DNA of 64,000 bases, taken from Zancudomyces culisetae HAW-14-8. Lineage: Eukaryota > Fungi > Kickxellomycota. Shown piece after piece: positions 1 through 64,000 of the stretch. The position numbers and the translations under genes were made by a program. Positions within the stretch are counted from its first letter, which is position 1, and each line of letters begins with the position of its first letter. The notes beneath the pieces are model-generated. The model was given only the letters and a program-made list of their open reading frames with translations, was not told where the DNA came from and did not search any database. The stretch is from the NCBI GenBank assembly GCA_052426225.1, contig JBNJNM010000011.1, forward strand, positions 2,294,001-2,358,000, read 5' to 3'.

Positions 1-2716
1 GGATACCAGTTGGTACACTGTCGCGTATTTTTCCAACGAAATGAGTTTTGGTACATCCGTAGTTGTAGGGTTGCAAACTCCATTTAAATCATGCCTAACC
101 AAGTCAACAATCATTAGATTTTCTGCCCTCTCTTTTATATCAGCTTGTAGCTCGCACCCAATGGCATGGTCTCTAAGCGTTGCTTCCTCCAAACACTTTT
201 CACAACAACGAGGTTTTTCTGCAAACTTATCCGCAACCGCACCAGAAATTGTAGCGTGTTCGCAGTGCAAATTATTGAGATCTATCCTCTTTGCAGTTCC
301 CTTGATAGGTTTCATCATAGCCTTTAAACCACCATTTTTTTTATCTTGGTGGATAGACAACAATCGTTCTGGACTACAACTCATTATAATTAGCTCTGCA
401 CCATAATTGATGTTTTCATCCTCACAGCTATCTTTATTATCTTCCTGTTTATCTTGCTTTGGATAGTAGAAAAAGGCTCCAAATGGTGCCGCATTCATAG
501 TCCTCAGGTAGTCAAAGTATATTTTTTTGGCCTCCGCGAGTCCTCCGTGCCCGAAACTCCTCCCTTGGCCTCCAGCGGTTCCGTTGGCCGTGATCTTAAA
601 TTGGTTTGTCAAACATATTTGATACGACTCTCCACTTCTTATAAACTCCTGGGCCATAGCCACCTTGTTTATGTACTTTTCTTTCTTTATGTACGGAGAT
701 GCAGTAATTACTCGCTGGGCTGCAGCTGGATTTGTGTTAGTTCGAATTCTGTTGATACTATTAAACTCCTTTTCCAGAAAAACTGATATATCCTTACCAA
801 GTTTAGTATGTGTATCATTAATCCACTTTTCGCAGCTTGTGTAGCACAATACTCCGTTTGCCTCACTCCAAATATCAAATCCTATACTCGGGTCCTCATC
901 ATCATTTCTATTCGTTGCCAGACCATAAATGTAGACAGCTATCCGATGCTCCCTCTTCTCTACGACTATACACTGTGTAGCCAGTGAGAGTATTGAACCT
1001 GGAGCACTATTTGCTGAATTGAAAGTTTGCCCCCTCTCTTCAACTTTCTGTGAAAGCACAATGTTCGATTCGTTTAACATTTCGTAACCCAAATACCCAA
1101 CCCAACCACATTTAAATGCTGGACCGCTAACACTACACCCGGCACCACCCCCAGCTTCGACACAATCCAGATCCCTGAACTCGATGCCCCTAATAAGGTT
1201 GTCTACCAGCTCATCCTGAGCCCAATCCCAATATGAGCATTTTCTTGTATCATTACCCGCTTCCATTCCTTTCATACTATCCAGTTTTATTCGTTTTTCC
1301 AGGTTGGATTTTACCCCCTCCTGCGCCACTGAGTATTTAATCAGATCGACTTCTCTGTCTTCAATGTTATATTTCACTGTCACACTTCCTGGGCTACAAA
1401 GTGAACCCATGATGCTTATACTATTGCCCTCTACGTTTTCTTTTGAACTGTCAAGTATAAATGGAAGTACATCATCAGCATATATACAGTTAAATACTGC
1501 TCGGGTAACTCGTGATAGATCATAAAAATGTGAATCGAGTTCTATCTTTCTTCCAAGCACAAAACGCCGGCCCTTGTTTCGATTATTTGCAATGGTACTA
1601 GGATTAGTGACGTTCAATGTCTCTTTCTCGTGGTATAACAAGGATAGATGAAGAGTTGAGGATGGTATTTCCTTGGTAAGTAAGTGACCTTCTTTGTTCT
1701 TTTGCAACCAACTATATGCTAGCTTTTGGAAATTATTCATCAGTAAATCGCCATACTCTGTCTCTACCGACTATTGTTATTTTTAAAATCTATATTAATA
1801 CCCCGTTGACCCTTTTTTTTGAAAATACATACAGTGATTTAGAAAATATAACAACAGTATACGACCACGTATAGACCCTCTAAATCGAATTTACGACTAA
1901 ATCATGATGTTTTTATTATCTAAATTTTAGTTGCTCTAACTCTTAGCATGAAATCCTTACCTCTGGGTGAAACTGAACACCGTAAATAGGTTTATACCTA
2001 TGCTTAATAGCCATTATTTCTCTATTTTCTGTAGAAACCCTACCACTGTCTTTATCCATCAAATCTATATTACCACGGCTATATGCCAAAACTTCCAGCT
2101 CGCTACTTCCAGTACCATCCAAAACTAAGGAGTGATACCTGGTAACTTTTGCATTTTGTGGAATTTCACTAAACAGCCCACTATGTGCTCCATACTCTCC
2201 GCTATCTACCGATTCTACTATCTCTAGACCACTCTGTTGGCCATGAACTGCACTTTTCCCCTTTAGCACTTTCATTCCATAGCATTCGCCAATTCCTTGA
2301 AATCCTAGACATATCCCAAAAATAGGCAAGTCGCATTCAGTTATTACTTTTTTGCATATTCCAAAATCGCTCTCAGTCGAGGGATTTCCGGGGCCTGGGG
2401 AAATCACCACATTGTCTACATTGGGGATAATATTATCTTTTACAAACTCCCAGGTATACTGATCGTTCTTTATTAGTACTATTCTTTTGCGCATACACTC
2501 CCAAGAGATTTCCTTGTTTTTAACACATTTTTTTTGGATGGCTCCATTTACTTCATTGGATTCTGCATGTCGAAAATCACCTACGCTTTGAAACTGCAGC
2601 TCAGGTGTTGTTATTCCAGCGCTTCTTGCCAAAAGCCAGAGTAAGTTGTTTGTGTAAGAGTCGTAGTTATCTATAATTAGAGTTCTTAGGCAGAACGTTT
2701 GCTCGTCTTCGTCCAT
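1..2716 (-). CDS. ABZ1: Para-aminobenzoate (aminodeoxychorismate) synthase, fused GATase + chorismate-binding domains; runs off the left edge
   Basis: Exon 1 2716-1961 has IIDNYDSYT, ISPGPG, GICLG and GVQFHPE. GTAAG..TAG intron 1960-1771. Exon 2 1770-<1 begins SVETEYG and contains KPIKGT and ENLMIVDLVRHDL. Confidence 0.92.
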
Positions 2717-3037
2717 TTTTCTCCATGGATTTTAGTTTAGGCCTCAAAACTTTTGAATCTGATGATCGAAATCAATTGAAATTTACTGATTTAGAGTTTT
2801 TTTTTCTGCTTTTACCTGCTGTTGTAATGCATTAAAAATCAAAAAAAAAAACGCCAATCATCACCTGCAGCTAAATCGAAATTTGAAGAATTTGGGCTTA
2901 AATGACTGATAACTTTTAACACAAAAAAAAATTGGCAGTATTGACATTTTGCGTTTATGCTAAGACTCGTTTCAATTTCATATTTCAAAATTCAGATTCT
3001 AGTTTGATTGTTGACGTCAATATACAATAAAGTTATC

Positions 3038-4170
3038 ATGCTAAGGGTAAATTATTTGAATTTTTCTCTACGGATGTTTATTAGTGATTGCTCGAAGAAA
3101 ATAGCCAGGAATAGCATCTGCTCCCAACCCAGAATTGGGAGACTGTACAATACATTCGATACAAGTGCGACCATTCTACAAAGAGCGATAAGCAGTCAAA
3201 GTACAAGCATTCTGGTCATACAAAAGCGATTTTCATCAAATGACTCTTCGATTGACAAGGAGCACAAGCAATGTTGGCTGTGCAAAGAGGCAAGCGATAG
3301 GAAATCCATTTATTGTACCAATTTGAAATGCCACGTAATACAGCCATTCGATCCCTCCTTAAACTATTTCGACGTTTTCACAAAGTAACTTTATCACTAT
3401 AATGTACTTCAAATAACCATTGTATATATCACTTTTAAATTTTATGAGCTAAACATGTTTTTGTCGTTGTTCTATTAAAAAAACTAGGTCGGATATTCTT
3501 TTTGATATTGATTTGAACAAACTGAGAAAAAAGTTTATAGAGCTGCAACAGGCAGCGCATCCCGACTCGAACGTGCTGAGTGATAAGGTATGACATATAT
3601 TTGGATATTCATCTTGGACCTTTTGCCTCTAATTCTAATGTCTTTGTGATTTTTTTATTGAGCCTTTATTTTAAAAAATAATAGAAAATACAGGAACTTT
3701 CAAGTGAGCATTCGGCATGGCTTAACAAGGCATATGTAACCTTGAAAGATCCATTATCCAGAGCTAAGTATATTGTATGTAACATTTTTACTTGTGATTT
3801 CTCTTTGGAATTTATAATCTTTATCGATTTATCAAGAAAATACAATTATAACAATAATTCAAATGGCATTTCTTAGCTCCACCTCGAGAATTTCTCAATC
3901 AAGGAGGACGAAGAGTTCCTGGATCATGACTTTTTGTTTGAAATGATGGAAATCCGCGAAAATATCGAAAGTGCAAAGTCTGTTGATGAAATGAAGCTGA
4001 TAAAAACTAAAAACGAAAGTGAAATTGGTCAGGTTATTAAAGAACTGTCTGGTACATTCAAATCAAAGGACTTTGATAAGGCCCGTTCGTTAACCATAAA
4101 GCTCCAGTATTTATATCGGCTTAATGATTCTATAGACAGCTGGAATGCCGATAAAGGAATAATAAGCTGA
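3038..4170 (+). CDS. JAC1: Mitochondrial Fe-S cluster co-chaperone HscB/HSC20 (J-domain), 4 exons
   Basis: Exons 3038-3384, 3488-3587, 3685-3774 and 3877-4170 splice in frame by GT-AG. Basic presequence, CWLC..CTNLKC, NYFDVF, HPD motif, LNKAYVTLKDPLSRAKY, FEMMEIRE and KLQY. Confidence 0.92.
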
Positions 4171-4674
4171 TTCGCACTTTTGTTTTGGTATTTGTGTTTG
4201 CTTTAGAACTGCTTTTGTTATTTACCTATTTATTTCGTAACTCTATTTATAGTGTGGTACATTAACGGGTTGATGTTTATTAACCTATTATTGGCGTAGA
4301 GCGCTGTTAATACATAGAGTGTAAAGAGGAAAAAGCATGTTGTAGACGGCTAGGAGAACAAAATGATGAGAGAATGAGATCCTTATGTTCGGCTGGCCGT
4401 ACTTGTGATGATTTTTCCATCACACTGGGTAAGCCCATCGCAAAATTAGGCGTATATTGTACTGAGAATAAAATGGGTATGACGTATTGTGTGGGTCTAC
4501 CACGGACCAATACACCATTCACTTATTTTATAAGAAGCTCATTAACGCACTCCATCGCTGTGCCGTTCCTGGCGTTTTGACGACATAATAGAAGGGAGTC
4601 ACAGGACTCTTGCTTTTTATTTTTGATAAAAACAGCTACGCAGATTTGATCACAAAACCAATTAAAACTGCAAA

Positions 4675-5090
4675 AAGATGTGGAAGTGTAGTGTCACTGG
4701 AGACCCTGAGACGTTAACAACAGGACATCGAGAGAATCCCAACATCCTGAGCCCCGCGCATGAAAACGCAGGAAAAGCGAACAAAGAGTACTATGATTGC
4801 ACCACCCAGGCTGCGGCAGTTGCCGCTATTTTGCCTGGCATTATTTATATCTCACTTCCAAACAGATCAGCAAATTATCCAACCCTCGCAAAACGCAAGG
4901 TTTGAACGCCAAGTCACGAAGCGATTACTCGCAAACACCTCCCCCAAACACTTTTTCCACCTCCCCTCGGTTTATGGCGGAACCAAAGACTTGAGGGAGG
5001 TGGAAGAAGCGCAAGACCAAAAATGTCCTCGACTTAAAAAAAAGTCGGAACATTCACGGTTTTGAATGGGGGAAATGGAAAGTACTAGGC
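4675..5090 (-). ncRNA. Putative highly structured non-coding RNA of unknown family; 5' end uncertain, may extend to ~5330
   Basis: At least 8 helices found by eye: 4681-4688/4853-4860, 4721-4749, 4806-4838, 4878-4906, 4921-4932 (GUAA tetraloop), 4936-4946/5067-5077, 4948-4968/4993-5012 and 5023-5053. Nearly all G-U pairs form only on the minus strand. GC-rich island in AT-rich intergenic DNA. Confidence 0.65.
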
Positions 5091-5344
5091 TAAATACGGT
5101 TGGTTATGGTGGTTTTTTGTCCCATTCAATTAAGAACAATACGCAAAACAACCAATAAGAGTGAGCAAAGATACCAAATTCAATAAAACTCGGGTTTTGA
5201 CAGTTTGAAAGATAAGTTATGAGTTATGGGGAAAGTACGTATAAGTAACTAGCGCCAATGGGAAGCGGTAAGTTTGGAAAAAATCAAAGAAAATCGCGAG
5301 TATTTCAAACCATAATTTGTTCGAGTTTTTTGTCTTGTGAGTAT

Positions 5345-5400
5345 ATGAAGTAAAAGAGAGAGAAGAGAGAAGAGAGAAAAGATAGAGGAGGGGGGCAAAG
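5345..5400 (-). promoter_or_regulatory. CT-rich pyrimidine tract on the minus strand, possible core promoter/TSS region of the putative ncRNA
   Basis: Plus strand AAAAGAGAGAGAAGAGAGAAGAGAGAAAAGATAGAGGAGGGGGG. CT-rich tracts commonly precede fungal Pol II start sites. The link to the ncRNA is inference. Confidence 0.3.
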
Positions 5401-7805
5401 TAGAGGTGTACATTTGGAAGTAAGACACTCCGCTTATTCTGGCTGCTGTGGCCCAGCGAGGCATATCCAGTACTTTGGAAAGTCACTGGCGGCCTGTTGG
5501 GTACACGAGACCTGAAACAGGTAGTTTTCAAATTCCCTTTGTCTTCATACCAAACGAGTGCAGAGTCAATGGACCTGAAATGAGCCCAGCTCACAATTTT
5601 GTGCAAGAAAATTTAAATTTGGATACAATAGTGTATAAACCTTGTCATACCTAACCATTACGAAGTATGCTATAATGCAAGCAATGGGCTGTTCATACAA
5701 AGAATGAAAAAAACTAAAATGGCAGGTATACCCAAGTCTTTGTAGTGTATTTTAGTTAGTGCTTTGTTTTACTTTGCTTTGATTCGCTTTTTTGGAGCGA
5801 CTTTGTAATTCATAATGTAGCCTCGAATTGCATCTGAATTTATAATATATCAAGCTTTTGAGCATACTGTAACACCCCCTATAATCGCCTGTAATCGGAT
5901 ACAACTCATTCTATATATATCGAAAAAGCTGTTAACGTAACTAGGCTTTAGAGGGCGAGTAATAGCTGTTTACAAACTAGCCCCTTAATTCCATCTTTGC
6001 TTTTTAGCAAATATTCGGCGTTTTTTTTCTTTTCCGCCGCCTAAAATATTGAAATGTAATGAGGAGGAGAGGTAGTGTATTTTTGGTCAAAAATTAGGTT
6101 ATTCTCTGATTTCAACCATTAAAGTCGACTACGTGAAAGCTGAATGGATTGATATTATTTCCCTCCCCCCAAAATAAGCTGCAAAGCAAACTAGGAAATT
6201 CTGCTCTTGGGGCAAAATCAGTCAAATTTTAGAGGCCAATCACTATCGGGTGCCTTGAACTAATATGACGCGCAACAGGAAAATAAACCATAAACAATGT
6301 TTGTTTTTGTCTTGATAATCATCGACATTTTAGCGTGACCTGATTGAGCAAAGTATTTATCCCAAAAAAAGTGCACATAAATTTGTAATCAAAGTTAAAG
6401 CAACGTTTTTATTGGTATGCATTTGTAAACAACATAGATCAATTGGCTGTCAACAGGAGTATTAGAAAATAGGTGAAACAGTACAATCCAGCTCGAGGTC
6501 TGATTGAGATTTGTACAGGATTTCTTTTTCTAATTTCGATTGAATTAATTGTTTTATTTGATTTGAACTGGCAAACAGAAATGCTTGAATTAATCCCACT
6601 TTCCGTTTCGCTAATGTTTGGATTTAATGTAAACTTTGGCAAAAATAATTACAAAAACCGGAGGTTAGTATAATTAGCAATCTTGAGTTATTCGTGTAAA
6701 TTTGAATTTGGATGGTGATTTTTTACTTTTTTCGTTTTTATCACCATTTTTTTTTCTTTTAAAATTTATAAACATACACATTAGCAAATGAAGTCTGTTT
6801 ATTGCCAGTTAAACTGATTAAATACTTTTTTTTTCGCCATCTACAAAACCCCTCTACCAAAACCTGTTGGTGTTTATTGCGAAAAAATAGGTGATAAAGA
6901 AGCTTCAGATGTAGAGGCTCGTTTTGTATAGGTTGTGGTTAACCTTTCTAAAAAAACATCGTGCAGAAAGAAAGAAAAAAAAAACATCGTTTCTGTTATA
7001 CAGTTTCACTGAGTTTAGTTTTAGTCAAGTAACTCAGCAATAGTTATTTTTTCCGTTAACACTGAATGTTTGATAAGCGTAAAGGGGGGAAAAATGAATA
7101 ATTCCATCCACACTTTTGATAATCTCTAAATGCTTAATTACATGCCATTGAATTTCGAAACGAAGAGTAAAACAGTCAATTCTGACAAAACGGATGAATC
7201 ATACTTGGAACTAAATCAAATATCTCTAATCAAGTTTATGCACTAGTGGATAGGATTCTTAAATAATCATAGACCATTAAATATACTGTTTTTATCATTT
7301 ACTGTTCCATAGAGAGGACATTGAATACGCTAACAAACAAATACCTAGACCCCAAACGACGCAGATTTACAGATAGAAAGAAAAAAAATCGAAATAAATT
7401 GTAAGTTTTTTGTTTTTCTTTTTGCTGATATACTTTTAAAAGTGAAAGCGAGTGAGGGGTGATCGAGTAGGAATGGAATGATACGAAACAGGAATGAAGT
7501 GGCTGGCAATAGATTTGTCATTTTCCGCTTTTCGAATATGATTCGAGCCTTATAAACATTTTTTAAGCATAAGGCCCTAATTGAATGATATTTTGGACAC
7601 AAACGACCTATAATTAAACGATAGTATCTTTCATTCCTTTTACTTTATCTCCCCCCAGTGTATATCTCGTACCTATTGAGAAAATAATATTTACAATAAT
7701 TAATTTATACAGTATTACAATAGATACCGGTTCCGGCAACCAAGCAGGGATCACCCTAAATAAAAATAGTTAGATAATAAAAACTTTGAATATAATTAAT
7801 ATAAA

Positions 7806-9308
7806 ATGCCAATCGTGTACGATAGCAATGGAAAAATATGTACGTATTATAATGAACATGATTTATCTGTATTTGTAGTTATGTACTAGCTTTTATAGTT
7901 TGACTCTTTTTATTAATATCAAACACATCAATTACATTGAATAGCGTGCGTGTTGGATCAGTATTGTCTTCCAATATCTGGAGGCACATATTTTGTCGGA
8001 TCACAATTAATAGTAGTATGGAATAACAAGTGGCCGCTTTATGTAGTTACAGGAAATGTGGATATATATATATTTGATCAATTCAATACACGAGATCCTG
8101 TAGCTAGATATCTCAGTGTGGAAAATGGAGATGGAACCTATGGAATCACCCTTGAAAACTCACTTTTCAAATACTCAAACACCACTGACTCAACTTTGGA
8201 GGATAAAAGAACGTTTGTGCTAGAAATTGTGCCTAATGGATCAACGCCATCGTCCCCTTCTGGCCCTGTGTTTAACGTAATTCGACCGTCTTTTACTTCA
8301 ACAAGCACACTTTCGAAAACGACTTCTTCTTCTTCTTCCTCCAGCAAAACCACCAGTACCGGGACGCGGACTTTTAGTAGTACAATGTCAATTTCGAGTA
8401 CTAGTGATGCTGAAAGCACTGAGAGTAGCTCTACCACAATCCCCATCGGACCAGGATCGAAATCCTTGAGTACAGCCGCGATTGTAGCCATTGCTCTTGG
8501 ATCGGTCTTGTTTTTACTGCTTATTCTACTACTTTTACTCTTTATGCGCAGAAGAAGGAAAAGAGAACGGATGGCAGAAAAACAAGTCAGTAATGACGAT
8601 GGTGTATTCGATGAATATGACGCACTTGAAGATTCTAATGCCGATATGGACGGCAGCGCCATAACCGCAGGCCTATCAGGCAAAATTGTCACCGACACCA
8701 AAAATGAAGACTTTTCCACGTTTGGCGGCAGTCCTCCCTTCCAAGATCCCAAGGCAGTAGCAGGTGTCTATGGCGACTACGAGCTTCCATCCATAATGAG
8801 CTCCCCGATGGTATTTGCAGGCCCTCAAAGATCTACAAGAACCAATTCCCAGGGCTCAAATAAATCCAATTTTGCTGGAGGTGGGCCAACTAAAATGGGC
8901 AGCCCCGGTTCTGGATTTGTATTAGATGGACCAAACCATTCTACCTCTTTTACTGAACTTGATGCTAGGATTGTTGGAAAAGGATTCCGTGATGCTCTGG
9001 ACAAAGCTCCCGAAAACGATCTAATTAAATCAGACGAGGAAGACGGACAAGGTGGCGATAATTCTACACCTGAACACGGAAACTGGCGGGAAACTATTGC
9101 CCATGATAGAATGCAGCGTGCCCTAGAGCAAGACAAGTCGATCAAAGTAGTGGATCTGCATCATAAAGCCACTCCGTTTTCCACCGCCGGTCTTCAGTCC
9201 ACAAAGTTTTCTGTGAAATCTGATAAACCCTTGTCCACAACGTCCTTAAGTTCCCCCGACCCCGATGCCCCGTCAGACAGTACTGATAAGACCGAACCCG
9301 ATACATAG
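7806..9308 (+). CDS. Single-pass membrane protein: beta-rich ectodomain, Ser/Thr-rich stalk, TM helix, long cytoplasmic tail (Mid2/Wsc-like architecture)
   Basis: Exon 1 7806-7839 (MPIVYDSNGKI), GTACGT..TAG intron 7840-7944, exon 2 7945-9308 in frame with ORF 7950. S/T run, then TM AAIVAIALGSVLFLLLILLLLLF followed by RRRRKR. Confidence 0.8.
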
Positions 9309-10260
9309 TAGATCGGCCTTGCCATCTCTCTGCAACCTGTTTGTTAGATTTTCTTTTATATTCTGCATTTGTATTTTGAGTGTTACTTTTCTTTTATGAT
9401 CTAATGCTATATAGCCTCGTTTTGTTTTGGCGAACTGCATTGCCAGCAAGTAATAATGATAAATGTTTGTATTTACGCAGACTGGCATTGATAGACCTGG
9501 GATGGTAAAAAAAGCAACACTGGGTGGCACACTGACACCAAAACTGTGTCAGTTTGGGACACTCCATACTGTCCAAGCAAGTATATTGATGTGGAAACAG
9601 TATTTTTTCTGCTTCATGTTCGCTCTAAAACTTGTATGTCAACGCTACATTCACCTTTTCCCTTCTTACCATCGAATCATACAGACACATTTGAGTTTGC
9701 TGCGAGTATAAAAAGTTAGCTAAATGACAAGAATCATTTTACTTTACCTCGTTTTCACGTGCCAGTCTTTGTAGTATTTGTTTTATTCCTATTTAATAGA
9801 TGAACATGAAATTAAAATAGAAACAAGTAAAGCTATCAATTTCACACTTAATTACGAAACAGAAAATCAAACTCAATTCATCCTAGAAAAATGGGGGGGG
9901 AAGGAATGTAGACAGCCTGAAAGCGCTGCCTATCCCCGTGTTTATCTCTGCATGTGTATCTGTGCTTTTGCATTCCTTTTTTTTTTTACTCGAATTAGAA
10001 AAAGAACGGTTTCACATTTTCCAGGTTTTTTATTTTTATTTTACTATGTTTTTTTAAATTCTAAACGTGTTGGCTGGAGTATGTATTATAAAAACCCCTC
10101 TTCCCCGTTTACTAGTTCGTTTTATCAACACTTATCTCTTTTTAAAGTTTTAAATACATAGTAAACAACTTTTAATATATACTCGCAGACGTATATATAT
10201 GCTTGATATTCTTTTATAAATTACTTTTATACAACTGTCTGTTTGACTTTGAACGCAAAA

Positions 10261-11355
10261 ATGTCGATGAAAGCTATTTATGTCGAGAAACTGCTAACCC
10301 ACCCGGACCAAATGGTGGTTAAACGCATTCCGATCCCAGAACCACAGGCCGGAGAAATACTCGTTAAAATCGAAGCTGCTGGTGCCAACTTTTTTGATAT
10401 CCTCATAGTAAGTCACCCAACTCCCCTGCTCTATTGTTACATGCACAGTACCAATTTAGAATAATAAAATACAAATAACATAACACGTAAATAGATACAG
10501 GGAAAATATCAAGTAAAGCCAAAACTTCCGTTCATTCCAGGCAGTGAGTTTGCCGGAACTGTGGTCAGGTCAAATGATCCAAAATCTAGCTTTAAGCCTG
10601 GTGATCGAGTATTTGGAAGCACTACCACCGGAGCATATGCTGAATACACTAGCATAGCGAGCGACAGACTGTTTTTGATACCAAAAAACCTTAACTTTGA
10701 GGAAGCATGTGGAATTTATGTCACACTTCCCACCAGCTATGCTGCATTGAAGGTCCGCGCAGACATAAAGGCCGGGGATGTAGTTTTGGTTCTTGCTGCA
10801 GCCGGAGGAGTTGGAATTGCGGCAGTACAAATAGCAAAGGCCTTTGGTGCCACTGTTATCAGTGCAGTGGGCTCTGAAGAAAAGTTTGACATTTGCAGAA
10901 AGGCCGGCTCTGATTATGTAATAAACTACAGTAACAAGAACTGGACCCAAGAGGTTCTCTCGATTACAAAAGGAAAGGGTGCAGATATTATCTATGACCC
11001 AGTCGGAAGAATAGGGGAATCACTCAAATGTATCGCCTGGAACGGTCGAGCATTGGTTATAGGCTATGCAGGAGGTGCTATTGAAAACTTGATGACAAAT
11101 CGCGTGCTTCTAAAAAACGTCAGCGTTGTTGGCGTGCACTGGGGAGCATACTACCTTAACGAAAAAGAAACAGTTCCAAAGGTTTGGGAGGGTATCTTTG
11201 ATCTAATTTCCAAAGGTCTGCTGAAACCGATAGTCTACCAACCTGTATTCAACTCCCTTGAACAGACAAATGAGGCACTGAATACGATTGCTTCCAGAAA
11301 GACATTTGGAAAAGTTGTTGTAAAACCTGGTAACTCTACCGAAAGCAAGCTATAG
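10261..11355 (+). CDS. Zeta-crystallin-like NADPH:quinone oxidoreductase (MDR family), 2 exons
   Basis: Exon 1 10261-10407, GTAAGT..TAG intron, exon 2 10495-11355. Motifs GANFFDIL-IQGKYQVKP-FIPGSEFAG, AAAGGVG and GKVVV. Confidence 0.92.
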
Positions 11356-11518
11356 GCTTTTTTTTTCTCTTTTACGTTTATCCCAGACGCATTAAAAGTA
11401 AAATTAAATAAATAAATGGAATATTTGGCAGTACTTTAATTAGTTTTGTCATTAACGATGTTTGCTCTTGGAGCTATAACGCTTGTGCACCAAATGTAGA
11501 GTTATGTACAAATTTATA

Positions 11519-12628
11519 TTACAAAACACCTGTCCAAAAGAAAAAGCACATTAGTGAAACAACAAAATAGCTACCCTTAACTTCTAAACGATTTGTAAAT
11601 GAAACAGCAACATCAACATCCTTAATGTTTGTATCTATCAGCCTTCCATTTGTGCTTATCTCTGATGCAGGCAAATCGGTGTTTTTTGAAATAAAGTCTA
11701 GATAATACCCTGCTCTTGTGTAATAACCCACACCGTTTGGATCTGCGCACTGGTATGTTTCACCATCCACCGTGTCTCCAAAACTTGTGACGCCAACAAG
11801 CCTCAAATTATCATAATTGTTCTGTTTATTGCTATTGAGCGGATCATCTTCTGTAGCTAATAATGGACCTCCTGAATCTCCAAAACAGGTATCTTTGCCC
11901 TTGTATGTTGGGCAGCAGATCTGGCCCGAGTTATTATCGGTAAAATTGTTCCACGGAAGTTTACACTGTGAAGAATCGCCTGTTTTTAGTACTACACCAC
12001 GCATTGTGTTTGGTATAACAAGACTATTATTTGCTGTCACACCCCATCCCACGGCCAACAAGTTGAGATTGTTTGATATCTCGGCTGATGCTATTTTTAT
12101 TGGTTTAACTGTAGACGAAAACTCAACCGGGTTTGCCAGCTTAATTAGTGCAATATCGTTTTCATAGTCAAATAAATTCAACTCTGGATGAACTACAACA
12201 GCGCTAGCACTTGCAATAGACATGCTCGCTTTACTTGGAGAGCCATATCCAATTGTAATCATTGACGGATCGGCAACCACATAGTTTATTTCGTTTTTGA
12301 GCATGGGTCGTTTGTAAAGCATCCTTTTATTGTTAGGCATTAACCCATTTACTAGAAAATCGGTTCTGTTTAGCTCTCCTTTTCTATCTCCATCAACAAT
12401 AACAAGACAGTGTGCCGCAGTAAGTATCCAGTCCTTGGATATTATAGAACCTCCGCACATTGCTACATTCTTTTTGTTGTATTTTAGCTTGATCAAAACT
12501 GAGAATGGATAATTGTTATCTTGTATTGTTACTCCTCCCACTATTCTCGAGTTTCCGTTGTTCGTGGTATCTCCTTTACTCCCCATGAAGAGACTTATAA
12601 ATATCAATAGTGCTAGATACAGTTTCAT
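11519..12628 (-). CDS. Secreted trypsin-like serine protease (S1A) with hydrophobic C-terminus (probable GPI signal)
   Basis: Signal peptide, short pro-peptide ending SR|IVGG, CGGS, LTAAHC, NDIAL, DTCFGDSGGP (Asp189), VTSFG, GYYT. C-terminal SYFVVSLMCFFFWTGVL. Confidence 0.93.
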   Translation of the reverse strand: MKLYLALLIFISLFMGSKGDTTNNGNSRIVGGVTIQDNNYPFSVLIKLKYNKKNVAMCGGSIISKDWILTAAHCLVIVDGDRKGELNRTDFLVNGLMPNNKRMLYKRPMLKNEINYVVADPSMITIGYGSPSKASMSIASASAVVVHPELNLFDYENDIALIKLANPVEFSSTVKPIKIASAEISNNLNLLAVGWGVTANNSLVIPNTMRGVVLKTGDSSQCKLPWNNFTDNNSGQICCPTYKGKDTCFGDSGGPLLATEDDPLNSNKQNNYDNLRLVGVTSFGDTVDGETYQCADPNGVGYYTRAGYYLDFISKNTDLPASEISTNGRLIDTNIKDVDVAVSFTNRLEVKGSYFVVSLMCFFFWTGVL

Positions 12629-13924
12629 TGTGGGTTGGCTTATTTTATATACAATATGCTACAGTTTTTAAAAAATAAAGATAATATTAATAACAACAAC
12701 AATAATAAAACTAGCAAGTACACATGAATATATATCCTTTTTGGTTAAGCTGTCTACATAAAAAAATTTGTCTTTATATAAAGTATACATCACGCCTATC
12801 CCACAGTAGGCCAGCTTCACTACTGAGTCGGTTCTATTCACTCTGGCTACTTTCCAAAAGATACATGTAGAGAAAACCGCATTATTTTTCACGACTTTCA
12901 AAGTTAGTTTCTCCACACTTTGGAGAGAAATCTCTTACAGCCCGAGCCCCGTTCTAAAAGGCAAAACGGGAAACAGCCATAGGCTAGACAAAAAACCTCT
13001 CCAACTCTTTCTAGATTCCCCGTTTTTATCCTCTAAACTCGCTCACTCCTCTCCTTTTCTCTGAGCTTTGTTAGAACAGTTCGAACTTTTCTGAAGCGCA
13101 CAAAAGTCCAGAATTTTTCTTTACAAAAGCTAAAAAAAACCCAAACTCTGGCTGTTCCACCCACTTAACGCGAAATATTAATTTTTTACAAAGCCCAGAT
13201 CCTGTATACACACACTCTCCTCTTTTATGACTACTACCGAGGGTTATGCAAAAAGCTAAAGGATCAATCGGTATGTCCTAGAACAAAGATTTAGAACTTT
13301 ACCCCTTCACACTTCCAGTACAAGGCCACAACTTTTTTTTTAGCTAGTAGTACATACAAAAAAGAAAAACTAAACGGTCTCGGTGCTAGCCTAGCCCATG
13401 AGGCTCTGATTTTTCTACCATTTATAATCATTTTTATCATTAATATTATATTTTTTAAAAGTGCGAATTCTTTGAGTGTTGAAAAAAAGTAAAGGACCAA
13501 AAAACGTCAACTTCAATACACAAGACACGTTTTATAAAATAAAAAAATAATCACATAGCTAAACCACAAGCTGGAGTCGTTTTCAGGACAAGTTTTAGCC
13601 ACTACCAAACTATTGTGTAAAAAGGTTAATTTTTATTTTCACCTGCATAATGTGTTTAGATTCTTTCCAATATACGGTTAGTATGTATCCACAACAGGAA
13701 AAAAGGGAGAACGATTTGTTGGAGATACACATACTGGCAACAGGATTAGCTACTTCGAGTTCCTGGCTCAGCTGTGTAATTTCATAAAAACACTACACTA
13801 CTTTATTATTATCTTACACAAACTCTATTTCTTGTAAACAAGAATCAATATTAACTATCCTGCTAACCATCCGAAAAAGTATCAAAATCAAAATGTCAGC
13901 AAACGTGCTACTTTGGTAATTTGT

Positions 13925-13948
13925 ATGATGATGATGATGATGATGATG
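13925..13948. repeat. (ATG)8 microsatellite just 3' of the pacifastin-like gene
   Basis: Read directly: atg x8. Confidence 0.9.
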
Positions 13949-13957
13949 TAAAACAGT

Positions 13958-14365
13958 CTATCTCGGCGGTAAATGTATTTTTGTGGTATTAAATAAATTG
14001 AACTTGGGACAAAAGATCCGCGTACAACTGACCGAGCCATTGGGCGTACACCAGCATCTGTTACATGTATGTATTGGGTGTCTGAATGTTGCGTGACCGT
14101 TGTGTTTCCTCACACACCGCAAATACGCCTCGGTCGGATTTGATTCTGTACTCTTGTTTACCTGCTGCGTATCGTTACTCGTTTTTGTGTTTGACAGATC
14201 GTATGATTTGACACTATCTTCTCTCGTAGAATTATTGTTCTTTGAATGGCTGATTTCACGAGGTTTCTTTTCGCCTACAATTCCTGTTGAGTATGCCATT
14301 ACTATTAGTACAAGTGTCGCTATAAAAAACACCACCACGTTGCAGTGGTAAAGTCGACCCGACAT
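13958..14365 (-). CDS. Small secreted protein with a pacifastin-like (I19) six-cysteine serine-protease-inhibitor domain, 135 aa
   Basis: ATG 14365, hydrophobic signal (VVVFFIATLVLIVMAYS), N/S/T-rich linker, then C-x16-CNRCWCTPNGSVSCTRIFCP, matching C-xn-C-N-x-C-x-C-x2-3-G-x3-6-C-T-x3-C. Confidence 0.8.
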   Translation of the reverse strand: MSGRLYHCNVVVFFIATLVLIVMAYSTGIVGEKKPREISHSKNNNSTREDSVKSYDLSNTKTSNDTQQVNKSTESNPTEAYLRCVRKHNGHATFRHPIHTCNRCWCTPNGSVSCTRIFCPKFNLFNTTKIHLPPR

Positions 14366-16320
14366 GATTAGTGCAAGAGTGTGTTGCAAATGTGTTTATC
14401 GCTTTTTCGCTTTTTTTGAAGGGAAGGTGAACTTTTTCTAGGGTTTATGCACTTTTGAAAGTTATAGTTTAATCGCCATTTATTTTAGTTCTGGAAAAAT
14501 AAAAGCTTTTATATTAAAGTTTTATTCTGTCAGCAAAAAATATATGTGTAACAAATGAGCATAATGGATAAAAACTATGCTTGTTGTTTCTAGGTATCCA
14601 TTTTGGAATAAAAGAGGATCAGCACAGTAATTGTGAATAGTGCTGAGCTTCTTTTTGCGGGTTAAATTATCAAACAATTGCTTTTGTTATTTCCGGCTGC
14701 CCATTATGATTACCACTATGAAGCACCAAAAAATGAAAAAAAATCCAGAATACCCAGCCCCTTTCCAATGGCAGTGAAGCCCGAAAACAGGAGACTTACG
14801 CAAGAGGTTTTGCTTGGGTTGACTTTAGGCACAGTGCAAATATCCCCTTCTTGCTGGAAGTTATATTTGCTATAAGCCGGGTCTGCGTTTATTCCATATC
14901 TCAGTACATTTTTGGCTCCACAGGCAATAATCTAGCACCATGATATTTATAGTATAAAAATAGCCTTAATATAGTTTAGACCCATTTTTTTGGTGCTACA
15001 TAGGTTCAATTGTAGCTCCTTAAAGAATAAATTGTGTACAATTGTTACAATAATTGCTGATTAAAACAGTGTTATTACGCATTTGCCTGGTGCATTTTTC
15101 TTAATCGTAGACTAAAATGGTACCAAACTCCCCTACATTCTCTCTTTTTTTACATGTGAATAGCCATTATCCAGCTCACCTGAAATGGCTTTTGTGTTTT
15201 AATAATTATTAGGGAAACAATGCAATCCAAAAAAGTCTTTATGGTAGGTATTAGGATACTAGATCGCCACAATTAATGAATAAATTAACAGCTAAACCAA
15301 CAAACAGGTGGCTAATAAAACAATTAAAACAGATTTATTCTTGTAGTTGGTACTCTGAGTCTCTCCCTCCCTTTGGCTAGGATATATGTTAGTTTCTTTT
15401 TTTCTTCCTGTGTAAGTAACACACTTTCAGAGTTGGTACGACATGCACTACTAAATCAACAAAAACTGCGCATTAAAAGTAAACGCTAGTATATTTTATT
15501 AGTTCAACAGCAGTGTTGGTGCCAACTTTTTTTTCTAGCACAAAGTTTTTCTTCTGGTATCCATTTCCATGGTTACTACTCTCATTTTTATTACTTATAC
15601 CTTTTTTTTTTGAATAGAAAGGTATGAGAACGTATGTCTAAAACATAATTGTTAAGAGAATGACGATGAAGGTGTATAATCAGTACATAAATAACCATAT
15701 TTCTAGAATTGCGGGCTTCTCCATGTTAGTAATATGATGTATATATACGCAGTTTGGGGAGGGCCCACCCAGTCTTCGGAGTACCAATATCAATTTTACA
15801 AAAATAGTTGTATGAGCCAAACTAGAAATGGCTAATCCTCTTACTCCACATAAGTTTTAATGAACAAATTTATTAAGGGGTCAAAATTGCGAGAGCTAGA
15901 ACCGCTTATATTCTGTCGGATTGAATCAACCACTGAAGAGGGGGTGTCTAAGCTCAGAAATCAAAGATTCTAGAAATAAAAACAAATGATCATCCAGCGT
16001 GGTTGAGGGCCATTGAACGGATGGAGATTGGGCATTTTTTGATATTTTCTAAAATACATTTGCAGCCTCATATACTCCGGTTAATAAAGCAATGAGCTAA
16101 GTAATAGTAGTTGCAACTGCAACTTCAATCCCAAAGAAAATTGAAATAAATACAGCAAAAAGAGCATATTAAACTTGCCGTTCTATTCCTTCAACCTCGA
16201 CACAAAGTAGTCGCTTATAGTTTTGTTTGTACAAATGTTGTAAATACTGTTATTGTATCTCAATCGATTGTTGTTAATAATTAATCTGCTAATATCTAAA
16301 GTGTTTCATACACACAAAAA

Positions 16321-18765
16321 ATGAACAAGTTTCAAAGAATACCCACTGATCCTGATTCAAGTGATTTCACGGACCTTGGATCGCCAACCTCATCGGATGC
16401 TTGCAAAATAGGAATTAGCTATGCAAGCGAAAATAGTAGCCCAGAGGAACTAGCAACGCTTAGGTTTAACAATCAGCGTTTAATACCAAAGAGGTCAAAA
16501 AGAGCAAACGAGATTATACTGAACTACGAAGCTCAAAGCCCAAACAATGCCGCCACTAAAAATATGAAAAGTCAAAAAAAGTTTGATAATGTTCCGATAT
16601 CTGGTACGTTTTCCAACCAGAATACCCAAAGTGGTACAGGAGTCAGCAATACTAGTGCGGGAACCAAGTACGATATCATGAATACAAGTTGTAGCTCTTC
16701 AGACGACTCGGGTCAATTTAGCAACAGCGCTCTGAATTCGTTTGTGGAGCAAGGGCCGCATACATTATTCGATAGCTATAGTAAAGCAAGCGTGTTACCA
16801 AACGATTCTGGTGACAAACACAACTCTGTGTATTCTAAAATCAAGGTCGATCCCTTTGACACACCGCTCCTATTCCCAGAAGTGGCGCAAGAAAAGAGAG
16901 GACATAACTACGAAGACACCTTCAGTAAAGCCAAAGGATTTAATTGGTTAGGCATAAAGGTAGGGGATGGAGTCCCAGGAAAAGCCAGCTTTTTAGATTA
17001 TTTCGGTAGGCCGGAAAAGCCAAATCATGTAATACATAGTCCCATATGTAACGATTTGGGGTGCTCTCAATGTGCAATATATAGAGGCGATTCCACAGCA
17101 TATTACCAAGGAAATACTATGAACAATGGTTCATCTGGCCGTGATCTTTCAAAAAAAGGCGACGCTCCGGGTTTGCAAGAAAACACCGGGCTTTTTCCAG
17201 GATTTTTGAAAAGGAAATTATGGGGAGAAAAGTTGAAAACACTATCGAATAAAACAAAGCTTCTTCCAAAGAGGTTTTCAAGCTTTGGGTTTGGTGAAAA
17301 GCCTCGGTTGATGGGCAGTGATAGACATAGTGACGGTACGCCTACTGAGAGCAGAAAGAAGATTGGAAAAAAAATTGTGTTTATAAACTTTTTGCTTCAA
17401 GTTTTAACCACCAGTCTGTTTCTCTTCAACCTGATTAACATTTCAAACAAGATTGAGTTGGATAGTGTTCTGAGGTTGCGAAATAAGGCAATCTGGATAC
17501 CATCTTTTACCCCGCCAGTATTTTTTGCTGTTTTTGGTTTGACACACTTGTCAGCTGGGCGTTTTGGGTATTTTGTCACTGCGATTACCGGATATGTTTT
17601 GGTTTTGTTTGGAATTGTACTCGGGTTAAATGATCCCGATGGATTATATATGATTATTTCAAAGTTTTTTGTCGTCTCCGTAGGCTTGGTTTTGGTATAT
17701 ACATCATCACTGCTCGATATAATCATAACAAATTACAGAGTTAAGACATGGAAAAAGACAATGGTCATAGCCTCCTCTGGTGTGTTTGGAGCATTCACGT
17801 CACTCATATATTTGTTCTTTGCTGAAGTAAAAAAAGACACCTATCTGAAAAATATTATTGAAGCAATTCTTGCCATGGCATTACTAGTTGTTATCCTATT
17901 TGCTTATAAATATAACACCAAATTTGCCAACAAATTAAATGGAAACGCTAATAGAAAAAATATTCAGCAAAGTAGAAATGAGGGGATTGGGAGAACACAA
18001 GACCGCTACGAAAGTGTATTGACAGCAACTGAACAAAACGACAACGAGTTGGTAAGGAACAAGATCTTGATCAGGCCCAGCTCAATTTTTAGTAGCACTG
18101 ACGGGTTCAGACGAGATAGTTCGCGCAATATCGACGAAAAGATTCAAGCAGAACGCAGAGAGGTGGATGAGTACGTAGAAAGATCAAGGTACTTGATCAA
18201 ATACTTTGTCGCTGCCACTACAGTGTACTGTTGTGGATTATACCTATTGTATATAAAGATAGCATTCTACAAACCGATATATTTGGCGCTAACAGGTGTG
18301 TCGGCAGTGCTTCTAACAACGCTGATATCCGCTACGTTAGTACTCTTAAGCTTTACACTCACATTTTTGAAACACATCGAGATTATTGCACTCGATGGCT
18401 TGGTATTATCGCTAGCCGCATTTTTGAGTCTGATAGACTCTGAAAATGGACTTCTTACCCTAGCGTATGCCTACATTCTGGGGGTTTCGATGGCGATCTG
18501 GTTGATGTTTACCCCAAAGACAATATTAAAAATATTCAAGGCCAAACAAATTTATTATGTAGGTGGAATATCATACCTGACATCTGCAATACTCATGTCC
18601 ATATGTGGAGTTGTGAATGTCTATCTGGTCTCCACAAACACATGGAAAATGATAGCGGCGATCGTGTCTGGATTATTATTTATTATGGGAGGTGGACTCA
18701 TGATAGTCACCAAGATCAGAAGTAATATGAAAAAACCAGAGATATGGATAGGGGTAGAACAATAA
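16321..18765 (+). CDS. Divergent MFS-fold transporter (12 TM, 6+6), possibly monocarboxylate-transporter-like, with a ~350 aa disordered N-terminus
   Basis: 814 aa single ORF. Twelve hydrophobic segments in two blocks of six, separated by a charged loop. No strong family motif recognised. Confidence 0.7.
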   Translation: MNKFQRIPTDPDSSDFTDLGSPTSSDACKIGISYASENSSPEELATLRFNNQRLIPKRSKRANEIILNYEAQSPNNAATKNMKSQKKFDNVPISGTFSNQNTQSGTGVSNTSAGTKYDIMNTSCSSSDDSGQFSNSALNSFVEQGPHTLFDSYSKASVLPNDSGDKHNSVYSKIKVDPFDTPLLFPEVAQEKRGHNYEDTFSKAKGFNWLGIKVGDGVPGKASFLDYFGRPEKPNHVIHSPICNDLGCSQCAIYRGDSTAYYQGNTMNNGSSGRDLSKKGDAPGLQENTGLFPGFLKRKLWGEKLKTLSNKTKLLPKRFSSFGFGEKPRLMGSDRHSDGTPTESRKKIGKKIVFINFLLQVLTTSLFLFNLINISNKIELDSVLRLRNKAIWIPSFTPPVFFAVFGLTHLSAGRFGYFVTAITGYVLVLFGIVLGLNDPDGLYMIISKFFVVSVGLVLVYTSSLLDIIITNYRVKTWKKTMVIASSGVFGAFTSLIYLFFAEVKKDTYLKNIIEAILAMALLVVILFAYKYNTKFANKLNGNANRKNIQQSRNEGIGRTQDRYESVLTATEQNDNELVRNKILIRPSSIFSSTDGFRRDSSRNIDEKIQAERREVDEYVERSRYLIKYFVAATTVYCCGLYLLYIKIAFYKPIYLALTGVSAVLLTTLISATLVLLSFTLTFLKHIEIIALDGLVLSLAAFLSLIDSENGLLTLAYAYILGVSMAIWLMFTPKTILKIFKAKQIYYVGGISYLTSAILMSICGVVNVYLVSTNTWKMIAAIVSGLLFIMGGGLMIVTKIRSNMKKPEIWIGVEQ

Positions 18766-19022
18766 AACTACTTTTCTAAGTTTGTCTTTTTACCATTTAC
18801 GTTTTACTTTTTAGTCGAATTAATCTTTCTTGACTGTTTTTGTTTATAGATTTGTTAAATCAATACCCGATTTTTGTGACAAAATGTTGCAATCTTATAC
18901 AAAGATCAATAGTTACAATAGAAACACGCTATAGTTATTTGAAATTCCAGTAGCTCGCTTGGATGAAAAGAATTCTCACAGAAAGTGCTTTAAAATCACC
19001 TATTAGCATGCAAGAAGGCCTG

Positions 19023-21341
19023 CTATTTCAACATTTTGCCTAAAATTGCAGATAAAAGCTGAGGTTTTGCAGTGCCGTTGGATTTTTTAATTGCCTGGCT
19101 GATAAGAAACCCTAAAACCTTCTTGTTGTTTGTTTCACGGAATCTTTTGACTTCAACAGGGTGTTCAAGAACTACCTGGTTGCACAGGGAGGCTAAATGT
19201 ACCTCGTCAGCTTCGACAACCCAATTTTTGGCCTTTGCAATCTCTAAGGGTGCTCTATTATCACCACGAAATATTTCAGCCAATATGTTTTTCCCCATGT
19301 TTGTAGTGATTTTAGAGGCAGTTATGGCATGTATAATCTCAGATAGTCCTTCGGGCGTTATTGGAAGCGGTTCAGAAAAGCAAAGCTTTTGTAGCTTTAC
19401 CAGGCCAAATAGTTCGCCAGTAATCCTTTATACACACATTTTAGACACAAACAAGCGTGAGTGATTCATCAAACAAACAAAAAATAGAGTACAAGAAAAA
19501 TATGCAGACTTTACCATTTAATTGCGTCTCTGGGCTTCACATCGTACTCCAGTATTTTATCAAAGAACTTCACACTCTCGGCTTCTACAAATAACACATC
19601 CACATCGTGATGTGTGAGACCGTACTGGGTCGTTAGCCGGCTACGGATCGCATCAGGCAGTTCAGGAATTTCATTGCGTATGCTACGTACCCAGCCATCA
19701 GATAGTACAACTCGTGGGATATTGGCATCTCGAATAAATCTATTATTTGAATATATATTATCTTTTGTTACCATCCCTGAAAAGACAATCAACGCCGTAA
19801 GAACATATTCTGGTAAATTATCAAAACCAGAAAACGTACCTGTAGTCGGGGGCAGCTTCTTTATTCCTGCTCATTTTCGTTGTCCTGGTGTAAATATCGT
19901 AGTTTCTAGTTTCTTGAGTCACTTTCATACCATCTTTCAGAATTTGCGCCTGCCGTTCTATTTCGTGATCTATTGCTCCAACTACCGATTTGATAGAATT
20001 CAAATTCTTTATTTCACATCGAGTACCTGATGTCAAATATTTCTCGCGCTCGAGGGATTGCATTTCTGCCATATCTAACTGTGGGACAATAGAAATATTA
20101 ACATCACACCTTAGGGATCCCTCTTCCATCAGCGCCTTTGATCCACCAACCAGTTGCAAGAGCTGTATGATGTTTTTTAAAAAAAGCCCAGCCTCTTTTG
20201 AATTCCTATTTAGGGCACTAACTTTAAGCAACTTTTCCTCCCTTTTTTTATGACAGGTAGTAAATTCGACCACACCAAGCAAAGAAAAAGATAGAGTAAA
20301 CTGTACCTGATGTCTGGCTTTGTGATTATTTCCATTAAACCTACACCCGATCTATTATAGTCTATTAACCCACAGCCTTCAACTGCATCGTTTATTGTCT
20401 TTGCAGTATCCTGTTGACATATATATTGATGTTTATACCATATTATACAAATTATAATGCAAATAATAAATCATATCCACAAGATTTTTTCCAAGCCTAG
20501 CTGTATCAATTGTGCATACAAAATATAAAATATAAAATATAAAATTGCTGTGTTACCTGTTCGATTTGTATCTGGTGGATTCTAATGCTACGTGGTTCAT
20601 ACGTTTTTGTATCGGGATAAATGTTCACGTATCCCCCTCTTCCGATGGGCGCTAATAAAAACAAGTAAATACAGTCATCTTTCTGTAGATGTTCAAAGTA
20701 TATGTGCTTATTTAATAAACAGTTTTGTTACCTCGTTGTTGAGTAATTTGATAACCAAGGGGTTGATCGTGATAAAAATAGTGTTTCCTTTCAAAAAATG
20801 AAACTTTTTGAACAGTTCCATTCAACGCAAGCACCGTTTTTGCCGATTTTTTCAAGGCCTCCTTATTCAAAACCTATGGTTTGATCCGATCAGTTAGTAT
20901 TTAATTTCAACACATCTCACATGTATTATATGGTGTATACTGTAAAGGCATATTAAATGTATGAATTTACAGGTAGAGCTCCTGGAATCGCCAGATCGAG
21001 AGGCTTTATTTGACTGTTCTCGCTTTGGTCCCATTCGGTATTAGCACCTTTAAAATATAGAGTCCGTTAGTATGGCTAAAAAATAAATAAATAAGGTATA
21101 TGTACATGTGTATACCTTGCACTATAAGCTCCAGTACAAGTGCTATTTTACTGCTAGTTACTAGTGAGTTAAAGTACTTACTTGAGAACAGTTTATTTTT
21201 ACAGTGAATTTGTGCATGAATTTCCAACCCAATAACTGGTATGTATTTGCTAGTTATACCTGCGTTCTCGGCTTCGAGCGTGTAGTTTCTAGCGAGAAGG
21301 TGAAAAAATGGTTTGACTCTCCGTGGCCTATACGGTCTCAT
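19023..21341 (-). CDS. PET112: Mitochondrial Glu-tRNA(Gln) amidotransferase subunit B, 8 exons
   Basis: Exons 21341-21182, 21047-20971, 20873-20732, 20651-20557, 20410-20307, 20205-19840, 19739-19515 and 19425-19023 give one frame. Motifs [45 protein letters not shown] and IPELPD. Confidence 0.93.
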
Positions 21342-22267
21342 TTTATTATTGTGTTTGTTCTCTGTTGAATTGGTTATATGCTAAAGCAAGTACTCTCAAA
21401 ATCAGGAACAGATATCATTTATTCGTTTTGGATGTTTGCAACTGTTTTAGTTACCTAAACCAAACAGATTGATGTTGATAAAAAAAATTATCAAGATCCG
21501 CCTTTTTCAATTAACACCATTGGTTCAAAGTGAACCAAGACTTGCACCCTTAAAGCACTAATTTTCAGCAAGAAAAACGAACTGAGGACAAGATTTGGAG
21601 ATCCTGGGCTCAGAGTTTTCGCCTTTAAGCTCCAATTGAATCCATGTGCTTTTAGCTGAGATTCAGGGATAAAAGATCCTGTAACTACACTTGATTGATG
21701 GCAGTAGTAGACATCAAGTACCAAAGCACAAACATGCCAACTAAGGCTGCTCAAGTTAACTCAACCCCTACTAAAAATCAATGCGAGAACAAAAAAGAAA
21801 CTAATTTCACAATCACAGCTGGTCTAAAAGCCAATCCTTATTCGATTTCTCCGAACCACAAATTACATCCAAGATAAGATAATTCAGTCAATAATGATTC
21901 GAATCACCAACCCATTTTCCTAAATTGAAATATGAAAAAGGAAAAAGCAGGATTGCATATGGAAGTTGGAGCACCAAAAAAGTTGAAATTCACAATACCA
22001 GCAAATACCTTGGGAAAAAAAACATCCCATCAACTCCTCCGCTCATCCACTCGTCCACTCGCCCACTCATCTCATTTTCCCTCCGCTTTTGCGTATGTTT
22101 CATCTTGTATCTTAGAAAATATTTGCCAAACTCATCTTTATAAAGGAATAACCATCACTACCACAAAAAAAAGACTCTACTAATCAACCGCTTTAAAGTT
22201 GAACCGACTATTTTACCGATTTCATACTTTACAGCCACATATATTCCGATTAGATATACAAGAAACA

Positions 22268-23511
22268 ATGTTAACAATTACTTTTCCAGCCTTGAAGAAC
22301 GATCTGATCTTGAGGGTGCTTAAAGGAGAAAATACCGAGAGAGCTCCTGTTTGGTGTATGAGACAAGCGGGTCGCTACCTACCAGGTAAATACTAGCAGC
22401 CATACATATGAATATTTTTTTGTGGGTTCTCAATGTGACTCTAAAATTGAGAAATGTACAAGAAACAAAATGATAGAGACTATAATTCAAAGCGCTAATT
22501 TTTTTACTGGTCATAACTAACTAAGAATTTAGGGAGATGAGGACCATGAATGAATTTTTCAAGGTTTGTAGGACCCCGGAGCTAGCAGCGGAAGTTACCC
22601 TTCAGCCAATGAGGAGATATAACGGGTTACTCGATGCATCAATTATTTTTAGCGATATCCTTGTTGTTCCTCAGGCAATGGGATTGGAAGTACAAATGAT
22701 CAAGGGAAAGGGACCACACTTCCCTGAGCCTTTAGATACTCCTAAAGATATGGCGCGACTTGTCGATATGGAATCAGGGTACAACGTGGATGATAAGCTT
22801 GGGTACGTATATGAAGCCATCACGCTCACACGGAAACTTCTCGATGGCCAGGCGCCGCTATTTGGCTTTATAGGTGCTCCATGGACTTTGATGGCGTATA
22901 TGGTTGAAGGTGGAGGTAGCAAGACATTTGAGCGCTCAAAGAAATGGTTGTACCTATATCCAAAAGAGTCACACGAGCTCTTGGACAGAATTACCACAGT
23001 CTCGATAGAATTTTTGAAGGGTCAAGTTAGAGCAGGTGCACAATTGGTACAAGTGTTCGATTCATGGGCTGGGGTTCTCTCACCAGAAGACTTTATGGAG
23101 TTTAGCTTTCCTTACATGAAAAGAATAGCGAAAGAGCTCAAAAATGCATATCCCGAAATCCCAACAGTTGCATTCCCAAAGGGACTGCACGAGCCTGAAC
23201 TAGAGGCCATGGCGTTGGATACAGAGTATACAGCCCTTTCTATAGATTGGACACTAGACCCTGAGAAGGTTATAGATAGCCTGGGCGAAAAAATGAAGGC
23301 AGCGGGTAGAACTCTGGTTCTCCAGGGCAATCTTGATCCCACTGTTTTGTTTGCAGAACCAGAGGTTATTGCACGCAGAGTTGAGGTTATGTGTAAAAAG
23401 TTTAAAAAGTGCCAGCATATTGCCAATCTTGGGCATGGAATGATGCCAGGACATGATCCTGAGCACTTGAGAGTATTTTTGGAGGCGGTGCACAAGTACA
23501 GCAAAGTCTAA
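22268..23511 (+). CDS. HEM12: Uroporphyrinogen decarboxylase, 2 exons
   Basis: Exon 1 22268-22386 ([24 protein letters not shown]), intron, exon 2 22526-23511 ([28 protein letters not shown]). Confidence 0.96.
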
Positions 23512-24265
23512 ATGTCATTTACCTGCTTAGTTTCATTAACATGCCTTATTTCATACAAGTTACGTTATTATTTTACCTGTTTACTACCTTTTGTAGTTTA
23601 GATAATTTGTCAAACTTGCCGTTACCTCCCCCTCCCACGCCTACACCCACCCTCTTCCTTCGTTTTTTTTTTAACTGCATATTAACGAATAAATATGCAT
23701 ACAGTACATCAACAGGAATAAAGTAATGTTTTCTACAGAGATCAAGCTAAATAGTTTGCAAACACAAACCTTCTCACTTTAAAGAGATATCCTTTGATTC
23801 TTTGGCGAATCTGTGTTCTAAGCCATTCTAACCAATGAACAGGCTGGATTTAAGGGGGGGAGCTTGGAATTGGCTTTTTACCAAAATACGCAAACTCTGA
23901 GCGCTGAGTGGCTCAGTAGTCCTTGCTCTGTGTTTGGGCTATTTACCACTAAATCAGTGGAGAAAATGAAAAAACAAAAAACGATGCACGAAATGGCTAC
24001 TAATCCAGTTTAGCCTTATTCTATGTTTGGTGTCAAAAGTTTTGACATTTAGGATTGGGAATTAGTTTCATAATTGCCTACACATGAAGACAAGCCTACA
24101 TTTTACAAATTCCAGAGTATAGGGTTGTTCTCCCTTTTATATAAAATGAAATATTTTTTTTGACATCAAAGAGCGGGTATTATCTGGTTCGTATTAGAAT
24201 TATAGACAACTTTGATTCGATTTAGAACAAATAAAAGGCTTGATGTGGATATAGAATCAAAAGAC

Positions 24266-27200
24266 ATGGACGACGAAAGCGATATTGAGTTTGACATTGA
24301 CGACGACGACATTTTAAAGGCGGTCCAAAAAATAGATAGCGGTGGAGGCAGTGCAAATGCTTCCCTCGGAAATTCGAACCAAGTTGAAAAGCTTAGTGAA
24401 GGGTTGGGTAGAAATGGGGATTTTGGTGCTAGTAGACAAAATTATGGAACTGCAAAATCTGAAAACTCTTGGTATCGACAAACTGATGCGCAAACTATAA
24501 ATTCGCACAACGGGGTGTATGATTCCAATGTTCACCCTATCAATGCGCAAAATAGAGAGATAGAAGCTACACAAAGAAATCCAAATGCAACAAATTTCGG
24601 GATTGGATACAGAGGTGAAACTGAAAGAACATTCAAGGAAAATGGAGCGAAGGGAGTAACGTCACTAAACAACCGAATCTTGGGATCAAAAAACAGCCAT
24701 ACTGGTTACAGCAATACTAGTAAGGATGTGACAAGTGGGTTTTTTTCAAAAAGAGTAAAAACAAACGAGACTAAAATAAATTCACCGCAACCTGCTAAAA
24801 CACAGAGCGTGGCCGCATTTTTCAATAGGTTCAACGCAACTAGTAATGTGCAAAATACAAAAGAAAGTGACAAGGGCAAAAATAGCAGAGAAAGCAAAGA
24901 GGCAAATAGAGCAAAAAATGTTGTTGATAGTATAGATATTAGTTCTGAAGGGTATGAAGAGATATGTGAGAGTATAGATTGGGAAGGAATAGAAAATAAC
25001 CTAGAAGGAAAAAAGATACAACAGGCCCCAATGTTCGACAGAACTGATACCAGTAATAATAGTAGTCTTAACACCCCCAGCAACACCGCAGGAAAGACTG
25101 GTGTAAACCTGGGCACTACCAGAAGATTCAGTACAAAAGTATCAATGACAGAGGAAATGGGTGAAATTCCAGAGATCAATGAGCATGGAGAGATAGAGGA
25201 GGGGCATGTGTATGATAGCAAAAATGTACTAAACTATTTATATCCGATTCCCGAGGGAAAAGAAGCAAGAGGATATCAAGTGGCAGCAGTAAAAAACTGT
25301 ATTAAGGAAAATACACTGGTGGGGCTGCCTACTGGTGTGGGAAAAACATTCATAGCTGTAGTGATGATGGGCAACTATAGTCGGTGGTTTCCAAACGGGT
25401 TAATAATATTTATGGCACCAAGCCGGCCATTGGTAACCCAACAAGCGGCTGCATGTGCACCCATGCTGTGGCTACTGATGCAACAGCCGGCAGTTAACAC
25501 CGAAGAGCTACAACAACAAGTAAAGAAGAGTGATATTACTCTTGGTATGGAAAATGTAGAAAGGCAGAGTAAACAAAAAAAGCAGAAGAAACAGATTCCT
25601 GGAGAGGTATTAAGAGTTGAGAGTGGGATATATGAAATGACGGGAGCAATGGGAGCCAAAAAGAGGCAGGAGAAGTGGGCAACTGCAAGAGTGGTATTTG
25701 CGACGCCACAGACAGTACAGAATGACCTGAAGACTGGCGTGCTGGGAACCAAAGATATCGATCGAATAACCATGCTCGTTGTGGATGAAGCACATAGAAC
25801 ACGTGGAGGATATGCGTATGGTATGTGTATGGACGACCTAATTAGGAAGCAAAGCATGAAACAAAGCGTTGGAGGCAAAATGATAGGTGCATTTCGGGTT
25901 ATAGCATTGACTGCAACACCGGGAGTGGATGTGGGTGGGGCACAGGCAGTTATTGACAGGTTACACTTATCGGGCTCGTATATTAGAACTGAACAGAGTC
26001 TGGAGGTGCTGCCGTATTTGCATAGCAAAACGACAAAAGAAGTTAATGTGACACTACCTGGTTGGTACGAAGATATAGTTGGTTTGTTGGAGGTGGTGGC
26101 AAGGCGATCAATGCTCAAACTCAGCCAGGAGCTTGGGGTTATGGCAATGGTAAAAGATGTTAAAAGAACCGTTCCATATTATGTTATGATGCATACCCAA
26201 CGATGGATGGCACATCTCCCCAACTCGCGGAACAAGGCTAGATCCAGCATGGTATGGAACGAATCGATGCTGGCCATCAAGCTACTTCAAGCAATGCAGA
26301 TGTTGCTGACTCAAAGCATTACTTCGGCAACCCGGCTGATAAACGAACTCAGAGCCGAGGTGGAACAAATGAAACAGGCCCAAGACGCTTACATTAGCAA
26401 TAAAAGCAAGATAGACTGTGTAGACTCTGTTGAGTTTCGACGATTGGAGGACTGCTGTGCTTTAATTGTGGGCAGCAGATTAAATCATATTGGAACACCC
26501 GCGAGTTTCCTGACCCTCAAAGAAGAATATGGTATGAACAGCACTCTAAAAGGCCTAATCAATAAATTGCCAAAAGAGGGAAAAGTATATGCACACCCCA
26601 AACTTGAAGCACTGACAAATGTTATCAAAACACATTTGACAGACCATAAAAATAGGGTTGTAGGTGACAATAATCCACAGGGCGAAAACGGTGGAGATAC
26701 TAAGATTATTGTGTTTACCCAGTTCAGGGATTCGGTTGATGAGATTTTGCAGTGTCTCAAGCTGTTTGAACCCGAGATTAGAGCTGTTGGGTTTGTAGGC
26801 CAATCAAAAGGAACCAACTCCACCACGAATGGTACCAATAGCAGCAGTGTCAATGCGTTTGGTGATGGTTTAGATGAGACACAGCAGAGTTTATGTGAAA
26901 TGGATGCTGATCCGTTAATACATGATACATCTACAGGTGCAGGTGCAGGTGCAGGTGCAGTTGGAGCGGGAAGGGGGGGATGGAGGGGTAGAGGAAGAGG
27001 GGGAGGGGGAGGAAGGGGCTGGGGCTGGGGAGTAACCAGAGGTAGAGGTAGAGGTAGAGGAGGCGGCGGAAGGGGAGGCGGTAGTGGTGCAACGGTTTCA
27101 TTAGAAAAGAGAAGAAAATCCAAGGATACCGGCGATGGGAATGCAGAAATGGTAGGTAAAAGGGGACAAACACAACGGGAGCAACAAAAAGTTGTCTCTG

Positions 27201-30200
27201 AGTTTGTATTGGGAATATACAACATTCTGGTGGCAACCTGTGTTGCTGAAGAGGGTCTTGATATTGGAGAGGTAGATTTGGTGATACATTACGACGCGCC
27301 GCGCTCACCAATCCAGCTGCTACAACGCACAGGAAGAACAGGGCGATCACGCAAAGGAGGTTCTGTCTTGTTGCTGACAAATGGCACACTAGAATTTATC
27401 AAATACAAAGAAGCTAGTAAGAAATACTACAGCCTCCAGGAGCAGCTCATGCGTTCTGGCGTTTTGAAATGGCACACTGAGCTATCAGCGGGGCTGAAGC
27501 CGGCATCTATAAGTGCGAGCAAAATGTTTAGTAAGAAATGGCCTCGCCTGGTGACATTGTATATTTCGGAACAGGATATGAAATACGCAGAACGGTTGTT
27601 GTCGTCTTATAGAAACAATAAAGGCAACGATAAAGATTACAAGGATGATGATGATGGAAACAATGATGGATCTGGGGATGACGGTGTGGGGAAAGCTACC
27701 GGTAAAGGAAAGGGTAGAAAAAGGAGCAGAAAAAAACAAAATGACGATATGACGAGTGAAAATGATGATATTGATAATACTACCAAAAGTGGTGATGAAG
27801 ATAGCAAGAAAAAACCAAAATCCAGCACAAAACCAAGGAAAAAACGGAAAAAAGCAAATGAACCTGGAGAAGCCAGCAGTGATGACGAAGGAAAAAGTGG
27901 AGGTAGAGACACAAGCAAAAGTACAAGTAAAAGCAAAACCAGAGTCAAGAAAATTAAAAAACCTCAAGAATTGATTGATTCGGATCCATCTTCACCTCTA
28001 GATTTGAGAACCTCGTTTGGTTTTGGTACTTCTACCAAAAAAAATGGCACTAGGAGAGGGCTTTTGGATTGTCTTTCAGATGATGAGGATCCAGAGTTAA
28101 TTGAGATCAAACAGTTGCTCAAGTCAAACAATACCATGACTTTTGAACCTGATTTCAACGGTGGGAGACAGGGAACCTCGAAAGCCTTAGCGGGAGCGAA
28201 TTTGTCATTTCGGGAGAAACAACCGTTGTTGAATTTATCCTCATCTCCACCAGAAATACCAAAAAATCTTTGGAAAATGCCTACAAGTGGAGATCACAAA
28301 GAGAGTAATGTCAATATAAATGGTGGAGAAGAGGAAGAACCAACAGTAGCAGCAGCAGCAGGAGGAGGAGGAGGAGGAGGGGGAGGAGGGGGAGGGGGAG
28401 AAGAAGTAAAAGTTGAGCCAAGCCTACTTGAGAAGGAGCTGCTGGATGATAAAGAGAAAAGTTTGAGGAGAACTTCGGATAATATTTTTGTAGAAATAAA
28501 ATTAAAAGTACCAAAAAAAGAAACGATAAAAACGGAATCCCTCAAAAGCTGTACTGATTCCATCTCAGGTGTGAGCGAGTCGCCGGCAGGAGTACAATTT
28601 AAAAACACCAGCGCACTTGATCTGAAGCTGACTAGTCTCATGAAGGAAAATAACATTGAGTTAAATTTTGTTCCTTTGAATAGCCAAGGTATAAAACTTG
28701 CAAGTGCTGAGGGTGGTTACGGTTTTGATTCCGGGATACAGAATGATACGGCAAATTTTGTGCAGCGAGTATTTGATAGTAGCAAGTTTGGAGGGTTCTC
28801 ATTTGGTTATGATAAGCTGATCGAGTCTGATCCAGAGGCAAACAGTTCGTTCCCTGGTGGTGTTGACCATTTTGATCGACTTTTGCAAAAGGATAACACC
28901 ATCGATGATAACATTGATACATCTCATAAAAATGATAGAATCAGTATTGATTTAGTTACAGAATCTGATGAAGATAATTCTGGAGGTGAACTCGCTGCAG
29001 CCAAGCTTATTGATAGCGATGATGGCAAGTTTGAAGATTTCGATATTGATCTAATCGAAAAAATCATCAACCACTCACAAAGCGACACACTTCTAGACAA
29101 ATGTGAGGGTGATGAGGTCAAAAATACCGCCATTGATAGTGTTAATGTCGGTGAAGGCAGTGATGCTAATAAGAGTTACCAGGGAACAAGTGGCTCAGGT
29201 GCACTATTCCCAATTGTATCACCCATACGACAAAATCAACAACAAGTCGTCCAGAGCCTCACTGATGTTGTCTTTGAGACGCCCAGATTATCAAAAGCGA
29301 CAGAATTAGCTTCTAGTAGCCCAGTAATTATCAAAAAGGCTAAAAAACCAAAGGCTAAAAAATCAAAGGCTAAACCTAACAAAGACGGGAAAAGAGAAAA
29401 ATTAATGCAGTTTTTCGACTTGGAAGCGGACAGCCTCAGTTCTTCGCCAACCGGTATACACTCTAAACAAAAAAAGACAAAACGCAGGCAAAGAAGGGGC
29501 GGCAATGAAGATGGACATGAGGATGGGAATGATGAAAATGAACATGAGGACGATGAAGATGATGAAGATGATGAAGATGATGAGGATGAGGATGAGGATG
29601 AGGACGATGATGGGAATCTTGTCGGATTCGTAGTTAGCGACAACAGCTCAATTATCTACAACACAAACGCCAACCACAAAAACGCCGAGATGCATGGGTT
29701 ATCGTCATCACAAATTATTACACCCGTTCGAGAGGGACATACCTTGTCGAATATCACCCCTGGCAATACTAATAGCAACGGATTTTCAATGTACAGAAAA
29801 ATAAACAACAGTAAATTCCACAATAATGATACTACGCCCATGTCGCAATTGGAACGGCTGGCACAATACTGGGATGACAAGTACAACAACAAGTCAAAGG
29901 TAAAAAATAAAAGCAACAATCGACAACAAAATGGTAATAATAATGATAACAGTGAGTACAGTAGCCAACAACACTATGCATCGTCAGCATATCTATCTAC
30001 TAATGATAACAATAATAATGCATACGCAAATATGGATAGTGACGAATGTGGTGGTGGTAATGGTGGTGGTAATGGTGATGGTTCTGCAGATGAATTTGAT
30101 TTATTATTGGATTATGAATTTAGCAAAGCTAATAACCAACAAAACCAAGAAAATTACAGATTAAAAACCCCAACTCCGAAAATAAAAAGAAAAAGAAAAC

Positions 30201-30223
30201 TACAAAGACGTGGTGGTGGATGA
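24266..30223 (+). CDS. MPH1: FANCM/Mph1-family DEAH-box DNA helicase with long low-complexity extensions
   Basis: ATG 24266. Motifs RGYQ, LPTGVGKTFIA, APSRPLVTQQ, TPQT, VVDEAHR, LTATPG, HPKL, ATCVAEEGLDIGEVD and QRTGRTGR. C-terminal FFDLEAD..acidic..LVGFVV motif. Confidence 0.93.
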   Translation: MDDESDIEFDIDDDDILKAVQKIDSGGGSANASLGNSNQVEKLSEGLGRNGDFGASRQNYGTAKSENSWYRQTDAQTINSHNGVYDSNVHPINAQNREIEATQRNPNATNFGIGYRGETERTFKENGAKGVTSLNNRILGSKNSHTGYSNTSKDVTSGFFSKRVKTNETKINSPQPAKTQSVAAFFNRFNATSNVQNTKESDKGKNSRESKEANRAKNVVDSIDISSEGYEEICESIDWEGIENNLEGKKIQQAPMFDRTDTSNNSSLNTPSNTAGKTGVNLGTTRRFSTKVSMTEEMGEIPEINEHGEIEEGHVYDSKNVLNYLYPIPEGKEARGYQVAAVKNCIKENTLVGLPTGVGKTFIAVVMMGNYSRWFPNGLIIFMAPSRPLVTQQAAACAPMLWLLMQQPAVNTEELQQQVKKSDITLGMENVERQSKQKKQKKQIPGEVLRVESGIYEMTGAMGAKKRQEKWATARVVFATPQTVQNDLKTGVLGTKDIDRITMLVVDEAHRTRGGYAYGMCMDDLIRKQSMKQSVGGKMIGAFRVIALTATPGVDVGGAQAVIDRLHLSGSYIRTEQSLEVLPYLHSKTTKEVNVTLPGWYEDIVGLLEVVARRSMLKLSQELGVMAMVKDVKRTVPYYVMMHTQRWMAHLPNSRNKARSSMVWNESMLAIKLLQAMQMLLTQSITSATRLINELRAEVEQMKQAQDAYISNKSKIDCVDSVEFRRLEDCCALIVGSRLNHIGTPASFLTLKEEYGMNSTLKGLINKLPKEGKVYAHPKLEALTNVIKTHLTDHKNRVVGDNNPQGENGGDTKIIVFTQFRDSVDEILQCLKLFEPEIRAVGFVGQSKGTNSTTNGTNSSSVNAFGDGLDETQQSLCEMDADPLIHDTSTGAGAGAGAVGAGRGGWRGRGRGGGGGRGWGWGVTRGRGRGRGGGGRGGGSGATVSLEKRRKSKDTGDGNAEMVGKRGQTQREQQKVVSEFVLGIYNILVATCVAEEGLDIGEVDLVIHYDAPRSPIQLLQRTGRTGRSRKGGSVLLLTNGTLEFIKYKEASKKYYSLQEQLMRSGVLKWHTELSAGLKPASISASKMFSKKWPRLVTLYISEQDMKYAERLLSSYRNNKGNDKDYKDDDDGNNDGSGDDGVGKATGKGKGRKRSRKKQNDDMTSENDDIDNTTKSGDEDSKKKPKSSTKPRKKRKKANEPGEASSDDEGKSGGRDTSKSTSKSKTRVKKIKKPQELIDSDPSSPLDLRTSFGFGTSTKKNGTRRGLLDCLSDDEDPELIEIKQLLKSNNTMTFEPDFNGGRQGTSKALAGANLSFREKQPLLNLSSSPPEIPKNLWKMPTSGDHKESNVNINGGEEEEPTVAAAAGGGGGGGGGGGGGEEVKVEPSLLEKELLDDKEKSLRRTSDNIFVEIKLKVPKKETIKTESLKSCTDSISGVSESPAGVQFKNTSALDLKLTSLMKENNIELNFVPLNSQGIKLASAEGGYGFDSGIQNDTANFVQRVFDSSKFGGFSFGYDKLIESDPEANSSFPGGVDHFDRLLQKDNTIDDNIDTSHKNDRISIDLVTESDEDNSGGELAAAKLIDSDDGKFEDFDIDLIEKIINHSQSDTLLDKCEGDEVKNTAIDSVNVGEGSDANKSYQGTSGSGALFPIVSPIRQNQQQVVQSLTDVVFETPRLSKATELASSSPVIIKKAKKPKAKKSKAKPNKDGKREKLMQFFDLEADSLSSSPTGIHSKQKKTKRRQRRGGNEDGHEDGNDENEHEDDEDDEDDEDDEDEDEDEDDDGNLVGFVVSDNSSIIYNTNANHKNAEMHGLSSSQIITPVREGHTLSNITPGNTNSNGFSMYRKINNSKFHNNDTTPMSQLERLAQYWDDKYNNKSKVKNKSNNRQQNGNNNDNSEYSSQQHYASSAYLSTNDNNNNAYANMDSDECGGGNGGGNGDGSADEFDLLLDYEFSKANNQQNQENYRLKTPTPKIKRKRKLQRRGGG

Positions 30224-30315
30224 TGGTGGTGGTGGATGATGATAATAAGTTGGAAAGTTGATAGCAACTGTGTAAAAGTAAAATATATTTGCGAGTTATA
30301 ATATAAACCATTCTA

Positions 30316-32268
<1,953 letters not shown>

Positions 32269-32797
32269 TTAGCTCTTAATAACATTGACATTTACTATAA
32301 AAAACCCCCTAATTTTCTACTAGTAATTAATTTGAGTATCTAACAATATTATAAAAATGACTGAATCAAATTGAAAACTTTTTTTTTATTTAATATTATT
32401 ACTATTTTACTTTAATTTTTGACCAAAACTTTGTCAAATTACATGCAGGAAATATTGTAAAAAAAAAAGGGAATACAAAAAACCTTTTACACATTCAATG
32501 GGTTACGCGTTTCGTGTGACAAAAATAAACTGATACCACGATTAGGTTGACCTTACCCTACTTGTTTTTTAGTATTTTTTTTTGTGTACAAGTAATGATA
32601 TCATTATTTGATATTAAATGAAACAACGTCTTTTTTGAGTCCATGAGTGGGGGGGGGAAGGGGAGGGGAGGAATAGTGCAGATCTAACTGTATATAACGA
32701 AAATGAAAATGAAACTCTATATAAATCCAAAATTTGCAAAGTTGCAAGACAAAAATAATATATGATAACTGTGTTAATAGCTAAAAACAAAGAAAGG

Positions 32798-32820
32798 ATC
32801 AATCAATCAATCAATCAATC
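32798..32820. repeat. (ATCA)n tetranucleotide repeat overlapping the MPDU1 stop codon
   Basis: Read directly: atcaatcaatcaatcaatcaatc. Confidence 0.8.
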
Positions 32821-34046
32821 TGTTTGTACCTCCTAAACAGCCGTGCATAGTTTGGTGGCGAGTAATAAAACAATTGAAATACCAAAACCCCATTAACCAG
32901 AGCAACAAGGAATGCACCAACGACAATATCGGTTGATCGGATAGCAGGATCAAACAACACTGTAACAAACCGCGCAAGTGTTCCGAGGAAATTGGCCAGC
33001 AGCGTAAAGAGCGCCAGCTGACCAGTGGTCTTGAGAACATAGTTGCTGTGGATTTGCAGAGTCTTGGAGGTAATCATAATCGGAATCGCCAGGAATTTAT
33101 ACATGAAACCAAAGAGTACAAGCGCCAAGCCACTACTTTCTTTTGAAGAATCTGTTATAGCTCCCGTATCCATATCCACACTCACATTGCCACCTGTACC
33201 TTGACCTATATTTATATTGGCATTGGCATTGGCATTCATTCCAGCTTCGACACGTGTCCCAGGTTCTACCGTACTACCACCAGATCCTACTACATACCAA
33301 AACAAACACAATACCATGACCGCCATCAACAGCCCAAGTACTGTTCGTGACATACGGCCCCGTCTAAAAACAATGCGGGATTTGACTCGCACCAACCCAA
33401 CCAGCTTGCGTACATACAGAGCAATTGGAGCAAGCACTGGTGATTGTAGGAGTCTGGAAATCCGTCCAAAAACGCCACCAAAAGAAGCACTGGATCCCTT
33501 TACGGAGTATTCGGCACGGCTGCTGGCACCGGCCGGCGCATTCATTTGCTTAAATTTGAGCTTGTTGTTTTTTGTGCTAGAACTCGAAAAGATTGGGAGT
33601 AAAAAATATCCATCATCACTTGCAAAGTTTCCTCTAGCGACTCCGCCTCCAACTCCACTACTACTGTTGCTAAACACCGAGACTGCATGTTTCCCGCTAC
33701 CATAATACCCAATTAGGTACAAAATCACCATGTTCTGGATAAAAATAAACAACGCCTCGCCATACGTCGTAAATGGGTTGTTTTGTAACCGGTTGTACAT
33801 GTACACAATCACATTAGAAACTGCATCCAGAACTACCGCTGTTTGCGAAATACCATAACCCGACTGTGCAGCGACAATCTTGTGGATCTGGGGCACTTTT
33901 ACTATACATCCGCCCAGTACCAGCCCCAAACCAAGTCCCTTGAGCAAGAGATGAACTATACATGGTCGATTGAATATATCCAACTGATCGTATAGTACTA
34001 TGGTACAGTTTTCGCCGATTAGTTGTAATAATAAGGCTCTAATCAT
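32811..34046 (-). CDS. MPDU1: Mannose-P-dolichol utilization defect 1 homolog (PQ-loop membrane protein) with a large internal insertion
   Basis: KGLGLGLVLGGCIVKVPQIHKI, SGYGIS, PFTTYGE..IQN, QIHSNY..TGQLA and GTLARFVT. Confidence 0.88.
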   Translation of the reverse strand: MIRALLLQLIGENCTIVLYDQLDIFNRPCIVHLLLKGLGLGLVLGGCIVKVPQIHKIVAAQSGYGISQTAVVLDAVSNVIVYMYNRLQNNPFTTYGEALFIFIQNMVILYLIGYYGSGKHAVSVFSNSSSGVGGGVARGNFASDDGYFLLPIFSSSSTKNNKLKFKQMNAPAGASSRAEYSVKGSSASFGGVFGRISRLLQSPVLAPIALYVRKLVGLVRVKSRIVFRRGRMSRTVLGLLMAVMVLCLFWYVVGSGGSTVEPGTRVEAGMNANANANINIGQGTGGNVSVDMDTGAITDSSKESSGLALVLFGFMYKFLAIPIMITSKTLQIHSNYVLKTTGQLALFTLLANFLGTLARFVTVLFDPAIRSTDIVVGAFLVALVNGVLVFQLFYYSPPNYARLFRRYKQID

Positions 34047-34265
34047 TTTTTTCGTTTATTTTTTCGTTTATTTTTCCGTTTAGCTTTTCAGTTTAGTTTT
34101 TCGTTGCAGTTTCCCCTCCCTTACCCTTTATTTACTCTTTTTTTTCTGATTAGTAAAAAAGAAAAAAAGAAAAAAAGTAGGGAATAAAGGTGTATATAAA
34201 ATGACGTTAAATATAGAAATCTAGCTGTTTTCGTTTTTTATATCCAGTTATTTTAATATGCTTTA

Positions 34266-34302
<37 letters not shown>
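34266..34302. repeat. (ATT)~12 microsatellite
   Basis: Read directly. Confidence 0.9.
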
Positions 34303-34304
<2 letters not shown>

Positions 34305-34517
34305 GTTGTTTTTATTTATTTTATTTTTTGGTGAGCAGAGTAGAAGCGGAGAAAGTGGTGGATACTCAACTAATTAATTGGATACAAAAGTTAATCTCAA
34401 ACAATCAAATATGTATATATTTTGCCACCATTATCTTTAAAGAGTTGTAAGTAGCATTATCCAAGTATGGCCATTGCTATAATTAACCATAAATATTTTA
34501 TTCATATACAAGAACCA

Positions 34518-34582
34518 AAACTAAACTAAACTAAACTAAACTAAATTAAATTAAAACTAAAGCCAAAGCCAAAGCCAAAGCA
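34518..34582. repeat. Compound (AAACT)n-(AAAGCC)n microsatellite
   Basis: aaactaaactaaact...aaagccaaagccaaagcc read directly. Confidence 0.85.
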
Positions 34583-34693
34583 AAACTCGCCTTCACTCCC
34601 CCCCCCCTCTCCCCTAACTTTAATAAATGATAGTAGATATAAACAAAAAATAATTAAAGTTAGGAGAATGAAAATAAACTACGAAATGCAAAG

Positions 34694-37600
34694 TTAAAAG
34701 AAAATCCGCGAAATCGATTCAAGGACTTCAATCAACATATCAAACGAAACATTCTCAGATTCCTGGATATCATACAATACATTACCATTGATAATAATGT
34801 TTGGCTTTGTATTTTTGGATTTATTCGTATCCTTTAATACCCCATTACTTTCAATATCACCACGAACACCATCACCATCACCATCACTGATACTACTACT
34901 AATGTTCTTTTCATTAACAAGAGTAGAGCCTTGGGATGTATCAAAAGACAACGAGTTATAATAGTCATTGATATGGTTCAGTGGTTGGCTATCACTGGAC
35001 ATTGCAGGAGCTACACTTTCTGTACCACTGGGGCTTTGGGTTGCATTATAGTTAGAGTTGCAGATAAACGAGGATAAATAGTTCGAATTCATCAAATCCA
35101 CACTGGCACTATTATTTACACTTGAAGTAGCACCGCTTATAAAATCATCGCCAGTATTGATACAATGTGACTTTATCAAATCCTCAACATTCTTCAAACT
35201 AGTATTGGCGCCTATTACAGATGGATGGCCTAAAGGTGGCACCGCTGGGTTGCCAATGTGAGTATAGTTGAAATTATGGGTGTAATTGGTAGCAGGAGAG
35301 AATATAAGCGAAGGTTTGAATAGCTGGTATTGAATGTCCCTTGGCAAGTCCAAAAACTTGAGAATCAAGTCACCATCAATAAACGCAAAACTCTTTGACG
35401 ATTTCTGCAAATTCAGAAAAGATCTAAATTTTCTGTGATTCCAGGCATTCGCAAAATACGCAGATGTCGTAGATGCCAACTGGTTAGTATCAAGTGGGTG
35501 TAGATCTTGTTGACCCTGACTACAAACAAATGTCGAATATCCACAAACCGAAGTGGGGCCCAGAAAGGCCATGTTGTTTTGTAACTTGTCTAGAACTCTA
35601 CCGATCTTGGATGACTCGATTGTGGCAGAAACTAAAATAGAACCAGAAATTGTACCCAAGACAAATTCAGGGTTAACAAAGATACTTGTGGTTGTTGATG
35701 ATGGCGAGTGTCGATTTCTAAATGAAGTTAATGAAGCAGGAATAATAGAATTGACCAAATCACCTAAATGGTAACGACCTGTAGTCACCAAGGACGAATT
35801 CTCAAGTCTATAATGTGAATTTGAGGTTGAATTTGAATTTGAATTTGAGGTTGAGTTTGAGGTTGAGTTTGAATGTTTAGAGGGAGTAAAAGTATTCAAA
35901 AATGGAGAAGAGCCATAATACAACGAGTAAAGGTTGAGACCATTTTCGGCAACCATGTAACGAATCCCGTTTGCAAATGGCTTTTTCAACAAGATGGAAG
36001 GAGACGTAGAGGCATAATAATCAAAGTTCTGAACACAGGAGAGCGCAGTAGTCCAATTGGAATAGTATTCACGACACAACTCATCAAACTTGTATACAGT
36101 TGAAACATTAGACTTGTTGTTTTGGTTTTGGTTTTGGTTTTGACTTTGGTTTTGACTTTGAGAATTGGAAAGAAGAGGGTTATAAGTCAATAACGTCTTT
36201 TGTTGAAACACAGATACGCCATTCATCAGATCACCAACCGCCAAAACAGAATCGGCTGGATCTGCAATGTTGATGGGTTTAGAAGTAATAGAATCCAACA
36301 CATCTTCTCCATCACCTCTTTTACCCATCCCATTTAAATTTGCCGATGCTTGCCGTTGTGCTTGAGCACTCGGCAGCACCGCCAAGTTTAGTGCAACGAT
36401 GTTTACAGGTTCATCGCATAGGACCTCAAGCGTCGAAGAATCCGGTTGCCACGCCAAAAGAGTCAGTCGGTTGTTGATGGTTGCAGCAAGCATGGCTTTA
36501 TAAGGCAGTAAGGAATACACAGCGCCCCGGGTAGGCCTGCGACACAGCTCCACAAGATTCTTGGAAGAATACCGGTAGAGATGGATAAACCCAGCACGCG
36601 GATAGTCAGAATCGTTGTTTATGACAGTACCAACTGCAATTAGATGTTCGCCAGTCTCATTGTTACCCAGAAAAGCGCAACAAACTGACTCTGGCAGTTC
36701 GCGCTTGGGATAGTCGAGCTGGGTAATCAAGTTAAAGTGGTTGTCATCGTATATCTTGATACTCCCAACCTCAACCGGTTCATCTGCATCCTCATTGACA
36801 TTTTCATGAACACCTGCAACAAGAGAAACTGTACATACCGCAAGAATTCCCTGGGACGATGCATGACTAATCTTCTGTGGGCTCTCCCACGCCCCTAGCG
36901 GAATCGTGTCAACATGCAGCCGCTGGATTCCCTCTAACTCGCCTATCGTCAGCTCACAGCCGTCATAGAACAACATCCAGTCACTAGTTGCACTCATACA
37001 CACATGCACGCCCGCAACCATTCGACCAGCATTTACCTGTGAAAACAGCGGTCGACCACTTCGCTCATACATTACTGCAGGCCTGTCCCCGGCAACCAAA
37101 ACACCTTGCTTTTTGTTTGCCGCTACAAATCCTATCACTGTCAATGGAAACTCTCCAAACGACTCTACCCGTTCGTCAACTACCTCAACTCCTCCCCCTC
37201 CATTCACCCTTAGTTCGCCATATACAAGCTGGCCGTCCGACATTCCAATCAACAAATACGACGTCTTGCCCAACCGTACCACCTCTACCGAACGTACTGT
37301 CACCGTCTCGCCAACTCCTCGAATACCTGCAAGCCCACTCGTACCCGAAACAACCTGTTTCAGACTCGGCAGCTCGTACACAGCCACTCCTGGACTTGTC
37401 CACAACCCTACTACTACACACGCCAGTCCAACATTAGCCTTACACACTTTGATACTAGATACTTCTGCGCCATCTAGTGTTCGTCGTTGCCGCATCACTA
37501 CTTTTTTATTCTCCACCTCTAGATACACCAATTCTCCTTTCTGTGTGTTTACTACGACCTGGTTTTCCGTCATTTGTCCAACCACTATTTTATCTCTGCC

Positions 37601-39505
37601 TTCGTTACTTTTCCACTCACCAACCCTCTTTACCACATCTCCGTCATCGTAATACACATTCACTGCCTCATCTGTAATCTGAACTATTTCGCCTGCCCTC
37701 GTCTGCCCAATATACAAACTCGGCTTATCTGTTTGTAACCATTCTTGCTTCCCCACATTCCAATCCTCAATCACCACTGTCTGTTCGCGTTTCATTCGCA
37801 AAAACCGCGTGTAATTCGCAAAACTTAACCCCAAAACCGTCTCCCTTTTTCGGCCAATTGCCCAGATCGATACCAATCCCTTCATCTCCACTCTTCCCCA
37901 TTCCTTTATTCCTGTTCCGTTCCTTATTACCCTAAGTGATGGTCTTGATCGTGCGCCCGAACATGTAATCAATCTCTGCCCCCCTCCCTCTATCTCTCTG
38001 TTCTTCACCATACATATATCCACTATTGGTGCCAAGTTTGTCATTGTCTCCTTCACCTCCAAGTACGTATCCCCCTCATCTCCATTACTCTTAATCATAT
38101 CTCGTCGCATCTTAACCAGCTGCGAATCGCCATAGTGTGACCCAACAAATACCTTCCCTCTTCCAACATATGAAATTGTCATCGGAACCGGAATTTCACC
38201 CAGCCTCTCCACCTCTATCTTTCGCTGACCATTCTCCTGCCGCACTATTACCACAAACATTGTTCCAACCTCATCTCCCACCAATAATCGCTCCATATCT
38301 CTATTCACACTGACCTTCTCATTCTGCTTGCTATACTTTCGATTCTCCTCTTCTCGCTCCTCAATCCATGTTGCTGCTGCAACCACCGATCCCTCTATCT
38401 TTTTACTCACTTCCCGTTTTTCCTCTATATACTTTACCATATCTTCACTCAGTACCATTATTCCTCCAGTACTCAAACTCGACACCTTTATTGCATTTGC
38501 GTTCATATCTAAATTTCGATGCTGCCACCTACTATGTAACCGCGTTCGCTTGCTAATGCTACCACCTCCGCCAAATCGTACCCTCTCGCTTGTCACTCCA
38601 TATACCTTCAAGTGCTGCATCATATTTGCATCCTCATACAACAGCACCATCTCAATCTCTTTCTCTTTGTTGCGAAAATCTATATCCAATACCTTCAATT
38701 CTTCTATTCTACAACTCTCTGCCTGATATAGGTGTCTCTTCCTCAATTTATTTTCCTCTACTTCCTCCACCATATATGGCCACCGCCCTACCTCCCCCTT
38801 ATCTCGTTGCCCACTTTTACCCTTTTCTTGTCCTCCTTTTTCCTTCTCTTTCCCCTCCCCCTTCATCATGCTGGCCTGTTTCCTTCGCTCATACTCAGCT
38901 TCCTCCTCCCCTGTACTCGTGTGTATTATTATTATCGTGCCCTGGAACAACATTGCTGCTATACACCGTCCTCTAGGATCTACCGCTATCTTTGCCCCTT
39001 CTTCAATCGGCCGTTGTATCCTCCCTTCAAAATCACCTGCAAATTCCACTACAAGCCTTCTCATACTCAAACTCCACCCCCATATTGCAAATTGCTTTTT
39101 CTCTGACACCACCACTATTTTGTCACGTTTCTGTCCCTATTTTTTTTTTATTTTAGAATTTTTTTATCACATTATCCCACCAGTCCTTTTTTGTCATTGG
39201 ATCTGTATTTGCCCCCTCCTTTTCTTATAGAAATATATGATTAAAAATAAAATAAAATAATGACTTGCCTCTAATCTAATCTTTTTCAAAGCTGAGATTC
39301 TGCCGTGCAATATATGTTCCCCAATCTGTTCAAGCCCCTCCTTCTTCACTTTATACGTTTCTAAGCGATTACATTTTGCCAAAATCAAACTGCGCTCATT
39401 CTCTTCCACAAAATTTCCCTCAACCGAAGCGTATACCGACGTTGGCTTTTGAGCCGTTGCTATGATTTGATACTTCACTTCTACCTCTCCTACCCTCTTT
39501 TCCAT
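34694..39505 (-). CDS. DDB1: DNA damage-binding protein 1 (CUL4 adaptor, triple beta-propeller), 2 exons with a GC-AG intron
   Basis: Exon 1 39505-39269 (IIATAQKPTSV..LAKCNRLE..HGRI), exon 2 39136-34694. Motifs VFVGSHYGDSQL, NLAPIVD, TCSGA..SLRVIRNG, IQRLH..IPL, VGDLM, YHLGDLVN and FIDGDLI. Confidence 0.92.
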
Positions 39506-42500
39506 TCTTGTTTTTCTATCTCTTTCCCCCCCTTTTTTTTTTACAATTGATTCTGTACTTGATTGTGCTAACCCTTCAATCTGCAGTGCCTATCCTGTTT
39601 ATTCTCCAAGGATGTGTAAGCTTATACACTTTTTATATGTGTAGTTGTACATATACCGCTGTATATTTGTATCTATATGTATCTTTTTTAAACCCCAAGT
39701 ATCTTGATTTTTTTACTTTGCTATTACCCTGCGATACTGTTTAAGTAAAAGTCTAATTCTCTCTTGGATTTATACACAATTTGTTCATATAACTGGCTCG
39801 TTTCTATCAGATCTATCCACAGTTTTCTACAATTAAAGGTTTGTTTATATTCATCCTCTTTTTTGTTTGAGATTTGTTTTGCACTCCAATCCAAACACCT
39901 CTAGTTACTTTATTTTTATCACGCTTTTAACCTTTTTTTTTTCCTTTAGTTCAAAGGTTTTATTTTTTACCTTGAAATGTTCTATGGATTATGTTTACGT
40001 TTTTGTTTAATTGAGAATGAACATTTCACAAAAGAAAACGTTCCAATCATACTGTATTTCTACCTAGTAGAAAAATTATGATGTTATTGTACCAACCAGC
40101 TTTCTTTTTTTTTTTCACTATTTTGAATTTATTTTAGGTTTATTTTAATAGCTTGAGAAAGCGAAGGAGGTGTGGGGGTGTAGGGATTTCTATATTTAAA
40201 ACCAACTATTCCTTCCAGAAATACTATTACTAGTTATAATTTATCTAAATGACTGCTATTATATCTGATATATAGGTCAGAGTTTCAGCCAAACTCAGGC
40301 CTTGACAGAGTGTTTTTTTTTATCTCACTTTCCTTGGTTAAACTCATGAGATGTGTGTAATCACATCAATACACTTTTTGGCCTTGTGCAAACCTGATCT
40401 CTCTGCTGATGGGATTACCTTGTTCATAATTTTTGATGTATACACCTTTGGCTGTCCTTTATCCTTTGCCAAGAACGATGAGTAAATTAAAACGAACCTG
40501 ATTTATGGCAACTGGTTGTTAATGTTTTAACGATCATTCTTGTATATATTGGACCTGCATTTTGAAACGAATCAGACTTTTGCTACTACAAAACATTTAC
40601 TACCAAATATAAATAATCACATTCGGCTTGGTTTATTACTAAAAAGCACCTCTAGTTATTTTTATTGTGAATGTGAATGGCTTTGGAAAAAGAAACTACA
40701 CATGAGCACACTTGATATTTTTAGGAGCCTGTTATTTTTGATCTCCCTTTATTTGCATCATAGGATTGTAAATCTATCCAGTATTACTACATACAACCTA
40801 CAAAACCCCTTTCAATTTGTATGTAACAAGTGTCATTACTGCCATCATCACTTTTTATAGATGCCAGTATAACTTTTCTAAAAGATTATTTGACTTATGA
40901 ACTAACAGACCAACCCTGTATATTTACTCAATAAATAATTGTTTTTTCTGAGTATGCTTGTCACATTTATACAAACATTATGTATAAAAATAAAGATGCA
41001 GTAAAATATGGTATCCGCTTCTATTCATACTCATTCCTCCTCCTCTTTCTCCATTGAATTAATATACTTATTCATTTCTGTAGTGAACATCAAGAACAAC
41101 TCAGTATCTTGTATATAGCGATTAGTAATTAAGTATAAAACAAGCAAAACATATCCTCGGCTTTGTTTTCAAATGTTTTTTTTTTCATTGAATACTACCA
41201 ACACCATACCAGCTTGTTATATCCTACCACATCTTTTGGTATACAAAACCACTGCTAAAGTGGTATCCCGCATGATCATTTTTCAGATACCATTGTTACT
41301 ACAGTTGAAAATATACAACGTATGACTATTTTTTTAAAGAAATAATTAACCTGTAAAAATACTGAAAAACACAAATAATCCTGAGCTTTTGGGTATGAGA
41401 AAAATTGCAAATATTTGGATAACTGATTTGATACCAAAAAAAAAAAAGAAATGAGGGGAAATATATTGTTATCCTGTGGCAGCCTGGTACGTACTCGAGT
41501 TTATGGACATTACTTTTGAACAAGATTTGTTATAATACAAAAACAAAGAGTAGATGTTATTAAAGATGTAGAAAACAAGAAGATTCATATAACAGAATGA
41601 AGTTGGTGCTACTTTTATGTCATTTAGAATCAGCTGTTCTGGTTTTTTTTTCTCGTTTATCACACCATAATAGACTAAAGTTTGGACAAAATACGCTAAA
41701 TGTGGATTGGCAGGAATGTGGATATCAGTGAAAATTTCTTGGTGGCACAGGGCACAGTTGAATTATAAGCAACAACAGTATTATAATAGGACATACGTTG
41801 CAACCTGATTTTTGAGATATATCTCCACTTTTGGATTATGAAACGAAATAGGGTCGGTTCTGTTGCTCTGCTAAGAACTACCGCTGAAGTCAGGTCGCTG
41901 TGAAACTCTAGGAAGTCATCGGCTCTGCTAAACAAGCAGCATTAACACCTTAGTATTGGTAATAGGAGTCACGCAGTGGAAAATAAAATTAGGTATAAAT
42001 TCTCTGACCATTCTCTTTTTCTTTTCAAAAAAGTGGTTCTATATACCATTCTTACCCATACCAAGAGCCGCTATATTAGAATTTTGTTACGTAAACATCA
42101 AACCACTTTATTTCTATGACCATATTCACTTTACTTGGCTTTGATAAAAAAAAAAGCGTGGCCAGTTCTTTCCTTATTCGCCCATCCCGTATAAGGCGTG
42201 TGACCACTACTATTTTATGTGCAATTTGCTTGGTTTGATTCTGCGAACTATGTGTTCAGTTTTTTTTTGTGAACAGCTGAAAGCCGAAAAACCATATGCG
42301 AATATATTTCTGTTACTATCACCACTTATACCTCTACTTTCACTTCCACACTTATCTATCTACCCTGACCCTTACTTATTCATAAAACCAAAACAGGCGA
42401 TTTTCTAGATTAAATAACTCTTGCGTTTTTACATGCTCTTGAAAAAATGGTAAAAATGGTAAAAATGGTCTCAAGATAATCGATTAGCTTGATGGTTTGC

Positions 42501-43358
42501 TGATAAGAAAGAAGTATTCAGACCTTTTATTTGATGATGGTTAATTATGACTAAACTTTGTTCCTTACAATGTTCAATGTTTTTCCGACCATTTTTAAAT
42601 TCCTTAAAACCGTTTAATTGCACCAAAGAACGAGACTAGCGGTGCAATAAACAAAGCAATTATAAAAAAAGCCACTATTTTATCAATTCGCCTAAAAAAA
42701 AACTGAGCAAGTGGTTTAACCAACCACTAAAGGTTTTTGTAACTCTAAAAAAATAACCAATTAACTCATAAGATGCATTAACTTTGGCTGAAAATTAGAA
42801 AATGTTTTTAAACTTTAATGGTCAAAAATAGCCACTAAAACGCATCGGAGTAGATAAAGTTCATGATCATTGGGAAAAAAACAAAGGCTTATGTATATAT
42901 CTCCATATGCAACTAGGGCTAGTTAGCTAATAAACTTGATTAAGTAAGCTATGCCGAAGTGGGTTGAGCTTAAATTTCACATGAAAGAGGTGGGGGGAGA
43001 GGAGAAATAAATAAACTATTACCATCCAAACAAATGCGCCAAAGCAGCAATGTGATTGTGTAGTCCAGAAGGCATCAGATTTGCTCATAGACCTATCTTT
43101 GTAATGCGAGCTTTCGCTTTCCTCCTGTTTTTTCCTTTGTTCTTTTTTTTTTTTCGGTTGAAGCCTTGTTGATTATTTTGCTCGCAATATATAATCAGAT
43201 TTTCGAAAAAAAAGTAAAAGATTTTTTTATCAATTCACAATAAGCTTATATTATAAAATACGACTTGAGACCCATTACTCTAATCTATATTTCTGAAAAA
43301 TTGTGTAAGAATCTCACATTAGAGAGTGAACTCACAGACCAAAAACAACAATAACAAT

Positions 43359-45680
43359 ATGCTCAGAGGTCTAGCAAAAAGCAAAACATTGAGATACGGA
43401 GTTGCGGCTACAGCTGCAGGATATGCCTTTTACAAACTTAAGAAAGACGAAAACTATAGAGCTACATTCGCTCAAAACTGGCTTCAGACAATGCATGCTG
43501 ATAGTTTACCAGGTGCAAAAAATCCTCTGAGACTGTGGGAAGCGCCTAGCCGATCCGAACTCATAAAAAAACTCAAGAACAAGGATGATGAAGAGTTTGA
43601 TCTACTTATAATAGGAGGTGGTGCTACCGGTGCCGGTTGTGCTGTGGATGCTGCCAGTAGAGGACTGAAGGTTGCTATGGTCGAACGCGACGATTTCTCA
43701 GCAGGTAATACCAATATCCCATATTTGCTAACATTCGGTTATTTAACAGTTACTTGATTATGCTTTAATACACCAATCTGTTTTGTGATGCTTCGAGTGT
43801 CATAAACTGCAAAAGAAAAAAAATAAAAGAAAAGATCTTGAGAATATAACTTTTTGTACACCACAATAGGAACATCTTCAAAATCAACAAAACTGATTCA
43901 TGGTGGTGTACGTTATCTACAAGCAGCCATAATGAACCTAGACAAGGGTCAATGGGATATGGTAAAAGAAGCCTTGCAAGCCAGAAGAAACTTTCTGGAT
44001 ATAGCACCACATCTTAGTCGTGAAATGCCTATTCTGCTACCTGTGTATGCCTGGTGGAAACTTCCATACTATTGGATTGGTTGTAAAATGTATGATTTAC
44101 TTTCCGGAAGCAAAAGGCTTTCATCCAGTTACTTTTTGCTGAGACAAAAAACCATCCAGGAGTTCCCAACAATCAACGACAAAGGATTGGTTGGGTCGAT
44201 AATATATCACGACGGAATGCAAAATGACTCCAAGATGAATGTTTCATTGGTAATGACAGCAGCAGCATACGGAGCGACAGTAGCAAACAAAGTGGAAGTA
44301 GTTGATCTTGTTAAGAAAAAGAATGAGGATGGAAAAGAAGTTGTTAGGGGTGCTATCTTGATGGATAAAGAGACAGGAGAGGTTTGGGAAGTCAAGGCCA
44401 AGGGCGTGATCAATGCCACCGGGCCATTTACAGATAAAATCCTGCAAATGGATCAGCCACATAAAAGCAGCATTGTAGTTCCAAGTTCAGGTGTTCACTT
44501 GGTCATCCCACCATTCTTTGCTCCTAAAGATATGGGTCTGCTAGAGGCTGAAACAAGCGATGGTAGAGTGATATTTATGCTTCCATGGGAAGGAAAAGTC
44601 TTGGCAGGAACTACTGATAAACAGTGCGAAGTCAGGGAAAACATTCCTCCAACAGAAGAGGAAATCCGATGGATTGTGAAGGAAGTGAACAATGTGATGA
44701 AGAGCGATGTCAACATCCGCGAAGAAGATATCCTGTCCGCATGGTCAGGAATCAGACCATTGGTTAGAGATCCAAAATCGAAAAATACAAAGGATCTTGT
44801 TAGAAACCACGTGGTTTTTGTTTCTGACTCGGAAATGGTAACCATTGCCGGAGGCAAGTGGACTACATATAGAGAGATGGCCAACGAGACCATAGATGAG
44901 GCTGTCAAGCTATACAAGCTGGATTCAAGCGACAAGTGTAGAACTCTAGGGCTTAAAGTAGTTGGGGCAGAATCCTGGGATTCCAATCTTCCAATAAAGC
45001 TCATCCACTCCTTCGGCTTAGATGAAGATATCGCCACTAACCTGTCGCACAACTATGGTGACAGAGCCTGGGCAGTGTGTGCATTGGGAGATTACTCCGA
45101 AGCCAATCCAGCAGCGAGAATTCATCCAAGACTTCCCTACCTCGAGGCTGAAGTTGAATACGCAGCAAACTATGAGTTTGCGAGAGGCGTTGTTGACGTA
45201 ATTTCCAGAAGAACTAGAATGTCATTTGTAGATGCAAAGGCCACTCGTGACTCCATTCCAAAGATCATTGACATTATGGCTGCAACATTGAACTGGAGTT
45301 CAGCAAAAAAGGAGGCAGAGTTTAACGACGCGGTTAACTTTATGGAGTCTATGGGCTTGAAATGTGATCTGCAGAGTCCCGAGATAGTTGCACTGAAGAA
45401 GAAACTGGGTGCCACTTCCTATAAACCAAACAAAACACAGCAAAAGTTCAATATCTCTGCATTGGATGTTGGTGCACTAAGAGCAGAGTTCAGCAACGTT
45501 GACCACCACCACGGCAACGGCCAACTTCCAGTAACTAGCATAGCCAATATTGTGAAGGAAAGTGGTGTTGCATTTGACCAAACAAGGCTTGAAAATGGCC
45601 TCACTGCTGTTGCGCAGGGTTCTAGTGACAAAACAGTCGGATTTAGTCAAATTCTGGAAATCCTTAGTGGTGCCAAATAG
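43359..45680 (+). CDS. GUT2: Mitochondrial FAD-dependent glycerol-3-phosphate dehydrogenase, 2 exons
   Basis: Exon 1 43359-43704 (DLLIIGGGATGAG, ERDDFSA), exon 2 43870-45680 (GTSSKSTKLIHGGVRYL, NATGPFTD, WSGIRPLV, GGKWTTYR, RRTR). Confidence 0.95.
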
Positions 45681-46007
45681 TTTTTTTATTTAAAAAAAAC
45701 CTATAATTTGGGGTTTTCCCACTTTACAATTAAATTATTAATACACAACCACGGTGCTAATTCTGTTGTACTAGCTAGTGGTTTGGAAATTTTTAGCAAT
45801 TTTATAAAATCGTTAAGTTGTACTATTAAGTGTACTTGATGTTGCAAAATAAAATTATTTTATTATTATTTGGGAATCGAAATCAAATATAGTATAAAAA
45901 AAATTTTTTTTTTGTATTGTAGAGAATTTGTAACGATTTAGTTTGAATTGACATTATAAACTATAAGGAATCTATACAGCACAAAAGACCGAATTATTTT
46001 TAAAGCC

Positions 46008-46529
46008 ATGGACAAGCAAAAAAAGGTTATTGACAGTTTGCTGAAAGAGGCCCTGCGCAATGACAAAAAGCAGGCAAAATCTAGAGTATCCAAAACTGCC
46101 AGCCAAAAAAAAGGTGAGTATAATTTTCTGAACTTGAACAAAAATGATTAATGCGCCGTCGTACTGCTATCAATTTGGGCACTTGCTGACAAGAGTACTG
46201 GTACCTTTTTATAGCTACAAAAAAAACAAAGTTGAATAAGGGTTTAACTAAAGCCGACAAGACAATGAAAAGAAACATCAAACAGTTGACCAAAAAAGTC
46301 GAGCCCAGCCAGATAGAGTTGGATGCGTTAAAAAAGGTAAGATTTATTTTTTGCACGATATTTGTTATATTCTATGCTGATTTTCTACGCGAACTACCGA
46401 ATCTTGCCGCTACAGATAAAACTAACAACTTCATATTATGTAAAATAGCTCAGGCAAGTGTTAACCAAGAAGTCTAATGTACATATAAAGGAGCGAAGAA
46501 GCAACTTTGAAGATTACGATTCCGAATAA
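46008..46529 (+). CDS. Small Lys-rich 102 aa protein (3 exons), possibly AROS/RPS19BP1/Rrt14-like ribosome-biogenesis factor
   Basis: Exons 46008-46113, 46215-46336 and 46449-46529 with GTGAGT/GTAAGA donors and TAG acceptors give MDKQKKVIDSLLKEALR...KTMKRNIKQLTKK...LRQVLTKK...NFEDYDSE*. Confidence 0.72.
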
Positions 46530-46943
46530 GGCGATTGTATCCACATCCTAAATACTCGCTAGATGGTTGATTTTACCTTCAAGCATTGAAATTTTTACAA
46601 ATACATTGTATTAGAATACAACTTTGCAACTAGACATAGCAGCTTTTCAATGCTATTTCTTCGTAATACTGTACTTTTTTTTTTACTCTACTACTTTTAT
46701 TATTATTGATAATCCACATAAGAAGGGGGAACCTTAGCAATATATCATCACTTTTAGAAAACTAACTTTCTTCAAGTTATCTGTATTTTTTTATGTATTA
46801 TTGCTGCGAATATTTATATGTATATATATATTTATTTATTTTTGAGAAAACGAAGCCCCAACGGAATATTCTAAATTGGTAAACCATAAACATAAAAGTC
46901 AGTAAGGAGCATAAATGTAAATAGAGCAAACGAAACCTATACA

Positions 46944-48483
46944 CTAACTAAGGGGCTCTTCGCTATCACTTAAGCGCGATAGGTGCAGGTAGGCATCTGT
47001 TCCATAGTTTTCCATAGATATTATTTTAAGGTCACCACCAAAGTATCTGGCATAAAGCCTACTCAACGGAAGCCCATACCCGTATCCTGCCAGTGGTGCT
47101 TTAAAGTCTGATTTATCAGAGGTATCTTCCAAATCAGGTGCTTCAGCAGTAGTGTACATGTATGTCCAAACTTTGCTCAGGTTACTTCGAGAGATACCAC
47201 CTCCTTCATCGGAAATCTTGATCGTGATGTCTTCATTTCCTTCAGCAACTACAATTTTGATGGGTGGGAAGTCTTCAGCATCCTCTCCATACAATTCTAC
47301 TGTTGCACGTAGACTGTTTTTTACGAGTTCAAATACCATGTGGTGTAGGTGGCTTGGAACATACATAAAATTAAGCGTCTTTGGGCAGTGCAGCTCAACA
47401 TCTGGGGATTTTGGCATAAAATAGTAGTCCTCGCAAATGTATTTGGCGTTTTCTATTGCTTCTCTAACCACGACTGGCAGTTTTGTTTTTGTACAGATTA
47501 TCCCGACATAATCTTTTGCTTTTACAGGATTGTTGAGTTCAATGTGCTGTCCTATTTATAGCATTTGCGTATATATGCGATGGTTAGTTTGATTTAATAC
47601 CATCAACTTCCTTTAGTCGAATTGAAATTTGCTAAGTCATTCTATATATGTACTAGCTACAATAGCAGCATATACGAAATGTAACTAATAAAATGACGTA
47701 GCTGGTGTAGTGGCGCCATCGTTGCTTACCTATCAACATTCTAATACCAATCCTGGATAGATAAAAGCGATCCAGAAATCTTTGAATTTCGCCATCTATG
47801 TTTTCGTTATTTGTGGAGTTTTTGTATTCCAAGACGCCTTGTGCAACAGTGGCAACAACCGCATCGTGCCTTCGTTTGATTGAGCTTATTAGTTTTACAA
47901 AGCTGTTATTGTATTCCTTTACTTCTCTAGGGTACTTTATATCTTTTGTATTGTTGTAATACATGCTGGGCATCTCTGCTAGCTCAGAGCCCGAGCTGAC
48001 CATCAAGTTTTCACGTGTATCGCACGAATTTGCCATAACAATCTCTTGGATTTTTTGAGGAACTTGGGGAAAGTGGATCAGCTCCTAATGTTAAGAATTC
48101 GCAAATCACGGGTATAAATAGGCAATACAATAAATGCTTCGTTATCCGAGTCTCTGTGTTCGTCTAGAGACAAAAATAATGAAGAAAAAAAAATGAAGGA
48201 GAGAGGAACTTACATTAAATGATTCAATATACCAGTTTTTCACTCGATTGATGGATTGCATCGTATTGACCTTGGGAATAGTATCCAACTCAATGACTCG
48301 ATGAGCTAGCCGAATAGGTAATTCATAGTGCACGAATTGAGAAGCCCTTAGCAGAGCACCTTGATTGGGATTTTGGCCAAATTTGACCATTTGGTTCAGT
48401 GAAACCCCAGTTTGCGGAAGCTTTGCGTAGCTTATAATCTTGTCGGCCAACCCCTTTGGTAAATCTGATAATATATTTTTCAT
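46944..48483 (-). CDS. Mitochondrial pyruvate dehydrogenase kinase (BCDHK/PDK family), 3 exons
   Basis: Exons 48483-48213, 48084-47730 and 47551-46944. Motifs QTGVSLNQMVKFG, ELPIRLAHRV, FLDRFYLSRIGIRMLIGQH, FELVKNSLRA, ISDEGGG and LAGYGYGLPLSRLYARYFGGDL. Confidence 0.95.
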
Positions 48484-49715
48484 TTTGTGTGGTTGCAAGA
48501 AAGAGAGTAAAAAGATGAGTAGGCGACAAGCAGGCCTATGATTTAAATAAATATGTTTATAGGTAATGTAATGGTTAGTGGGTATATTTCGAGTAATTTA
48601 TATTATCACTATAATAGAAATTAATTTAATGGGTCTAAAACAACAATTGGTAACTGAATGAACAGGATTGGAAATGAAATATGTTTGATGGTTCAGGTGG
48701 TTTATTTATCGATGCCCGCTAACTCGACCTAGTCAATTCTCCGCCCATTTTTATTATCAGGCATTTTTTTTTGATATTTTTTTCAGATGGGTTTAGATTA
48801 TTCAAATTTTCGTCATGAAGGGGCATGATAGTGATAGCGAGACTTGGAATAAACAGAAAAAATAAAATGGATAAGCGCATTCCAGTTACAGTATCACGCT
48901 CTGAGTATGACTATTGTTTTTTATTTGACAGTGCAAACCACAAGTAAAATGCACAACTAATTTTCAACTTTGGACCCGAAAAGTAAAGCAAATTTAATGA
49001 GTTTACTAAACGAACAACTAAAAAGACAGCAGGCTTATTGCTTACCATTGGGACTGCTACCTCTCTCCAAGGTCATGTATACACCATGTAACCCTATCTA
49101 GCAAATTTTATACCTTTGCCACTGCGGCTATATATACTGATATACTCAGCTCGTCTGAGGTTGACACGTTTACACGATACCAATCTCTGGTTTTCTCATT
49201 ATTAGTATTAACATTCAAGCGTTACAAAAGTTGCGAGCCACTAAAATACCACATCCCCCTCCCATAGAATATGAATAAAGTGTAGACTTTTGTTTTATTT
49301 TCACATTTGAGAATGGTCTTTAGTTTGGTGTATTTGTTCGATAAAAAAAAAGTGGAGTGTTTTAAACCAAACAACATCAAAGAAACAGAAAATCGTCTCA
49401 TAATCAGTTTTGCGGTTATCCCAGTATTTCGATGCTGCTCTCACCCAATCCTAAACGCTTTATATTACTGCACTTTCTTTCTGTTATAAATTGCCCACTT
49501 TTTTGTCTATTTACACCTGTTTGTACCTAATAGAAAATACTGTAAATAAAAGGCACTTGTGTGTGAAAGCATAAATGTTTGAGTACAAAAGAAACCGGGT
49601 CCAATCCCCAGATACTAATTATGGGGCATCTAATGCAAAGCAAAGAACAGCTAAAAAGAAGGATAAAAATTATAGGTACGTGTAATAATGTACCGAAATG
49701 ATGGAAAAGTGAGCG

Positions 49716-49750
49716 AGAGATAGAGATAGAGATGGAGATAGAGATAGAGA
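49716..49750. repeat. (GAGATA)n imperfect hexamer microsatellite
   Basis: gagatagagatagagatggagatagagatagag read directly. Confidence 0.8.
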
Positions 49751-49805
49751 GCTTGAAAAGATGCTAGAAACAATAGCTAGTACAAATATGCACAGTGCCT
49801 GATGG

Positions 49806-52531
49806 CTAACTTAACCACCTGGCTAAAACCACAGATAAATCTTTGGATTGATTCGCTAGTTCAGACAACAAAGATACTAGAGAGTTTTGCTGCTCCTTTT
49901 CTGCAAAGTCTTTCGAAGTGTATCTTACACTTGCAGATATTATCCCATTTAACTCAACGGAAAAGCTCAAGTGTTCTACAAGGACGCAACCTTGCGTGGA
50001 GCTAATCAACGATACTTTTGTATCCAAGGTAAAGGGTGAGTCCTGGAAGGTCTCGATATCTACAAGATAGCGTGTTGGGGACCCAGATAACGACTCAATA
50101 GGAACATAGCAACTTGTAAGTAGAGAATTGAATACAAACTGCCTTCGTAGTATCTATCATTTAGATAATATTTTGGTTACAGCACTTCCAGTAATAAAAA
50201 AACAAAGACAGTACTTTTGTGAATATTTTAGTTATAGAGCTTACAGGAACAAACAAGCGCGTTTGGTTGATATCATTAAGCGGAATTCTTTCAACTAGAT
50301 ATGGTTTTAAACTTGGGTTTCTGCATCTAACCTCTAGATCGGTGTTTGTCTATTCAATATAATTATTATTTTGTTAATTTCGCTGCAAAAGTAATAAATG
50401 AAACGCTGTGTTGATTACCTGTGGCAAATGTTTTATACACCCTAAACTTTCAGTATCAAAGTGCAACGGAATCACTGAATCGGTCAAAACTAGTTTTTCA
50501 AGCGTGTAATCCGAAATTCTGTTGCCAAACTCATACTTATCTAAATCTACATCTACATCTACATCACTACCACCACTGCTGCTGCTGCTGCTGCTGGAGA
50601 GTGTATGACGCATCGCTGAATTTAACTCTGTGATCGTTTTTTCACAACACCAAAGCTTGGGAATAAGCTTGGCCACTAGTGCCACATTATCAAAGGTCAA
50701 CAGTGATGATTTTTTTTCTTTTTCTTTTTCTTTTTCCTTTTTCATGTCGTCTTCAGTTATTGAATCTATTTCAGGCGCACTTTCAGGAGCAATCTCCATG
50801 CTCTGTACTTGTACTTGCTCCTTTTCCTGTTTGATTTTTTCATTATCATCAACATTCATGTCCGTACTGTTTATTTGTGAATTTCCCAAATCTACCTGAG
50901 TGTCCGTTTCTGTCTCAACACCTGTTCCTGTAGCCATCTCAGTATATACACTATCTTTCATCTCAGAATTTGTTCCCACAGTATCTTCGGCCCCTTCCTC
51001 AACCTTGGCCTCTACACCAGTTTCTACAACATTTGTATTCCCACCGCTAGCATCCTGAGTAACACCATCGGTCTCCTTAGTAGATAGGTCTGGTATCTCA
51101 TCTACTTCCATTTTGTCTGAATCTAATTTTGAAGATACATCCAATCTTCCCTCCCATACGTACCATATCAACTGTGAAAAACGATAACTCCAGTGCTCAC
51201 TAAGCGAACCTGCACACAGATCCTCAAATTCTGTCTCTGGAATTGCCTGCCATACTATAGGCATCATCTGAACCAACATTGTTGCTCCTGGGCGTACACA
51301 GTTCGCTATAAGCAGCCCATCTTCCTCGTTTATTCTTTTAATTTTTGCTTCACTCTTATTTTGAATCATCTGGTCTAGTTGTTGCGATACCATATCCATC
51401 AAAGTAAACAGATCCATCGTTGGGTATTTTGCGTTTAGTTCGTCTAGGTGAGCATAGTACTTCAGATTTGTTTGTAGACTATCAAAATCCAACCCTTTGA
51501 TGTTGGAAGAGAACAGCCGATCCACTCCCTCGTTATGTTTAGTTTCAGTTGCATATGATATTGTTATCTTGTCTATCTCCCCCGTACTCTTAAGTACCAC
51601 CTATAAATGCACTCATTCCACTTATTAACTATTCAATTTTTTCTCGTATAGCTGTAGTTTTTTATTTTTTATTTTTTGTTTAACTTACATCAAATACAAA
51701 TATCTTTCCACATATTGTAACAGTCACCCTATCTTCGTCTTTTCTGGTTAAGTCGTCTAAGTAATAGCTCAACCTAAAATAATCATACAGCCCAATAGAA
51801 CATACATCATCAAATTTAATGCTTTTTTCCCCCTTTCTCATTGAACCACGGTCTATTTGGAAAACACCAGAACATATAATATAAATCATATTAGAAGATA
51901 TTACCCCAGGGTTTCTGAAAGATGCTTTAAATATTCGATCCATAGATTAAGTTTGTCGTCTTCGTTTTCCTTAAGTCTAGCTTTTATTTTTTCTATTCTT
52001 GCCTCAATTAGCACCTGTTTGGTTACCCTTAAATCATGTTGCAAATACACTTCTTGTTGATTTTCGGTTGAAAACGACTAGTTTAAATATGATTTAAATT
52101 ACACATGTGTACTATAAGTATTTCTTTTAAATCATAATCAAATGTTCAGGTGAAAATCCCTATAGTTCATTGTATGTAATATCCAAAAAAATGCTTCAAG
52201 ATCCCTAGTAGGATTTGTATTTTACCTTTATAAGCATTTCTAGCTGTTTTGTAAGCTCTTGGCTCCCAATTTTACCTTGTAAATCATCAATATCCTTGCC
52301 CCGGACATCTGGAACTTGTTGTTGTTGTCCTAGCTGCTCAAGCATTCCTTTGATTTTCACAAGATTATTTGTCAGGATATGCTTATCCAAAGCAGTCTTA
52401 TATGATCCGTATATGCTCGTTAATGCTTTTAGGCTCCCCGCTTTTTCAATTTGTGTTTTCAATTCCTCGTTTGCTTCGACTCCTTGGATCAATTCTTTAA
52501 GAACATTCTTATCGTTTAGTTCAACCTCCAT
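49806..52531 (-). CDS. MED1: Mediator subunit Med1 homolog, 6 exons, with acidic low-complexity insert
   Basis: Exons 52531-52226, 52077-51905, 51773-51689, 51600-50419, 50349-50245 and 50153-49806 splice in frame. Med1-like segments VTICGKIFVFD, FDSLQTNLKYYAHLDEL..DLF and VERIP..ILRRQFVFNSLLTSC. Confidence 0.75.
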
Positions 52532-53023
52532 CGTTACGTTTGACTGCCTATGAATAAATATTTCCGCAATATATATTTACAGCTATGTAAACCGCTTTCC
52601 TCACTTGTTCTTTTAAGTTTATATTTTTATTTATAGTTATACTTTTATTTTTACAGTTTTTCGACAATATTGTAAACAAATTGGACGATTTTATTATACT
52701 TTATTATATTATATTTGCCATTTATTTGAATTTACTTAAATTAGCAGTTTGCCTGTTTTCGCTGGAACATTAAAACTCAAAACCTGTGAAAAAAAAAATT
52801 ACCACAATCAAATCATAACCATTCAAACCTTTGGATTTGCCTTTCTACATTTGTTTTTGCAGCTTTTAATTGTAACTTTTTTTTGTTTTTATACTAAGTA
52901 CAGTATATAGTTGCTACACATCGATCTACTATCTCACATTCCAGAACCGAATCATAATTCGCAGCTATTGTTGGCTCTAAAGACGATTATAAACACCTTG
53001 CGCTTGTTTCTTTACCCTGCACA

Positions 53024-54058
53024 GAATGACAGGTAATTAAAATTCTTAAATTCAACCCATGCTGGCTACACCTATATATAATAAGCATTACTTTTTTTCG
53101 CTTTGTGATCTGGTGAAAAGCAAGCTGTTTAATACGCACTATTAGATTACGAAGAAGAAAAATTAAACGAAATCGATGCCTTGAAATCCATTTTTGTGGA
53201 TGAATTTGTGGGTAAGAATCACGGGCTAACGAGATATCCAATTTACAGTTCATTCTACAGAAATTATATATATATATATATTCGAATTAGAGGATGAAGA
53301 GAATGCGGAAAAGTTCTACATAAAGGTATCCAGTGAGGAAACAGATGAATGTGAATATAAAGCTGGTAAGTTTTGTATACACCACTACATATTTTTTTAA
53401 ATTATTTTTGTGAGTTTTTGTCCTAAATTGATATTTAATATAGATGTATTGCTGATGGTCACGTATACGCAACAATATCCCGATGAGGCTCCTATTTATG
53501 AAGTACTGACCGAGGACGAGGACAGTTGCTTAGATAGCAAGGATTTGAAATATCTGGGCCAACAACTAGAGCAAGCTGTAAGGATTATCGACTAATTTTG
53601 AGCAACAACTAACATACCACTAAGTTTTTACCTTTTCTTTAATAAACCATTGAACCAAAAACGATCCAAGTATGTTTTAACATAAACTACGATTAAAAAA
53701 CGAATAGATCCTTGATTCACTTGGCATGGCAATGGTATTTACCATGGTTACAGTGCTAAAAGACGAGCTTATGGATCTACTACGTCGCAAAGAAGAAGAG
53801 GGTAAGAAGGCTGAACGTGAGAGGATCGAAAAAGAGATTGAGCTCGAACAACTTAAATTCATTGGAACCAAAGTTACTCGCGAAACCTTTATGGAATGGA
53901 AAAAGAAATTTGAGAAAGAAATGGCTGAACAGAACAAATCTGGAGTTACTGATACCAGAAAGGTGGATTCAAAGAAGAACAAACTTACTGGTAAACAGCT
54001 GTTCGAAACAGATAAATCACTAGCTGCTTCTGATTCTATGTTTTTCGAAGATAATTGA
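53024..54058 (+). CDS. GIR2: RWD-domain protein RWDD1/Gir2 (DRG2 partner), 5 exons
   Basis: Exons 53024-53030, 53146-53211, 53291-53365, 53444-53577 and 53708-54058. MTDYEEEKLNEIDALKSIF, YPDEAP, LGMAMVFT, GTKVTRETFMEWKKKF and LTGKQLF. Confidence 0.92.
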
Positions 54059-54414
54059 ACTTGCTATGTGAAAACGTACTTTTTTTCGTATTTTTCTTTG
54101 TTGGCTTCTTCCTTATTTTCCCTCTCCTTTGATTATACCTTTTCCAATAGAAATAGCTGATTTTGTTTATTTAGCATGTGGATTCTGTGTAAACACCACA
54201 CTACTTCCCAATACCTTTACCGGGTAACTAGAGAAAAAAAACACGCACAAACAGATACACACATACAACTACAAGGCGATATTTTTATCGTGATAAAGCT
54301 TTACTTGAACCTCTTTCAGCAAGAGAAAAACAACAACACACTTAGCTATAATTCATAAATAGTAAGAAAATACAGTCGCATACCACTGCTTTTTCCAGTA
54401 TCATATTAGACATA

Positions 54415-55158
54415 TCAATACATTACTCTGTCAGTTTGACGCGTCCATTCTATATAACCTCGAGGGAACCATAGTTTAATCTCACGCTCTGCGCTTGCTG
54501 GGCTGTCGCTGGCATGACATATATTTTTGCTTGAATCTACAGCAAAATCACCCCTAATGGTCCCCGGGTTAGCATTAATTGGGTTCGTAGCTCCAAGAAA
54601 TTTTCTAGTTTCTGCAATTACATTCTTCCCTGACCACACCATGCCAACAACTGGCCCGGATTGCATGTAATCAATCAATTTGGGGAAAAAGGGCTTGCCT
54701 TTGTGCTCAGCATAGTGTTCTTCCAGATGTTCAGTAGAGGGCTATAATACATCATTCATTTAGAGTTATCGTAAGCACTTTTAAGTTGTTGTTTTAAAAT
54801 ATATATATAAAGGATGCATCCAATCTCTCCTCGCCTCCTCGCACATGAATTTAACCTGGGTTGTGATCATTTTGAAATTTTTAAATGTTTCTCGTCTTAC
54901 CTTTAACATTTCGATTGCCTCCATTTTAAATCCCTTTATCTCAAACCTCTTTATTATTTCTCCTACTAACCCTCGTTCAACTCCATCGGGCTTTATCATT
55001 AAATAAGTTCTCTCATAATTTTCTATTTTTTGCTCGGGCCTAAATATTGTTTGTTGCGAGTTTATTGCCTTGGTTTCGCCGCTTTTGTATGCGACAACTA
55101 TAGCAGTTACTAGGAGCGCCAAGATTTGTACTAAATTCAAACTTTTTGTTATAAGCAT
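54415..55158 (-). CDS. NDK1: Nucleoside diphosphate kinase with N-terminal hydrophobic (signal/anchor) extension, 2 exons
   Basis: Exons 55158-54901 and 54741-54415. [51 protein letters not shown] and NICHASDS (catalytic His). Confidence 0.93.
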
Positions 55159-56717
55159 CCTTTACACCCTCTTCTTAACCTGTGCTGTTTATTTTGCAAT
55201 AGCATTTTTTATTTGCACTTTTTGTATAGAAGCAGATATTTTATTTACCCAAAAACGTCTAATTTTTCTCATATTAGATAGCATGAAAATGACAAGTTCT
55301 TAATAATTTTAGTTTGTAGAACACGCAGTAATGAGTAACCCACTATACCACATACTGTCCTTATCCTGATATACTAAATAACTTTCTTTAGATAGCCTTA
55401 TTTTGATGAATATACATGTTCATCTGTCTCAAAAGGCATAAAATATTTGATTTAGTCAAGTAGTGGCGATAATTCGCAGTAATGGTGCTATTGAAAGCGA
55501 TTTATTCCCGCCTCCCCCAGAATCATAATACCAAACTGTAGCCCTTTGTTAAATTGGTGGATTACTGAATTCATTATCCAAGGACGCATCCCATGCAAGT
55601 ATATAAACTGAAACCCTTTTATTTTGAAGAGCACTAACAACCTGCTCAAGTTCTAAATAGCCTTTTTTTTCTTTAATACAAACAAATTTGAGAATGCGCT
55701 TTCCTCTAGGGCAGTAATCAAGATGCAAAAAAACATTACGCTGTCATGATATTCAAAAATATGAATTATGAAAAGATTTCCTCAAGTTATTATTCCATTT
55801 GATAAACTAGATACTCTAATAACTACATATATTTTATTTTTTCGGAAAACTCCTTTTTCCGTATTTTTTTTTGACACTATCTAGGTTATCAAAAACAACA
55901 AGAGCAATGGTTTGTCATAGAGACAGGGCTTTCACTAGGCTCATATTGGTTGTAGCCAAAAACACTAGTTCAGTATGACTTGTACATGACATAATATTCC
56001 AATGAAAATGTCCTTCAGCGATGGTTTTTGCTGTGCTTTCTCGCTAAGAACAGGCTTTGGAATCCGAAGACACTCCCAACAAATCAATACAAAAAAACAC
56101 ACACAAATCTTGTAAATGGAATATTTTAGCCTAGTCTAGGTTCTGTTTAATCTATGTGTTCTACGAGTAATAGGCCCCGTTATGTGTCAAAAAAATACCA
56201 GTAACAGCAGTGGCTCCCGGTATAAACCTATCTCTCCATAAAATGCACACGGGTTGCCTTGACATGGCGAATACAAGCTGCTCATCCCCAGGTTTGGTAG
56301 GTAGAAGTTGTCTCACCCTCCATTTCCATTTACGCACTTTGTGTATATTATTGGCTTCTGGTTTTAAAGCGAGAGGAAAGATGCTTGGCCGGGAACTCTC
56401 TGAAAAAAAATTCAGAATAAAAACTTTTTCATGCTATAAACCAACAGAGCTGAGTTTTGAAATATGGAGAAAGCATGATATCTAAAATAAATAGGAATAA
56501 GTTGTATAATAAACTCACAAAAAAAACCGACCCCCCCCCTCCCCACTTTCCAGAAAAAGGAGCCCGTGAAAAAGCGTCATTTAGAAAAAAAGTTTATATG
56601 CGAGCTGTTGGAGAAATAAATGCACAGTATATATAATATCAACATTCGTAGCGACCGTTTATTTGTATTTTTAAAAAGCAGAGGCCTAAGTTTTGTGATC
56701 AGCTGGGTAATGGTAAA

Positions 56718-58694
56718 ATGAATTCTGATTCGGAAAAGATAGGAAACAGCCTCTCGGAGTTGCCGGTGCAACTGAGAAATAGATCAGCACGATGTGGGAT
56801 CGCTAAAAGAGCTGTGAGGGTATTTATACTTGTGATACTCATATCAACTTTATACTATTTTAAGCTCCAAGATTGTGGCAGAAATGTATTTCAGCTACTA
56901 GAGGCCGGTAAAAACGTAGCTAAACATACTTGGGTTGATCCAAAAGATAAAAAATTGGGAGTTACTCCTTTTCCAGAAAAACTGGTCTTTCCGAACTACA
57001 ACTATGATGTAGAAATTGGTCACTTTCTGCAGATAACGGACCTACATTATGAACCAAAATATAGCCCCGAAGCACCAGTATGCTCTAATTGCAAAAATTC
57101 GAAAAGTGATAGCAAGAATACACCACCAACTTCAACTTCAAGCATTGGAAGAGGAAGGAAGCGAAGGATGACTATTTGTGGAGACAAGAAGGGAGGATTA
57201 CAATTTGGGACACCGTACTCAAACTGCGATTCACCCTTGTCACTGCTTGAGGTTACAATGAAATATATAAAAGAGAAACATCTAAAAGACCTAGATTTTG
57301 TTGTTGTAACTGGGGACAATGGTAGCCACACAGATGAGGCCAACCCCAAAGATCATATGTCAAAAGATAGTCAACACAGACAGGTGTTTTCCTTGTTGAG
57401 AAAAGCGTTTGATGATTTTGAGGGAAATGGAAAAAGGGTAAAGGTGGTGTTTAGCATAGGAAACAACGATATGTATCCAAAGAATGCATATGGTGTTAAA
57501 CAAAAAGTGATTAAAAATACCTCAAGGTTAAATAATCTGTTATACACACTACTTTCGGGAGAAAATGATAATACGAACAAAAGTGTTTCAAAATGGATAG
57601 ATAAAAGCCAGAAAGCTCATTTTCTAAGGTTTGGGTATTATAGTACTGATATTGAAGAGACAAATGTCAGGATAATATCGCTCAATACTATGCTATTTTA
57701 TTCTATAAACGCGTATGCACCGGATTGTGACAGTCCTAGCTCGCCGGGGTATACACATTTATTGTGGCTCAGGTCTGAATTAAATAGGGCTGCGGCTGAT
57801 GGTAGGGCGGTTATAATCATAGGTCATATAATGCCTACCCCACAACTTTACAAATCTTCATGTTTTAAGGGATACAGGTATGAAGTATCAACCTTTGCTC
57901 ATATTATCAAAGGGCAGCTATTTGGACACGTAAACAAAGATGTATGGCGATTTGTAGAGCCATACAAAACGGGAATAGATAATATCTTGTTCAATTCTGA
58001 TACTGCAAACTCAACCAGCTATGACTTACCTTCGCATGTTTCCAGTTTTATCAAAAATCAGGATAAAGCCTTTAGAGGCAAACGCCGCAAGCCATTTTGG
58101 AAACATGGGATTGGAAAAGCAGTAAGGAGGGCCAGAAGGCGAATTGATGACTACATCTTGGAACTTATTGATTCTTACAAAGATGTAATAAAAAATGGGT
58201 ATGATATCAACAGTCTGTCCATTGCTAGCTGTAGCCATAGTATCATCCCGAGATATCAACCTGGGTTTAAAATATTCTCATATCTAAAAGAAATGAATAA
58301 AAAGAACAACCAATCCCATAATAAGCAGAAATATTACAGAAAAAGAAAGGCAAGTTCTTATGGGAAAAGTGTAGAGGAGATCCGCCATGCAAAAACGAGC
58401 ATTACTGATGTACGCAACAAAAAAACCGGCTCCTTAGCCCTAGGAACACTGCTAGACTATCACGTATTTTGGTTAAACTTGAAAAAGGCAGATGAGAACT
58501 ACCGCAACCATAATGTGACCTCGCCAAATTATGAGTATCTGTACAGCGCGTCAAAAACATTCGGTCTAAGCAGCCTCACAAGCTCCGAATATTTTTTCTT
58601 GGCTAAGAGGCTGATATCTTCCAAATCTCTTCAGCGGACATATGAAAAGCTCGCCTTCTTGGATGAAGAATATCTCAAATCACGCACTAACTGA
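56718..58694 (+). CDS. PPN1: Endopolyphosphatase Ppn1-like calcineurin-type metallophosphoesterase, type II membrane topology
   Basis: N-terminal TM (VFILVILISTLYYF), then FLQITDLH, CDSP, VTGDN, GNND, IIGH and QLFGH.N. GNND rather than GNHE favours Ppn1 over acid sphingomyelinase. Confidence 0.8.
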   Translation: MNSDSEKIGNSLSELPVQLRNRSARCGIAKRAVRVFILVILISTLYYFKLQDCGRNVFQLLEAGKNVAKHTWVDPKDKKLGVTPFPEKLVFPNYNYDVEIGHFLQITDLHYEPKYSPEAPVCSNCKNSKSDSKNTPPTSTSSIGRGRKRRMTICGDKKGGLQFGTPYSNCDSPLSLLEVTMKYIKEKHLKDLDFVVVTGDNGSHTDEANPKDHMSKDSQHRQVFSLLRKAFDDFEGNGKRVKVVFSIGNNDMYPKNAYGVKQKVIKNTSRLNNLLYTLLSGENDNTNKSVSKWIDKSQKAHFLRFGYYSTDIEETNVRIISLNTMLFYSINAYAPDCDSPSSPGYTHLLWLRSELNRAAADGRAVIIIGHIMPTPQLYKSSCFKGYRYEVSTFAHIIKGQLFGHVNKDVWRFVEPYKTGIDNILFNSDTANSTSYDLPSHVSSFIKNQDKAFRGKRRKPFWKHGIGKAVRRARRRIDDYILELIDSYKDVIKNGYDINSLSIASCSHSIIPRYQPGFKIFSYLKEMNKKNNQSHNKQKYYRKRKASSYGKSVEEIRHAKTSITDVRNKKTGSLALGTLLDYHVFWLNLKKADENYRNHNVTSPNYEYLYSASKTFGLSSLTSSEYFFLAKRLISSKSLQRTYEKLAFLDEEYLKSRTN

Positions 58695-59043
58695 CAAAAT
58701 TTCCACACAACACTTAGGATCGCATGTATTGGTCACCCTCATACTTTTCTTCAGTTAATTAGTCAGGTTAATGTAGATTTTTTTAGGACTGCGTCATGAT
58801 ATATGCTGGTGTTTTGTAAAATTAGAAATAAATTTCTCTACTACAACAATTCAGGTCCGCTTACGGCCCTTTTCTAATGCAAGAACAGCTAAAATTTTTG
58901 TGCAAGTTTTTTTTTTTTCATTTTTTTATCTTGATCAATAACACTCAAAACTAATAAAAAATCTGCAATTTCAGACTAGTTTCTGGTATTAAAAGGGGGG
59001 AATCTACGTATATACATGTATATATATATATAAGGAGTCTCGG

Positions 59044-60858
59044 TTACAAATTGGAAACAAAAGTTTCAACCTCTGCTGTGGGAGACCAAGAGCATCTGTT
59101 GACCTCTTCACGCAATGCGTCGCAGAAATAACCATCGGGTTTCCTATTGGGATCCAGGTACTTAGGGTCGGTGTTATCCTTGACCAGGGCTATCCATTTT
59201 TCATCCTGTGCCAACCCTTCAACTACAAATTGGTGTATGATGGCAGCGGTGAGGGAAAGCGCAACTTTTCTCAATCTATCAATAGATGGATATAGGTTCC
59301 CGTCGGCCTTTTCTTGTTCGTTCAATGAGTTCGCCAGTGCCTTGGAAAGAGCATAAATGGCTGTGTCTGTGACCATTCGTGGTTTAGCCAGAACTGAACC
59401 CAAACCAATGGAAGGGAAAATGTACATGTTATTTCCTTGTCCTGGTACAATAGTTTTATTTGTTCCAGGAACAGTATATGGTGGGAAAGCAGTTCCCGAA
59501 GCAAAGATAACTCTGTTATTGGTATACTGCATAGCCTCAGCAAAAGTACACTCGGCCTTAGTTTCAGGATTGGATAGTGGGAAAACAATTGGTCTGTTTT
59601 CTTTGTTGATATTATTTACCGACTCCAATATCTCGCGGCTGAACTCGCCTTTAACAGTAGATAGACCAATCAGCACAGTTGGTTTAACGTATTTTACTAC
59701 TTCAGCCAGAGTCTTGCACTGCGTATTCCCATTGTCATGACGAGCATAGTAAACTTTTTGAGCAGCCAGCTTGTCACCACGATTTGCAGTTACCAATCCT
59801 TTGGTATCAGTTAGCCAAAACATTTTTTTGGCATCATCCTCGGATATATCGTAATCAGTCATTATACACCTCCTTAGTGTATCTGCAACGCCTATAGCTG
59901 CGCTACCGGCACCTACAAATAAGAGTCTATGCTCTTTTGCCGGCAAACCTGACTGAGCAATAGCGTTGATAAAACCAGCCATTATAACAGCACCTGTTCC
60001 CTGAATATCATCATTGAAGCACATAACCTTTTCTCGCCATTTTCGCAAAAGACCAAATGCATGGTCTGTTGAAAAGTCCTCAAATTGTATAAACATATCT
60101 GGAAATCCTTTCTTTAGTCCGGTAATAACCTTTTCCATAGCCGAATAAAACAAATCATCATCAGGTCTGGCTCTACGCAGCCCAAGATATCTAGAATCAT
60201 TGAGGTAGGCTTGATTGTTTGTTCCAAAGTCTACAATTATTGGTAGACACTCTTTGGGATTCAGTCCCGCTCCTGCTACGTAAAGCTGTAACTTTCCTAC
60301 CGGAATCCCCATTCCGTTGACACCCAGATCCCCAAGGCCAAGTATACGCGACCCATCTGTAATTACGCATATTTTGGGGTCTTGCGAGCTTGGCTCTGAA
60401 TGTTCCTTGTAATTGCGTACGATCTCATCCATTTTGTCCACCTCGTCTATTGAGATATACAGCCCGTTAACACGATCACATGGTGATAAAAACGGGTAGA
60501 CGTTGGAGTACTGTAAACAGACTTCTCCTATTGTAGGCGTGTAGATAATAGGTGCTATCAGTGCCAAGTTGTTTATAACAAGCCTGTAAAAGAGATTTGG
60601 GTTGTTATTTCTGACCCATGACAAGAACATGTATTTATCCATAGAACTTCCTCTCCTTTCTAGTTCTGAAAGAGCTCTATCTTCCTGCATCTTTATGGTA
60701 TCTACCCCAACAGGCATAAGGCCATTGACGTGTATCTTCTTCCTGGTTGTGGCTGGCACAGCAGTACCCAGCTGTATAACGTGTATCTTGTCCATAATGT
60801 TGTATGTTATATTTCTTTTTCCTACTGTGTTGCGGAGAATTTTAGTTGCCCTTAGCAT
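59044..60858 (-). CDS. MAE1: Mitochondrial NAD(P)-dependent malic enzyme
   Basis: Presequence MLRATKILR, PIIYTPTIG, ITDGSRILGLGDLG, GKLQLY, IQFEDF, FNDDIQGTG, GAGSA, PLSNP and GQGNN. Confidence 0.95.
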   Translation of the reverse strand: MLRATKILRNTVGKRNITYNIMDKIHVIQLGTAVPATTRKKIHVNGLMPVGVDTIKMQEDRALSELERRGSSMDKYMFLSWVRNNNPNLFYRLVINNLALIAPIIYTPTIGEVCLQYSNVYPFLSPCDRVNGLYISIDEVDKMDEIVRNYKEHSEPSSQDPKICVITDGSRILGLGDLGVNGMGIPVGKLQLYVAGAGLNPKECLPIIVDFGTNNQAYLNDSRYLGLRRARPDDDLFYSAMEKVITGLKKGFPDMFIQFEDFSTDHAFGLLRKWREKVMCFNDDIQGTGAVIMAGFINAIAQSGLPAKEHRLLFVGAGSAAIGVADTLRRCIMTDYDISEDDAKKMFWLTDTKGLVTANRGDKLAAQKVYYARHDNGNTQCKTLAEVVKYVKPTVLIGLSTVKGEFSREILESVNNINKENRPIVFPLSNPETKAECTFAEAMQYTNNRVIFASGTAFPPYTVPGTNKTIVPGQGNNMYIFPSIGLGSVLAKPRMVTDTAIYALSKALANSLNEQEKADGNLYPSIDRLRKVALSLTAAIIHQFVVEGLAQDEKWIALVKDNTDPKYLDPNRKPDGYFCDALREEVNRCSWSPTAEVETFVSNL

Positions 60859-63556
60859 AGGGTATATTATCTTATATTGACTCTTTATCTGGTACTAGAA
60901 TTATTCACCCTTACAAATTCCAAATTTTTTTGGATTTATTTGCATATTTATACTAATTTGGTGTGCCTTTGTAAGAGAGGAGAATGAAAGTCAGATTCCC
61001 CGAAAATCGATGCCGGAAAACAAGCAAATTGCTGGTTTGTTTCAGCGGTATTAAGCACACACATGGTAGGTCAGAAAATTTTTTTTTAGGTTTTCTTGAA
61101 TTTATTACGTTTGCATTGCAATGTATGCACCAGCCAATTGCTTTATGGAGTCTGTTTAAGCTGTTATTAAAACTCATGCGAATTTTTTATAGTACCGCCT
61201 TTTCCAAACGGAATCTCATCATCTATGCATATTCACTGTATTGCAGAATACGAACAGCATGTATTAGTGCATGAAATGTGAAAATCGAGAAACTAACTAG
61301 AACCGAATAGAACCAGTTATTAGGTTATTTGCTTTTCCATCTCTTTTGGAGTCTGAGATCCTGAAACGGCTAAAATAGTTAAACACTTGTTCCCTCCCTT
61401 CCCCTTCCCCCCAAAAAAATTGGGGTACTCTGTGTTATCAGTGTCGCTAATTAACGCTAAAATCTAATAGCTACATCTCATCTTTTCTTTTAACTTTAAC
61501 CTGATTCTTATTTTACTTGCTCCAAGCCCTCAATGGTCACCAAATCAATCATGTTTTGATCACATTTACACTATACAGTGCTCCCCAAAAGAGCAAAAAA
61601 AAATCATACCCTTCTCCCTATTTCATAACTGTAATACCCTGTTATTTTGAGGCTTGATCGTATCTGCAAAAAAAACAAAGCCCAAGAATTTCCATTTCTA
61701 TTTTCTGCTAATCCTGAGGTATTGACTCATTACTAATCACGATGAGTACTTTACTCTTTCGTGGTGTATAAATTGCACAGTTTATCAGAAATTGCCGGAT
61801 TTATATTGGTCCGTATACTGCGAATTTGCGCATTTGCTGAAATGTCAACACCTTTGGCAACTTTTCTTGTTTTAAAAAGTGGGGTTACGCATGTTCGGTT
61901 TTAATTACGCTATTCCACAACAAACTTTTCAGCTTCAAGGTCAGTGAGCTGATTTTCACAATAGACACAATGCACTTATAAGCAAACACGTTATTATTTC
62001 CTGAAATGTATTGTCAGCAATTAGGAAATCCCCCAACCAGGCTACCCTTCCACGACTTGCCGTCATCCTAAACAATACCTCTATCTTCTTGCAAACATTT
62101 TTGGGTACTCTTTGTCCTTTGCTATACTCTTGTCACAGCATTTTTACCCCAAACCAGTCGTGCTCTTCATCTGAACGTGTTTTGAATCAGAGCCTCGAAA
62201 TAACGATAAAACAGAAAAAAAACTTCATGTGTATATCTCGTAGTACTGAAACTCAAGGTGTTTTCTCTCGTAATGGTACACACCCACCTTACGCAAGCAC
62301 ATCACAACCTTGCTCATAGAATTATGTGTTTCAACCATTAAACCATTAAACCATTGTGCTTTATCTGCTTTCTTTTTTTTTATCTTGATGCACTGGTTGA
62401 AAAATGTGTAAAACTCTATATTTACATTCACATGCGCTGCTTCGTAAATCTATCTGAATCAAACTTGAAAATTTCACTTCAAGATACGTAATAGTTACAA
62501 AATAAAACAAAATCAAACGAATAACTATAGGAATGCAGCACAAACCAGCACAAATTGCTACCAAAAATAGTTTGGAATAACTTTTTCACATGTAAGATGT
62601 TTTGAATGATAAGAAATTTCATCAAGCTTATCCTTTTAATTTCATTCAAAAATTCACAATCAAACTTTAGGTTAGAAGTAGTCTGTACATAGGCTGGTAC
62701 TGCACATCAATATGATTATCTCTGTTTTTGGGGTTTTAAGGAACCACCTCTATGTTATTTGTAAGTTGTTACTAATTGCAGGGTAGCCATGGACAGGTGT
62801 TGTGACTAACTGGCAAACACTAATGCAAAAAAAAAGAGCAAAGTATTTCTTATTTCGTATCCTGTCATCATCCGCATGTATTTTAGTAGCGCAACATCAT
62901 TTAACAACTATGTACTCGTAATTTAGTACCAGGAGAAGCACTTTAGTACCGCTATTATTTTCATGACTATAGCTCTGCCATGGATAAGAGCCAAGCTACA
63001 GCTACATATCTATGCTCGTACCAACTTCAGGGATGTCGATAGAGCACAGGATACTTTAGAACAACAACTTTTCCAAAAGTAGAAAGGCACATCGTCACTA
63101 TTATCATTTCGACGAATCCACCTCAGATGCCAGTCATATAACGATGAAAAACTAAACTAATTATTTTGTACGAATATTTAGCCAAGACACTATCGTTCAT
63201 CGCGTAACGAACTAGAGACCGCTCAAGCTTTAGGAAACATTTTTCAATGCAAGCTGCTTTAAAACCCTAGCCTTTGTACCCCACTCCCTCACAGACACTG
63301 CTTGAAGTTTTACGCACGGCATTAATTCAACTTCTTTAACAGATCTCCGTTTTAATATAACTTAATATACTCTGCAAAAAACATGTAAATAAGGTTTATT
63401 GGCATACTTTACTAAATATGAAGTAACTCTAGGTATTTTGGTGATTATAAAGGGAATATCCGGGTGCAAAGATTAAAAAAAATGCCGGTAGCGGGAATCA
63501 GCGCGTGTATAATTTCTTTCCTTGCTCTTATAAAGAAAACAGGCACGATTGTATAA

Positions 63557-64000
63557 TTAAAAGTTTACAGAGAACGAGTTATTTGAGCCTAAAGGTGCTA
63601 TGTTGCCATTATCACCTCGTTTTGCAACAACCACAGGTACTTCATCTACACCAGTGTTCTCCGGGTTTATAATATTTAGCGTGCCGAAATCAGTGGTAGT
63701 TGGTGGTAATGTCGACACAAATGATTCAGCTGGAAGAGGGGTTGATCCCGAAGTGTTATCTGTCTCTAGAGGTATTGACGTAACTATGTCCCCTTGGGTT
63801 TCTTCAGAGGCAAGCAGGACGGTATCTGCAAGTGTAGAAATCACGCTAAAACTAAAGACTGGTGATGTAGTTAAAAACACAGTATTACGTTCTGTTAACA
63901 CCCCACTAGATATTGTCTGAGTAACGAGGACAAAATTTGGTCGTCGAATTGGTACTCTTATGGTTGAAACAGTAGGAAAAGTAGTCACAGTTACTTCTTG
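63557..64000 (-). CDS. C-terminal part of a Thr/Ser/Val-rich protein (probably secreted/cell-surface); starts beyond the right edge
   Basis: Frame open from 64000 (QEVTVTTFPTV...) to TAA at 63557. T/S/V-rich, with a KR site (VVAKR). Confidence 0.55.
   Translation of the reverse strand, partial: QEVTVTTFPTVSTIRVPIRRPNFVLVTQTISSGVLTERNTVFLTTSPVFSFSVISTLADTVLLASEETQGDIVTSIPLETDNTSGSTPLPAESFVSTLPPTTTDFGTLNIINPENTGVDEVPVVVAKRGDNGNIAPLGSNNSFSVNF

Follow-up and report, generated by a model that had tools for sequence, protein, structure and literature searches.

A probable snRNA-type gene behind a shared promoter element in the insect-gut fungus Zancudomyces culisetae

Introduction

What kind of gene, if any, occupies the GC-rich island that follows HSC20 in the genome of Zancudomyces culisetae, an insect-gut fungus of the Harpellales? 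The island lies in the window, by which we mean the whole 64,000-nucleotide stretch of DNA that was analyzed, on contig C11 of a eukaryotic assembly of 27.1 Mb in 25 contigs; all coordinates below are those of the window unless another contig is named. An earlier note had proposed that the island encodes an unannotated, highly structured non-coding RNA on the minus strand, made by RNA polymerase II (Pol II) and possibly a diverged telomerase RNA. Non-coding RNAs of the Zoopagomycota are barely described, and our literature search returned no Zoopagomycota ncRNA paper for Zancudomyces and no paper pairing telomerase RNA with early-diverging fungi.

Results

Setting and copy number of the locus

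On one side of the RNA locus is the last exon of HSC20 (3877-4170, plus strand; PF07743, E 2.8e-16, from an exon-by-exon search), with which the locus is convergent; on the other is a membrane-protein ORF at 7950. A quinone oxidoreductase encoded nearby has 99% identity to the protein of Z. culisetae. The island described in the gap 3' of HSC20 is indeed GC-rich, with a GC content of up to 0.50 at 4801-5000 against about 0.35 in the surroundings. The possibility that it is a multicopy MITE or other transposon remnant was rejected: the element has one match in the whole 27.1-Mb genome, and terminal inverted repeats are absent. Rfam, which the earlier note had proposed to consult, yielded no family match for the minus-strand element, with nothing real at the RNA locus either at E ≤ 10 over 3500-6500 or at the gathering score over the whole window, and the plus-strand ORFs over the locus have no Pfam domain above the cut-off. 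Just 3' of HSC20, at 4363-4466 on the plus strand, there is a C/D-box-like arrangement (C-like at 4363, a second UGAUGA at 4405, CUGA at 4462) for which no convincing target was found and whose fold is not significant.

Fold and strand bias

Read on the minus strand, 4660-5100 folds at -167.5 kcal/mol (z -7.32), and on the plus strand at -135.6 kcal/mol (z -4.43); shuffled sequence was beaten 100 times out of 100 on each. Among confident pairs (p > 0.8), G-U pairs make up 14 of 99 on the minus strand versus 4 of 102 on the plus strand, which bears out the claimed wobble asymmetry and is what one expects if the minus-strand RNA is the folding molecule. Every helix that had been named is present in the minus-strand fold, with mean pair probabilities of 0.84-1.0. 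From 5' to 3', the fold contains a three-way junction (4936-5077; main helices p 0.84-0.99) closed by the 11-bp helix 5077-5067/4946-4936 and bearing two long arms (5060-5016 and 5012-4948); a 4-bp hairpin with a GNRA loop, GCGA-GUAA-UCGC, at 4932-4921 (p 0.92); a hairpin with an internal loop at 4907-4877 (p 0.93-0.99), previously placed at 4878-4906; a single-stranded hinge at 4876-4861, which holds a minimal Sm-like AAUUUG at 4876-4871; and a 3' multibranch domain (4681-4860, minus strand; p 0.95-1.0) closed by GGAAGUG/CACUUCC within 4860-4853/4688-4681. Inside this domain, the second multibranch of the earlier description, are three stable hairpins at 4838-4806, 4772-4753, and 4749-4721, the last formed by the 13-bp helix with four G-U pairs (4749-4737/4733-4721). 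The internal "Sm-like" AUUUUUGG at 5024-5017 is not supported as a site, having seven of its eight positions base-paired and being buried in a helix, and a candidate 3' Sm site with hairpin at 4680-4640 is no more stably folded than its shuffles (z -0.37).

Promoter element and extent of the transcription unit

We first spotted the sequence CCCCATAAC about 70-78 nt upstream of U1 and U2, and then at 5231-5223 on the minus strand, where it is the core of a PSE-like, snRNA-type promoter element, TTCCCCATAACT (5222-5233, minus strand). Scanning the DNA 3' of CCCCATAAC sites recovered U4, U5, U6, and tRNA-Sec; in this genome the element thus stands 64-81 nt upstream of six known genes (U1, U2, U4, U5, U6, and tRNA-Sec), while the U3 gene has a variant of it. 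In animals, SNAPc serves the U1/U2/U4/U5/U6/tRNA-Sec gene set. Judged by its placement in the sequence, CCCCATAAC behaves as an snRNA promoter element. The 27-Mb genome holds 60 exact copies, most of which are background; at 60 copies per 54 Mb, both strands counted, any particular 100 nt of upstream sequence would contain one with a probability of roughly 1e-4. Seven background copies belong to two small repeat families (L096, L113, and L116; L067, L100, L104, and L114) and not to snRNA genes.

Because the element-to-start spacing of the six genes is 64-81 nt, the predicted start zone is 5150-5167 on the minus strand (candidate A at 5162 or 5156), which gives a predicted RNA of about 480 nt (4676-5160, minus strand). 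The unit of more than 400 nt originally drawn at 4675-5090 therefore stands as a minus-strand folded unit, but it probably extends 5' to about 5150-5167. As an snRNA-type transcription unit, the locus has the element common to U1/U2/U4/U5/U6 on the matching strand and at a matching distance, its 5' end being placed from the element itself. The fold of 4676-5156 (minus strand) has an energy of -178.6 kcal/mol (z -5.94), reached by 0 of 100 shuffles. Its strong part begins about 150 nt 3' of the promoter element; a weak 5' hairpin (5100-5155, minus strand; pair probabilities 0.4-0.5) bridges the distance and is the only structure in the first ~80 nt of the predicted RNA (z -1.47 alone). The 5' part also has an alternative 14-nt pairing, 5129-5116/5075-5062.

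A run of eight U residues at 5036-5043 (minus strand) lies mostly in a hairpin loop. Since U6 and tRNA-Sec end in T7-T8 in this genome, Pol III would halt at the internal U8 but probably not at the U5 run of the predicted 3' end (4672-4676, minus strand); the full-length RNA would therefore be a Pol II product, and the Pol II origin put forward by the earlier note is made probable by the internal U8. The predicted terminus consists of a 7-bp stem, an ACA triplet (4679-4681, minus strand), 3 nt, and a U run. The ACA, placed 3 nt before the 3' end predicted from sequence, is ACA-box-like; its first A can pair with U4860 (unpaired p 0.15) as the last base of an 8-bp stem, and the ACA-box reading requires the 7-bp stem. 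The ending had been written as ACA plus 3 nt, then U5: both ACA and U5 are present, but the third nucleotide is already the first U of the U5 run.

Known RNA families

U1, U2, U4, U5, U6, U3, RNase P, and RNase MRP RNAs were all located elsewhere in the genome, and Rfam finds nothing at the locus, in agreement with the claim that the RNA is none of U1-U6, U3, or RNase P/MRP. The five spliceosomal RNAs were rejected for lack of a covariance-model match and of splice-site or U6 pairing motifs, and U3, RNase P, RNase MRP, SRP, and C/D snoRNA for lack of an Rfam model match and of C/D boxes. Similarity of the predicted RNA to U1/U2/U4/U5/U6, sense and antisense, is at shuffle level. Two resemblances that are striking by eye were rejected as well: a U4-like pairing with U6 scored -35.9 versus a null of -33.9 ± 3.2, and a U2-like similarity was at shuffle level. 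Antisense matches of the predicted RNA to rRNA (two 10-mers to 18S, one to LSU) are attributable to chance, with p of 0.31 and 0.82. Neither SRP RNA (searched with RF01502) nor U17 (RF00045) was found in the genome, and the missing SRP RNA or U17 may be among the orphan RNAs described below.

Conservation and search for counterparts

The locus is also present in a second assembly, GCA_001969505.1, where 5 of 486 nt differ, all by C/U exchange, at about the rate seen in the flanking DNA (overall identity 99.2%). There the promoter element is identical, and the pocket and ACA are unchanged; in the helices a G-C pair turns into G-U and a U-A pair into C-A, and the energy change is no smaller than that of random transitions. 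These five substitutions carry no sign of purifying selection. The synteny-guided search in relatives that had been suggested used the linkage of quinone oxidoreductase (QOR) and ribonucleotide reductase (RNR), which three Smittium species and Furculomyces retain; no counterpart turned up in the Smittium and Furculomyces flanks by blastn, nhmmer, or energy scanning. No Harpellales HSC20 was among the matches listed in protein searches, and metagenome pattern scans for the RNA were blank. The linkage of the RNR large subunit with QOR is itself kept across Harpellales (L034 3973-6489; window 10243-11355; L048, L049, L052, and L121): the pair is adjacent in Smittium and Furculomyces, and about 17 kb apart and reordered in Z. 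culisetae.

Other genes behind the same element

On contig C11 near 2501100-2500770 (minus strand), a structured RNA of about 340 nt (L084; z -4 to -6) lies behind CCCCATAAC and ends in a 7-8-bp stem, ACA, and 3 nt (UUU); it has no Rfam match, and a possible LSU pocket target, U3047 in our own numbering, is not significant in the strict scan. A strongly folded RNA of about 470 nt (L098, contig C13 from 752649, plus strand; z -8.2), also behind the element, has 5' and 3' ends that can pair and no Rfam match. A near-identical gene pair, L068 (C6:1986118, plus strand) and L094 (C12:879060, minus strand), has a U1-like 5' end (ACCUUACC), an AUUGCAC motif, and no Rfam match; these are possible U1 variants. 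Further unassigned candidates behind the element are L106 (C15:1445826, minus strand), in which a U12-like 5' stretch and a U5-loop-like stretch were seen by eye only, and L041 (C21:874236, plus strand). The tRNA-Sec gene behind the element is at C12:2375953 (plus strand; L097; 57.9 bits, over the cut-off). RNase P RNA is matched at C19:137295-138513 (minus strand; L118, duplicated on C21) by two pieces about 1 kb apart, a 5' P4 strand and a 3' conserved region, and a promoter-like CCCCATAG stands in the gap; the gene may be split or interrupted by an intron, or its RNA may be very long.

Discussion

The bias of the fold, the one genome match, and the upstream snRNA promoter element support the reading of this locus as a minus-strand, single-copy ncRNA. 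It is very probably a real, unannotated snRNA-type gene, whose transcription and function we infer, and the predicted RNA is probably a small nuclear or nucleolar RNA outside the catalogued families.

Our best guess as to its kind, offered tentatively, is an expanded orphan H/ACA-type scaffold RNA that is protected by H/ACA proteins and works in the manner of snR30. A SNAPc-type factor would, with high probability, bind the element and start transcription near 5150-5167; Pol II would then probably read through the internal U8 to yield a capped RNA of about 480 nt; and, in what is the weakest step, the 3' end may be trimmed to 3 nt past the ACA that adjoins the 7-bp terminal stem, and the H/ACA core proteins (Cbf5, Nop10, Nhp2, and Gar1) would sit there, protecting it. 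With no significant modification target for its 3' internal loop, the RNA would serve as a structural scaffold or folding chaperone, as large orphan H/ACA RNAs do on the snR30 model, and not as a pseudouridylation guide. The fold with its minus-strand bias, the promoter element common to six known genes, and the predicted stem-ACA-3 nt ending, which L084 behind the same element reproduces, all speak for this reading, and both size and multi-hairpin build fall within the range of yeast snR30 (325-606 nt; PMC7601244). Canonical snR30/U17 was not located in the genome, in searches too weak to amount to absence, which leaves a slot open for an orphan RNA; SRP RNA and telomerase RNA were likewise not located.

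Against the H/ACA-type reading, the 3' domain is multibranched and not a simple hairpin with a pocket, and an ACA would follow the stem by chance about once in 50. The chance-level antisense matches to rRNA and the five substitutions with no sign of purifying selection count against it as well. The H box is required for snR30 accumulation (PMC7601244); there is no ANANNA in the hinge (4876-4861) before the 3' domain, and the other ANANNA occurrences are inside loops or helices. What defines snR30/U17 is a 3' pocket with m1 and m2 at its base (PMC7601244). Here m1, AUAUUCCUA (UAUUCC), is absent from the predicted RNA and m2, AAACCAU, from its 3' domain, AAACCA occurring in the 5' hairpin only; the 18S partners rm1 and rm2 are conserved in Z. 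culisetae. A genome search for the m1/m2 pattern gave 16 matches versus 13 in the control, and none of the five examined was convincing. We assign the predicted RNA neither to snR30/U17 nor formally to the H/ACA class.

The main rival is an Sm-class snRNA, that is, a highly diverged or lineage-specific spliceosomal-type RNA with expanded domains, a TMG cap, and an Sm ring on the hinge AAUUUG (4876-4871). We think it unlikely, if a serious contender: the promoter element is that of U1, U2, U4, and U5, the hinge motif is unpaired and set between structured domains, U4 in this genome has a degenerate Sm site, and variant snRNA-like genes (L068/L094 and L106) lie behind the same element, but the hinge holds three U only, and the U1 5' end, the U2 branch-pairing GUAGUA, U5 loop 1, and ACAGAGA are all absent from the transcript, whose similarity to U1/U2/U4/U5/U6 and U4-like U6 pairing stay at shuffle level. 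Checked against the form RAU(3-6)G, single-stranded between stems, 5024-5017 is paired and the minimal AAUUUG at 4876-4871 unpaired. The genome-wide snRNA search covered U1, U2, U4, U5, and U6. It is improbable that the RNA is an expanded H/ACA scaRNA directing pseudouridylation at U42 of U2, as snR81/SCARNA4 do. Between 4695-4686 and U2 32-41, 9 of 10 positions pair, with U42 about 14 nt from the ACA, and in a relaxed pocket scan this was the top match among all rRNA and snRNA, with canonical spacing, at a known modification site (PMC6049503, PMC5733568); yet 13 of 150 pocket shuffles equal it against the snRNAs (p about 0.09), the pairing invades the lower stem and leaves the top matches once that stem is kept intact, and under the strict scan the best target is equaled or outdone in 59 of 60 shuffles. 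It also tells against this reading that the pairing has a mismatch three bases away from its target, that the 5' guide is weak, and that an upper stem is absent. There is only a slim chance that Pol III makes a short RNA here, stopping at the U8 after about 120 nt, with the 3' fold then belonging to read-through or a separate transcript: the element is also that of U6 and tRNA-Sec, both of which end in T7-T8, and the 5' part has its alternative internal pairing, but the U8 forms the loop of an arm (p 0.99) that has its partner strands downstream, and a clear TATA box of the U6 kind is absent.

It is very unlikely that the locus is no RNA gene at all and reflects chance or DNA-level inverted repeats, a transposon remnant, or a short coding exon. 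The plus strand folds too (z -4.4), there is no conservation signal between the two assemblies, and four of the five differences fall, on our reading of the alignment, at third positions of the plus-strand ORF 4760-5065; set against this are the single copy, the lack of terminal repeats, the G-U bias to the minus strand, and a promoter element on the right strand, while the ORF has no Pfam match over the cut-off and loses its stop in GCA_001969505.1, where it is not called as a gene. The telomerase reading of the earlier note, in the form of a telomerase RNA with an H/ACA-type 3' end, is unsupported, and we regard it as highly unlikely. Such an RNA would be in keeping with the size and single copy, the probable origin from Pol II, the ACA end, the three-way junction, and the 4-bp hairpin, but chromosome ends in the assembly are (TTAGGG)n, templates span a whole repeat or more together with an alignment region (PMC8480181), and in 4600-5400 (minus strand) template-like matches reach 5 nt at most, so the suggestion fails on the defining feature. 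An ACCA-rich stretch at 5115-5100 would specify TTATGG, not TTAGGG, and the 4-bp hairpin has a GNRA loop in place of a P6.1 loop. More improbable still is a 7SK-like regulator. 7SK is marked by a 5'-terminal closing stem, paired GAUC motifs, a 3' hairpin, and Pol III compatibility. The 7-bp stem GGAAGUG/CACUUCC, which resembles the closing stem of arthropod 7SK, the GAUC at 4868, and the snRNA-type promoter point that way, but the stem is internal and not at the 5' end, the GAUC is the only one within the RNA, no 3' hairpin follows the stem, the internal U8 clashes with Pol III, and there is no Rfam 7SK match.

More broadly, the RNA could belong to an undescribed class of snRNA-promoter-driven RNP RNAs in early-diverging fungi, of a new Sm or ACA type or filling the essential snR30/U17 role without m1/m2, and be one of several orphans behind the same element in Z. 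culisetae, a proposal we hold to be speculative and unlikely as a whole. The nine letters of CCCCATAAC offer a direct way to list snRNA-type genes in Z. culisetae, recovering U1, U2, U4, U5, U6, tRNA-Sec, and about five structured orphans, the RNA of this locus among them. Through the element, a handful of orphan RNAs becomes accessible to testing, in a lineage whose RNAs of this kind are undescribed and in a fungus that can be cultured. Promoter-first logic of this kind found telomerase RNAs in plants and Hymenoptera (PMC8287931, PMC9841428).

Comparison with known systems

Animal and fungal telomerase RNAs resemble the predicted RNA in size and single copy, and those of animals in an ACA-like 3' end, but it has neither a TTAGGG template nor a P6.1 loop. 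SCARNA2 and SCARNA17, independently transcribed scaRNAs of about 420 nt, and the U2 Ψ42 guides (snR81, SCARNA4) have in common with it size, presumed Pol II origin, and weak complementarity to the U2 branch region; unlike them, it lacks C/D boxes, and its pocket geometry is non-canonical and not significant. From snR30/U17 it differs in that m1/m2 are absent from the 3' loop and the H box from the hinge, the 3' domain is branched, and neither RF00045 nor the full Rfam scan gives a match; it is like these large orphan H/ACA RNAs in size, in its several hairpins, in the predicted stem-ACA-3 nt ending, and in lacking a significant modification target. The PSE/SNAPc-driven snRNA genes (U1, U2, U4, U5, U6, and tRNA-Sec) have functional motifs that the RNA of this locus lacks, and all five major snRNAs are located elsewhere in the genome; with these genes the locus shares the same element, a compatible spacing, and a transcription unit of its own, and its predicted 3' layout of a 7-bp stem, ACA, and 3 nt is that of H/ACA RNAs.
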